This document shows positions 1 to 64,000 of a DNA stretch of 64,000 bases, in pieces. The notes under the pieces were generated by a model, which searched no databases, had not been told where the DNA came from, and saw nothing but the letters and a program-made list of their open reading frames with translations. The DNA is from Octopus vulgaris (taxonomy: Eukaryota). The stretch spans positions 18,104,001 through 18,168,000 of the forward strand of contig OX597840.1 in NCBI GenBank assembly GCA_951406725.2, given 5' to 3'. Numbering within the stretch: the first letter of the stretch is position 1; every line of letters begins with the position of its first letter. The position numbers and the translations under genes are program-made.

Positions 1-383
1 AATTCTTTTTCAGGGACCTTTTGAGCAGGATGAAAAATTCTAACTGGGCCTCACCTGCAACGTCATACACAGTTTATCTTGATATGAGATCACCATGTCA
101 CATACACATGATGCATGTGCCTGGTGTACCCTAATCAGACGGGTAGTCATTATGGGTATATTGGGCTTTGTATATTTGTACCCCAGTGTCACTTTGATGG
201 GGCGTGCGCTGCTCTCTCACTCAATAACAACAAAAGAATGTAAATTCACAGTCTTAAATTGTGTATTGCAACATATGTTTCCACATCATCATTAAGTTCT
301 GACTTTTATATTCATGTAATATAATTTAAAATTCCTCTCAATAATTCTGTATTTGAATACTTATTTTGCTTTATTACTAGTGT

Positions 384-720
384 GGAGGTGCATGGCTCAG
401 TGGTTAGAGCGTCGAGCTTACGATCGTGAGGTTGTGAGCTCGAATCCCAGACCGGACTGCGTGTTGTATTCTTGAGCAAGACACTTTATTTAACATTGCT
501 CCAGTTCACTCAGCTGTAAAAATGAGTTGCGACGTCACAGGTGCCAAGCTGTATTGGCCCCTTTGCCTTTCCCTTGGATAACACTGGTGGCATGGAGAGG
601 GGAGGCCGGTATGCATGGGCGACTGCTGGTCTTCCATAAAAAACAACCTTGCCCGGACTTGTGCCTGAGAGAGTAACTTTCTAGGTGCAATCCCATGGTT
701 AGTCATGACTGAAGGGGATC
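384..720 (+). mobile_element. tRNA-derived SINE family 1 (related heads near 5602, 6901, 26640, 30890, 37633, 43080; minus-strand copies near 15410-15585, 25650-25830, 27750-27910, 50815-50965)
   Basis: A box tggctcagtgg, B-box-like gctcgaatccc, then ttgagcaagacactttattt..cattgctccagt. Confidence 0.8.
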
Positions 721-1748
721 TCAACTAGTGTGGATGTTTCTTCAGGTAGGGTATTACTAAAGATCGTTTAACTAGATCCACTGATCTTGAGGACACATGG
801 AAAATAACATGTGGTAGCCACAGACCCACTAAAGCATGGAAAATGGATGTTAAGCAACAACGACGACAACAACAATGATGATGATATACAAAAGACCTAA
901 AGAAAAAAAGAACTGTAGTGCGATTTTGGGCGATTTGGTTGCTATTTCTAGTGAATTGAGTGTCTTTTATTAGCATATACCAAAATATAAATTATATTTG
1001 GCCTAGAAACACAATTCATGTAATTATCGTTCCAGCTGTCATTAAATTATTATTTTAATTATATTTTAACAAGGCATCAAACTGTCTTAGGATTGAGGTC
1101 ATGTGCTCCACTGATTATTGTTGTTGTTGTTGTTGTTCAGCTCAATTCAACTCTGGTCAAATAAATCTATGAGCAAAAGGGTTCCATATATGACCATCCT
1201 GTAATTTTTATATACTTAGAAGATTATTATCAAATTTGCTCTATCTTTTGTTTGTTTTTATTTTGTTTTGTTTTTCTCAGAAGGCACAGACATGGCCGGA
1301 TGGTTAAGAACCTTGCTTTGCAACCATGAGATTTTGGGTTCAGTCCTACTGTATGACACCTTGGGCAAGCTTCTTCGACTAAAGCCCCTGCCTGACCAAT
1401 GCCTTGTGTGTAGATTTGGTAGGTGGAAACTGAAAGAAATCCCTGAAATTGCTGGCCTGGAGCCAAAATTTGAAACCAATATTATCTTCTTAGATTCATC
1501 TTTACGTTCTGAGTTCAAATTCAACAGAGGTCAGCTTTCCCTTTCTTCCTTTCAGGGTTGATAAAACAAGGACCAGTTGAGCAGTGGGGTCGATGTAATC
1601 AACTCACCCCCTCCCCCAAACTAGCAAGCCTTGTGCCAAAATTTGAAGACACATCAAGCTAAATAAAATTGTGGATGTTCATACGTAGAGGCACATCCTC
1701 TAAATCCCTCTCTCAGCTGAAAAGTCCAAGTCTTGCAGGTTTGGTAAT

Positions 1749-2430
1749 GGTGCCACGTGAAAGCATCTGTGTTGGTGCCACATACAAGCACCCATGCTGG
1801 TGTCATGTAAAAGTGCCTCTGCTGGTGTCACGTAAAAGAACCCATGCCAGTGCCCCACAGAAGTACCCTTAGCGGTGGCACATAAAAGCAGCTGTGCCAG
1901 TGCTGGTGCCATGTAAAAGTAGTCATGCTGGTGCCACGTAAAAGTAACCATGCAGGTGTCACGTAAAAGTGCCTCTGCTGGTGTCACATAAAAACATGCC
2001 GTGCCATGTAGAATCACCTGTGCCAGTGTCACATAAAAGTACCCACGGTGGTGCCACTTAAAAGCGCCCATGCTGGTGCCACATAAAAGCACTCGTGCCA
2101 GTGTCAAGTAAAACTACCTGTGCTGGTGCCACATAAAAGCGCCCATGCTGGTGCCACATAAGAGCACTCATTCCAGTGCCATATAGAAGCACCCACACTG
2201 ATACCACATGAAAGTATCCATATTGGTGCCATGTAAGAGCACTTGTGCCAGTGCCACCCAACACATTCTGTAAAGTGGTTGGCATCAGGAAGGGCATCAA
2301 GCCATAGAAACCATACTAAAACAGACAAAATGGAGCCTGGGAAGCTCCCCAGTGTGCCACCTCTGGTTGAACCGTCCAACCCATGCCAGCATGGAAAACA
2401 GACATTAAATGATGATGATGATGATGATGG
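1749..2430 (+). repeat. Array of about 20 degenerate 23-25-bp units (tgctggtgccacataaaagcacc) ending in an RTE-type 3' tail
   Basis: Repeated gtg(c/t)cac(a/g)taaaag; followed by gtggttggcatcaggaagggcatc...ccatgccagcatggaaa and (GAT)n. Confidence 0.85.
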
Positions 2431-2942
2431 TAATGAATATTATCTACATAGCTAATTAATACCTAATTAATATCTAATCAAATAAAATAGTCCTAAAAAA
2501 ACAAAAAAACAGACATGATGGTCATAACTGGATTGCAAAAAGCATTGATCCGAGATCTATTCAGTGAGGATTGGACAAAGAACTAACCGACAACTACCAC
2601 ACTGCGGCATATTTGGATTGTGCTTATTGGTCAAATATTATCCATGGCTGAAATATAAGACAATAAACTACTAAATATAAATTTATTGATTATAAAAGTC
2701 CAGACTGACCCAATAAGTAATACTACGGTGCAGCTAGCATCCAGTTATAAATATCAATTTGGTCCAATAACACATGCAGTTGTTGTGAATTAGCACATCT
2801 ATCCTACCCACACATCATACATTCATGAATTATAGTGATTATAAAATACAAAACGAAAAATAATTACTGTTCCATATATCAGCCTAATTATCATTCTATT
2901 TATCTGTCTCTCTCTCTCTCTATCTATCTATCACTCTATCTT

Positions 2943-2982
<40 letters not shown>

Positions 2983-3513
2983 CCAGTACCGCCTGACTGG
3001 CCCCCGTGCCAGTAGCACATAAAAAGCACCCACTACACTCACGGAGTGGTTGGCATTAAGAAGGGCATCCAGCTGTAGAAACTCTGCCAAATCAAGATTG
3101 GAGCCTGGTGCAGCCATCTGGTTTGCCAGCCCTCAGTCAAAATCGTCCAACCCATGCTAGCATGGAAAGCAGACATTAAATGATGATGATGATGATGGTG
3201 ATATATATGTCTATCTATCTCTGTACCTCACACACACACAACTCCACAGCTGGCAAAAATGAGTAGTACCTGTATTTCAAAGGGCCAGTTTTGTCACACT
3301 CTGTGTCACGCAGAATTTCCCTGAGAACTATGTTACGGGTACACGTGCCTGTGGAGTTCTCAGCCACTTGCACATTAATTTCACAAGCAGGCTGTTCCGT
3401 TGATTGGATCATCTGGAATTATCATTGTCCTAACTGACAGAATGCCATGCCTGTCTGTCTGTCTATCTATCTATCTGTCCATGACGGACGGACGGACGGA
3501 CGTCCGTCCGTCC

Positions 3514-3546
<33 letters not shown>

Positions 3547-3558
3547 TCTACACTTTAT

Positions 3559-5033
3559 TTCAAGACGGGATGCCCCTGGGAGCTCCTCTATGCTGATGAC
3601 CTTGCTCTAATTGCTGAGTCACTAACAGAACTAGAGGAGAAGTTTCAAGTGTGGAAAGAAGGATTAGAATCGAAGGGCCTTAGAGTCAACCTAGCTAAAA
3701 CCAAAGTCCTAATATGTAGGAAGGCAGGCAAACCACAAATCCCTTCAGGTAGATGGCCCTGCTCAATCTGTAGAAAAGGTGTAGGTAGAAACTCTATAAG
3801 ATGTACCCAGTGTCAGCTATGGACACATAAGAGGTGCAGCAATATCAAAGGAAGGCTAACTGGGAGGATAGTTTTCGTATGTGGCAGATGCTCAGGAGCT
3901 ATATATAACACTGAAAATGTGCAGAGAACAACTTCCGCCACATTCCAGGGAAAAACTAGAAGTAGTTGATAGCTTCCGTTACCTAGGTGACCAAATCAGT
4001 AGCGGAGGAGGGTGCACTGAAAGAATAAGAATAGCCTGCGCAAAGTTCAGAGAGCTCCTACCTCTGCTGGTGACAAAGGGCCTCTCACTCAGAGTAAAAG
4101 GCAGACTGTATGATGCATGTGTACGAACAGCCATGCTACATGGCAGTGAAACATGGGCTGTGACTGCTGAGGATATGTGTAAGCTTGCAAGGAATGAAGC
4201 CAGTATGATCCAATGGATGTGTAATGTCAGTGTGCATACTTGACAGAGTGTTAGTGCCCTGAGAGAAAGGTTGGACCTAAGGAGCATCAGATGTGGTGTG
4301 CAAGAGAGATGACTGCGCTGGTATGGCCATGTGGCAAGAATGGATTTGGATAGCTGTGTGAAAAAGTGCCACACCCTAGCAGTTGAGGGAACCTGTGGAA
4401 GAGGTAAACCCAGGAAGACCTGGGATGAGGTGGTGAAGCATGACTTTCAAACATTGGGCCTCACCGAGGCAATGACTAGTGACCGGGACCTCTGGAAATA
4501 TGCTGTACTGCAGAAGACTCAGCAAGTGCAAGTGTGACCATAACCTTGTGGACTATACTAGGGGGTAACCAGTCCACTTATGCATGCCTTTTCTTTATTG
4601 GACACTAAACTCTGCTTGTGAAGACCAGTTGAGGCTAGTGAAATCAAACTCGGTGACTGGCATCCATTGCTACTGGAGCGCTAAGAGTACCATACGAGTG
4701 AGATTGTTGCCAGAGCAACAAACTGGCCTTCGTGCCGGTGGCACATGAAACATTCGAGCGAGGACATCGCCAGTGCTGCTGGACTGGCTCCTGTGCAGGT
4801 GGCACATAAAAAGCACCATTTGGACGTGGTCGTTGCCAGTACTACCAAATTGGCCCTCATGCCGGTGGCACGTAAAAGCACCCACTACACTCTTGGAGTG
4901 GTTGGCGTTAGGAAGGGCATCCAGCTGTAGAAACACTGCCAGATCAGATTGGAGTCTGGTTTGCCAGACCTCAGTCAAATCGTCCAACCCATGCTAGCAT
5001 GGAAAGCGGACGTTAAATAATGATGATGATGAT
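3559..5033 (+). mobile_element. 5'-truncated, more decayed copy of the same RTE LINE
   Basis: LLYADDLAL, FRYLG, LHGSETW and GRGKPRKTW in broken frames; same 3' end and (GAT)n tail. Confidence 0.95.
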
Positions 5034-6523
5034 ATATATATATATATATATAGTAGAAGGACCCGAACCCTTCAAAGGGATGTTTAGCATCCAAGTTCCT
5101 GAGGAAAAGTTGTGATTTCAAAAGGATTATATTTTCCTTAAAGTTATGAGAGAAAAACTCGGATTTTGTGAATCTTGTGAATTTTCCGAAATCCTCTCCC
5201 CACCCCAGCCCCGTTGCTTTCCGGGGATTTGTGTTTCAGATTCGTTTCCTACACCTTTATTTTACACCTGTTGCAATATTTTTTTTTTCGATTTCGTTTC
5301 CAGGTAATAATGTCAACATTAACCGAAAACTGTAAAGAAGCCTACTACACGCGTGCGCGCAGTCTTTCTTTTTGAACGCTTGTAAATGTGTTTGTGAGAG
5401 ATTTGGCTGCTATTTCTAGCAAGACGAACGACTACTACGCAGAAGTACCCCGAACTGCCAGTGATAATGTATCCATGTTAATGTTATTGTTTATCCCCAG
5501 GACAAAGCCTAGTGGAGCAGACCTATGATAAGAGGCATTCCAACCGAGACCATTTCGTCTGTTTTGTTGTTGGTTATGGCAATGGTAGTAGATCTCGCAG
5601 TGGAGGCGCAATGGCCCAGTGGTTAGGACAGCGGACTCGCGGTCGTAGGATCACGGTTTCGATTCCCAGACTGGGCGTTGTGAGTGTTTATTGAGTAAAA
5701 TCACCCAAAGCTCCACGAGGCTTCGGCAGGGAGTGGGTGGTGGCAAACCTGCTGTACTCTTTCACTCTTTCTTCCTGTTTCTGTGTACCTGTATTTCAAA
5801 GGGCCACCCTTATCACATTCTGTGTCACGCTGAATCTCCCCCGAGAACTACGTTAAAGATACACTTGTCTGTGGGGTGCTCAGCCACTTACACGTACATT
5901 TCACGAGCAGACTGTTCCGTTGAACGGATCAACTGGAACCCTCATCGTCGTAACCGACGGAATGCCAACAAAAGCAGACCCCACTGACTCCCATAACGGT
6001 CAGATATTTCTGGGTTTCCATAAGTAGAAATGGAAATAAATAGAAGAAAAATATTTATTCAAAGGGAAATAACTCTGGGTGGCTACAATTTTTTTCCTAA
6101 TTTCAATTATAATTGCATTTCGGATTCAGATTTTAAAACGCTTTTTTATTTTCATTAAATTTTTAATTAAAAGTTTTTAATCAATAAAAACTAGGATTTA
6201 GGTGAAATTTGATACAACCCAACAGAAATCGCCACTTTTTGTTTAAATGACTAAGTTTTAACGTTTAGCAGCTGACTTGGTAGAAACCCACAAGACTGTC
6301 CACACCCAAAGTGTTGTGGAAGGATCCTGACCACCCCCCAAGTGACCAAAAGTGGACTAATGCATTCCAATAAAGTAAAGAGAGTCGACAGTTGATAATA
6401 TCGATCGTTCGTATCGGATTACTGAGTTACTTTAATATCGTTCGTACGTCTGGCATACGACGCAGCACGATTTTTGCATGAACATACTAATTCTGTGAAA
6501 GGTTATTCTAGATAACCATATCC

Positions 6524-6730
6524 GGCAATCTTTTGGTACAAGTCTGATTGTTTACATTTGAAGAAGAAGATCGTCACTTTCCGTAAAGTTTTTTTTTTAT
6601 ATATATGTGGGGTTAGGGTTAGGGTTTGGGTTAGGGGTGGGGGAAAAGGGTTTCTTTTTTCTTCAGAAATGTAAACAAACCCACGTGGGTTTATAATTGG
6701 CCGTTATGGTATTTGTACCGAAAGATCGCC
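6524..6730. mobile_element. MITE with GG..CC TIRs, 8-bp TSD and internal TTAGGG repeats (Merlin-like, tentative)
   Basis: TIR ggcaatcttttggtacaa / ttgtaccgaaagatcgcc; TSD ccatatcc on both sides. Confidence 0.75.
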
Positions 6731-7320
6731 CCATATCCTGCACGACCCAACGTCTCAAAACCCTGAAGGCATAATACAAAGAAACGCTGCATTTAACACC
6801 ATAGTTTGTTATACAATAAGACGAGGTGGTCATGACCGTATTGACTTTCATCATGGATCTACTCAACGAAGGTTCATCTGGGGATCAACAACAACAACAG
6901 TGGAGGCGCAATGGCCCAGTGGTTAGGGCAGCGGACTCGCAGTTGGAGGATCGCGGTTTCGATTCCCAGACCGGGCGTTGTGTGTGTTTATTGAGCGAAA
7001 ACACCTAAAGCCCCACAAGGCTCCAGCAGGGGGTGGGTGGCGACCCCTGTTGTACTCTTTCGCCCCAACTTTCTCTCACTCTTTCTTCCTGTTTTTTGTC
7101 CCCGACTTCCTACGCAACTGCTGAGCCTGGATGCGCATTCATCCATCCGTCAATGCTTTCGGTGACCTGCTTTCTCTTCTGCAGGTCTTACGAATAGCAA
7201 AGGACCATGTATCGGACTTCTCCCATCTTGCGAGCTCTGGGATGAAGACCGTTCGCTCAACAGCAACAGCAACAACAACAACAAAAATGGTTTTAAAAAA
7301 AAAGGAAACTGGTTTCTTAC

Positions 7321-7539
7321 CCATTTGTGTATCCTTGCAGTGACAGAGGAGTTCTGTGGCAGGTTCGTTGCCTTGTTTTGATGCCATGATGAGCCATTTC
7401 ACAGCCTCGGTGCCGTTTTTCTCTTCATTGACCCCAGACTGAGCCAATACCAAGAAATGTTTGCCCACAATAAGTTGGTCCTCTTCTGATCCACCATCTG
7501 CTCTCTTCAAAACCTCTGGATCGAGGGACGACTCCATCT
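7321..7539 (-). CDS. WFS1: Wolframin-like N-terminal (Sel1-like helical) coding exon; rest of gene not located in window
   Basis: Translates EMESSLDPEVLKRADGGSEEDQLIVGKHFLVLAQSGVNEEKNGTEAVKWLIMASKQGNEPATELLCHCKDTQMG, matching my recollection of the wolframin N-terminus (VGKHYL..A....N...AV.WL..A.KQG...A..LL..C). Acceptor ttccag| at 7540, donor G|gtaaga at 7320; 219 bp, phase 1-1. Confidence 0.85.
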
Positions 7540-7547
7540 CTGGAATT

Positions 7548-7548
<1 letters not shown>

Positions 7549-7583
<35 letters not shown>

Positions 7584-7604
7584 GTAATAATAATAATAAT
7601 AATA

Positions 7605-7640
<36 letters not shown>

Positions 7641-7648
7641 GTAATAAA

Positions 7649-7687
<39 letters not shown>
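7549..7687. repeat. (AAT)n microsatellite, representative of dozens of (TA)n, (CA)n, (TATG)n, (GATA)n and (GAT)n tracts
   Basis: Direct reading of sequence. Confidence 0.95.
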
Positions 7688-8337
7688 CCTTTCTACAAGA
7701 AGCACAAGGCCTCACATTTGGGGGAAGGGATTAAGTCTATTACATCGACCCCAATGTGTAACTGGTACTTAACTTATCGACCCCAAAAGGATGAAAGGCA
7801 AAGTCAACCCTGCCTGCATTTGAACTCAGAATGTAACAGCAGACGAAATACCTATTTCTTTACTACCTACAAGGGGCTAAACATAGAGAGGACAAACAAG
7901 GACAGACAAAGGGATTAAGTCGATTACATCGACCCAGCGCATAACTGGTACTTAATTTATCAACCCCGACTTTACCTTTTATCCTTATAAAAGGTAAAGT
8001 CGGCCTCGGTGGAATTTGAACTCAGAACGTAACGGCAGACAAATTACTGCTAAGCATTTCGCCCGGCGTGCTAACGATTCTGTCAGCTCACCACCTTAAT
8101 AATAATAATAATGATGATGATGATTTCAAATTTTGACACAAGACCAGGAGTTTTGAGGGAGGGAGTAAGTTGATTACATTAGCCCCAGTGGTACTTATTT
8201 TATCGACCCCAAAAGAATGAAAGACAAAGTCAACCTCAGCAAAATTTGAACTCAGATTGTAGACGTGGATGGAATACCACTAAGCATTTTGTCTGGCGTG
8301 CTAATGTTTCTGCTAGCTCACCACGTTAACAATAATG

Positions 8338-8376
<39 letters not shown>

Positions 8377-8377
<1 letters not shown>

Positions 8378-8680
8378 GAGCACTCAGAAAGCGCAAACCT
8401 CTGCCAAAGCAACACCAACGTCCTCTCAATGATTAGCCAGAGAGGATTTTTAAAATGAGAATATCTGAAATAAACTCGACTGCTCTCACAAATGAAAATA
8501 CTAAAACTGAACCCGACAGCTTTCAAAAATTAAGTAAAAAAACAGGAAAACTAATCCAGAATCCTTGTCCAGTAACCAATCGATCCCAAAATCTAATCAG
8601 TTCATGCCAGTCATGAGGCCAAACATCTCTGAAAGTTTCATCCGAATCCATCCAATGGTTTTAGAGATATCTTGTCCACA
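8377..8680 (+). repeat. Interspersed repeat, second copy at 19840-20112
   Basis: gcactcaga.ag.gcaaacctctgccaa.gcaacaccaac ... gaatccatcca shared. Confidence 0.75.
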
Positions 8681-8904
8681 ATCAAGCAAACGCTATAGGA
8701 ACAAGGCCAAAAATTTGGTGGGAGTGGGGCTGGTCAATTACATTGAACCCAGTGATCAACTGGTACTTATTTTATCAATCTTGAAAAGATGAAGACCAAA
8801 GTCAACTTCAGTGGAATTTGAACTCAGAACATAAAGATGCAGCCAAACATTTTGTCTGCCATGCTAACAACCCCAAAATCAAGAATGTTGAAAGTAAAGA
8901 TCGC

Positions 8905-9902
8905 TGGCTCTGGTTGGTGGACAGGAACTAGAAAAGAGAGGCAGAAATGCTAATTACAGTTATTCAAGAAGAAGCCATTTGAACAAACTTGTTAAAGACA
9001 ATGATTGACAAAACTCAGTCTGACAGAAAATTTAGAATCTGCAGGAAAAGAGACGAAAGTATCAATCACTTTTTGAGTGAGTGCTGTATACAAACACAAA
9101 AATAGTTTTAGCGCCGACGTGACTGCATAGGCAAAAGAGTGACATTGGGAGGTTAAACGAGTGTGTAGCTTCAAAACAACAGAAAAGTGATCATCATCAT
9201 CATCATCATCATCATTGTTTAATGTCCTCTTTCCATGCTGGCATGGGTCAGACGATTTGACTGATGACTTGCAAGCCAGATGGCTGCACCAGGCTCCAAT
9301 CTTGGTCTGGCAGAGTTTCTACAGCTGGATGCCCTTCCTAACGCCAACAACTCTGTGAGTGTAGTGGGCGCTTTTACATGCCACCGGCATGAGGGCCAGT
9401 CAGATGGTACTGGCAATGGCCACGCTCAAATGGTGTTTTTTTACATGCCACCTGCACAGGAACCAGTCCAGCGGCACTGGCAACAACCTTGCTTGAATGG
9501 TTTTTTCACATGCTGCCGGCACAAGTGCCAGTAAGGCGACACTGGTAATGATCATGCTCAAATGGTGCTTTTTTACGTGCCACTGGCATGGAAGCCAGTT
9601 AGCCACTCTGGCAACGATCACACTCAGATGGTGCTCTTACTGCTCCACTAGCACGGGTGCCAGTCATCGAATTTGATTTTGATTTCACTTGCCTCAACAG
9701 GTCTTCGCATGCAGAGTTTAGTGTCCAATGAAGGAAAGGTACGCGAACCAGAAGCTGTGATAGAAAATGATAATTACAAGATCTTGTGGGATTTTTCATA
9801 AAGAATGACCAAACTATGGAAGAAAGAAAACCAGATCTGATCATAGAGGACAAAATAAACAAAGAGTATAAAATCATTGATTTTGTATTTCCCTGTGATA
9901 GC
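8905..9902 (+). mobile_element. Decayed R4/Dong-like non-LTR retrotransposon C-terminus (zinc knuckle + restriction-like endonuclease), split by an insertion
   Basis: 8905-9150: WLWL...QEEAI*T...KFRICRKRDESINHFLSEC...RRRD...HW. 9748-9902: PEAVIENDNYKILWDFFIKNDQTMEERKPDLIIEDKINKEYKIIDFVFPCD. Confidence 0.8.
9191..9745 (-). mobile_element. RTE LINE 3' UTR fragment inserted into an R4/Dong-like element
   Basis: Reverse complement of about 4580-5030, including the (CAT)n tail at 9191-9215. Confidence 0.85.
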
Positions 9903-10856
9903 AAAGACAAAACCTGCAAAGCATTTTTTCCAATGCTTCTACGATTCTGCCAGTGCAGCATCAAGAAATGTCACAGATCCAAGAACTATGAAACCTGTGT
10001 AAGAAGGAAGCAACAGAGAAACATACACAAAGAAACATACATGTGGCTGTGTGGTAAGGAGCTTTCTTCCCAACCACATGGCTCTGGGTTCAATCCCAGT
10101 GTGGCACCTTGGGCAAGTCTCTTTCTAGTATAGCCTCAGGATGACCTAAACCTTGTGAATGGATTTGGTTGATGGAAACTGAAAGAAGGCGGCGAGCTGA
10201 CAGAAAGGTTAGCACACTGGGCGAAATGCTTAGCAGTATTTCGTTTGCCGTTACATTCTGAGTTCAAATTCTGCCAAGGTCGACTTTGCCTTTCATCCTT
10301 TCGGGGTCGATAAATTAAGTACCATTTACGCACTGGGGTAGATGTAATCGACTTAATCCATTTGTCTGTCCTTGTTTGTCTCCTCTATGTTTAGCCCCTT
10401 GTGGGTAGTAAAGAAACAGGAAACTGAAAGAAGCCCATCGTGTATGTGTGTGCTTGTGTGTGTGTGTGTGTGTGTGTGCATATGCATGTATGTGTATAAA
10501 TACCAATTTTGAAAAATTAGGCTTCTCGATGCCCGGAAAGGAGAAAGCTAATTTGAAGACTACGGTTCCAAGCCATCACTGAAACTTTAAAAATTTGTTA
10601 AATTTTTCAGAAGTTCATCATTTAAGTCTCTATGTGCCATGTCGAGACATGCAGCCATATGCATGAGAATACATACAAGACATACCAATCTGCACATGCA
10701 CTGATTCCAAATACTGCACATATACACACCTACATGTAAAAGTACCGTTGTTGATGTTGAAATTCCAATGAAAGAACCATAGATCTAGGTTAGAAACCAG
10801 CTCTTTCTCTACTGGCAAGAAATCTTAAAATATAACTGAATAACGACATACATAGA

Positions 10857-11122
10857 CTGTTGTGTCTGGGGAGAGTCATTTTCTTTTTGTGCCTTATTAT
10901 TTAACACACTCACCGGTAAAATTTCCACTTTTTTCTTATTTTTATTTTCATAAAATTTTTGTTGCATCTTGCAACCTTTTCATTAGTCTTGACTATTGAA
11001 AAGGTCACAAGACGCAATGAAAATTTTAGGAAAATAAAAATAAGAAAAAAGTGGAAATTTTACCTGTGAGTGTGTTACATTATAAGGCACAAAAAGAAAA
11101 TGACTCTCCCCAGACACAACAG
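10857..11122. repeat. Near-loopless palindrome (arms about 130 bp)
   Basis: ctgttgtgtctggggagagtcattttc... pairs with ...gaaaatgactctccccagacacaacag; centre near 10990. Confidence 0.85.
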
Positions 11123-11469
11123 AATATGCTTCAACACACGAACTCATATAAAGAATCTTGCAAACCAAATCCAAAAATGAGACATACATAGAGACAAACA
11201 GATAGACTAACAGAAAACAGACACACAGACATATTCAGACAGATATTCAGACAGACAGACATTTGGTAATCAGGTGACAACCTGTTTTTGTTATCAGACC
11301 ATTCACTACAACTGCCCTGGTATTTTGGAAGTCTTCCCACGTGGTGTTTAGTTTTCTATAGAAATGCATAGAAATGTCTATTTTGCATTTATAATTGGTT
11401 GTGTTGCTGTTAGAATTAGTTATAATAGTGTTGATTGTAAATATAATAATGATGATAATAATAATAATA

Positions 11470-12045
11470 ACTGCCCTGATTCAGTGCCTCTCATGGCTTC
11501 TGATTGGAAGTGTTACCATGTACATTGTTTTGTCTTGGTATAAAAGTTGAGTTACAGCAAATATTCTGCTCAATACCACAAATTTGCTTGTCAGTTGTTT
11601 GACCTTAACAAGTTAAGCATGTCCCTTAGTGGCTGACGATATGTGCATCTCTGATCACGAGCAGAAGTAGTGGGAGAGCATCATAGCCATGTGTTGAGAG
11701 GGATTCTTCAGGGTTTGAATAATTCACCTTTGGAAACATGGGTGTTTCGTTCAACATCCTTAAACAACCCTTATTCAGGGACCTTTTGAGTGGGATGGGT
11801 TACTCGACCAGAAGAAAATTCTAACTGGGCCCCACCTGCAAGGTCATGCACTGTTTATCTTGATATGAGATCACCATGTCGTGCACATATGGATGTGGGG
11901 CATGTGCCTAGTGTACCCTTATCGAGTAGTCATGATGGGTATATTGGGATTCGTATATTTTACCCCAGTGTCACTTTGATGGCATGCACTGCTCTCTCAC
12001 TCAATAATAATAATAACAATAATAATAATAATAATAATAATAATG
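11470..12045 (+). repeat. Interspersed repeat with (AAT)n tail; 3' part repeated at 10-232
   Basis: cagggaccttttgag...ctctctcactcaataa shared by 10-232 and 11776-12007. Confidence 0.7.
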
Positions 12046-12501
12046 ATTAATATAACAAATGAAAAATCCTTCAAGAATCCATAAAAATTCCTGGATCACT
12101 ACCAAAATTTCATCATCTGTTCCTTGTGTCATTACCAACTGTTCACAACTTTTTGAGTTATTTTGCACAGAGACGGACAGACAGAGGGAGAGACGGACAG
12201 ACCAACACTGATGTAATAATAATAATTCTTTCTACAATAGGCACAAGGCTTGAAATTTGGGGGGTGGGGGATTGTTGATTACATTGATCCCAGTATTTCA
12301 CTGGTACTTGATTAAATCGACCATAAAAGGAAGAAAGGCAAAGTCGACCTCAGTGGAATTTGAACTCAGAACATAAAGACAGACAAAATGCCACAAGACA
12401 TTTTGCCCAGCATGCTAATGATTCTGCCATTTCACTGCTTTATTCATGATACTTTACATACATATTCATACATTCCTTACTACCAGCATATATACATACA
12501 A

Positions 12502-12534
<33 letters not shown>

Positions 12535-12702
12535 TACATATATAATAATAATATTAGGGAATATTATTCCAAACTTACAGGGAAAAATTCAATTTAGTAA
12601 TATTAAATCAAATTTCACAATATATAAATTAAAGAAGAACCACCTGGTATGTATGTATATATGTGTGTATATGTATTTATGTATATATGGTGGTTCTTCT
12701 CT

Positions 12703-12751
<49 letters not shown>

Positions 12752-12855
12752 AATATATATATATTTACTTAAATAATATATATATATTTACTTAAATAAT
12801 ATATATATATATATATATGTATATAAGAGAAGAACCACCATATAAGAGAAGAAGC

Positions 12856-14896
12856 ACCAGCTGCAGGAGAAATACCTAGCCAAAGATAAGGCCCTGTACC
12901 TGGCTTTTGTTGACATGGAGAAAGCCTTCGACAGGGTCCCCCGATCCCTCATATGGTGGTCAATGAGGAAACTAGGAATAGAAGAATGGTTAGTGAGAGC
13001 TGTGCAAGCCATGTACAGGGACGCTGCTAGTAAGGTGAGGGTTGGAAATGAGTACAGTGAAGAATTCCGGGTAGAGGTAGGGGTCCACCAAGGCTCAGTC
13101 CTCAGCCCCCTCCTATTTATCATAGTCCTCCAGGCAATAACGGAGGAATTCAAGACAGGATGCCCCTGGGAGCTCCTCTATGCTGATGACCTTGCTCTAA
13201 TTGCTGAGTCATTATCAGAACTGGAGAAGAAGTTTCAGGTGTGGAAGCATGGTTTAGAATCGAAGGGCCTTAGAGTCAACCTAGCTAAAACCAAAGTCCT
13301 AATAAGTAGGAAGGTAGACAAATCACAAACGCCTTCAGGTAGATGGCCCTGCTCGATCTGTAGAAAAGGTGTAGGTAGAAACTCTATAAGATGCACCAAG
13401 TGTAAGCTATGGACACATAAGAGGTGCAGCAATGTCATAGGAAGGCTAACTAGGAAGATGGTTTTTGTATGTGGCAGATGCTCGGGAGCATTAACCTCTG
13501 AAAATCTGCAGAAAACAACTTCCGTCACTTTCCAGGGGGAAAACTAGAAGTAGTTGATAGCTTCCGTTATCTTGGTGACCAAGTCAGTAGTGGGGGTGGG
13601 TGTGCTGAAAGTGTAACGGCTAGAGTAAGAATAGCCTGGGCAAAGTTTAGGGAGCTCTTACCTCTGTTGGTGACTAAAGGCCTCTCGCTCAGAGTAAAAG
13701 GCAGACTGTATGATGCATGTGTACGAACAGCCATGCTACATGGCAGTGAAACATGGGCCGTGACTGCTGAGGACATGCGTAAGCTCGCGAGAAATGAAGC
13801 TAGTATGCTCCGTTGGATGTGTAATGTCAGTGTTCATAGTCGACAGAGTGTAAGTACCTTGAGAGAAAAGTTGGACCTAAGAGGAATCAGATGTTGTGTG
13901 CAAGAGAGACGATTGCGCTGGTATGGTCATGTGGTGAGAATGGATGAAGATAGGTGTGTGAAAAAGTGCCACACCCTGGCAGTTGAGGGGACCTGTGGAA
14001 GAGGTAGACCCAGGAAAACCTGGGTCGAGGTGGTGAAGCACGACCTTCGAACTCTAGGTCTCACCAAGGAAATGACCAGAGACCGAGACCTATGGAAGTA
14101 TGCTGTGCGTGAGAAGACCCGGCAAGACCAGTGAGAACAATCAAAATCAAATCATATATCAGAAAGCAGGGGTTAAGTGACCCATCCGTTCGTGTCCGCT
14201 GTCAGCCTCGTCTGGCACCCGTGCCGGTGATACGTAAAAGCACCATTCGCTCATGGCCGTTTGCCAGCTCTGCCTGGCCCCATGTCGGTGGCACGTAAAA
14301 GCACCATCCGTTCGTGTTCGTTGCCAGCCTCGCCTGGCCCCGTGCCGGTGACACGTAAAAGCACCGTCCGTTCGTGGCCGTTTGCCAGCTCTGTCTGGCC
14401 CCGTGTCGGTGGCACGTAAAAGCACCATCCGTTCGTGGCCGTTTGCCAGCTCTGTCTGGCCCCGTGTCGGTGGCACGTAAAAGCACCATCCGTCCGTGTC
14501 CGTTGCCAGCCTTGGCTGGCCCCCGTGCCGGTGACACGTAAAAGCACCGTCCGTTCGTGGCCGGTTGCCAGCTCTGTCTGGCCCCGTGTCGGTGGCACGT
14601 AAAAGCACCATCCGTTCGTGTCCGTTGCCAGCATCGCCTGGCCCCGTGCCGGTGACACGTAAAAGCACCATCTGTTCGTGGCCGTTCGCCAGCTCTGTCT
14701 GGCACCTGTGCAGGTGGCACGTAAAAAACACCCACTACACTCGCGGAGTGGTTGGCGTTAGGAAGGGCATCCAGCCGTAGAAACACTGCCAGATCTGACT
14801 GGGCCTGACGAAGCCTTCCAGCTTCACAGACCCCAGTTGACCCGTCTAACCCATGCTAGCATGGAAAGCGGACGCTAAACGATGATGATGTGATGA

Positions 14897-14899
<3 letters not shown>
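12856..14899 (+). mobile_element. 5'-truncated RTE-clade LINE (RT, PHD-like insert, C-terminus, repetitive 3' UTR, (GAT)n tail)
   Basis: AFVDMEKAFDRV, GVHQGSVLSPLLF, YADD, FRYLG, LHGSETW, RRLRWYGHV, GRGRPRKTW; one frameshift near 13540; stop at 14134. Confidence 0.95.
14182..14730 (+). repeat. 60-61-bp tandem repeat, nine units, in RTE 3' UTR
   Basis: cgtaaaa core at 14233, 14294, 14354, 14415, 14476, 14537, 14598, 14658 and 14720. Confidence 0.95.
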
Positions 14900-14949
<50 letters not shown>

Positions 14950-15673
14950 CAATAGTAAATTTCATATTTATATTTAAATAAATATGTTTAAGAGGAAAAA
15001 TTGATGGTCCAATTTGAATTTTTTCTTTCTACGGAGGGAAGAGCAAGCCTTCTTCTATCATACTCTCAATTTTGGTCAACTTGTGCCGCAGGGTCTCGGA
15101 GGAGATAGTATTAGTTGAAGGCTACCAAACCTGCCATACACAGACAACTTCAGCTTTATATATAGAGAGATATATATGTATACATGGGTGAGAGGGGATA
15201 AGAAAGCACTTGTGTTGGTGTCACATAAAAAGCACCCAGTACACTCTGTAAAGTGGTTGGTGTTAGGAAGGGCATCCAGCTGTAAACACCTTTGGCCAAA
15301 ACAGATGTCTGGAGCCTGGTGCAGCTCTCCGGCTGGCCAGCTCTTGTCAAACTGTCCAACCCATGCCAGCATGGAAAACAGACATTAAATAATGATGATG
15401 ATATATATCATGAAAGAAAGTTGTGGTGAAAGAGTACAGTAGGGTTTGCCACCACCGCCTGCCGGATCATCGTGGTGTTTTAGGTGTTTTCACTCAATAA
15501 ACACTCACAATGCCCGGTCTGGGAATTGAAACCACAATCCTATGACCAAGAGTCTGCTGCCCAAACCACTGCACCATTGCACCTCCATAATAAATATCCT
15601 ATTTTTCACTCTTATATATATATATATATATATATATAAACATATACACACACATCTATATACTTATATATAT

Positions 15674-15708
<35 letters not shown>

Positions 15709-16242
15709 TATATGTACATACACACATATAAGTACCCAACACATACACACCTGCAGGACTGGAACTTGATTTTGAACAATGCTTGATTGTTTTCTTAAAC
15801 ATGAGCAAAAACGGATGTGACTTTTCAATCCTGTTAAGGACCTACACTATTTTGCACAGATGTGGTAACGATGGAAGCCTCTTGCAGCAGGCGTTCGGAG
15901 AGTTTACTGCCCGCACTAACAGACGGCTTTATTCCATCTTGGTATTTTTTATTGAGTGGTTTACTTTTTTCAGTTACATGAATCCAATGCATGCAACACA
16001 CAACAGAGGTGGTTAGAGACGTTGAAAATCAAATGATGCCTTTGTATGAAGCTTCTCAAAGAGAGAAATAGCTTGCTCGGGGCCAATCCCACTCTATATA
16101 AAAAAGAAGCATTACTCTACATCAGTGAATAGAGACAAAGTCAAAGCTCATTGGCTAATTGTGACCCCAGAGCCTGTTCTGGCACTGTCTTTCTATATAT
16201 CACTAGCAGAGAGATGCATCACTGCCATCTCCAATGCCAAAA

Positions 16243-16289
16243 CCACCAGATCACATAATTTTGACCTCCTTTGGTCTCATCAGTAATGG
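16243..16289 (-). ncRNA. Degenerate hammerhead motif; inverted partner at 17289-17335
   Basis: Reverse complement: ccatta-CTGATGA-gacc aaagga ggtc-AAAA-ttatgtg-ATC-tggtgg (G12 lost). The partner keeps GAAA but has a mutated CUGA box. Confidence 0.4.
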
Positions 16290-17016
16290 ACGCTTGACTG
16301 CTAGAGTTAGCAGTGACTTATCTCCCCACCAGTGATATATAGAAAGACAGCACCCGAACAGGTTTTGGCACTGGAGATGGTAATATAATAAGTGTGCATT
16401 TTGCATCAAAAGCCAATATGAGAGTTTCTCTCATGGCAACCACTGCAGTATAGTTTGTTCCGATAGAACATCCATGTTTCAAGTGGGGATAAGTATCACT
16501 TATCAGTATTAATACTGTCTCTGTTGCTAATATATATTCTTTACCAAGCTCACTGGCTAATCGTGACACCAGCACCTGTTTAGGCAATATTTTTCTATAT
16601 ATCAAGGCAGCAAGCTGGCAGAAACATTAGCACACCAGGCAAAATGCCTAGCAGTATTTCATCTGGCTTTACGTTCTGAGTTCAAATTCTGCCGAGGTCA
16701 ACCTTACCTTTCATTTTTTCGGGGTCAGTAAATTAAGTACTAGTTGCATACTGGGGTTGATCTAATCGACTGGTGCCCCCTCCCCCAAAATTTTGTACCT
16801 TGTGCCTAGAGTACTCTTTTACTCTTCCACTCTTTTACTTGTTTCAGTCATTTGACTGTGGCCATACTGGAGCACCACCATTAGTCGAGCAAATCGATCC
16901 CAGGACTTATTCTTTGTAAGCCCAGTACTTATTCTATTGGTCTCTTTTGCCGAACCGCTAAGTGACGGGGACGTAAACACACCTGCATCGGTTGTCAAGC
17001 AATGTTGGAGAGACAA

Positions 17017-17048
<32 letters not shown>

Positions 17049-20000
17049 ACATATATACAACAGGCTTCTTTCAGTTTCCGTCTACCAAATCCACTCACAA
17101 TGCTTTGGTTGGCCCAAGGCTGTAGTAGAAGACACTTGCCCAAGGTGCCACAAAGTGGGACTGAACCCGGAACCATGTGGTTTGTAAACAAGCTACTTAC
17201 CACACAGCCACTCCTACGTTTATTAGAATATTTTTCTATATATCAGACGTAAGGAGAAGAATCACTGTAATCTCTAACAGTCAAGCGTCCATCACCAACG
17301 AGACCCAGGAAGATCGAAAATATGTGATCTAATGATCTCAGCACTGGAGATGGCAGGGATTTATCTCCCCTCTAGTGATATAAACAAGAATGCATTTTGC
17401 ACCAAAAGGTCAATATGAGAGATTCTCTCATGGTATCTGCGGCAGTATAGTTTGTTCTAACTGACCACCCATGTTTAAGTGGGGATAGATGTTATCTTTA
17501 AGATCACACTTGTTCTATCAGAGTTTTCCTGCTCCTAGAGAGACATTTGAGCAAAGACTGGGTCTCTCTCACTCCCAGCTATTGGATGGTCATTCGTTCT
17601 ATTGAGATCATTCACTGTTTGACAGGTTTTGTTTTTTGTCTTGCAGGGTGTCTAACAGAATCATCCTTCTTACCAAGCAGGCTAAGTAGGGTTGCTTGTT
17701 TAGTTGTTGACAACCCAACCTTGCAACAGGTTGTACTGGGTGACATGTTTCCAGCTACACAAAACGTGACCCGACTCTACATAGGCATAGCTGTGTGTTA
17801 AGAAGCTTGCTTCCCAACCACATGGTTCTGGGTTCAGTCCCACTGCATGGCACCTTGAGCAGGTGTCTTCTATTATAGCCTTGGGCCAACTAAAGCTTTG
17901 TGAGTGGATTTGGAAAATAGAAACTGAAAGAAGCCCATCATATATGTGTGTCTGTGTCTCCCTGCCATCACTTGACAACCGATGCCAGTGTGTTTATACC
18001 CCCATAACTTAGTAGTTCAGCAAAAGATACTGATAGAATAAGCTCTAGGCTAACAAAGAATAAGTCCTGGAGTCGATTTCTTTGACTAAAACCCTTTAAG
18101 GCAGTGCTCCAGTATGGCCACAGTCAAATGATTGAAACAAGTAACAGAATTATAGAACATACACACATACATATGCACATACATTTGTTCATACACATAC
18201 ACATATACATACATACATTTGATGTAACAGTTGCAGGATGGACGGGGCCTCATGGCAGGCCCTGCACCAGAAGCTCAATGTCACCTTGGAAGATATAGAG
18301 GGGCTGGCACGGGGCTGTCAGGAATGGAGAGCACTGGTGTACCTGGTCACATCTATAGATGATGACGTCTCTGGGGCCACTAATCTGGGATGACCTCAGT
18401 CCCATCAAGCAAGCACATAAATATATAATCTTTTCTAATCTAGGAACAAGGCCCAAAATTTTGGAGTGGGGGGGACCACTCGATTAGATCGACCCCAGTA
18501 TGCAACTGATACTTAATTTATCGACCCCGAAAGGACAAAAGGCAAAGTCGACCTCAGCAGAACTTGAACTCAGAACGTAAAGACAGATAAAATACCACTA
18601 AGCATTTCGTCCAGCGTGCTAATATTTCTTATTTCTATACTGCTCACAAGGGGCTAAACATAGAGGGGACAAACAAGGACAGACAAAGGGATTAAGTCAA
18701 TTACATCGACCCCAGTGCGTAACTGGTACTTTATTTATCGATCCCAAAAGGATGAAAGACAAAGTCGACCTCGCCGGAATTTGAACTCAGAACATAAAGA
18801 CTGACAAAATGCCGCTAAGCATTTCATCCGGCATGCTAACGTTTCTGCCAGCTCGCCGCCTTCAGATGAAATACCGCTAAGCATTTCGCCCGGTGTGCTA
18901 ACATTTCTGCCAGTTTGCTGCCATACATACACACACAATAACAAAAATCTGGTAAGCTGCTGGTTGTAAACAAGGGTTCCAGCTGAACAGCCAGTCTGTG
19001 CAAGTGGCTGAGTACTACACAGACACGTGTACCCTTAACGTGGTTGTCAATGAGATTTAGCATGACACAAGGTGTGACAAGGCTGGCCCCTTTGAATTAC
19101 AGGTACAACTCATTTTTGCCAGCTGAGTGGACTGGGGCAATGTGAAATAAAGTGACTTGCTCAAGAGCACAATGCATCACCAGGAATTGAACTCATGACA
19201 TTATGATCAAGAACAGAATACCCCTAACCACTTAGCCATACACCTTCACTACACACACACAGATTTATATACCAAAATATTAGTCAGTGAATTATCTAAT
19301 TAATTAATTAAATATTTAATGCTGCAACACTGTTATACTGCAATATTCCTATTATTAACTATTTGATATGGTGGCAGTGGTGATGGTGGCATTGGTGATG
19401 ATGATGATGGTGGTGTTGGTTACAGCGGTGGTAGTAATGGTGGTGGTGATGGTGATGGCTGTCGCGGTTGTGGCAGCAGTGGTGGTTGGTTCAAGCACAG
19501 CCTTAACTGTCCAGTCCTATGATGAAATGCATTCCAGCCATGACCATCCAACTTGTACATCAAAGTTTATATTATCCAATATGTTCTCCTACGGGCAAGA
19601 TGCTTGGTTATGATTTGAGGGAGATTTAGCAGCTATGGAATTTAGGAGAATAACTTTGACATTATTAAGCTGAAATTTGGAACAGAAATAAAAATGAAGT
19701 TTTGATGGAAGATTTGAATTTAGATCACTTTAACCCTTAGGTTCCCAACCAGTGTGCCACGAAATATACATTCACATGTGGTCATGATTGATCATTTAGA
19801 GTCAAAAATACATTTTGATATTATTTTAACAATAAACAAGTGCACTCAGAGAGTGCAAACCTCTGCCAAGGCAACACCAACATCCTCTCAATGATTAGCC
19901 AGAGATCATTTTTAAAATGAGAATATCTGAAATAAACTCGACTGCTCTCAAAAATGAAAATGCCAAAAATGAACCTGACCACTCTCAAAAATTAAGTAAA

Positions 20001-20857
20001 AAAACAGGGAACATAATCAAGAATCCTTGTCCAGTACCAGATCAAACCCAAAATCTAATCAGTTTGTGCCAGTCACAAGGCCAAACAGCCTTGAAAGTCT
20101 CATCTGAATCCATCCAGCGAGGCCTAATGTTCGAAGGCCATGCTTCACCAGGTCTTCCTGGGTCTACCTCTTCCACGGGTTCCCTCAGCCTATGACCAAG
20201 AGTCCACTGCCCAAACCACTGCGCCATTGCACCTCCATAATATATATATATATATATATACCTCTGGATATCTTTGTTGCTCCTATCTTCAGCCTTACAT
20301 GATACTCACAGACCATGGTCTCTGGATGTTTACCCGTCCTCAGTGTGAGATAATCACTGGCTGTTGATGGAAGCTTTCTCCACTCACAAACACTATATAT
20401 TCTTTAAGTAACACACAATCGCTGATCTCATATAGAGAAAAACAACTTGTTTTAAATCTCTCACCAAGAGTTATACAGTAACAGTATCGAATAGTAAAGT
20501 TTATATGCCAACAGAATGTGGCAGTCCTATAAAGGACGATGCTACTGTTGTTTAAGCCCCAGGAAAACATCTTCTCCAGCTGACTATCAACACAGTCTGC
20601 TTTTGTACAGTGTTTGCAAATATTATATGGACACAGACTGTGTATTGACAGCCAGCTGGAAAAGATGTTTTCCTTCTCAAACTATCTGATGTGGCATACC
20701 AGCAGATTTTTTTCTTCCAATGTACCAGGGATCAGTAATATTTCTTAGTAATATTAATTTATACTGGAAATAATAATATACAATGAATATAATAAAAGCT
20801 GACAATTTTTTGTTATCTTATATTTATTTTGTAAACAAATAATATAATATTACATTA

Positions 20858-21270
20858 GGTGCAGGAGTGGCTGTGTGGTAAGTAGCTTGCTTACCAACCA
20901 CATGGTTCCAGGTTCATTCCCACTGCGTGGCACCTTGGGTAAGTGTCTTCTACTATAGCCTCAGGCCGACCAAAGCCTTATGAGTGGATTTGGTAGATGG
21001 AAACTGAAAGAAGCCTGTTGTATATATGTATATATATATGTATGTGTGTGTATATGTTTGTGTATCTGTATTTTTCCCCACCACCATCGCTTGACAACTG
21101 ATGGTTGTGTGTTTACCTCCTTGTAACTTAGCAGTTTGGCAAAAGAGACCAATAGAATAAGTACTAGGCTTACAAAGAATAAGTCCTGGGGTTGATTTGC
21201 TCGACTCAAGGCGGTGCTCCAGCATGGCCGCAGTCAAATGACTGAAACAAGTAAAAGAGTAAAAAGAGTA
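20858..21270 (+). mobile_element. tRNA-derived SINE family 3 with internal microsatellite (copies at 16818-17215, 17785-18145, 21631-22020, 23995-24445, 36374-36750, 39958-40243, 58690-59130, 60715-61120, 62530-62940)
   Basis: ggagtggctgtgtggtaag ... ggttca.tcccactgcgtggcaccttggg ... gaaactgaaagaagcc-(TA/TG)n-... tgactgaaacaagtaaaagagtaaaa tail. Confidence 0.9.
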
Positions 21271-22331
21271 AGCGTTTTATGTTTCTTTCTTTTCTGAAAA
21301 CTCATCACGTACTGGCAGCTGATGGCTCACAGACTGGTACTGGTCCGTGGACCACCACTTTGAGTAACACAGCTTTATAGGACCACCACATTCTTTTGGA
21401 AAATAAACTTTTAATTTAGATCTCACTTTAAAATGGGAAGATCATCTCAAAGAATTAAGTGTGGTCTTGGATGTTTCACATTAAAAGGGTTAAGTGCTTT
21501 GTTAACACAAATGAAAGAAGAAAATGAAAGAATTTATTCAAAAAGTTTTTAGATGGAATGAATTATCCTGAAAGGTTAATTTCCTTCATCCATGATGAGA
21601 GAGAGAGAAATGTTATACATACAGGTATATTACTCTTACTCTTTATTCTTTTACTTGTTTCAGTCATTTGACTGTGGCCATGCTGGAGCACTGCCTTTAG
21701 TCGAGCAGATCGACCCCGGAACTTATTCTTTGTAAGCCTAGTACTTATTCTATTGGTCTCTTATGCCGAACCGCTAAGTTACGGGGATGTAAACACACCA
21801 CCATCGGTTATCAAGCGATGTTGGGGAGAGACAGACAGACAGACACACATATATATACATATATACAATGGGCTTCTTTTAGTTCCCATCTACCAAATCC
21901 ACTCACAAGGCTTTGGTCGGCCCGAGGCTATTGTAGAAGACACTTGCCCAAGGTGCCACGCAGTGGGAATGAACCCAGAACCATGTGGTTGGTAAGCAAG
22001 CTACTTACCACACACCCACTCATGCACCTATGTATGTATGTATGCATGTGTGTGTGTATGTGTGATTGTGTATGTACGTTTGCATGTATATACATATGTA
22101 TATTTGCATATATGTTCATATATATGTATATACATACGTATATGTGTATGTATGTATATCTCAATGTACATTCGCATGTATATGCATACATATGTATGTA
22201 TGCGTGTGTGTGAGTGCATATGTATGCATGCATGTTTGTGTGTGTATGTATGTGTGTGTGTGTATATTTATATATTTGTACATATATATGTCTGTATATA
22301 AATACATATGTGTGAATATAAATATATATAC

Positions 22332-22725
22332 ACTAGCAGTATCGCCTGGCATTGCTCAGGTTTGTTTCGACCCTTTAGAATTGGGATTTTTGAAAAGTAA
22401 AAATTTTGCATTATGTAGCTTGTTATTCTCTTTAAGTGAACATTTTTCTGGTTGAAATATACCGAAAAATGGCAACACAGCAGTCAAAAAGTCGTAAAAA
22501 ATAGGGATTTTCATAGAAAAAAAGCACCTTTTTGATGTAAATAATTTTTGGTGTTAACATGGTCCGATTTGAATTTTTTCTTTTACAGAAGGAAGAGCAA
22601 GCCTTCTTCTATCATACTCTCAATTTTGGTCAACTTGTGCTGCAGGGTCTCGAAGGAGATAGTGTTAGATAAAGGCTACCAAACCTGCTATACACAGACA
22701 ACTTCAGCTTTATATACATAGAGAT
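22332..22725 (+). mobile_element. Non-autonomous Helitron/Helentron-like element (copies at 25013-25405 and partial at 15005-15170)
   Basis: Starts actagcagtatcgcc(t/c)ggc..gctcagg with a subterminal hairpin, ends cagctttatata..agagat; no TSD, sits in TA tracts. Confidence 0.55.
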
Positions 22726-24211
22726 ATCTACTTGATATATGTATTTAGGTAAATGTGCATGTGTGTGTGTGTGTGCACGTGTACATATGCCATGGTAAAT
22801 AGAGGTCAGAGTAAGTTGGAGAATGAAATAGCATAATGCCATTTAAAAGTTTCTTTCATTTTATTTGAGAGAGGAAAATTAAGTTGTTAGTCGGACAAGG
22901 TAGGGCTAAGTACTTAAAATAGACGACTAGTATTGAAATGTGAACTACTAAGTGACTACTAAAGCTACTGATAAATTAAATGTTAACGGTGGCTCATAGA
23001 TCTACTTGTAGAAACAAAAAGAAAAAAAATGTGTTTGTTTTGAAAGATTCGTGATGTGAAATCGTGTGTTTAAACAGATATTGTTATGTTTCGGGGATGG
23101 TCATTTTTAAACAGAACAGCCGGAGACACATGGGATGGAGAGTCACAGAAGAGGTCACAGAAGGTGCCGATGAAAGATTTCCAGACAATGACTATAAAAT
23201 GAAGAACAATAATAAACAAGTGAAGAACGATTATATAGCGCCTGTGTTTATTTGGTGAGGAATAAAAATGGAAAACCATCCTGAAATATAACAATACAAG
23301 AAAAAATACACACATTATTGTATTATTGTATCCTTCTCTGTTTACAATTTACAGCTGTGTTTATATTGTCAACATCTAACACAAACACATACACACACGT
23401 CTAAACATACATACATACATACATATATATGTCACACACCTCCACAACACACAACTTACATGGACTTTTTTATGTGGTATGTCACTTGACCTGCTAGAAA
23501 TAACAGCCAAATCTCCCAAAATTCACACACTTCCATTTAAAAAAAGAAGGATAATTCCGATAAAAATTCAGGAATAAAGATGTCAAAATGTCACAAACTT
23601 CAATAAAAAGTTACAACTAACCCATAAAGCTCTGAGATTTGCCCTTACATAGCATGGACTGCTGAGCACATTTTACGAAAATGAGACTACTATACACACA
23701 TAAAAAACAAAAAAATAATTAAAACATCATCTTAGTGTGTAATGGTGTATAAAAGTCATTAATTGAACTGTTAGTCCTCTAGCATTCTGGGGGGTATCGT
23801 TTGAGTGACATTAGACCCCCAACAAACGCCCATAAATTAAATGTATTTATCTGGACCACAATCATGGCCTGTCATGCTTTATGCGTTAATAATGGTTGGC
23901 TTGTTTCATTGTTTTATGAGAGATTTTTAATAAAACCTGAGATGCAAAGTCATTTCGGTGACACTATTCTGCTCTTTTATACTGCAAGTCATGTTACTCT
24001 TTACTCTTTTACTTGTTTCAGTCATTTGACTGTGGCCATGCTGGAGCACCGCCTTTAGTTGAGCAAATCGACCCCAGGACTTATTCTTTGTAAGCCTAGT
24101 ACTTACTCTATCGGTCTCTTTTGCCGAACCGCTAAGTTATGGGGACGTAAACCCACCAGCATCGGTTGTCAAGTGATGTTGGGGGCACAAACACACACAC
24201 ACACAAAATAT

Positions 24212-24268
<57 letters not shown>

Positions 24269-24980
24269 TATATACATATATATGACAGGCTTCTTTCAGT
24301 TTCCATCTACCAACACCACTCACAAGGCTTTGGTCGGCCCAAGGCTATAGAAGAAGACACTTGCCCAAGGTGCCATGCAGTGGGACTGAACCCGGAACCA
24401 TGTGGTTGGTAAGCAAGCTACTTACCACACAGCCACTCCTGCGCCTATCTTGTTGTTGATTAAAATAAACAAAAATATTCAAATACTATTTCTCTTTTAT
24501 TTTTTACTTGTTTCCATCATTGGACTGTGGCCATGCTGGAGCACTACCTTGAAGTGTTTAGTTGGACAAATCTACCTTGGTATTTACTTGTTTAAACTTG
24601 GTACATAGTCTATCGGTTCACTTTTTGCTGAACTATTAGGTTACAGGATGTAAACAAACCAACTGTGGCGGTAACTGATACAAACGGTGGGAGTAACAGA
24701 CACAAACACATATACACACGCACACACATATATATAGGTGGGAGGGGATAAAGAAAAGCATTTGTTTTGGTATCATGTGTAAAGCACGTGTGCTGGTGCC
24801 ATGTAAAAAGCACCCTGTAAAGTGGTTGGCATTAGGAAGGGCATCTAGCCATACAAATCTTGCTAAAGCAGACAAATGGAACCTGGAGTAGCTCTTCAGT
24901 TTGTCAAACCATCCAACCCATGCCAGCATGGAAAACAGACGTAAAATGAGAATGACGATTGATGATGATGACACAAACAA

Positions 24981-25013
<33 letters not shown>

Positions 25014-25998
25014 CTAGTAGTATTGCCCGGCGTTGCTCAGGTTTGTTTCAACCCTTTAGAATTGGAATTTTTGAAAAGTAAAAATTTTGCATTATGTAGC
25101 TTGTTATTCTCTTTAAGTGAACATTTTTCTGGTTGAAATAAACCGAAAAATGGCGACACAGCAGTCAAAAAATCAATAAAAATAGGGATTTTCATAGAAA
25201 AAAAGTGCCTTCTTGATGTAAATAATTTTGAGTATTAACATGGTCCGATTTGAATTTTTTCTTCTACAGAATGAAGAGCAAGCCTTCTTCTATCATACTC
25301 TCAATTTTGGTCAACTTGTGCCGCAGGGTCTCAGAGGAAATAGTGTTAGTTGAAGGCTACCAAACCTGCCATACACAGACAACTTCAGCTTTATATATAG
25401 AGAGATATATATGTATACATGGGTGAGAGGGGGTAAGAAAGCATTTGTGTTGGTGACACATAAAAAGCACGCAGTACACTCTGTAAAGTGGTTGGTGTTA
25501 GGAAGGGCATCCAGCTGTAAACACCTTTGACCAAAACGGATGACTGGAGCTTGGTGCAGCTCTCTGGCTGGCCAGCTCTTGTGAAACTGTCCAACCCATG
25601 CCAGCATGGAAAACAGACATTAAATAATGATGATGATAATGATATATATTATGAAAGAAAGTTGTGGTGAAAGAGTACAGTAGGGTTCGTCACCACCGCC
25701 TGCCGGGTCCTCATGGTGCTTTAGGTGTTTTCACTCAATAAACACTCACAATGCCCAGTCTGGGAATTGAAACCACGATCCTATGACCGAGAGTTTGCTG
25801 CCCAAACCACTGCACCATTATACCTCCATAATAAATATAAATATATATAAATACCTCTGGATATCCTTGTTGCTTATTTTGATTATAATCACCCCATTTT
25901 GAATTATATGGATAATACCATACTAAATTCTGGTGCCTTTAACTTAAGTACCATATTCTACTGAATCTAAATTTTACTGAACTTATATATATATATAT

Positions 25999-26034
<36 letters not shown>

Positions 26035-26104
26035 TGGTAAAAACGGTAAGATAACAAAAGAAAGAAAGAGACCTCAATATTATGTAAATAGAGGAAATTT
26101 ATCT

Positions 26105-26210
26105 GTAAATTAATATGTTACCATTATTCAATAGCCAAGATAACCAAAGAGATTTCCACTTCAGCACTCAGAGTTTATCTTGGCTATTGAATAATTGTCA
26201 CATATTAATT

Positions 26211-26214
<4 letters not shown>
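26105..26214. repeat. Short fold-back (arms about 40 bp) between (TA)n tracts
   Basis: tgtaaattaatatg...attattcaatagccaagataa pairs with ttatcttggctattgaataat...catattaatttaca. Confidence 0.75.
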
Positions 26215-26247
<33 letters not shown>

Positions 26248-26324
26248 CCTCTTATGCCCAATTTTTCTCTCAATACATAATGCTCTGTCACATATGTACG
26301 TTGATATTACAGATATTACAGAGG

Positions 26325-26615
26325 CCAGATGTGCAATGTCGATGCACATGTGCAACAGAGTGCTAGTGCATTGAGAGAAAAGTTAGGCACAGAAGGAATG
26401 AGATGCACTGGTTTGGTCGTGTGATGTCTATGGATGCAGACAGTTGCATTGCATACAGAAGTGGCAACCATGTAAGTGGAAGGAATTTGTGGAAGAGGGA
26501 AACCCAGGAAAACATGGGGTGAAGTACTGAAGGGTGATATCGAGACAGTGAGCCTTACGAGGGAGATGACAAAGGACCGAGATATGTGGTGCATTGCTGT
26601 ACTGGAGAAGACCTG
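26325..26615 (+). mobile_element. Degraded RTE LINE C-terminal fragment
   Basis: Similar to 13815-14120 (tgtggaagagggaaacccaggaaaacatgg; atgacaaaggaccgagat). Confidence 0.7.
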
Positions 26616-27343
26616 TCCTCCACAGCAGAATCGATACCAATGGCTCAGTGGTTAGAGTGTTGGACTAACAATCAAGAGACGGGAGTTCGGTTACTGGAAA
26701 GGGTTGTGTGTCATGTCCTTGAGCAAGACACTTTATTTCACATTGCTCCAGTTAACTGTAGAAATGAGTGGCGATGTCACTGGTGCCAAGCTGTTTACCT
26801 TTCCCTTGGCCCTTGGATAACATCAATGGTGTGAAGAGGGGAAGCTGGAATGCATGGGCGACTGCAGGGCTGCCTTAAAAAACAATCTTGCCTGAACTTG
26901 TGCCTTGGAGGGTAACTTTCTAGGTGCAATTCGATGGTCATTCATGACCAAAGGGTGTCTCTACCCTTTGCCCTTTACTGATGCTACATAAAAATCACTC
27001 GTGCTAGTGTCACACTGAAAGCACTGGTGCTACTGCCATAATGACTGAAACAAGCAATAGATAAGACACTTAGGTGAAAAACTTAATCTTGTTGAGTGAA
27101 AGGATAAGTTTCAATGTAACTGAATCTCATCAGTGCGAAATAGTTAAAGCCTGGCTAAAAATAGATGGATGCAATGAATACAGTAATATTCTTGCATGGT
27201 TTTATAATATGGTATTTATTTTCTTTCCTTTTCCCTCTTGTGAGTAATTCTGTGATATGATGTTGGTGTTGCTGCTGTATTATGTTTGATAATTCAGAGT
27301 TACCTTATATATTACTACTTATGTTAGCATATATGCATACATA

Positions 27344-27388
<45 letters not shown>

Positions 27389-27588
27389 TCACAAATGTGT
27401 TTGTGTGTGTCTAATAATAATAACTATATAATAATATATCATAATAATGATATATATATACTCCAGTTAAAGCAACATTATCTAAACAATTGATCGAAAA
27501 AGTGATGAGCTAACTCAGGCTAACATATCAATGCTAACATGGCTCCTTGTGCATCCAACTGAGCCAGACACTCACCCATAAATTTACA

Positions 27589-27632
<44 letters not shown>

Positions 27633-28275
27633 GATGGGCCCGCCCATCAATGACAATGTAAGAGCATTCAGCTTTTTGCCGAATGACCTGCTAAAATGAT
27701 TTGTTTATAGTGATCAAATGAATGAAGCCACAGATCAACTCACTTATCTGAACAGGTGCACAGTGTAAGATGCGTCAGGTGTCGAAGTGATTACAGAGTA
27801 ACGTGAGATGAAGTGCTTTGCTCAAGAACACAACACAGCATCTGGTCGAGGAATTGAAACCACAATCTCGAGATTGTGAGTACAATCCCCTAACCACTAG
27901 GCCATGGGCCCTCACATATATACATATGTATATATAGATATACATACCTATATATATATATATATATATAATTGTGAGTGGATTTGGTAGACAGAAACTG
28001 AAAGAAGTCCATTTTACATGTGTGTGAGTGTGCATTTCTCCCTCATCACTTCCACACAACACAGCTGGTGATGGTGTGTCTGCATCCCTCTAACTTAGCA
28101 GTTCAGCAAAAGACACCAACAGAATAAGTACCAGGTTTAATAAAAGAAAAAAAACGAGAGAAACAATTTCCGGGGTCAATTCATTGAACTAAGATTTTTC
28201 GAAGTGGTGCCCCAGCATGGCCGCAGTCTAATTACTGAAACTAGTAAAAGATAAAAGATATATATATAAACACAC

Positions 28276-28383
<108 letters not shown>

Positions 28384-28384
28384 G

Positions 28385-28417
<33 letters not shown>

Positions 28418-28896
28418 GTATGTATGTATGCATGTATGCATGTATGTATGTATTTATTTATGCATACATATGTATATATATGCATATACGTATGTATATA
28501 ATGTAGCATTCTATAAGGTTTTTTTTTTTACCTGAATCTTATTTAACAAATAAGGTAAATGTAGGAAGGTAAATATGCACACATACACACACACACAACC
28601 TACTAGACTTACACATATACCTCCACCACCACCACCACCCCAGACACACATCTGTCTGTCTTAGAGCTCTCATCTTCCTCAAATATTAATTACAAACGAA
28701 TTCCCAAAGTGAAGAGGCAGGAAGATGAAGAAAAGAGGAAGAGGAAGAGGGAAGAAGGAAGAAGAGGAGGAGGGGAAGGAGGAAGGAAGAAGAGGAGAGA
28801 AAAGGGAAGAACAAATAGAAGCAGAAGAGGAGGGGAGGAAGAAGAACGGAAAGAAAAGAAAACTGATGTGATTACTATTGCATCATCATCATCATT

Positions 28897-28927
<31 letters not shown>

Positions 28928-29316
28928 TTATTATTATTATTTTTATTTTTATTATTATTATTATTATTACTACATAATTCGTAGCTATTATGTTAAACTG
29001 TTGTATGTCCAAATCTGTTTTGTTTCTTTCAATATTTATTTTTGCTTGCCATAGCCGGTTCTTTCGGTCAAACTATCGTATATCCAGCTGCTTCAGATGC
29101 CAAGATATCAAAGTTTGCCAAAGTGTAGTACAACGGTTTTGCCGTGGAATGGTGAAACTAGAAAAGAAAAAAGCAACCTTTTGGACTTACGACACTTTTG
29201 CATAATAGCAACGATATGTAATTTGACTGAGCAAATTGACATCCGATCTAACCAAGAGCAAACATATCGTTAGGTGTGCGCCGAGTGCGGATATGTAACG
29301 TATATCATCTATATGC

Positions 29317-29722
29317 AGGCAGAATCGTTAGCACGCCGGGCGAAATGCTTTGTGGTATTTCGTCTGCCGCTACGTTCTGAGTTCAAATTCCGCTGAGGTC
29401 GACTTTGCCTTTCATCCTTTCGGGGTCGATTAAATAAGTACCAGTTACGCACTGGAGTCGATCTAGTCTACTTAATCCGTTTGTCTGTCCTTGTTTGTCC
29501 CCTCTGTGTTTAGCCCCTTGTGTGTAGTAAAGAAATAGGTATTTCGTCTGCCGTTGCGTTCTAAGTTCAAATTCCGCCGAGGTCGACGTTGCCTTTCATC
29601 TTTTGGAGGTCGATTAAATAAGTACCAGTTATGCACTGGGGTCGATGTAATCGACTTAATCCCTTTGTTTGGCCTTGTTTGTCCCCTCTGTGTTTAGCCC
29701 CCCTGTGGGCAATAAAGAAATA
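29317..29722 (+). mobile_element. tRNA-derived SINE family 2, partly dimeric (many copies, e.g. 7690-8320 minus, 10188-10420, 16606-16810, 18430-18920 minus, 42490-42712, 57550-57780 minus)
   Basis: ggcagaa.cgttagcacgccgggcgaaatgc ... gagttcaaattccgccgaggtcgactttgcctttcatcctttcggggtcga..aa..aagtacc (Nin/Deu-like central block, tentative). Confidence 0.85.
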
Positions 29723-30815
29723 AGTATATGATATAACGTATTATGTACACATATACGTATGTATGATCACCTAATATGTAATAGAATAGACAGGAAACTC
29801 TAGCCGAGAGCTGTCTTATCAAATACCCCCACCGCACCCGAGGTACTTAAATCCTGTTACCATAAATATTTCACATTTTACCAGGTTTTATTCATGCCTT
29901 ATTTATAAATAGTTTCAAAATATAAAAATCGAAAAAGAACAAATATTTAGAAAAGTATTTAGTAAAAGTGGGAAAGTGGAAGTTTTGCACCCCACTCTCT
30001 CTTTTATTCTTTTACTCGTTTCAGTCATTTGACTACGGTCATGCTGGAGCACCGCCTTTTAGTCGAGCAAATCTACCCCAGGACTTATTCTTTGGAAACC
30101 TAGTACTTATTCTATCGGGTCTCTTTTGCCGAACCGCTACGTTACGGGGACGTAAACACACCAACACTGGTTGTCAAGCGGTGGTAGGGAACAGAGAAAT
30201 ACACATACAGATATATAAATACGACGGGTTTCTTTCAGTCTCCGTCTACCAAATCCGCTCACAAAGCTTTAGTCGGCCCAAGGTGTCACGCAGTGGAACA
30301 GAACCCGGAACCACACAGCCACGCCTGCACCTATCCTGCATAACGTTCTTGTACTTTTGGCTTTCGTTGCCCTCTTTGATTGACTTATATGTCTACGTTC
30401 TGTCCTCTCTCCAAACCTTTTTCAACAAGATGTAAATACAGCTGTGCACTGCTGTGTATATATATTAAGCTCCGAACTGGAAGGATTATTAAAGCATCGG
30501 CATATAATAATTCTGCTTTGAGGTATTTTTATCCCGACCCTAAACATTCCGAGTTCAAATCCTGTCGCGGTCAACTATGCCTTTTATTTTTTCAGTGTCA
30601 TTACCAGTCAACTACAGGAGTTATCGACTTAAATCTTTCCTCTCAAAATAGTTGGCCTTGGTAGTGCCTAAATCAGAAACCGAGTTCAAATCCTGCCAGA
30701 AACAAATTTGCCTTTTCGGGTCGATGTCACATCCCTCCCCTCAAAAACTGCTGGCCCTGTGTCAAAATCTGAAACTATTATAATTATCATCATTGAAATC
30801 TGAATAATTAAATGC

Positions 30816-30889
<74 letters not shown>

Positions 30890-31378
30890 GAGGGATCGCG
30901 GGTTCGAATCTCAGACCGGGCGATGTGTGTGTTTATGAGCGAAACACCTGAGCTCCACGCGGCTCCCGCAGAAGGTAATGGCGAACTTCTGCTGACTCTT
31001 TCCTTCTGCATCTTGCAACTCACCTGCGACGGACCGGCGTCCCGTCCAGGTGGGGAACCTATACGCCAAGGAAACCGGCTCGAGAAGGAACAAACAAAAC
31101 ATATAGATATTATATATACACATATATAATATATATATATATTTAATATAGGATAATGTTACATATATATATATATTATCCGAAATGCATAGTATTAAAT
31201 ATCCATCACGGCTGGTTCTACCAACTGGTTTCGCGTATATATATATATATATATATACACACAGACACACATACACGCGCGCGCACACACATACACACAC
31301 CTCTAAACTTTACATTGCTTCTAGGAAAACACTGGCGTTCCCATTTAAAGAATTTCTGAGGCAACCTGAAGCACTCAC

Positions 31379-31565
31379 GGAATTATCGCGAGACTGAACC
31401 GTTATAGCACAGCCAAGCAGCACCACCGCCACCATCACCACACCTGAATATCACCTGATAAATGGCTATGACGAAACCCTAACGAAGTCAACAACCTTCC
31501 TTGTCAGCGACTCAGTTCACTCAAATAATACAGGTTTAATGACGTAATTTATTTCCAACTTCCGG
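31379..31565 (-). promoter_or_regulatory. Candidate promoter plus non-coding first exon
   Basis: Unique CpG-containing region; ETS motif CCGGAAGT (31558-31565, minus), TGACGTAA (31540-31547), donor CC|gtgagt at 31378. Confidence 0.3.
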
Positions 31566-33316
31566 TATTCCATTATCTTATTGCAATCCCCTAAATACAA
31601 AGTATCTTAGTAGAATTGTAGGCTCCCGAACAAATCAATGCATTCAGGCCTATCGACAGCAAACCACAGCATACATAGATTGGAAATTAGGGATCTTTAC
31701 ATCTGTCGGTCAAAAGGTAAAGATCCGAAATGAGACCTATGAAGCTCACAGGCAATTGCCCTTAAAACGGTCCTTGCCTAGAGATGCAGTAACCACTGCC
31801 TCCACCATCACAAACCACAGCATTAAGGACGTGTGGCGGAGCAAATGAGTCACTACTTCTTGTCCCTGGACAATTAATTCCACTGGCTTCAAAATATAAG
31901 GTATATATATTCTGGCTGGGTTAATTTTAATAATTACCGTGTTTCAATAGCATAAAAAAGCGCACGTGCCTACAAGACGGGCGTACCCCAATTTCACCAG
32001 CACATTTAGCAAAACGAGTTTTTACCGCATTAAAAAGCATGTGATATTTGAAGAAATCTAGCAGCACATTACAAAAGTACCTTTGCCTTTAGCAGAAAGC
32101 ACTGCTGTTTAATAATGATGTTTAAGTAAATATTATTATAGAGTTAAGCTAGGTCAGAAACCGTTTAGATTAAAATTAGACTATTGTAGTGAACGTCATG
32201 GCTGAAATTAATTTATGGAAGGCTGAACTTTGTATACAGGACCCGGGGTGATGTTTTGAGACTTTCTCTTTTGTTTTTTATCGATGGCTTGTTGCCAACT
32301 TAATGTGGCAGTCCCAGGGAAGAGACTGCATAACTCTGAGAGATTTAGAAATGTAATACTTTTTTTTTTATTGTTTGAAAAATAAAGTGAATTTTATATG
32401 CTATCAAACAGAAATGTCGGTACGAAATTTGTTTTAGAGAGTAAAAAAACAAAGCTCCAAATTTGTTTTTACGAACAAGGACGATTTTTTTCGATCTTAA
32501 CAATTACAGGCATAATAATGCTTGCAGATGAGGCGACGAGCTGGCAGTATCGTTATCCCGCCGGACAAAGTGCTTAACATCCGTCTTTATATTCTGAGTT
32601 CAAATTCCGCTGAGGTCGAGGTACTATGAAATAAGTACCAGTTGAGCAGTGGGGTCGATGTAATCGAGTTACCCCGTCCCCCGTGCACCCCTATTCCCTA
32701 GCCAACGCCATCGAATACGTAAGATTTATATATCGCTGTGGTTAGCAAAGCAACTCATGGTTTTGCTTAATAAGAACGAACACGCCAGAACATTATTCAA
32801 TAGGATCGTCTCTTAATGCACAGATCGATCAACAACAGCTTGTCCTTTTTCATTGTGAAAAAAAATTATGAAATATATCGAACAGCTATAATCGACAAAC
32901 ATTAAAAGAGACACACCTTAGATTCATTAAAATAAAGAAAGAGAGACGATATTCAGCACAGGAAGGGTTGTGTCACACACTATGACCTCAAAAACGTGCG
33001 CGCGGCACTAAGAGTGTTAAGCGAAGTAGAATGCAGTTCGGTTTCACTTCAAAACGTTAGAAGCCGAACAAAGAACCTTCTATGCAGTAATTTTTCCTGC
33101 TAGAAATACCAGCCTGATCGCCCTCAAAACAGTTATGTAGGGATTTGACGGAGATTTAGCTTCTATCCCTAGCATATCTAGTAACCATATACAATTGCTC
33201 TCTTTGGCTTGTTTGTCTTTCGTAAGAAGGTGACAAAAAAAAACATTGTGTAAGTTTAAAACACTTTTGTAATACAAGGGACACGTTTTATCTTTGATAT
33301 CTATCTATCTATCCAT

Positions 33317-33397
<81 letters not shown>

Positions 33398-33705
33398 CCT
33401 ACCTAGTGTGTGTGTGGTACGTTGCAAGTTTTCTTTGTGTTCATAACAGGTTTTCTTTTTCAAGGTATAAACGTTAGGTAGACAGGTGTAAATTCTGTTG
33501 GGAACTACAATAATTTAATATTTCCATGCTAGCATGCGTGTTTGCGTTAACGTGAATTACCTGTCTTCATACACTTCCGTCTGTAAAGTACATGTATTAC
33601 ATATCTACCTATCGAGACACGAGTACGTAATGTATGTGATATATACATCACGTACTCGTATCTAAATAGACAGACATGCAGGTAGACAGAGACAGACAGA
33701 CAGAC

Positions 33706-33754
<49 letters not shown>

Positions 33755-33934
33755 TGTACACAGACACACACACACCTGTACGTTGCTTACTTCCAGGTCA
33801 GCTCGTCCTAAATCGATCTATCATGATCGAAGATATATTGTGCTTTTATATATATTATATTATATATACCGGAGTAAGCACATAAAATTGAAACAAGGTG
33901 GAAAAAAGAGTACTCAAATACCAGCGGTAGAGTA

Positions 33935-34095
33935 ATATGCTTTATTTAAAAGCGGCAGAAATTTAACAAAAGCTGTTACTCAGAATTTCACGTACCCGTT
34001 CATCGGACAGTCTTGTTTAACAAAACTACCCGACGAACGGGAACGTGAAACTCTGAGTAACAGCTTTTGTTATATTTCTGCTGCTTTTAAATAAA

Positions 34096-34101
<6 letters not shown>
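33935..34101. mobile_element. Fold-back element (arms about 80 bp) between TA tracts
   Basis: ctttatttaaaagcggcagaaat... pairs with ...atttctgctgcttttaaataaag. Confidence 0.8.
33973..34063. ncRNA. Pair of opposed minimal hammerhead-like motifs (33973-34010 minus, 34026-34063 plus), CCGANGA variant
   Basis: Minus: ctgt-CCGATGA-acg ggta cgt-GAAAT-tctga-GTA-acag. Plus: ctac-CCGACGA-acg ggaa cgt-GAAAC-tctga-GTA-acag. Each has a different lesion, but their consensus folds fully. Confidence 0.5.
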
Positions 34102-34142
<41 letters not shown>

Positions 34143-34305
34143 TCCTGGTTAGTTTGGTGACATAGTAATATTTAACTAATATTTTAGCGGGGTTTCCGCG
34201 CGGCATTTTTTTCCTTTCCCTAAAAGTTTGCTCGTCTCCAGTTTTGTACCTCTTGTCTGCCCCCATTAGGTCCTGATAGCTATTCCAAAACCCCGCCAAT
34301 CTTTT

Positions 34306-34337
<32 letters not shown>

Positions 34338-35141
34338 TACCAAGGAAACCTTGACGTGGCCGTCCTAAGAGATTGTGAAGAAGCACAGCAACACGTATAG
34401 CGTACCAAACTATAAACGAAGTTCATATACGGCTTCTGTGATAACAGACAATAGGTCCCGAGGTTCAAATTATAACGGGGTCATCTCGATTGATAATATT
34501 CTGCACTAAACAATATCAGTCAATAGTCAATCCTATTGTGAACAGAACACGCTGTCTCTATGAAGTCATTCGAGCAGCTAGAAATAACAACCAAATCGCC
34601 AGGCAAAAGAAACTTAGTTTCTGTGGAAAAGAAAAAGGTGAGATTAGATAATAATTTTGTATTTGATATTTTTAGAAGATGGGATGGTCACGGCTAGAAC
34701 GCCGATAAAAGCTGATCTGGGGCTACAATTGCAATATATTCTACAGTATTAAAAAAAATTGTATGAAAATAAAGGAAAGATTACCAAGTTGGGAGGATGA
34801 GTAATCGACTTGGATGATGCACCGAATTAAATATACACCCACACGTGAGCGTGTATATCATGGTGTATGTACGTGTATGCGTAAGAGTTTATGTATGTGT
34901 ACGTGACCGTTTTTATGTGTGTATGCATGGGTAGATGTGTGTATATCTGTATGTACGTGTGTATACATGATCTTACGTACATACCTGCATTAATGTGCTT
35001 TTATGTCTAAATACATGTATGTGTATGCATGTATGTATTTGAGGTGTATCTATGCATATGAGTGCGTATATATGTGTGTGTATGTACTAGATACTCAGAA
35101 AAGGCATCAACAGATAGGAATTTATCTATACAAACATATAT

Positions 35142-35180
<39 letters not shown>

Positions 35181-35257
35181 TGCATGTACGTAATATTATG
35201 TGTATGCGCGTGTCTCTCTTTCTCTCTATATATATATGTGTGTGTTTGTGTGTATAC

Positions 35258-35296
<39 letters not shown>

Positions 35297-35623
35297 TGTG
35301 TGTGTGTATGTATATATATATATATTGTATACACATACATAAACCCGGGTATAGCCATTGGTGCCACCCAATCGCTCGACTATATTTTCATGTATGTATG
35401 TATAAGCCCGTACGGTTGTGTGTATTTCTACAAATCGTCTCGCACCACCCTATCCGCCAGTAGTGACCGGATAGCTCGATCACGAACGACCAACTCTGCT
35501 CTCATAAAAATAGACTGCGTTGAACAGCAGCAAGAAAAGTATTTACACGGACACCAAACACACATACTACATACATAAACATATATATTCATGTGTGCAT
35601 ACATTCATACATACAAATCTCTG

Positions 35624-35681
<58 letters not shown>

Positions 35682-36165
35682 AGCAATTTGCAGTGTTTCA
35701 CCAAAAAGGAAAATTATATTTGGATATTTGTCACTAAATGTGGCTAGGTGTCAAGAAACACCTACATTGCTAGAAACAAGAGCTAAAAAGCTATATACAT
35801 ATACATACATACACACACACACACATACATACATACATACATACATACATACATACATACATACATACATACATACATACATACACACACACATACATAC
35901 ATAAATACATACATACATACATACGTGCACACATACATATACACGGATAGACGAGGAAGAAATAATATACACACACATTACGTATATATGCGTAATACAT
36001 AAACAGTAATGATAATATCAAAATCTTTCCTATTCAACAAAACACACAAATACATCAAATCACACTAAAATAACCCCTTAATTTAGCTCCTATACACTCC
36101 CTTCTCTTGTATACACCCAAAATATCTATATATATATCGCTGTATATAATAATAAATCTATCTAC

Positions 36166-36202
36166 CTTTAGTCGGCGGCGGTACTTGCTCCACGGCTGTC
36201 AT
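36166..36202 (-). CDS. Candidate first coding mini-exon of the wolframin-like gene (MTAVEQVPPPTK+G)
   Basis: Unique CpG-rich sequence. ATG at 36202, donor AAG|gtagat in phase 1, in frame with the phase-1 exon at 7539. No homology support. Confidence 0.25.
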
Positions 36203-36565
36203 AGTGCGGCATTTAAACAGCACAACCACTGTCTGTCGGCCTGGCTGTCTGTCCGTCAGTCACGCAACTCTGGTTAGACGAGTCGCTTCTCAGCGAATGT
36301 TTATTTTGACGGGGGTGGATACCTAAACAGGGGAGGTAACTCTAAACCTATTTGTGTGTGAGTGTGTGTGTGTACTCTTTTACTTGTTTCAGGCATTTGA
36401 CTGCGGCCATGCTGGAGCACCGCCCTTTTTAGTCGAGCCAATCGACTTCGGGACTTATTCTTTTGTAAGCCCAGTACTTATTCTATCGGTCTCTTTTGCC
36501 GAACCGCTAAGTAGTGGGGACATAAACACACCAGCATCGGTTGTCAGGCAATGGTAGGGGGACAA

Positions 36566-36599
<34 letters not shown>

Positions 36600-36770
36600 T
36601 CTTATTCGTTCCCATCGGGCTTCTTTTCAGTTTCCGTCTAGCAAATCCACTCACAAGGCTTTGGTTGGTTTGAGGCTATAGTAGAAGACATTTGCCCAAT
36701 ATGCCACGCAGTGGGACTGAACCCGGAACCATGTGGTTGGTAAGCAAGCTACTTCAGTTTGTATTTTTTT

Positions 36771-36811
<41 letters not shown>

Positions 36812-38371
36812 CGACGGGCTTCTTTCAGTTTCTATCTACGAAATCCACTCTCACAAGGCTTTGATCAGCCTGAGGCTATAGTAGAAGACACTTGCCCAAG
36901 GTGCCACGCAGTGGGACTGAACCCGGAACCATGTGGTTGGTAAGCAAGCTACTTACAACCACAGCCATCTAATTCTTTTATATGTTTCAGCCGAAAGTCT
37001 GTGGTCATGCTGGAGCACCACCAGTATAATAATATATTTTTCAAATTTTGACACAAGGCCAGCAATTTCGGGGGTGGGTGGAGGTAGGGGGTGGTGCTTA
37101 GTCGATTACATCGATCACTGTGTTCAACTGGTTATTTTATTGACCCTTGAAAGCATGAAAGGCAAATTCGACCTCGACCGGAATTTGAACTCCGGACGTA
37201 AAGATGGACGAAATGCCGCCAAGCACTCTTCCTCGGTGTGCGAACGATTCCGCCGCCGCCGCGCGGGCGTGGTTGTGTGCTGGAAAGCTTGGGAAAGTCC
37301 TTCGGAAATGGTCTAAGAAAAAAAGTGAAGCTATTTGTTCGGCAATTTCCGTATAAATTTTTTCTTTATTTCCTTAATGTTTATTTTTTGCAGCTGAAAA
37401 GGGAAAAACACGATCGCACTCATACGCATAGACACACACACATATACACACACTCACACACACACACACATTCATTGTCTTTCATTTGCACGAGCGACTT
37501 GAACAGTGGCACACGCCAACCCACACTCACACACACACAGATACATATACATACGTAAATATACATGCATATATACTTTCACGAATCGCTTGCATATGTA
37601 TGTCTGTCTGTATGTATGTATGTATGTAGCGTGGAGGCGCGTGGCTTAGTGGTTAAGGCGTTGAACTCATGATCGTAAGGTTGTGGCTTCGATTCCTGGA
37701 CTGGGCGACAAGTTGTGTTCTTGAGCAAAACACTTCATTTCACATTGCTCCAGTCCACTCAGCTGGCAAAAATTAGTAATGCTCCGACGGACCGGCGTCC
37801 CGTCCAGGTGGGGAATTTCTACGCCACTGAAACCGGGAAACCGGCCCTTATGAGCCTGGCATGACTTGAGAAGGAACATTTATTTATTTTTAATTATGTA
37901 TGTTTGTCTGTATGCATGTATGAATGGATGGATGGATGGATGGATGGACGGAGGGATGGATGGATGTGCGTATGTTATATGTATGCATGTATGTATGTAT
38001 GTATGTATGTATGCATGTATGTATGTATGTATGTATGTATGTATGTATGTATGTATGTATGTATGTGTGTATGTATGTATAGATGGATGGATGTCTGCAT
38101 GCTTGTATGGATGGATGGATGGAGAAAGAGAGAGAGAGGTCTGTGTGTAAGCTGGAAAAGAAACTAAAGAAATAAAAATGTTTTATGGAACTTGCCGAAC
38201 AAATGGTTTCACTTCTCTTAGACCATTTCCGAATGATTGCCAAAGTTTTGCTTTCAGCCACACAATTCTGGGTTCTGTCCCACTGCGTGACATTTTATGT
38301 GAGTTTCTTCTACTTTTTGAACCAAAGCTTTGTAAATGGATTTGACAGACGGAAGTGAAAGAAGCCCGTCA

Positions 38372-38409
<38 letters not shown>

Positions 38410-38710
38410 CACACGCACACACACACACACACACATATATATATTGCTTTCTTCCAAGGAATCTAATGCTCTTAGCTTAGTTTTTCCTTGGAGCTGGCCA
38501 GATTGGAGCAATCTCGAGTATAATCAGCCGAAATTGCAAAGATAATCTGGAACTCGACTGAGGAAAGAAAACTCCGAATGACCCGTCCTTGTTTTCTTTG
38601 TATTGTTTATCTGGATGTTTTGTTGTCTCATTTTTGTATCACTTAACTGTGCGGATGTTTTGCGTTCTTGTCCCATTTTGTCTCTCTATCAAAACTACAA
38701 CCATAATAAC

Positions 38711-38775
<65 letters not shown>

Positions 38776-38782
38776 TGTATGT

Positions 38783-39020
38783 ATAAAGTTAAGAAAGAGA
38801 GAAACAAATTCAAAAGGTCGACACTCATATTCACTCAAGCCATCCCAAATTGTCGAAACTCTCCACAACGTACACTTAGATGCGCTCTTATGAACTTTTA
38901 CCATGTCTGATATATGTGAGCGCATCTGTGTATGTTGTGGAGAGTTTCGACATTTTGGGATGGATTGAATGAATAAGAATGTCGACCTTTGGAATATGTT
39001 TCTCTCTTTCTTAAGTTTAT
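38783..39020. repeat. Fold-back element (arms about 105 bp) between microsatellites
   Basis: ataaagttaagaaagagagaaac...gatgcgctc pairs with gagcgcatc...gtttctctctttcttaagtttat. Confidence 0.8.
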
Positions 39021-39063
39021 ATTCCTGAAGCTCTATTAGAGCGCTAATTAGTTATACTTCTTC

Positions 39064-39117
<54 letters not shown>

Positions 39118-39664
39118 GAAAAATACACATTTGTGTACAGGACAACACCAACGAGTGAAAAATACGTAAACACACGAGAGATACGTTCAGGACAAAATAA
39201 CAAAAACACGCATTAAGTACAGGACATAACCCGGATATGACCATCACCTACGTCTCATCAGGTCACTCGCTTAGGCAGACATTTAAGTCGGGAGTCCCAG
39301 TTTTATACCAAATTAGTTCATTTAAGAGAAAGAAAGAAAAAAAGAAAGGAAGGAAGAAAGAAACCTAATAAAAGAAATATATACCCGTTCGTTGCTTATA
39401 ATAGAATTTGGTTCATAATAAGTTTATTGTTTCCAACGCTAACATCGTTTGACTGTATTCAGTTTGTAACATATTAACCTTGTGTTGTGTATTTTATTAT
39501 TTTAGTTTTGGAGTGAGCTGTGGCTGATTTAAAATTTAAATGACTGTCTGCGGTGTTCTGTGCTGCAAACAAAAGGTAGAAAATGGTTTAGGAGTAAGCG
39601 AGGCGAGAGAATTATGTGCACGTGTATATGCGTGTGCCAGTGTTCACACACACATACACACACT

Positions 39665-39728
<64 letters not shown>

Positions 39729-39909
39729 GTAGTGGTTGTGTGGTAAGAAACTTGCTTCTCAGCCTCATGGTTCCTGGTTCAGTCCCACAGCGTGTCATCT
39801 TGGGCAAGTGACTTCTATTATATCCTCGGGTCGACCAAAGCCTGGTGAGTGGACTTGGTAGGCGGAAACTGAAAGAAGCCTGTTGTACATACATACATAC
39901 ATACATAAA

Positions 39910-39960
<51 letters not shown>

Positions 39961-40268
39961 CTCTTTACTTGTTTCAGTCATTTGACTGCGGCCATGCTGG
40001 AGCACCGCCTTTAGTCGACAAATCGACCCCGGGACTTATTCTTTGTAAGCCCAATACTTATTCTATCGGTCTCTTTTGCCGAACCGGTAAGTGACGGGGA
40101 CGTAAACACACCAGCATCGGTTGTCAAGCAATGCTAGGGGGACAAACACAGACACACACTTGCCCAAGATGCCACGCAGTGGGACTGAACCCGTAACCAT
40201 GTGGTTGGTTAGCAAGCTACTTACCACACAGCCACTCCTGCGCCTAGATAGATAGATAGATAGGTAGG

Positions 40269-40336
<68 letters not shown>

Positions 40337-40519
40337 AAGATAGGTAGGTAGTGGCTGTGTGGTAAGAAACTTGCTTCTCAGCCTCATGGTTCCCGGTTCA
40401 GTCCCACAGCGTGTCATCTTGGGCAAGTGTCTTCTACTATATCCTCGGGTCGACCAAATCCTGGTGAGTGGACTTGGTAGGTGGAAACTGAAAGAAGCCT
40501 GTTGTATATACATACATAC

Positions 40520-40571
<52 letters not shown>

Positions 40572-40576
40572 CACAC

Positions 40577-41150
40577 AAGTATACAAGCGGTTCGGACGTT
40601 TCCAGGAGGGCCGAAAAAATGTCGATATCGACGAACGTTCTGGGAGACCTGCAACCAGTAGAACTGAGAAAAACATCGCAGATATGCATGTAGCTGTGAG
40701 AGGAAATCGTCGAATCACCATCTGTGAGTTATCAGAGGATGTGCAGATTATTTACGGTTCAGTCCATTATCACTGAAGATTTGGGTATGAGACGCGTGTC
40801 TGCCAAGTTTGTGCCAGAACTGTTTTCAGCTGACCGGAAAGACACTCGGGTTTTAGTTACACAAGATCCCTTTGACTATGTTGAGAACGTTGAAAACTTT
40901 TTGAAAACTTTGCGTAGGCTTCTGAGCAGATATCACCAAGCTTTTGGCAAAATTTGATGCAGAATCTCTGCTCAACTTTCTGTCATGGTCAATGCGATGA
41001 TCGCACGCTACATACCTTCCTTCCAAGCACTGCGGTAAACAGGGGGAGTGAGCTAGATCGTTAAAACTTAGTGCGCATGCATAGCGGTTTCATTCTGCGT
41101 GCTTTAGCTTCGTTACTATGGCAACAGCCCGGATACTTATTGATCAGACC
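40577..41150 (+). mobile_element. Mariner transposase N-terminal relic
   Basis: RFQEGRKNVDIDERSGRPATS...NRRITICELSED, then IITEDLGMRRVSAKFVP (WVPHEL-like motif). Confidence 0.8.
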
Positions 41151-41530
41151 TAGATTGTGTGTGTGTGTGTGTGACACCACTGCTTGATAGCCGGTGCCGG
41201 TGTATTTACGTACCGGTAACTTAGCGGTTCGGCAAAAGAAACCGATAGAATAAATACCAGGCTTGAAAATATTAAGTACTGGGGTTGATTCGTTCAACTA
41301 AAACTTCTCCAAAGCGGTGCCCCAGCATGGCCGCAGTCAAATGACTTAAACAAGTAGAAGATAAAAGACATATATAGAGATATATCATATACACACACAC
41401 ATACATATATGCAGAAAGAAAGAGAGAGAAAGAGGGGGTGAAAGGCAGATAAACACATGTAGTCTTAATGCATACACTTACTTGGAATACAAAATATAAA
41501 GTACGGGATAAAGAGTGCCAAATAGTCTTG

Positions 41531-41655
41531 TCTTGACAGCTGTTTCGAGTGAACCGTAACTACGTAACTACGTTCGTTATATAACAAAGACCCCGTAGCT
41601 GTATGAAATAAAATGAGTTTCTGTTAGGTGAGGCCAGGTCCTCCTCATCGGAAGA
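41531..41655 (-). ncRNA. Hammerhead-like motif, CCGAUGA core variant, long stem II
   Basis: Reverse complement: tctt-CCGATGA-ggaggacc...ggttcactc-GAAAC-agct-GTC-aaga; palindromic ACAGCTGT stem III. Confidence 0.5.
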
Positions 41656-42349
41656 ATGTGGCAAAAGACGTATTTGTTTGCAGTATTTACAAATACAGAG
41701 ATTTACAAGGGGTGTGGAAAGGGTTTAGGAAAAATAAGAATTTAATATTAGGGGGGAGAAAAGGAAGGAGAAGAAAGGTAGGGTGACGAAAGAGGAATTC
41801 ATACAATGAAGACTCAGTTGATGATAACCAAAGAAAAGAATAGATAAAACAGATTATAAGAAAAGGAAGTAACGAAGACAGCAGGGAAGTCTGTCAAAGT
41901 ACAGACAGTAATATGGAATGCAAAACGGTAGGTGGTAAATGTCAGTAGAATGGATAAGTAGATTCTAAAGAAAAACAGATGAGTCGAGATAAGACTATTA
42001 CAGAATTCCTTTGTTTATTTTTTAGTCTTTATTTCGTAATCTGTAGTTTGTAATCCATATAGATATACTTTTTAAGCCTAATTGTGTTTCTGCACTTTTC
42101 TGCTCCCATACTCGCTCGATGTGGATCGTTCTTCTGGCCGACTTTCTACACAGTAGACACCTGCCTTGGACGAAGGAGTTGGAATTTTAGTTTTCGTTAA
42201 GCCGAGCTTTACTCTGTTGATATCACCATGCTTGCGCTGGCTTCAGCGTTCTCCGACGTTATATATATTTTATATGTGAAGTGTAAACGGTCGTGGAGGA
42301 AGCGTCGCGAACCACCATAAACAAAGGTTATGCTTTTAATTTGATGGAA

Positions 42350-43020
42350 TTAGAAGGATGTTGTCTTTTACCAAGTTTCTCACAGACAAGACCATCAATT
42401 CGGGTGTGTGATGTTAGCAGCTGGACAAATTAATTGCAGCGATCCACCAGAACCATCCAACACCTCTTAATCGTAAAGGCATTGACTTTCAGAGCTGGCA
42501 GAAACGTTAGCACGCCGGGCGAAATGCGTAGCCGTATTTCGTCTGCCGTTACATTCTGAGTTCAAATTCCGCCGAGGTCGACTTTGCCTTTCATCCTTTC
42601 GGGGTCGATAAATTAAGTACCAGTTACGCACTGGGGTCGATATAATCGACTTAATCCGTTTGTCTGTCCTTGTTTGTCCCCTCTGTTTGCTCCTAGTGGG
42701 CAGTAAAGAAATAGGTATTGACTTTTATCACAACAATGCCAGACCGCACACTTCTTTGCAGACGTGTTAGAAGCTACTGGGGCTTGGTTGGGAACTTTTG
42801 TCGTATTCGCTCGACCTTGAACCTTCAGAATTCCACTTGTTTATGGACTCTTCAAAATTTGTTGGAACGACAGATCTTCAAATCTTAAGAGGACGTAAAA
42901 ATTCGTTAGGAAAAGTTTTTTGCCAGTAAAGATAGGAAATTCTTTGGGCAGGGAATAATGGATCTGTCCACAAGATGGCAGAAGATACTGGAACGAGACA
43001 GTTGAATAAATCGCTTTGTG
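42350..43020 (+). mobile_element. Mariner transposase catalytic-domain relic interrupted by a SINE
   Basis: Remnants QLDKL..AI, HNNARPHTS and YSLDLEPSEFHLF; SINE at about 42490-42712 flanked by the duplication agg(c/t)attgacttt. Confidence 0.75.
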
Positions 43021-43369
43021 TTTCAAACTTGTGTCATTTTCGCTTTTAAAAAAATGAACTTTTGGTCAATATATATGTATGGCTTGCTGGTTAGGCTATT
43101 GCACTCACGATCACTAGCTCGTCGGTTCGATTCCGTTACTGGGCAGCGCGTTGTGTTCTTGAGCAAAATATTTCATTTCACGTTGCTCCAGTCCCCGCTT
43201 ACGATCAGGGGGGATAATTTGACCCGCTGACCTAGCCAGTGGGGTGACGTCATTTGAAGGCTAAAGCAATGCAGAATCGCATTGGGACCAGCGATGTGTA
43301 ACATCTGATAGCCTGGTTGGTCACGTGATATATATGTAATCAAAATAAGCAACAGGATATCAAAAAGTG

Positions 43370-43457
43370 ATGCAGTACGACCGTTTCAAGCGATTCCATT
43401 TAATTGAACAGTGCAATCATTACAGCAATTTAAAAGCAGGGCTATCCTCAGCTGCAT
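43370..43457 (-). ncRNA. Type I hammerhead-like motif with long stem II (left arm)
   Basis: Reverse complement: atgcag-CTGAGGA-tagc...gctt-GAAAC-ggtc-GTA-ctgcat. Perfect stem I, self-complementary ACGGUCGU, U-U at the stem II base. Confidence 0.65.
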
Positions 43458-43677
43458 AAATAAATAGAATTTTAATCGGTTGGACACATTAATATAATTT
43501 TTCTCAAAAACTTTAACAGACCAAGAAAATGGAAGAAATCCATGTTGTCGCTATTATAGCTAAGTCTGTTTTTAGTTACAATAGCGAAAATATCGATTTC
43601 TTCCATCCTTTTGCTCTGTTAAAGTATTTGAGAAAAATTATATTAATGTGTCATACCGATTAAAATTCTATTTATTT

Positions 43678-43765
43678 GTGCAGCTGATGATAGCACTGCA
43701 TTTAAATTGATATAATGATTGTATTGTTCAGTTAAATGGAGTCGCTTGAAACAGTCGTACTGAAT
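43678..43765 (+). ncRNA. Type I hammerhead-like motif with long stem II (right arm)
   Basis: gtgcag-CTGATGA-tagc...gctt-GAAAC-agtc-GTA-ctgaat. Confidence 0.55.
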
Positions 43766-43794
43766 CACTTCTTGATATCCTGTTCCTTATTTTG

Positions 43795-43847
<53 letters not shown>

Positions 43848-43926
43848 AATATAGGAAAAAATTTTTCGAAAAAATTATATCAATGGCCAGCATATTAAAA
43901 AATACCTTTAAAGGTTAAATTTATAG

Positions 43927-44529
43927 ATAACTTATAAAACAAGGGCAAAAGAAAAAATTCTAATGCCAAATATGCCGAAAATAGACAAATTGTCAATAAC
44001 CATTATAATTTATCACTATTAACTTGCGTCTCGAAACAAGCCGACAGAAATTTTTGAAAAATTCCGTTAATACCGTATTGGTCCCAATTTTAGAGTTAAT
44101 TCATAAGAATTTTCTCCTCCTCAGCGATAAATACGTAAGACATAAATGAAATACTTACTCATACCCACGGAAAAAGCAAGCACTAAGTCCTGAGCAGACC
44201 TAAGTACCCCAAATATATCCAAAATAGAAAATCATCAGCACATCTATTTTGGATATATTTCGGGTCCTTAGGTCTGCTCAGACTTAGTGCTTGCTTTTTC
44301 CGTGGGTATGAGTAAGTATTTCATTTATGTCTTACGTATTTATCGCTGAGGAGGAGAAAATTCTTATGAATTAACTCTGAAATTGGGACCAATATAGTAA
44401 TAACGGAATTTTTAGAAATTTCTATCGGCTTGTTTCGAGACGCATGTTAATAGTGATAAATTATAATGGTTATTGACAATTTGTCTATTTTCGGCATTAG
44501 AATTTTTTCTTTTGCCTTTGTTTTATAAG

Positions 44530-44533
<4 letters not shown>
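43927..44533. mobile_element. Fold-back element (arms about 300 bp) between two (TA)n tracts
   Basis: ataacttataaaacaagggcaaaag... pairs with ...cttttgcctttgttttataagttat; short loop near 44229-44242; about 80 bp unpaired extension from 43846. Confidence 0.85.
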
Positions 44534-44616
<83 letters not shown>

Positions 44617-45494
44617 GCGAGTCGCTAAATATTTAGGTCGCTGATAAAAACGTGAACACTTTAATAATTGGACTGAATCATTAATCAAGTAACCATGAAA
44701 TACTTCTGTGCGAATAACTTCACGTTCAAGGTTTTATTCAGACACGTGAGTATCTACTGTTCAATAAAGATTTTTGGGAAGAAGAAAGGGTTTGAACAAC
44801 TTGTCATGTTCCATGATAACTTTAAGTAAATAGAAGTAAATGAAGCTACGAGATCTACTTTTCACGGGCACTAGACGTAGAATACCATGGCGAGCTACTG
44901 GTAGGAAATTATACATCGAATTCATGTGCCAGGCTCTCTCGTATTCGCGGTGGACCTTGTCACGTCTCGTAGAAGCAGTTAGAGAAGAGAGGTTGTTCGA
45001 ATGGGTGTTCACGCTTAAATAGGCGATGTGCCACTAGTGACCTCCTGCGTGTTGTTTAGGAGTTATGCCTCTGGTAAATTAGCGAAGGGGTAGTTAACCA
45101 TGTTCACCTTGAATCTTCTGGAATATTCTAGATTGTTCGATAGAGGAGAGACAACCGTCGTTGACTCCCAATGAATATTTTGTTAGCTTACGAATCTGTT
45201 TCGGTTAACGTTCTCCACACACACGCGACGATGTACTGGAAAGTTCCTGACTTGGCGTAAAAGAAAATACAGGAAGAAGAATTAATAATAAATCTCTGAA
45301 CGAGGTATAAACAGTAACTATACGAAAATGTGAGGTATATTTGCCATCTCAATATGGCTATCCACTAAGAGTGGGTGTTACTGTAGCTTGTATCCCCAGG
45401 AGAACATCGTCTCTAGCTGGCTATAGGTACACTTTCTGTGCTCTTATGGTATTTGCAAAGGGAGGTCATCCCTCCCTCGTCAACCTAAGTGATA

Positions 45495-45539
45495 CGCACG
45501 GACTGCAGTTTCTGGGTATTGACCCGTCATCAGCGTACG
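45495..45539 (-). ncRNA. Minimal type I hammerhead ribozyme, left arm of fold-back element
   Basis: Reverse complement: cgtacg-CTGATGA-cgggt caat accca-GAAAC-tgca-GTC-cgtgcg. 6-bp stem I with one GU, stem II gggt/accc with a C-A mismatch at its base, palindromic stem III, GUC site. Confidence 0.8.
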
Positions 45540-45576
45540 ACAATTGGGACTCCTTTCATCGAAAACCGGTGATTGT

Positions 45577-45621
45577 CGTACTCTGATGACGGGTCAATAC
45601 CTAGAAACTGCAGTCCGTGCA
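45577..45621 (+). ncRNA. Minimal type I hammerhead ribozyme, right arm of fold-back element
   Basis: cgtact-CTGATGA-cgggt caat accta-GAAAC-tgca-GTC-cgtgca; palindromic stem III ACTGCAGT; some mismatches in stems I and II. Confidence 0.7.
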
Positions 45622-46055
45622 TATCACTTAGGTTGGACGAGGGACGGATGACATCCCTTTGCAAATACTGATAGGGCACAGAAAGTGTGCCTATAGCCAG
45701 CTGGAGGAGATGTTCTCTTGGGGCTAAAAAGCTACAGTAACACCCACCCTTAGTGGTTAGCCATATTGAGATGGCAGATATACCTCACATTGAAGAAGAA
45801 TTAGTTATCATTTTATTCGACATATTCCCCTCTCAGATTCACACATTCATTGGAGCGGTTCTTCAGTTTTTCTAAGCCCTGTAAAACAACTGGGAAGGTT
45901 GAGCCTCCAACCAGGCCTTTTGTGACACCCTTTTCAGTACTCCTTCGTATACATACACACATGCATGTATGTCTTTAAATACACATATATTTGTAATACT
46001 GTACAAATACCCACTTTATACCTAATATCTCGCTTATGAAAACTAACTGAACCAG

Positions 46056-46195
<140 letters not shown>

Positions 46196-46526
46196 CACGC
46201 CTTCACTGGCGTGTAATTTGTCCAGTTACAACCAAGCGCAGTACTTTTTCACGGGAGATAATTTGCGTGTGACCAACAATAGCAAGAGTTACGTCCCTTG
46301 CCTAACTACCTGTAATTATTGACGTTAAAGCTAAAAAAAAACTTTCATTGTGGATTTTAAATATATGTACAAATATGTGTTTCTCTCTACCGACACATTC
46401 ACATAATTATGTAAGTCTATTTTTGCGCTTATTATTCTAGATATACCGTAGTGTATTTAAGATTAATTATTAGCTAATGTACCCCCCACCATTTTTTTTA
46501 GATAATATGGTGTAAGTTCAAAGATG

Positions 46527-46937
46527 GGATCTTTTCGGTTTGAACGGCAGTTTTTTAAAATTATTTCCACATAACTAAACACTTTTAAACTTCGTATACT
46601 GGTAGAATGTGTTTATAAAACATCTTTTTCTCTTGGCTTTATTGAGAAATTTCTATAGTTTGTAAGATATTTGTTGTGTTTTTTCTTCAATTTCTGCAAT
46701 TTCAACCAATCAATGACGTCTATTGAGGTGAAAACATTCTGTGCCGTATGAATATGTCCCTCGTTTAAGAAACAGATTGGGTTTATTTACATTTGTGAAG
46801 AAAAAAAGATACCCTTTCCCACAACCCTAACCCTAAAACAGATTGAAATGCAATAGAGCGATTCTAGGGTCATAATTATGGGTGACAATTTCATATGACA
46901 CCGCTAGAAAAAACTGCCGTTCAAACCGAAAAAATCC
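46527..46937. mobile_element. Related MITE with GG..CC TIRs, 8-bp TSD and internal CCCTAA repeats
   Basis: TIR ggatcttttcggtttgaacggcagttttt / aaaaactgccgttcaaaccgaaaaaatcc; TSD caaagatg. Confidence 0.75.
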
Positions 46938-49079
46938 CAAAGATGATATTTAGCTGCTACTTTTAGCAGGGTTAAACCCGAACGAATCGATTTATGTTGA
47001 AAGACGTTGTATTCGTCGTGGAGGTGGTGGGGACATACCTGTACAGATGTATCTCCCCTTCCCGCACTAGTTTTGTTTGTCCATAACTTTCAGAAAAATC
47101 GATGCCGGAGTTTCAGACCAGGATGCCCACAAAAGTTGGATTTTCTTCGTTTTGACGGGGATTTTCCTAATTTCTTTTTTTCTCACCACAGCCTTGGAAA
47201 ATGATAGGGGACAACTTTTTATGAATAAAATTTTTGGAAAATTTAAGATTTTTTTTTTTTTCACTCCTCCTCCATCCAGACCAATTTTGGGCAATTTCTT
47301 TCGCACTACGCACTTAGAAACGATGGGAGAAGCCTTTTCGGTTAAAGAATTTTTTTTTAAATTAAAAGAAAAAAAGAAAAGGAAAAGAAACTTGAAAATA
47401 TTTTCAGACCAAGATGTGGTTTAAGGGAAATTTAGCTGTTGTTTCTAGCACATCCTATAATCACCTTTCTCACTTTTTTGTCAGTCTGACATATTGATGT
47501 GTTTCGATATTTTTTCCCCAAACCACATTTTATGGAATGATGATGATGATGATGGAATAATGCGCTCAAGGGTGGTCCATTTCTGGGATTTAAGCAACAA
47601 AAAAGACAACAAAATTGTAATTCAGATTTTTATGGTAATTGTAAAATGAATGTCACTGTCAAACAAGCAGTTTCATTCATTTCCAATAATCTACAAAAAG
47701 AAAAAAAAAGGGATGTCTGACCAATGGAAAACAGGTGAGGGTTGGCAACAAAGAACATCCTTCCAGAGAAAATCTGCTACGATTAATTGTCCGACTAATG
47801 CAAGCATGCAAAAAAAAAAAGATGGATGTTAAAATGAGGATGATAAGAATCAGTAAATTATTAAAACTATGCATCTTTTTAACCTGAGACTGCATCTGAT
47901 TCTACGATACAAGTTTCCCATTTTAAAGTGATTCAAGTTAACACATCACCATCATCACTATTTAATGTCCATTTTCCATGCTGGCATGGGTTGGACGATT
48001 TGACTGAAAACTGGTAAGCTGCACCAGGTTCCAATCTGATTTGGCATGGTTTCCACACCTGGATGCCCTTCCTAATACCTACTTCTTTACTACCCACAAG
48101 GGGCTAAACAGAGAGGGGACAAACAAGGACAGACAAACGGATTAAGTCGACTATATTGACCTCAGTGCGTAACTGGTACTTATTTAATCGACCCCGACAG
48201 GATGAACGGCAAAGTCAACCTCAGAGGAATTTGAACTCAGAACATAACGGCAGACGAAATAGGCTACACATTTCACCTGGCGTGCTAACGTTTCTGCCAG
48301 CTTGCCACCGTCCTAATACCAATTATTCCAAGAGTGTAGTGGGTGCTTTTTACATGTCACCAACATGAGTGCCAGTTACGTAACACTGGCACTGACCATG
48401 ACTACGATCTCACTTGGCTTCACAGGTCTTCTCAAGCACGGCATATCGTTAAGGGTTTCAGTCACTTGTCACCACCCAACATTTAAAGGAGACTCTTTAC
48501 GTGCCACACGACACTGGTATTGGCCATCACTACAATCTCACTTGGCTTGACAGGCCTTCTCAAGCATGGCATATTGCCCAACACTCAAAGGGTTACTTTT
48601 TACGTCCCACTGGCACGGGTGCCACTTACACAGTACTAGCATCAGCTATGACTACAATCTCACTGGGCTTGATGGGTCTTCTCAAGCATGACATATTGCC
48701 AAAGGCCTGTCACTTGTCACTGCCTCCACGAGGCCGAACATTCAAAGATCATATTTCACCACCTCATCCCATGTCCGCCTCTTCCACAGGTTCCCTCCAT
48801 CAAAATGTAAATTGTATTAAGCACTGGTAAATCAAATTTTGTAATTAAATAATCAATTAACTTTTTGGTAGGTGAACCATCACCATCACCACCTCTTTCC
48901 CAGAGGCACTGAGAACACAGCAAAGATCACCACCAGTTCCATCATCCTTTTGATTTTTTTAATAATCAATTAATTAAATCAATCAATCAAATCAATTTTT
49001 TAATAATCCATATAGCTTTTATTACTTAACAAATTTCATTACACAAGTTTCTGAAATATAACACAATAATGTAACAGTC

Positions 49080-50010
49080 CCTGTGGGAGAGATTCTTCTA
49101 GTGTAGAGGTTTCTGTCTGAGATCTGTGTAGGGTAGAGGACCCTATGGTAGAGAATCTGTGGTAGATGTCTCTGTGACTGAGAAGTCCTTTTGGTGCAGA
49201 GGTCATTGTGGTAGGGATTCATGTTGTGTAGAACTGCTCGCATTAGAGATCCTTGTTGGGTAGAAGTTGCTCAAGTAAAGATTCTAGTGGGAAAGATTCA
49301 TGTTGTGTAGAGCTGTTTGTGGGAAACATTCATATAGCAGAGAGGTGTTTATGGGAAAGATTCGCATAGTATATAAGTGTCTGTGTGAAAGATTCATGTT
49401 GCATAGATATATTTGTGGGAAACATTCATGTAGTGCAGGTGTTTGTGGGAAAGACATGTAGAAAAGAGATCTTTGTGGGAAATATCTTTGTGAGATTGAG
49501 GTGTCTGTGGGAAAGGCCACTGTGGCATTGAGATGCCTGTGGGAAAGACCACTGTGTCATTGAGGTGTTTGTGGGAAAGACCATTATGGCATTGAGGTGT
49601 TTATGGGAAAGATCATTGTGGGGTAAAGGCCATTGTGGGGTAAAGGCCATTGTGGGGTAAAGGCCATTGTGGGATAAAGGTGTTAGTGAGAAATGTCTTT
49701 ATTGGGGTAGAAGTTCTTGTGAGAAAGATGCAATACAGAGATATTTGGGACAGAGACCCCTGTGGAAAAGCCCTTATTGTAGTAACCCCAGTGGTAGATG
49801 ACACTGTGATAGCAACTCCTGTAGTGTACATGTCTTTGTGGTAAAGGTCCTGTGTTGTAGAGGTCTTTGGCTAGAGATTCTTGAGGGGCAGAAGTCTTTG
49901 CATTGGTGGTTCCTGTAGTAAAGCTGAAGTAGAGATCCCAGTGAAGTAGTTATACTTTGTGGTGTAAAGATACCTTGGTGTATACAGGTCCCTGTAGTAA
50001 AGATCCCTAA
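49080..50010. repeat. Degenerate minisatellite downstream of the NDK stop (32-bp core 49287-49612, 17-bp units 49614-49680)
   Basis: (g/a)tg(g/t)gaaa at 49287, 49319, 49351, 49383, 49415, 49445, 49475, 49507, 49539, 49571 and 49603. Confidence 0.85.
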
Positions 50011-50105
50011 ACAAATAATGACAAGTCGGATGTGATGAGGCAAGATGGAGGAATTCCTTGATGAAATATCATCATTTCAAGCTGAAGTCTGTAACTACAC
50101 CAAAA

Positions 50106-50223
50106 TCATTCGTATCGCAAGTGTTCCGTTGCTGATTCCCAAGAGATGAGTTCATCAGAAGAAAACCAAAGACTTATTTCATGGTTGGCTGACGTCACAG
50201 AGTCACTGCCATGAACGATATTT
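50106..50223 (-). CDS. Nucleoside diphosphate kinase, last coding exon with catalytic His
   Basis: (R)NIVHGSDSVTSANHEISLWFSSDELISWESATEHLRYE-stop; acceptor atttcag|; 118 bp; HGSD active-site motif. The first coding exon (KPDG motif) was not found in the window. Confidence 0.95.
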
Positions 50224-50962
50224 CTGAAATGATGATCAAGAAATACAATTAGTGAACCAAGACAGTTATGAGAATCAGTACTCTGTTACAATAAAATATA
50301 TATAGACACTCTCACAAACATACACACACAGAGTGGTGTCACTGTATATGAGCATATTCTGTTCAAAAGCCCTGTTTGTTAACCAAGTTATTTCTTACAT
50401 GTGTAATTGAAATACATATCAACAGAACTGATCTGTTCCAAGCCAGACCCAAACTCCACATAATGCCATGAGATAGTGTTCTATCCGTCCGTGTGTCCAT
50501 AGCAAATGTGTAAAGGTATGTGTGTTGAAGAACACTTGCCAACCACAACAGAATTGGTACCAGTGCGGATGCCACATAAAAAGCACTGGTGCCATATAAA
50601 AAGCTCCCAGTACACTCTGTGGAGTGGTTGGCATTAGGAAAAATATCCTGCTATAGAAACCATGCCAAAACAGACAATGGGGCCTGGCATGGTCCCTAGC
50701 CTTACTAGCTCTGGGCAAAACATCTAACCCATGCCAGCATGGAAGATGGACATTAAATGATGATGTGTGTGGGTGTGTCTACACATTTTTTTTCTCCCTT
50801 TTACTTGCTTCTCTTGTCACAACTCATTTCTACAGCTGAGTGAACCGGAGCAATGTGAAATAAAGTGTCTTGCTGAAGAACACAACACACAGCCCAGGCC
50901 GAGAACTGAACTCATTACCTCATGATTGTGAGCCCGACACTTTAACCACTAAGCCATGTGCC

Positions 50963-51047
<85 letters not shown>

Positions 51048-51380
51048 CATTACCTGGTCCAGGAATTGAAACCACAATTTTATGATCCTGAATGAACCAC
51101 CTTAACCACTAAGCTTCCAGCTATAATACAACTCACTCGGTGTGCCCCAATGCTTATTTTGCATGTCTGATAGTTATTCTGTCAGTCTTTTCCTCACTGA
51201 ACTGCCAAGTTAAAGGAACATAAACAAGCCAACGCCAATACACACACACAAATGGACTTCTGTACAGTTCTCATCAACCAGATTCACTCTCAAAGACACT
51301 TGTCCAAGGTGCCATGTGGTGGAACTTGAAACCATGTTGGTGGGAAATGAACTTTTCCACCATACAGCCATGCATGCACC

Positions 51381-51415
<35 letters not shown>

Positions 51416-52103
51416 CGTATCTTGTACTGCGGCCATGCTGGGTCACCACCTCAAAGAGATTTTAGTCAAATGAATCGACGCCAGCACTTAGTTTCTTTTT
51501 AAAGTCCGGTACTTATTTTATTGGTCTCTGTTGCTGAACTGCTAAGTTACCAGGACATAAACACACCAACACCGGTTGTCAAGTAATGGTGGGGGACAAA
51601 CACACACAGAGTGTTCCAAATGCTCAACCACGATGGATCATCAGGGAACACTTTATTAAAGGTATACAAGGCACAAGTGTAGCTGTGTGCTAAGAAGCTG
51701 GCTTCCCAACTACATGGTTTCGGTTTCAGTCCCACTGTGTGGCACCTTGTGCAAGTGTCTTCTATGGTAATCTTGGGCCAACCAAAGCTTTGGGAGCGAG
51801 TGTGGTAGACAGAAACTGAAAAAAAAGCCCGTCATAAGTGTGTGCTTGTGTGTTTCACTTCCATTACTGCTTGATAACTAGTGTTGGTTTGTTTACATCC
51901 CTGTAACTTAGCGATTCAGCAAAGAAGATTGATAGAATAAGTAGCAGGTTTATATATATATAAAAAAAAAAGAGTATCAGGGTTGATTCATTTGACTAAA
52001 TCTTTTTGAGGTTGTGCTCCAGCATGGCTGCAGTCTAATGACTGAAACCAGTAAAAGAAACATACATTTAAAGCAAGAAATAGTAAGAATAAGTGAGCCA
52101 TAC

Positions 52104-52216
52104 CTCCCCATTTCAATAGCATAGTCTCCTCGGATGGTACGAAGCATCGACTCCTGTGGTTTGGTGGCACCAATCATTTGACGGCACATCTGTACAACAC
52201 CTTCCCCCTCCAGCAC
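52104..52216 (-). CDS. Nucleoside diphosphate kinase, Kpn-loop exon
   Basis: [37 protein letters not shown](R); acceptor gtttag|, donor AG|gtatgg; 113 bp, phase 0-2. Confidence 0.95.
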
Positions 52217-52484
52217 CTAAACAAGGGATTAAAATATGATTAATAAACAACCCAAAGAGACACACACACACACAGACACACACACACACAGACACAGACA
52301 CACACACACACGCAGACACACACAGACACACACACAAATGATTCTCCATTAGTTTCAATGATGGCGATTCACTCGTTTGATCTGAATTAATGCATAAGTG
52401 GCTGAGTATTCCAGAGACACATGTGCCCTTAACATAGCCGAATCAGCATCACACACACACACAATGACTAGGAATATGCAGGTT

Positions 52485-53150
52485 GTTTGATGGGGTCATC
52501 TCAGGTTTGTGGTCCCAGAGACATCATCATGCATAGAGACAACCAGGTCTACCAGTGCTTGCCATTGCTGGCAGTCCTGTGCCAGCCCCTGTGTATCCTC
52601 CAAGGCAGTGTTTTTCAAACCTTCTGCTGGAGCGGAACCCCAAGGAAACATTCCACTGGCTCGAGGAACCCCTGTGCAATAATTTAATAGTCTTATGCAC
52701 ACATATCTGCACAGGAGACTTAAAAATTACTACCGATTTTAGCAGTTTTGTAACTTCTTGCAGAACCCCTGGACTGTACTGGTGGAACCCTGGTTGAAAA
52801 CCACTGCTCCAAGGTAACGTTGAGCCTCTGGTGATCTTCCTTAATCACATCCAGCCATTTAATGTGGGGCCTGGTACATGGCCCCTTCCAACCTGCAGCT
52901 GGTAGGATGATCTAGTGGGATATGGAGTACATGTTCGTACCAGCGCATACAATGGATAGCTATGAGGTGGGAGACTGAAAGCTGATATGGGTGGGCAGTT
53001 CTTTGTTGGAAACGTGATGGTACCATCTGATATTCTCAAGTGTTCTTGGGGATCTATCAAAGCTATCAATACTTTTGCAAGGGTCTTCAAGAAGACCCAC
53101 TGATCTTATCTCCCAGAAGACAAAGCTCTGTATGTACAGCATATTGGCCA
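52485..53150 (-). mobile_element. Degraded RTE-like LINE 3' fragment in an NDK intron (related piece at 18230-18410, plus strand)
   Basis: Broken frames such as IRWYHHVSNKEL and EDTQGLAQDCQQWQALV; interrupted by a hAT MITE. Confidence 0.55.
52606..52806. mobile_element. hAT-type MITE
   Basis: TIR cagtgtttttcaa / ttgaaaaccactg; 8-bp TSD ctccaagg at 52598-52605 and 52807-52814. Confidence 0.85.
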
Positions 53151-53233
53151 TCTCCTTTCTCCTATCAATGGATCTAAAGACAAAATAAAGAAAAAAATAT
53201 GGAAAACATTGACCGATTCCGATCTGTACTCAC

Positions 53234-53335
53234 CATGGCAAAGACGGGTCCAGATGACATATATGCCACAAGCTTATCAAAGAAACTTTTCCCTTTGTGT
53301 TCAGCATAGTGGGCTTCTAAAAGTTCCTTGGTTGG
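53234..53335 (-). CDS. Nucleoside diphosphate kinase (group I, NME1/2-like), internal exon
   Basis: [34 protein letters not shown]; acceptor tttgcag|, donor ATG|gtgagt; 102 bp, phase 0-0. Confidence 0.95.
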
Positions 53336-53585
53336 CTGCAAAGGAGAAATAAGAAATACACAATTAAGAAAATGATTTCATTTCATATTAAACCCTTATG
53401 GAACCCTTCTTCAAATGAATAACATTGCACAAATTGCTTCAAAAAATTTCGAAATTAATCAAAAAAATATGGTGTGGGGTTTCATAAAATAACTCCCTAC
53501 AGTGAGTGTGTTAAAACTCACTTTACTATGTCCCTTAGTCTCATCTCCCCAATTATTTCTAGTTAACTTTTTGATATTTCCTACA

Positions 53586-53813
53586 TTAACCCTTTAGCAT
53601 TTAAGCCGGCCATGTCCAACCCAAATATTCCACCTGTTTTATGTTCAAACGGGCCTAATCCAGCCCCTCACACCTACTCTACAATAACATTCTAATAATT
53701 AACAGTTACCTCATCAAAATCTCAAAGCCAAGAGATAATCCATGATTAATTCAAAGCAATGTGAATACATAAGCATTATTTTCAATGAAATAATTTGAAT
53801 ACCAAAGGGTTAA
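53586..53813. mobile_element. piggyBac-like MITE, family A
   Basis: TTAA-ccctttagcatttaa ... ttgaataccaaaggg-TTAA. Confidence 0.75.
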
Positions 53814-53889
53814 ATATATCAACACTAACTTAATTATCTCCTTGTCTTAAGTATTTCTAATTAACATTTTAATACTCCTTACTTGAAAT

Positions 53890-54264
53890 GGTGGATGTTG
53901 GAGATGGTTAGCACCAACAAGTTGGAATTTCTCTGTTTTGACAGTTTTCCAGATTTTTCTTTCACGGTGCCTTTGTAAATGATCTGGAGCATCTTTTTAA
54001 CAAAAAAATTTTTTTCTAAAAAATAGTTTCTTTTAACCCCACCCCTATCATCTTCCCCTCTCCAGACTGATTTTGGTTGAGAAGCCTTTTTTGTCAAGAA
54101 AAAAAGGAAAAAAAAAAAGTAAACATTTTCAGATGGTAAATTTTCACAATTTTTTTGGCTAAAAAGAGTATTTCCAAGGACACTGTGAAAAAAAAAAATC
54201 TGAAATATCCCCTTAAAAACGGAGAAGTTCCAACTTGTTGGTGCTACCTATCTCTGATGTCCAC
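53890..54264. mobile_element. MITE with about 50-bp inverted termini
   Basis: tagcaccaacaagttggaatttctctgtttt / aaaacggagaagttccaacttgttggtgcta. Confidence 0.65.
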
Positions 54265-54632
54265 TCATTATGTTAATACTAACTTAACTGTCTGTCTCAC
54301 CACATCACATGATCATGTGATCAACCAGACTATCAGATGCTGTTACACATCGCTGGTCACAATGCACTTTGCATCATTTTAGCCTTAAAATGACACCATC
54401 CCACTGGCTGGGTAAGCAGGCCGACATTCCCCACCAATCAAAAGAGGGGCAGGAGCAATGTGAAATGAAAGGCTTTCGTCAAGAACACAACACAACGCCT
54501 GGTCTGGGGACTGAACCCATGATCCAGTGATCACGAGTCCAGTAGCCTACCCACTAGGCCATGTGCCTTCATGCCTCACCACATAACTATTTCCAATTAA
54601 ACTTTTTAATACTATTTGCATATTTACTCTTA

Positions 54633-54845
54633 ATACGAGGGGTCCTGGAAAGTTCCTGGCTTTAGGGGTATCATGAAAGACCTGGTTGGGGGCCCAACCT
54701 TCCAAGTTCTTTAACAGGGCTTAGAATAACTGAAGGACCACTGCAATAAGTGTTTGAATCTGAGAGGGGAATATGTTCAATAAAACCATAACTGATTCTC
54801 CTTTATTTTCTTTTACCCAAAGCCAGGAACTTTTTAGCTCCCCAC
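54633..54845. mobile_element. Mariner-derived MITE (uninterrupted relative of the copy at about 45230-45930)
   Basis: tacgaggggtcctggaaagttcctggcttt ... aaagccaggaacttt; interior is the reverse complement of 45804-45930. Confidence 0.7.
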
Positions 54846-55282
54846 CCCTCAGCATGTCTAGGAAGGTTCAGACACAAAGTATGCTAGTCATTGTAGTGTA
54901 TGTGAAAGGAGAAAAACTTTTTTCTTTTATGATGATAGGGTGTTCAACACACTCAATAGCGAAGAAGATTCTGGAACACAGGCGTTTCAACATTTTGTGC
55001 CTTGTCAGAAGCACCTGGACCTTTGAGCCTAAACCAACCTACTGGCTTTGTTTATACCAGTGGTTCTCAACCATTTTTTTGCCTATGGGCCCCTTTGATC
55101 CTTATTTTGCTCTACTGGATCCCCATAACTTGTCATGTTTAAAAAGATCCCATTATATTTTTATAATAAAATCTCATTAGGTATTGTATAAAAAAAATTG
55201 TTTAAAGATTTTTTTTAATATTCTCAACATTAAATCTGTTAACTCTAACATAACTGTAGTTAACTTTTTAATACTCCCTACA

Positions 55283-55736
55283 TTAACCCTTTCAATACCA
55301 ACCCAGCTGAAACCATCTCCGGCTCTTTAGTACAAATGTCTTGTTTTTAAAAGTTCTGAATTAAAATCTTCCACCAAACCTTAGTCACAATTTATGTTCC
55401 TAACACTAGCTTAATGATAACTAAGTTATTTTACTAAATTCTTTGTTAATTGACAGAAACACAGAGCATCTCAACAGAAATATGGTAGCAAAAAGGTTAA
55501 AATATATAATGGAGAAACAATTCTTAACCCTTTCATTACCAACCTGGCAGTTCTGGCTCTGTAGTACAAATGTCTTGTTTTCATAAGTTCTGAATTAAAA
55601 TCTTCCACCAAACTTTAGTCACAATTTATGTTCCTAACACTAGCTTAATGATAACTAAGTTATTCTTTGTTGTATTTAAAATTAATTGAAGGAAACACAG
55701 AACATCTCAAAAGAAATACGGTAACAAAAGGGTTAA
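55283..55736. mobile_element. Two adjacent piggyBac-like MITEs, family B (55283-55500, 55524-55736)
   Basis: TTAA-ccctttc...aaaa(g)gg-TTAA ends; the two interiors are near-identical. Confidence 0.8.
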
Positions 55737-56363
55737 AATATGTCAACATTATAAAGTAACAATTGATTCTCATGCAGTAGAATGTGATTCTACTGCATGA
55801 AACTCAGTTTGGCAGATAATCAATTATCCACAATCTGTTGCCTAATTACATCACCAAACAGACTTGTTACCTAATTAAAAATCAACTTGCTAGCAAATAT
55901 TGGACAAGTCGACTGTGCAGTGTATTGTCACTCTACTAGATTTCATACCATCACATTTGTGAGGCCCAGCAAACTTAAATCTTACTTTTGCTGGTCCTCT
56001 CTTTATCTCGGACAAACATTATGTGGCCTTCATCCATCCAACATTCAGTGTAAACAGGGACAACAAATATTAGGGTTTGATGTGTGTGTCATCTAACAAC
56101 TGAGGAAGATGCATGGCTTGGTGGTTAGTGTATTTTGCTAGTGATTCTAAGGTTGTGAATTTGAATACTGGAAAAATCAGTCAAAGAATCTGCTGGGACC
56201 ACAATAGACAGAACGCTATTAATATTGTTTAAAAAAACATTATATGATATAACGTCATAAGTAGCTAACAGAAAGTGTAAGGATATTAATAGCGTTCTGT
56301 CTATCGCTATACAAATCCATCATTTTTTGCTAAAATGTCTTATTGACGAGTTTCGTTTTTTTC

Positions 56364-56449
56364 ACTTTCCTGAGGAGAAGATTGCATTGTTTATACCATT
56401 TATTCTTTTGAATAGTATCAGTGGAATTTTCGAAACATGTGTCGAAAGT
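56364..56449 (+). ncRNA. Type I hammerhead ribozyme with extended stem II
   Basis: actttc-CTGAGGA-gaagatt...aattttc-GAAAC-atgt-GTC-gaaagt. Perfect 6-bp stem I, 7-bp stem II base, self-complementary ACAUGUGU stem III, full catalytic core. Confidence 0.8.
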
Positions 56450-56638
56450 AAAAATATTTGATTACACCTGCGTTAACTCCATTTTTTATTCATATTATTC
56501 AAAATATTCAACGTAAACACGAAGTTTCTACCTTTATGAACAAGGAGTTACAACACCTTTACTTGTGAGATTTTTGCTGCCCTGGTAACTATTTATTTAT
56601 TTTTCCGTGTTAATTGTTAACAAGGTAAAAATACACTC

Positions 56639-56698
<60 letters not shown>

Positions 56699-58812
56699 AT
56701 GTATATATAGTCATGCTTTGGCTTAAGTCATTCTCAATAATAGGTCAATTTTCAAAAATAATATATGGAAAAATTAAAATCAAGTTAAGTCATTTTACTC
56801 GACTTTACATTTGTCTGCCACAAATATTGGAATCATAAAAGCACTAAAATATGTACAGTAAATGTTAAGATACACACCATAAAGTAGTGTAGTGTAGCAT
56901 GGAATGATGTACAGAGCACGACTATGAATGGTATATGAAAGAAGCTATGCCTGCAAATCATGAATGATTTTAAAGGGTTTGCTAATGTTGCCATCAACAA
57001 AACGTTGCTGAACTTTCAGCCAGTTTTCTAAGCGCATCAAACAACAAAAATAGTCAGCTGTTGATGATCCACAGCCATCTACATCCACAATGTAAACCAC
57101 CAAACTGTATGTACATATTGATTAATTAAAATAATTAAGTTTTTTTCACTATTGTGAAATAATAATAATGACTGAATTTGTTCTTTTAAGTTTAAAAAAG
57201 ACTTGTTTTACCATGTCTTATTGCAAACCACTTTCATAAATAAAACCTCTGTGATGTGTGGTAAACACTGCCTAATTATATTCATAAATTTAGATTACTT
57301 TTTTTTTACCGTACTGTATTAAAAAATAAAAATTATTTGTTTCTAAGCTTAAAATAGGTTTTTGTTAACCATGAATTATTGAAAATGCATTCATAAATGA
57401 AATACAGAACTGGGAATGGTTATTATTGGTTTAGCCTAGAGACAAGTTAGTTTGACTTAAGCCGTGTCTCCTGGAACCAATTAAGGACATAGGGTGAAGT
57501 ATGCCTGCATACACACACACACACACCCAAGACAGGCTTCTTTCAGTTTCTTATTTCTTTACTGCCCACAAGGGGCTACACACAGAGAGGACAAACAAGG
57601 ACAGACAAACGGATTAAGTCAATTTTATCGACCCTAGTGCGTAACTGGTACTTAATAAATCGACCCCAAAAGGATGAAAGGCGAAGTCAACCTCAGCGGA
57701 ATTTGAACTCAGAACATAACGGCAGACAAAATACCGCCAAGCATTTCGCCCAACATACTAACATTTCTGCCAGCTCGCTTCTTTCAGTTTCTGTCTGCCA
57801 AATCCACTCTCAATGCTTTGGTCAGCCAAGGGGACTATAGCAGGAAACACTCATCCAAGGTGCCACACTGGGACTGAACCTGAAAACACACGGTTGAGAA
57901 GCGAACTTTTTACCACACAGCCACACCCACACCTTCCGCACAGTTCTTTAATCAATGATATACAGATACAGACCCCAATCAATAATTAAAAACATAAGTG
58001 CATTACATCATTGCTATTGATTCCTGCCACAATCAATAATGCTGACATAACTAAACAAGCAATCATCATCATCATCATTATCATCTGCTTGGAGGGAGGC
58101 AAGATGGCAGAATTGTTAGCATGTGTGTGTAGCCCCCTCGGTGTATAGCCCCCTCGGTGTATAGCCCCCTCGGTGTATAGCCCCTTGTGGGCAGTAAAGA
58201 AATAGGAATTGTTAGCATGTAGAGCAACACGCTTTGCAGTTTTTCATATCTTCACATTCTGAGTTCAAGTTCTGCCAAGGTGGACTTTGCCTTTCATCCT
58301 TTCAGGGTCAATTAAATAAATACCAGTCACGCACTGGGGGTCGATGTAATCAACTTAATCCCTTTCCCAAATTTAAGGCCTTGCGATTCTAGTAGCAAAG
58401 ATTATTATCATCTACTTAACTACTACAAACAGACTGGTTGTTTGCCATACCAGTGGACTGCATTGGGCAGTCCACTCATATTTCCCCCCCTTGTATCATG
58501 GTCCTTCAACCGTAAACAGCACAGTGGTTGGACATGTTTTTGCAGAAGATCGTAAATGAGCAATGTCATTTGTATGATGGTGGTGTTTCTGTTGGATGCA
58601 TCATGTAAGTATACATGAGGCATAGGAGAGGCTATGTAGTAAGTAGCTTGCCACATGAATCACATGGTTATGAACCACATGGTTATGAACCACATGGTTC
58701 CGGGTTCATTCCTACTGCATGGCACCTTGGGCAAGTGTCTTCTACTATAGCCTCAGGCTGACCAAAGCCTTGTGAGTGGATTTGGTAGAGGGAAACTGGA
58801 AGAAGCCCGTCG

Positions 58813-58868
<56 letters not shown>

Positions 58869-59154
58869 TGTATGTATGTATGTATGTATGTATGTATGTA
58901 TGTATGTATGTATGTATGTATGTGTGTGTGTGTGTGTGTGTGAGTGAGTATATGTTTGTGTGTGTCTCCCCAACATCGCTTGACAACTGATGCTCGTGTG
59001 TTTACATCCCCGTAACTTAGTGGTTAGGCAAAAGGTACCGATAGAATAAGTACTGGGCTTACAAAGAATAAAGGCGGTGCTCCAGCATGGCCATAGTCAA
59101 ATGACGGAAATGAGTAAAAGAGTAAAAGAGACATTAAAGAATGATGATATAGAC

Positions 59155-59927
59155 CAGCGTTTCTCAACCAGGATTCCCCGGAACCCTAGGGTCCTGCAAA
59201 AGTTTCCTAGGGGTTCCTCAAGAAAGAGTGAGATAAGCTAATGTTAATTTCATGATTGTAATATGACTACACATGTACAACATACTACTGGTTATTGTAA
59301 TATAGATGGCAAGTTGGTGAAACATTAGCACGCCGGGTGCAATGCTTAGCGGTATTTCGTCCGTCTTTACGTTCTGAGTTCAAATTCTGCCAAGGTTGAT
59401 TTTGCCTTTCATTCTTTTGGGGTTAATAAATTAAGCACCAGTTGCATACTGGAGTTGATTTAATCGACTGGGCCCAGCCCCCAAAATTTTAGACCTTGTG
59501 CCTAGAGTAGAAACAAATATTGTTATATAGACATCATCCTATCTAAACCTATAATGTTATCAAAAAATATAACAACCACTATATGTGTGTGTGTGCGCGC
59601 GCATATGTTTGTCCCCCCAACATTGCTTGACAACCGATGATGGTGTGTTTACGTCCCTGTAACTTAGCGGTTCAGCAAAAGTGACCGATAGAATAAGTGC
59701 TGGGGTCGATTTGCTCAACTAAATGCGGTGCTCCAGCATGGCCACAGTCAAATGACTGAAACAAGTAAAAGAATAAAATACATATATATATATATATATT
59801 TGCCACGTGAACTACAATGAAAAGAATATGAGAAAGATATGGTATATAACTTTTTTGTGCATGGGTTCCTTGAGACGTGTAATCTATTTTAAGGGTTACA
59901 CAAGAGTAAAAAGGTTGAGAAACACTG
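59155..59927. mobile_element. hAT-type MITE carrying nested SINEs
   Basis: TIR cagcgtttctcaacc / ggttgagaaacactg; TSD not clear. Confidence 0.6.
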
Positions 59928-61970
59928 ACACACACATGGAAAGAGGAAATTAAAAACCCAAGTAAACACTTTATAAGCACTTTGTAGGGATCAAGCTTGG
60001 CTAACTAAGTTGTCCAGTGAAAGCCACTGTGATCCCTGTCAGCTACAAAATTACTTTCCACTGTCTGTCCAATTTGTAAATCCAAAGTTCAAACACTGAA
60101 TAGTTTTAGTACAAGGTCACAAAGTATAGAACAAGGACATTGCCATTATGACCAAAATAATTACCTACTGAATAACCTCTGTCTATACACCTCCTCTGTC
60201 TATTCAAATTGGTCAGTAATAGTTTAAATGGGGTAGGAACTTAGCCATAGACATTGAAGTTGACGGGTGGGATTGAATTGCAATTCCAATATGGTTTTAT
60301 ACATACCATTCCTAAATAGGTCTGCTGAAACAGCTCCCTCGCAGTTTGTACTAGTTAAATACTGTTAGTTTTACTACCATCTGTCTCCCCTTAACATATC
60401 ATCTATTCTAAGCAGTGGGGGTGTCAAATTTCTCTATCTCTCTGTAGAATCTTAGTTAACCAAATACAGAATTAATTAATATGCACAATCACTGCATCAT
60501 AGAATATTAAAGAGCCAATCTATCTGAAATGCTCTGAACAGATCAAAAAATTCTCTGTTCTTTGTTTTTCTTCTATACTCCGTGACTTTGTAATACATAT
60601 CATATATATATATACCTTTCATCTTTTACTTGTTTCGGTCATTAGACTGGTCATACTGGGGCACCACTTCGAAGAATTTTTAGTCGAATACATCAACCAC
60701 AGTACTTATTCTATCTCTTTACTCTTTTACTTGTTTCAGTCATTTGACTGTGGCCATGCTGGGGCACCGCCTTTAGGCAAGCAAATCAACCCCAGCACTT
60801 ATTCTCTGTAAGCCTAGTACTTATTCTATTGGTCGCTTTTGCCGAACCGCTAAGTTACGGGGACATAAACACATCAGCATCGGTTGTCAAGCAATGTTGG
60901 GGGAGGGGGATAAGCACAGACACACAAACGTATACACATACACACACATATATATATATATATATATACAGGCTTCTTTCAGTTTCCTTCTACCAAATCC
61001 ACTCACATGGCTTTGGTCTACCTAAGGCTATAGTAGAAGACACTTGCCCAAGGTGCCACGCAGTGGGACTGAACCTGGAAGCATTTGGTCCGTAAGCAAT
61101 CTACTTACCAAACAGCCACTCCTGGTTGCTTTTGCCAAACTGCTAAGTTTCGGGGGTGTGCAAACACACCAACACCGGTTGTCATGCGGTGGTGGGGGAG
61201 ACAGACAAATACACACACATGTACGACAGGCTTCTCTCAGTTTCCATCTACCAAATCCACTTGCAGATCTTTGGGCTATAGCAAAAGACATTTGCCCAAG
61301 GTGCCATGCAATCGTATGGTTGGGAAGCAATATGACAACGTATAAATAATGGCCATTACATATTTCTTTATTGTAGTAAATTCGACTGACAGCCATTTCT
61401 GAGAGTCGTTATACGTTCATTCATTGATTGGTTTAGTCCATCAGTTGAGAAAAATTGAACTTTAAAGAACTAATGGTATCCTCTGTGTGTGTGTGTGTCT
61501 GTGTGTGTGTGTGTAGCTTAGTGGTTAGGGTGTTGCATTCATGATGCATTATTTTCTTGAGCAAAACACTTCATCATTTCATGTTCCTCCCATTCACTTA
61601 GCTGCGACAGACCGGTTCTGTCCAGTGGGGTAGGTGCAATCAAGGCCTAGAAAGAGCGGGGCTCAGTTAGAGAATTGTCAGTGGGGTCCTTCTACTCTGC
61701 AAAAGCTGAAGACTGATGTTTTATGCTTCGTGTAGTATACCAGTCCCAACCAAAAAAGTGTTGAGGGCTTGGGGTTCCACTGTCAGCCACAATGACATAC
61801 TAAAAACGCATCATAGCATCCTCTGCTTGTGCATGTGTGTGGGGCCCAATTTCAACAAGTCTGTCTAATTGGCTTAAAACCAGCCCTGGGTGCAATGTAT
61901 ATGCCACAGAATCCAGAAAACCAAGTTCTTGGCTTGAGATAAACCTTTTAATTTTTCACATATATATATA

Positions 61971-62501
61971 CAGGGTGAGCCAAAATTAGTGCCCCAACTT
62001 GAGTCTTTGAAAATCCAATGATTTCGTAGGTACCGATCAAGGAAGTTTCTTACACATTTGTCATAATAAGGAGATGTTCCATCTTGCACAAAGATTTTGG
62101 AATGATGGTCTCGAAAATACTGCCAGATGATGTTCTCACACAACACTAGGTAACGATCACCATTCATGCACAAATTCCTGAAGATATCGCTGCCCAAATG
62201 ACAAGAAAAAGTGAGTTGACATGCTTTTCCCAAACCACTTTAGGGTCATTTTCTGAATAATAGAAGCAGTTATGGCCGTTGATGTGGCCGGAAACATAGA
62301 CGGTCGCTTCATCAGAGAAAATGAGTCGATCGAAAAATCTGGAATCTCTGGCTTCTGGCAGCATTCTCTCACAGAATTCAACAGGTCGAATAATCAATTA
62401 CATACAGAAATGATAACACCATGCATCAAGAAACTGTAGAACTAACAGACACATATAATTGGGACATCATAAATTTGGGGCACTAATTTTGGCCCACCCT
62501 G
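61971..62501 (-). mobile_element. Internally deleted Tc1/mariner-superfamily transposon (maT/DD37D-like)
   Basis: TIR of about 27 bp (cagggtgagccaaaattagtgccccaa / ttggggcactaattttggcccaccctg), TA flanks; remnants LIFSDEATVYVSGHINGHNC and FVQDGTSPYY. Confidence 0.85.
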
Positions 62502-62694
62502 TATGTATATGTGTGTGTGTGTGTGTGTGTGTATACATATATAAGCACATGAGTGGCTGTGTGGTAAGTAGCTTGCTTACCAACTACATGGTTCCGAGTT
62601 CAGTCCCACTGTGTGACTCCTACTTCTGCTATAGCCTCGGGCCGACCAAAGCCTTGTGAGTGGATTTGGTTAGACAGAAACTGAAAGTAGCGCG

Positions 62695-62750
<56 letters not shown>

Positions 62751-63593
62751 ATATATGTTTGTGTGCCTGTGTTTGTCCCCCAACATCTCTTGACAACCGA
62801 TGCTGGTGTGTTTATGGCCCCCGTAACTTAGCGGTTCAGCAAAACAGACCGATAGAATAAGTACTAGGATTACAAAGAATAAGTCCTGGGGTTGATTTGC
62901 TCCAACATGGTCGCAGTCAAATAACAAACAAATAAAAGAGTATATATATAAATTTAAATAAAGGTAAAAAAATTGATATTAATTTGATTAATATCAATCA
63001 TATTTGGTGGTACATTTTCTCTGCTGGGAAACCTCCGTCATCATTAATATCTCTTTCTTTAAAATTAGTTTACTTCGAATTTCCTGTTACCTCAATGTTA
63101 TAGATATCATACAAAGGTGTTAAGGTGACACGAAATGTACAAAATGCGGAATTGTTTTGGCGAAAACGTATATGACGCGACCTGTACAAGCTTTTACGAC
63201 ATGTACGTACGTACGTATGTATTATTATGTATGTACGTACACACAAATACACAGAATGTAATACCCACCCACCCCAATTTAACGAAATTAGGATTTAATG
63301 GACCGAATAATTGCTACATTTTGGTAAGGGTGAAAATCATAGATCCTTCTTATAATTTAAGAAACTGGCCTATATAGATTATTCCAAAAGCTCGACAAAT
63401 ATTTTATACTATGAATTAATGTCAAAGAAGATATTTAATTTTAAGATTATCTTAAAGAATTTTTTTTTACATTAAAAATATTTTACAAGGAGTAAAATTA
63501 TCCATTTATACTCTTTAGCCGACTCCAGCATTAACTAAGACACCTTGCACGTATCACCTTTAAGACCACTAAATTGAGGGTATATATATATAT

Positions 63594-63627
<34 letters not shown>

Positions 63628-64000
63628 GTATATGTATATATATGTATGTATATAGGCATACCTTTACAAGTGTGAACCCCCCTCCCCGCCTTATTTGACT
63701 TTGTTGCCTCATAACTTACAGAAAAATGGATATTTATCTACGAAATTTTCCACAAATACACTTCAGATGGTGTAGGTTTCGATTATATCAGAATCCTTTG
63801 AGAAAAACAATTTTCTTTTCTTTTGGGGTGGGGGAGAAGAGTTTCGAAACATTCACACGAGTCGGATAGTATCGACCTTTGCCTTGGGTATCCGTGGTAC
63901 CCCAGGGATTTTTTTTTTTTCAGTTATTTTCAAGTAATCAAGTATAAAACAGTTCGACATCTGCACAAATGAATACGGTATATACACAATATACACCTCC

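What the first reader, a model, noticed from the sequence alone, without database searches (positions are those of the whole stretch)
33868..45803. Multiple unrelated fold-back elements carrying an opposed pair of hammerhead ribozymes
Seen: four hairpins with unrelated sequences (33935-34101, 43333-43802, 43927-44533, 45328-45791) share one architecture. Each has long inverted arms, a tiny loop, usually a short unpaired extension on one side and (TA)n flanks, and a hammerhead(-like) motif in each arm reading from the loop outwards. Both strands therefore encode one sense ribozyme. Known: Penelope-like elements carry minimal type I hammerheads with palindromic stem III that work as dimers, and they often leave inverted pseudo-LTR arrangements. 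Inference: these are non-coding, possibly still mobilisable elements. A transcript in either direction would form a viroid/retrozyme-like rod in which the antisense arm masks the ribozyme, and would also be a long dsRNA substrate for ADAR or Dicer. Such a multi-family class may be undescribed in this lineage.
Basis: partly seen in the sequence, partly recalled or inferred. Interest (0 to 1): 0.85.

Follow-up and report, generated by a model that had tools for sequence, protein, structure and literature searches.

The report
Inverted Penelope retroelement insertions with hammerheads
The four hairpins are real but are back-to-back copies of the ribozyme-bearing ends of Penelope-like retroelements and of short repeats likely moved by them, each likely folded back anew during its own insertion, which is a known habit of these elements and not a new class of replicating hairpin.

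Summary
Observation confirmed: four fold-backs, arms 89-93% alike, each arm with a type I hammerhead reading outward; only 2 of 8 motifs are intact. Interpretation mostly not supported. H1 and H2 are the 3' ends (pLTRs) of two coding Hydra-clade Penelope-like elements; a sister subfamily of H1 has intact 726-727 aa ORFs. H3 and H4 belong to 479-482 nt and 354 nt non-coding tandem units (retrozyme-like). In position-ordered samples 37 of 59 insertions have an inverted partner, but only 10 of 59 reach the hammerhead in both arms. Junctions differ between copies and left and right arms form no separate lineages, so the hairpin is not the replicating unit. Coding elements show the same inversion. 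Opposed hammerheads, inverted pLTRs, the one-sided tail, (TA)n targets and an octopus Hydra family are all in print. What I did not find in print: inverted inserts almost always pair one long (tailed) end with one short end (30 of 32 classifiable). This suggests both known RT start sites are used together, one per target strand. Transcription and cleavage were not shown.

The parts
33869..33934 (-). H1 one-sided tail (between the two 3' ends of the Hydra-clade pLTR)
   Evidence: the same tail runs into the ORF start in L376/L381
33935..34016 (-). H1 long (tailed) arm
33977..34006 (-). H1 left hammerhead, CCGAUGA (U4C) core, stem III wobble
   Evidence: sequence
34020..34101 (+). H1 short arm, ends in (TA)n; junction at the palindrome TTAA 34017-34020
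34030..34059 (+). H1 right hammerhead, CCGACGA core, stem I damaged
   Evidence: sequence
43337..43563 (-). H2 left arm (short end); pLTR end of a second Hydra-type coding element
43376..43451 (-). H2 left hammerhead, intact, 57-nt stem II region
43572..43798 (+). H2 right arm (short end)
43684..43759 (+). H2 right hammerhead, stems I and III damaged
43799..43845 (.). (TA)n tract shared as target by H2 and H3
43846..43926 (-).
43927..44245 (-). H3 long arm with unpaired 5' extension at about 44229-44242; part of a 479-482 nt tandem unit
44076..44124 (-). H3 left hammerhead, GAAA>AAAA (G12 lost)
44243..44533 (+). H3 short arm, ends in (TA)n
44346..44394 (+). H3 right hammerhead, stem I damaged
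   Evidence: sequence
45273..45284 (+). H4 left target-site duplication GAAGAAGAATTA
45284..45326 (-). H4 one-sided tail (unit positions about 312-354)
45327..45543 (-). H4 long arm (unit 94-311) of a 354-nt tandem unit
45501..45533 (-). H4 left hammerhead, intact, palindromic stem III ACTGCAGT
45543..45791 (+). H4 short arm (unit 65-312), carrying a 5' extension at 45544-45571 that the long arm lacks
45583..45615 (+). H4 right hammerhead, first stem I pair broken
45792..45803 (+). H4 right target-site duplication

Best explanation
Each hairpin is a head-to-head pair of 5'-truncated copies of a Penelope-type 3' end, likely made in one insertion when the PLE protein nicked both target strands and primed one cDNA from each. 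Shown here: H1 and H2 arms are the pLTR ends of coding Hydra-type elements; H3 and H4 arms are parts of non-coding tandem units; every family has two fixed 3' ends separated by a tail; inverted inserts nearly always have one end of each kind; the two arms share subfamily alleles; junctions vary. Known from in vitro work on another PLE (PMC11167929): both strands are nicked and extended, RT starts at two internal RNA sites, and the tail lies between them. Inferred: the two cDNAs stop at variable points and are joined at their 3' ends, often at a short palindrome (TTAA in H1). When both run past the hammerhead, an opposed ribozyme pair results. The hammerhead works, if at all, in the source transcript (dimeric or protein-assisted cleavage of tandem RNA); in the hairpin it is a decaying passenger.
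For: Parent elements: H1 arm lies 0.95-1.26 kb behind the endonuclease end in 19 of 30 loci, and pLTR-ORF-pLTR copies with 726-727 aa open frames exist. H2 arm is joined by a chain of homology over 3 kb to broken RT and EN frames. H4 unit 354 nt and H3 unit 479-482 nt run end-to-start with no ORF. Position-ordered samples: H1 18 of 29 inverted, 7 with core in both arms; H4 19 of 30 inverted, 3 with whole core in the inverted arm. Long+short ends 30 of 32 classifiable, p 1e-7; 30 of 37 with unclear cases counted as misses, p 1e-4. H1 junctions: 28 distinct of 30 parsed, 19-60 nt. No long-arm or short-arm lineage, p 0.85. Arms 4.0% apart within loci against 7.5% between (17 pairs); H1 site +24 concordant in 32 of 35. 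Coding PLEs show the same long+short inversion: L200, L211/L214, L213/L216, L382. TSDs of 11-15 bp.
Against: No autonomous partner was tied to H3 or H4. H1 fold points cluster within about 25 nt of the hammerhead, and part of their variety may be later homopolymer slippage; three loci share one junction string. This copy of H2 has two short ends. At H1 site +43, 6 of 9 loci carrying the A allele have it in one arm only, and L062 joins pieces of different subfamilies, so a single RNA template does not explain every event. In vitro, start-site choice did not differ between strands (PMC11167929). Gene conversion between arms could also produce shared alleles. The H1 end classes were read by eye; a regex version gave 15 mixed, 3 long+long, 1 short+short with three visible miscalls.
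Confidence: 0.88

Rival explanations
1. The second arm is made by snap-back: one cDNA folds on itself (or an antisense RNA self-primes, as proposed for rotifer Penelope) and is copied back toward the target.
For: Explains shared alleles and palindromic junctions; self-priming was proposed in PMC3846280; fits loci where the short arm is a subset of the long arm (H3 here; L138, L153, L161).
Against: In window H4, and in L147, L156, L158, L160 and L230, L241, L243, each arm holds sequence the other lacks, which one self-copied cDNA cannot give without a further deletion. One-arm alleles at H1 site +43.
Confidence: 0.07
2. The whole hairpin is a replicating non-autonomous element (viroid-like rod with one ribozyme per strand).
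For: The 40 best H1 hits all span tail, both arms and loop; a stable rod is predicted; five H1 loci share a long-A/short-T pattern at site +43.
Against: That list is ranked by likeness to the hairpin; in position-ordered samples 10 of 59 insertions have two cores. Junctions vary, there are no arm lineages, the five loci share no other variant or junction, 6 of 8 motifs here are damaged, there is no reciprocal A>G/T>C signal, and coding elements invert in the same way.
Confidence: 0.04
3. The inversions are assembly artefacts or MITE-like DNA transposons.
For: AT-rich palindromes on TA targets resemble MITEs.
Against: Arms differ at 7-12% of sites; ends are asymmetric; TSDs are 11-15 bp; arms continue into RT-EN frames or tandem units.
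Confidence: 0.01

Closest known systems
Inverted pLTR insertions of EN+ Penelope-like elements (PMC3846280, PMC8557442)
   Same: Head-to-head 5'-truncated inverted copy, tail on one end only, palindrome at the junction, (TA)n targets, TSDs.
   Different: Tails here are 43-90 nt rather than 30-40; the copies in the window are truncated to the pLTR alone.
Opposed minimal hammerheads of truncated PLEs in Schistosoma (PMC4209133, section 5)
   Same: Two hammerheads close together on opposite strands, ascribed to truncated PLEs; palindromic stem III, dimer model.
   Different: Different lineage and families; H2 has a 57-nt stem II region; H1 and part of H4 carry U4C.
Hydra-clade PLEs, including Hydra-1_Obim of Octopus bimaculoides (PMC8557442 text and File S1)
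   Same: C-terminal EN, RWK, DKT, CxCx5C linker, CxxC..E and N..CxH, hammerhead, (TA)n target.
   Different: The H1 parent repeats at 3.4 kb with clear pLTRs and intact ORFs; Hydra-1_Obim is listed as 2507 bp with no pLTR. Sequence identity to it was not tested.
Metazoan non-LTR retrozymes (PMC7229834; bioRxiv 10.64898/2026.07.22.740005)
   Same: H3 and H4: short non-coding head-to-tail units with a type I hammerhead, low GC, long TSDs.
   Different: Here mostly 1-2 dispersed units, often inverted with PLE-type paired ends; the H3 unit is slightly above the 150-450 bp range; circular RNA not shown.
Poseidon of Anolis in vitro (PMC11167929)
   Same: Two internal RT start sites bounding the tail; both target strands primed; uncleaved RNA as template.
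   Different: No strand preference of start site in vitro, whereas here the two ends of an inverted insert are almost always of opposite kind.

Membership tests
EN+ Penelope-like element (H1, H2 parents) | Single ORF with RT and C-terminal endonuclease | tested here: met
   H1: 726-727 aa open frames with RT motifs (FDIIDFYPSI, GLYRDDG) and C-terminal EN. H2: broken frames 25-36% identical to it. Pfam gave no hit on the fragments, so the call rests on motifs.
EN+ Penelope-like element (H1, H2 parents) | pLTRs carrying a hammerhead | tested here: met
   H1 arm on both sides of the ORF in L381 and L380; canonical CTGATGA core in the young subfamily. For H2 only the 3' copy was seen.
EN+ Penelope-like element (H1, H2 parents) | Optional tail, inverted truncated copies, AT-rich targets | tested here: met
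Hydra clade | RWK, DKT, CxCx5C linker, CxxC and CxH around E and N | tested here: met
   RLRWKAF, NSDKTRN, CNCKNESSC (L382; F for the second C in L376/377), CKLCLLEK, LNQRSELMNLCRH against the description. H2: degenerate linker and EN only.
Hydra clade | Placement in an RT phylogeny with reference Hydra proteins | not tested
   Reference sequences were not fetched.
Non-LTR retrozyme (H3, H4) | Short head-to-tail non-coding unit (150-450 bp) with type I hammerhead | tested here: met
   H4 354 nt; H3 479-482 nt, slightly long; paired changes in hammerhead stems between subfamilies.
Non-LTR retrozyme (H3, H4) | Long TSDs, no LTR | tested here: met
   11-15 bp TSDs for H4; H3 ends lie in (TA)n, so no TSD can be read.
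Non-LTR retrozyme (H3, H4) | Expression as linear and circular monomer RNA; self-cleavage | not testable with these tools
   Only contigs of runs guessed to be RNA were available.
Proposed self-propagating double-hammerhead hairpin class | Whole hairpins recur with identical junctions and arm-specific lineages | tested here: not met

The most novel reading that the evidence does not exclude
A PLE dimer fires both of its RT start sites in one event, one on each nicked target strand and usually on the same RNA, so inverted inserts obey a one-long-one-short rule across coding elements and retrozymes alike. That would supply the missing second-strand step of PLE integration, show directly that retrozymes ride PLE machinery, and make these elements a large source of long hairpins in a lineage known for heavy RNA editing.
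Probability: 0.4. Interest if true: 0.55.

Novelty: new member of a known kind. Interest (0 to 1): 0.3.

Why it matters
The hairpin class itself dissolves into known PLE biology. The useful residue is mechanistic. How PLEs finish integration and why they leave inverted ends is still open, and this genome holds thousands of events (search candidates 2426-4755 per family, lower bounds not copy numbers) plus intact Hydra-type ORFs with which the coupling of the two start sites can be counted and rebuilt in vitro. The retrozyme units carry the same paired-end signature as coding PLEs, which is insertion-level support for their proposed PLE dependence.

Tried and rejected
Rfam scan: no hammerhead among the listed matches, only miRNA-like hits to repeats. 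Single-arm MFE folds mostly do not give the three-way junction, as expected for weak stem III; uninformative. The 781-aa RT+GIY-YIG family (L196/197), L200 and the L207 family were tested as partners: they have their own ends and share no arm with H1-H4; an H3 hairpin beside L197 and an H1 beside L207 are neighbours. I first read the H2 parent as Naiad, then Neptune; motif order and the published description point to Hydra. One search's permutation p of 0 for arm lineages came from one target-derived base at the short end; without it p is 0.85. One search queried the wrong flank and was discarded. RNA: no RNA holder listed. Contigs of runs only guessed to be RNA cover the repeat families but almost none of the unique stretch 44590-45191, and cover the Hydra ORF, one contig bridging tail and ORF; neither shows transcription, strand or cleavage. 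No ADAR-type bias in genomic copies. Earlier scan findings: none. No relatives' genomes were available.
Full report
Setting. The window is G000:C27:18104001-18168000 of a 2.8 Gb assembly in 227 contigs. Size, about 30 chromosome-scale contigs and the (TA)n-rich repeats suggest an octopus; that is my recollection, not a test.

Observation. Self-BLAST finds the four fold-backs among 16 listed in the window. Arms are 89-93% alike and the four families do not match each other. Each arm carries a type I hammerhead reading away from the loop; descriptor hits far exceed shuffles (3 against 0.03 strict, 5 against 0 relaxed). Only H2-left and H4-left are intact. Across copies the stems change in pairs between subfamilies (H3 stem III ATTGG/CCAAT to ATCGG/CCGAT, stem II GGAG/CTCT to GGGG/CCCC; H4 stem II CAGG/CCTA, CGGG/CCCA, GAGG/CCTC), and H4 stem III is the palindrome ACTGCAGT in 57 of 63 parsed motifs. 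So the fold was kept in the source elements. U4C occurs in H1 and part of H4; one passage of PMC3088659 says U4C lowers activity in vitro but suffices in a viroid.

What the arms belong to. H4 is part of a 354-nt unit that runs end-to-start with no ORF; 324 exact copies of a 26-mer from it exist, control 0. H3 is part of a 479-482 nt tandem unit. H1 has 367 exact copies of a 35-mer, control 0. Walking upstream from H1 reached broken RT and EN frames in 5 of 5 extended loci. A search with that EN found the H1 arm 0.95-1.26 kb downstream in 19 of 30 loci and a sister subfamily (about 82% identical in the EN piece) with open 726-727 aa frames in pLTR-ORF-pLTR, tandem and inverted form. The protein has RWK, DKT, a CxCx5C linker and CxxC..E / N..CxH, the Hydra-clade marks of PMC8557442. 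H2 continues over 3 kb upstream; 2 of 6 extended loci reach RT-EN frames, 25-36% identical to the H1 protein in L280.

Is the hairpin the unit? Ranked searches return whole hairpins (H1 40 of 40 scored) because they are ranked by likeness. I therefore took the first 30 pattern hits by position. H1 (30 of 367; 29 places): 11 without and 18 with an inverted partner, 7 with a core in both arms. H4 (30 of 324): 19 inverted, 3 with a whole core in the inverted arm. H4 junctions differ at every ranked locus. Of 36 H1 hairpins, 30 junctions parsed, 28 distinct, 19-60 nt, clustered on a TTAA palindrome. Long arms do not group with long arms (p 0.85). One-arm substitutions show no reciprocal A>G/T>C pattern. 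Other fold-backs in the window stop before any hammerhead. The opposed pair is thus one outcome of variable truncation.

How the inversion arises. Every family has two fixed 3' ends separated by a tail (about 66, 90, 81 and 43 nt for H1-H4). Among inverted inserts, H1 gave 15 long+short, 1 long+long, 1 short+short, 1 complex; H4 gave 15 long+short and 4 unclassifiable. Pooled: 30 of 32, p 1e-7 against a 50% null; 30 of 37 counting unclear cases as misses, p 1e-4. H1 classes were read by eye; a regex run agreed on 15 mixed but miscalled three loci. Four coding inverted inserts seen also have one end of each kind. The window's H2 is an exception with two short ends. Arms share ancestry: H4 non-CpG variants shared by both arms 226 against 66 expected (19 loci); 4.0% within against 7.5% between; H1 site +24 concordant 32 of 35. 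In window H4 and seven other loci each arm holds sequence the other lacks, which argues against plain snap-back. PMC11167929 showed in vitro that a PLE protein nicks and extends both strands, starts at two internal sites bounding the tail, uses uncleaved RNA, and has a protein-assisted, dispensable hammerhead. The simplest reading is two cDNAs, one per strand and start site, joined head to head. Whether one RNA serves both is unsettled: direct tandem pieces are about as alike (5.2%) as inverted arms, 6 of 9 loci with the +43 A allele have it on one arm, and L062 is a subfamily chimera.

Function of the window's copies. Arms of window H4 are no closer to each other than to other copies, 6 of 8 motifs are damaged, and nothing shows selection on the hairpin. 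If transcribed, H4 would form a rod (-389 kcal/mol) that would mask its ribozyme. Transcription was not shown.

Literature seen. PMC4209133: passages and section 5, which reports dual minimal hammerheads 100-700 bp apart on opposite strands, probably from truncated PLEs. PMC8557442: passages and supplement rows, which list Hydra-1_Obim on (TA)n. PMC3846280: passages. PMC11167929: parts 1-3 of 4; its supplementary figures were not read and may bear on end pairing. PMC7229834: passages. PMC3088659: one passage. Searches showed no paper on a long+short pairing rule or on octopus retrozymes; subscription papers, including Arkhipova 2006, were not searchable. The likeness to L1 twin priming is recalled.

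Verdict. Real feature, known kind, new family members. Interest 0.3, carried by the end-pairing rule and by intact Hydra-type elements and two retrozyme-like families in this genome.

Noticed in passing
window 10851-11128: 278-nt fold-back with no hammerhead found; it recurs almost whole in L052/L159 (one place) and L263 and as a single arm in L072. Could be another truncated PLE end or a MITE.
   Followed up: partly
window 38712-39109 and 26097-26221: Fold-backs on (TA)n without a hammerhead; 38712-39109 has a one-sided tail of about 45 nt, the same architecture truncated before the ribozyme.
   Followed up: partly
window 20300-20674: Old (about 72%) relative of the H4 unit, also folded back at 20561-20674.
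   Followed up: partly
window 16167-16368 and 56370-56443: Two more hammerhead-like motifs: one in a single arm of a fold-back (GAAA>AAAA), one solo with a 55-nt stem II region.
   Followed up: no
L196/L197 (G000:C16): Young RT+GIY-YIG PLE family with many 781-aa open frames, an upstream second ORF, 456-bp pLTRs 99% identical and a degenerate hammerhead core.
   Followed up: partly
L200:1821-4983: Coding PLE insert with 766-bp inverted arms that are 100% identical, U4C hammerhead in both, one long and one short end: a very recent event.
   Followed up: partly
L209-L227: Another young PLE family whose 3' motif reads CTGATGC instead of CTGATGA, with two ends about 65 nt apart.
   Followed up: no
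H2 family hammerhead, window 43376-43451: Conserved 57-nt stem II hairpin; descriptors with short spacers would miss such motifs.
   Followed up: partly
L142 junction: About 27 nt of flanking target sequence copied into the junction between the arms.
   Followed up: no
window 45192-45272 and 45804-45850: High-copy repeat interrupted by H4; uninterrupted copies appear as joints.
   Followed up: partly

Follow-up and report, generated by a model that had tools for sequence, protein, structure and literature searches.

A 2017 paper is said to have described dimeric hammerheads in Penelope-like elements (PLEs). PLEs are known to leave an inverted, 5′-truncated copy together with a tail of 30–40 bp at one end (PMC8557442), and a one-sided tail is also described in PMC3846280 and PMC11167929. 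In Adineta, PLE insertions show inverted pLTRs, target-site duplications (TSDs) of 8, 9 and 10 bp, a 31-bp tail and palindromes at the junctions (PMC3846280). At AT-rich DNA, a PLE protein was shown to cleave both strands and to extend them, and its reverse transcription begins at two internal RNA sites, which set the limits of the tail (PMC11167929). In addition, dual hammerheads on opposite strands, 100–700 bp apart, occur in PLEs; the consensus of these ribozymes is CUGANGAH-G..C-GAAAN-palindrome-NUH, and one of the 56 motifs in the supplement reads AGAAA (PMC4209133). PLEs have also been proposed as the movers of animal retrozymes on the basis of common ribozymes, distribution and phylogeny (PMC7229834; bioRxiv 10.64898/2026.07.22.740005).

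The window (the whole 64,000-nucleotide stretch of Octopus vulgaris DNA that was analyzed) contains a 507-nt insert at 45285–45791, which is bounded by 12-bp direct repeats and interrupts a MITE. The features of this locus and of its relatives in the window are as follows.

45226–45272, no strand: left portion of the split MITE, comprising a TIR-like left end and the 5′ body; left edge set by eye and by alignment of the empty site
45273–45284, plus: left copy of the TSD, 12 bp exact
45285–45326, minus: one-sided 42-nt tail, which prolongs the left arm at its 3′ end and lacks a counterpart in the right arm; unpaired in the fold, with a conserved 3′ end at 45289
45327–45544, minus: left arm, 218 nt, a 5′-truncated pLTR-like copy whose sense strand is minus, from alignment to the right arm
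45495–45539, minus: type I hammerhead, minus copy; the sole zero-mismatch descriptor match in the window
45545–45571, plus: 27-nt spacer, most of which belongs to the right (tail-less) arm, which reaches further in the 5′ direction, from gapless sense alignment to what lies upstream of the hammerhead at 20.3 kb
45572–45791, plus: right arm, 220 nt, the inverted copy whose sense strand is plus; it ends exactly where the tail starts and abuts the TSD
45577–45621, plus: type I hammerhead, plus copy, with U.C at the closing pair of helix I and a nominal cut after 45615
45792–45803, plus: right copy of the TSD, from reading of the sequence
45804–45947, no strand: right part of the interrupted MITE, whose right TIR carries an internal deletion
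54634–54853, no strand: uninterrupted relative of the MITE having the target site once, from alignment to the flanks of the insert
20288–20674, minus: diverged (about 70%) relative of the insert family, from sequence match, fold and descriptor
21359–21412, plus: another piece of a family arm end, matching 20496–20534 at 87% over 39 nt

The 12-mer GAAGAAGAATTA was found at 45273–45284 and 45792–45803 and nowhere else in the window on either strand. The probability of an exact 12-mer at both junctions by chance was about 1e-5 in a base-frequency estimate over 49 registers, which ignores the repetitiveness of GAA. The left flank (45240–45274) showed 88.6% identity with 54833–54799 (minus strand), and the right flank showed 85.2% identity with the MITE at 54.6 kb (minus strand) over 45793–45920 and an 84% match to 54803–54666 over 45793–45930. 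The rebuilt empty site aligned with the 54.6-kb MITE and was 4 nt longer than it, right beside the junction. The earlier note had considered the case that the MITE already contains both copies of the 12-mer; the uninterrupted MITE has a single, degenerate copy. Because the 12-mer is unique to the two junctions and the flanks are those of a MITE that has the site once, the insert is real and arrived in one event, as the earlier note had proposed for an insert that splits a MITE with a 12-bp duplication. The MITE relative, which the note had placed at 54633–54845, was recovered, but its right TIR extends to about 54853. TIRs were seen in the MITE and, by eye, a TA at one end of each copy; on these features it is a putative mariner (Tc1/mariner) MITE. 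The TSD is AT-rich and is the sole TSD known for the family, with none seen by eye at the relative at 20–21 kb. It may be 16–17 bp with two mismatches, because the homology with the 20-kb relative ends at 45289. The split MITE fixes both junctions of the insert, which makes the locus useful, and the insert is most likely a clean example of a known form of PLE insertion.

The insert folds as one long hairpin (−389 kcal/mol, z −37) and consists, in this order, of the unpaired 42-nt tail, the 218-nt arm, the 27-nt spacer and the inverted 220-nt arm. The arms are identical at 198 of 218 aligned positions, with 2 gap columns. When the hammerhead strand is taken as sense, the arms are in head-to-head orientation, their 3′ ends lying on the flank side, and a 6-bp palindrome (45541–45546) lies at the head-to-head junction. 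The left arm extends 42 nt beyond the right arm, and this tail (38 nt when counted to the conserved end) is on one side only. The tail is kept in the relative at 20453–20492, where none of 2,000 shuffles scored as high. The three arm copies differ by frame-shifting indels and stops; no ORF was found in the insert, and no ORF start is common to the three arm copies. A coding reading of the arm plus tail was rejected, since no frame is shared among the copies, and the absence of a shared frame could reflect decay or a non-coding parent. An A-to-G excess between the arms (6 versus 1) was too small to be taken as editing. The hairpins immediately upstream of the tail were not above shuffles (z −1.4). 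The tail-end 8-mer occurs 7 times in the window compared with 2.7 expected; as further members of the family its other five sites were rejected, four lacking any context of the family and the one at 32.3 kb being weak (p = 0.10, E = 0.05). A short stretch at 32292–32347 resembles the pre-tail hairpin and the tail end of the family and was not significant.

The insert shares with PLEs an inverted 5′-truncated head-to-head copy, the one-sided tail of 42 nt and a type I hammerhead in a pLTR-like arm, and its architecture belongs to an already described class; the earlier note had named no element class. A pLTR and tail that overlap the first codons of an ORF, also a PLE feature, are absent from the three arm copies. 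No PLE domain was detected in the 9 of 104 long frames of the window that were scanned with Pfam, which gave wolframin and a reverse transcriptase fragment with a PHD-like finger. The 113-aa frame of the 20-kb relative gave no Pfam or protein match, and a protein search with the tail frame of a fold-back at 10.9 kb gave only two unrelated repeat proteins. Because no PLE protein could be linked to the family or to any of the fold-backs, PLE membership rests on structure, and on this ground the insert is most likely an ORF-less PLE retro-insertion.

The nearest described systems are the EN+ PLEs with inverted pLTRs, namely Pen2/Pen2a of Adineta (PMC3846280) and the scheme in the legend of Fig. 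2 of PMC8557442, which have in common with the insert a head-to-head truncated copy, a junction palindrome and an AT-rich target. In the description of Pen2/Pen2a the tail is 31 bp and the TSD 8–10 bp, compared with 42 and 12 in the octopus (PMC3846280). In contrast to these elements, the insert has neither an ORF nor a direct pLTR pair between its arms, no ORF start was seen in its arm or tail, and no autonomous partner was identified. The pLTRs described for Poseidon and Adineta have a shared ORF start, whereas the arm copies of the insert do not. Poseidon PAc of Anolis likewise has two 3′ ends a tail apart and downstream of a type I hammerhead, with both target strands apparently used (PMC11167929). 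The arm and tail of PAc, however, are the first codons of its ORF and lie nearer to the ribozyme, whereas the frames of the insert vary among copies; in the insert, 174–216 nt separate the cut site from the two 3′ ends, more than the 85–125 nt that we estimated from the PAc figures (PMC11167929). The PLE hammerheads, with opposite-strand pairs in Schistosoma and a Cotesia bracovirus PLE, share CUGANGAH, the G..C of helix II, a palindromic helix III and the opposite-strand pair with the insert (PMC4209133). The hammerhead of the insert fits their consensus except for one extra A before GAAA, as in one of the 56 listed motifs, and differs from them in its 6-bp helix I and possible distal stem. 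Unlike min-HHR, which lacks helix III, it has this helix.

The following course would account for these features. A PLE GIY-YIG endonuclease/reverse transcriptase supplied from elsewhere would have cut the AT-rich site in the MITE with a stagger of about 12 nt, and both 3′ ends would then have primed reverse transcription of the element RNA. At the left end, a distal start site would have given the arm plus the 42-nt tail, and at the right end a proximal start site the arm without the tail. Both cDNAs would have stopped 30–70 nt beyond the hammerhead cut site and become linked in head-to-head orientation at a short palindrome; the TSD would result from fill-in. The enzyme, the two-ended priming and the join are the parts of this course that we infer.

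Within the same class of element, the join could instead have arisen from one cDNA or antisense RNA that folded back and was copied into a hairpin, with the tail on one side later trimmed by the endonuclease. The palindromes at the junction here (45541–45546) and at the 20.6-kb relative are in keeping with such a fold-back, as are the interpretation of junction palindromes as self-priming in PMC3846280 and the attribution of the tail to endonuclease resolution in PMC8557442. The spacer, however, is in sense with the tail-less arm, and a plain snap-back of the tail-bearing strand gives the opposite arrangement and so needs trimming or a second template. Because the spacer belongs to the tail-less arm, two templates are favored and the fold-back join is considered unlikely, with the argument from spacer orientation depending on one relative whose alignment is weak on its own (p = 0.12). 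A more distant explanation is an element moving by cut-and-paste, either a fold-back DNA transposon or a large MITE, whose TIRs had picked up a hammerhead. Long inverted repeats, a short spacer and a TSD would suit it, and palindromic DNA elements occur in other animals (PMC5625713). A cut-and-paste element would nevertheless have to place its inverted repeats flush with both TSD copies, and the left arm lies 42 nt from its copy, the intervening tail being family sequence. In general, cut-and-paste requires both TIRs at the junctions, and the TSDs of common DNA superfamilies are shorter than 12 bp, which also counts against a DNA transposon. The fold-back point differs as well in the 20-kb relative, which folds back 45 nt past the cut site, whereas the 45.3-kb insert does so upstream of the ribozyme. 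Because the tail separates one TSD copy from the inverted repeat and PLEs leave such tails, cut-and-paste is disfavored and the DNA transposon is highly improbable. The view of the earlier note that a long TSD favors target-primed reverse transcription is supported as to the mechanism, for which the one-sided tail is a stronger argument than the TSD length. Least probable of all is a single insertion that later underwent inverted duplication by repair, or a fold-back artefact of the assembly. The window is rich in fold-backs and microsatellites, which is in its favor, but the 20 of 218 arm positions that differ exclude a read chimera; moreover, the inverted arm stops at the boundary of the tail, directly next to an intact TSD, and MITE sequence was neither lost nor inverted.

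A further reading refines the PLE explanation and is not exclusive of it: the parent would be a non-coding tandem unit of about 354 nt, a non-LTR retrozyme, moved in trans by PLE enzymes. Non-LTR retrozymes are defined by head-to-tail repeats of 150–450 bp, each bearing a type I hammerhead, and by self-cleaved monomers and circular RNAs, whereas the insert is known from its DNA; the two have in common a non-coding nature, a type I hammerhead, a long TSD, possibly the unit of about 354 nt and a mollusc host (PMC7229834; bioRxiv 10.64898/2026.07.22.740005). The passages describing retrozymes in these sources mention neither a tail nor an inverted junction. The 20-kb relative has its hammerhead core at 20343, where GAGA replaces GAAA, and is made up of a linker of about 95 nt, the tail, an arm (20494–20620) and an inverted arm piece (20620–20674) joined at an 8-bp palindrome. 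At 20.3–20.6 kb the tail thus runs to the hammerhead of a second copy, whose cut site is 142 nt further on with no ORF between, and 142 plus 212 gives about 354 nt, the repeat size of mussel retrozymes (350–390 bp, PMC7229834). The 6-bp helix I with its possible distal stem recalls canonical metazoan type I ribozymes, and the 20-kb unit folded as a circle better than shuffles (z −3.3, 40 shuffles; the circle included bases of the flanking repeat). On the other hand, there is no tandem array in the window, where one partial run of tail, linker and ribozyme (20.3–20.6 kb) was seen, the 20-kb layout is explained equally well by a PLE copy nested in the pLTR of another, and the additional base that follows CUGAUGA is a trait of the PLE type. 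We regard the retrozyme parent as possible but less likely than not, beside the PLE retro-insertion that is our preferred reading. A profile search of the window found no convincing family copies beyond 20288–20674 and 21359–21412. The latter fragment seems to stop near the tail boundary and may be the far end of the inverted arm at 20.6 kb. An exact circular permutation of the 20-kb relative was tried and rejected: the doubled unit scored 179 compared with 126, yet the bridging segment was at shuffle level (p = 0.68 and 0.98), and 20260–20281 is a flanking repeat that recurs at 25853. Both occurrences (20260–20281 and 25853–25874) follow a SINE-like head and a TA-rich stretch, and the repeat resembles the arm end of the 43339 fold-back.

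The minus hammerhead has a 6-bp helix I, a 4-bp helix II flanked by an extra C and A, and a palindromic helix III; apart from these two bases its core and helices I–III are intact, and a possible distal stem on helix I has lost its 5′ strand at the junction. The plus hammerhead retains four of the six helix I pairs. Zero-mismatch matches to the descriptor averaged 0.05 in 20 shuffles, compared with the single match given by the minus copy. The cores and the ACUGCAGU palindrome agree with the earlier description, as do the GUC triplets, the length of 45 nt and the cuts (after 45615 on the plus strand and between 45501 and 45500 on the minus strand). It had called these the most canonical minimal ribozymes in the window; neither is fully canonical: in both, an extra C follows the CUGAUGA box and an extra A precedes GAAA. 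Rfam gave no match at the gathering score across the whole window, and at E ≤ 10 in three sub-regions no hammerhead family was found, only miRNA and snoRNA noise driven by the hairpin. The twin hammerheads do exist as two copies, but because the arms are copies of each other, they are one motif seen twice in the two arms of one inverted repeat. Three ribozyme copies were compared, two of them the arms of the insert, so that the set amounts to a single comparison. In it, 40 of 42 cells pair and both partners have changed in 4 of 14 pairs, a level reached by 6 of 500 shuffles. Helix I accounts for two of these double-sided changes and the palindrome (ACUGCAGU to ACCAUGGU) for the other two. In the parent family the hammerhead is a selected trait, whose palindromic helix III would serve dimer folding.

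The pairing of every ribozyme helix was predicted to be 0.0 in all four read-through contexts folded, and that of helix I was at most 0.01 even in the two folded transcripts that start within the spacer. On either strand, the antisense copy would be transcribed ahead of its sense ribozyme, and the ribozymes of this copy are therefore probably silent. The folds suggest that the hammerheads in this insert are probably kept off by the hairpin: a read-through RNA would bury either ribozyme in a duplex of about 220 bp, and its likely product would be a dsRNA hairpin. Two intact ribozymes able to work as a pair are not supported, given their opposite strands, the broken helix I of the plus copy and the unformed helices of the folds. 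The palindrome is predicted to form an 8-bp homoduplex of −11.1 kcal/mol; dimer folding is thus plausible for the parent family, and not between these two copies in cis.

The window contains 11 local fold-backs of at least 79 nt, about 4.5% of its length in summed spans, and since the fold-back form is common here, the present copy is less surprising. With one core mismatch allowed, the descriptor gave 5 matches in the window compared with a mean of 0.25 in 20 shuffles. Four of the five lie inside fold-backs (45533, 44124, 34006 and 16283) and the fifth in the 20-kb family relative; a hammerhead match is found within or beside 5 of the 11 fold-backs. Anchored direct repeats were searched for at 10 fold-backs: two non-microsatellite 12-mers with a one-sided extension were obtained (45.3 and 10.9 kb), 3 of 150 random anchors also reaching 12, and the remaining fold-backs gave TA-rich matches (three), 8–10-bp matches (two) or none (three).

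The fold-back at 10845–11192 (arms 10857–11122) is extended by 58 nt on one side, shows a perfect direct repeat of 12 bp and lacks a hammerhead. A frame of 26 codons starts with the ATG at 11100 and runs through its arm end and extension, as in a PLE pLTR plus tail, and the arm end and extension have a relative at 23034–23107. A 600-nt fold-back of another family, at 43930–44530 and flanked by (TA)n, has hammerheads at 44124 (minus) and 44346 (plus); its arms are complementary in their losses, helix I being kept in one and GAAA in the other. The small fold-back at 33940–34096 has decayed twin hammerheads; after it come (TA)n and a direct repeat of 8 bp that does not exceed chance. At 16167–16368, a single hammerhead (core 16283, minus strand) lies in the spacer, which belongs to the left arm. 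The other fold-backs (43339–43796, 38784–39019, 26105–26213, 26245–26399 and 33600–33678) lie mostly by microsatellites, and 43339–43796 has CUGANGA boxes in both arms and no clear GAAA.

In Octopus, an exceptionally large share of loci can form long, near-perfect dsRNA, and the level of hyper-editing is very high (PMC5625713). Octopus was omitted from the repeat analysis of that study, in which the Penelope of a lizard was heavily edited. Self-contained PLE fold-backs are a candidate source of the long dsRNA of octopus. That the family is a retrozyme of about 354 nt with a PLE tail and an inverted junction, and that PLE-type self-silencing fold-backs are a main source of the long dsRNA behind A-to-I hyper-editing in octopus, is a combined proposal which we consider rather doubtful. 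If true, a retrozyme with a PLE tail would be direct structural evidence that PLE enzymes mobilize animal retrozymes by two-ended internal priming, and the signature of tail and inversion would be mechanistic evidence on which enzymes move them. A literature search, with most subscription papers and Repbase beyond its reach, returned no report of octopus hammerhead fold-backs or of PLE-tailed retrozymes.

The insert is located about 9 kb upstream of the start codon of wolframin, whose first coding exon (36167–36202) and second coding exon (7319–7540), both on the minus strand, are identical to the protein of Octopus sinensis. The 20.3-kb hammerhead, with GAGA for GAAA, is in a wolframin intron and on the pre-mRNA strand. 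A phage search gave no match. A frame at 40492–40776, for which Pfam gave no match, presumably resembles the N-terminal part of a mariner transposase. A frameshifted non-LTR retrotransposon reverse transcriptase with a PHD-like finger is present at 12846–14134 and 3379–4243; Pfam assigned RVT_1 and PHD to 12846–13544, and these domains are not PLE-like. Tandem arrays were observed at 14182–14706, with a period of about 61 nt, and at 1725–2279, with a period of 25 nt.
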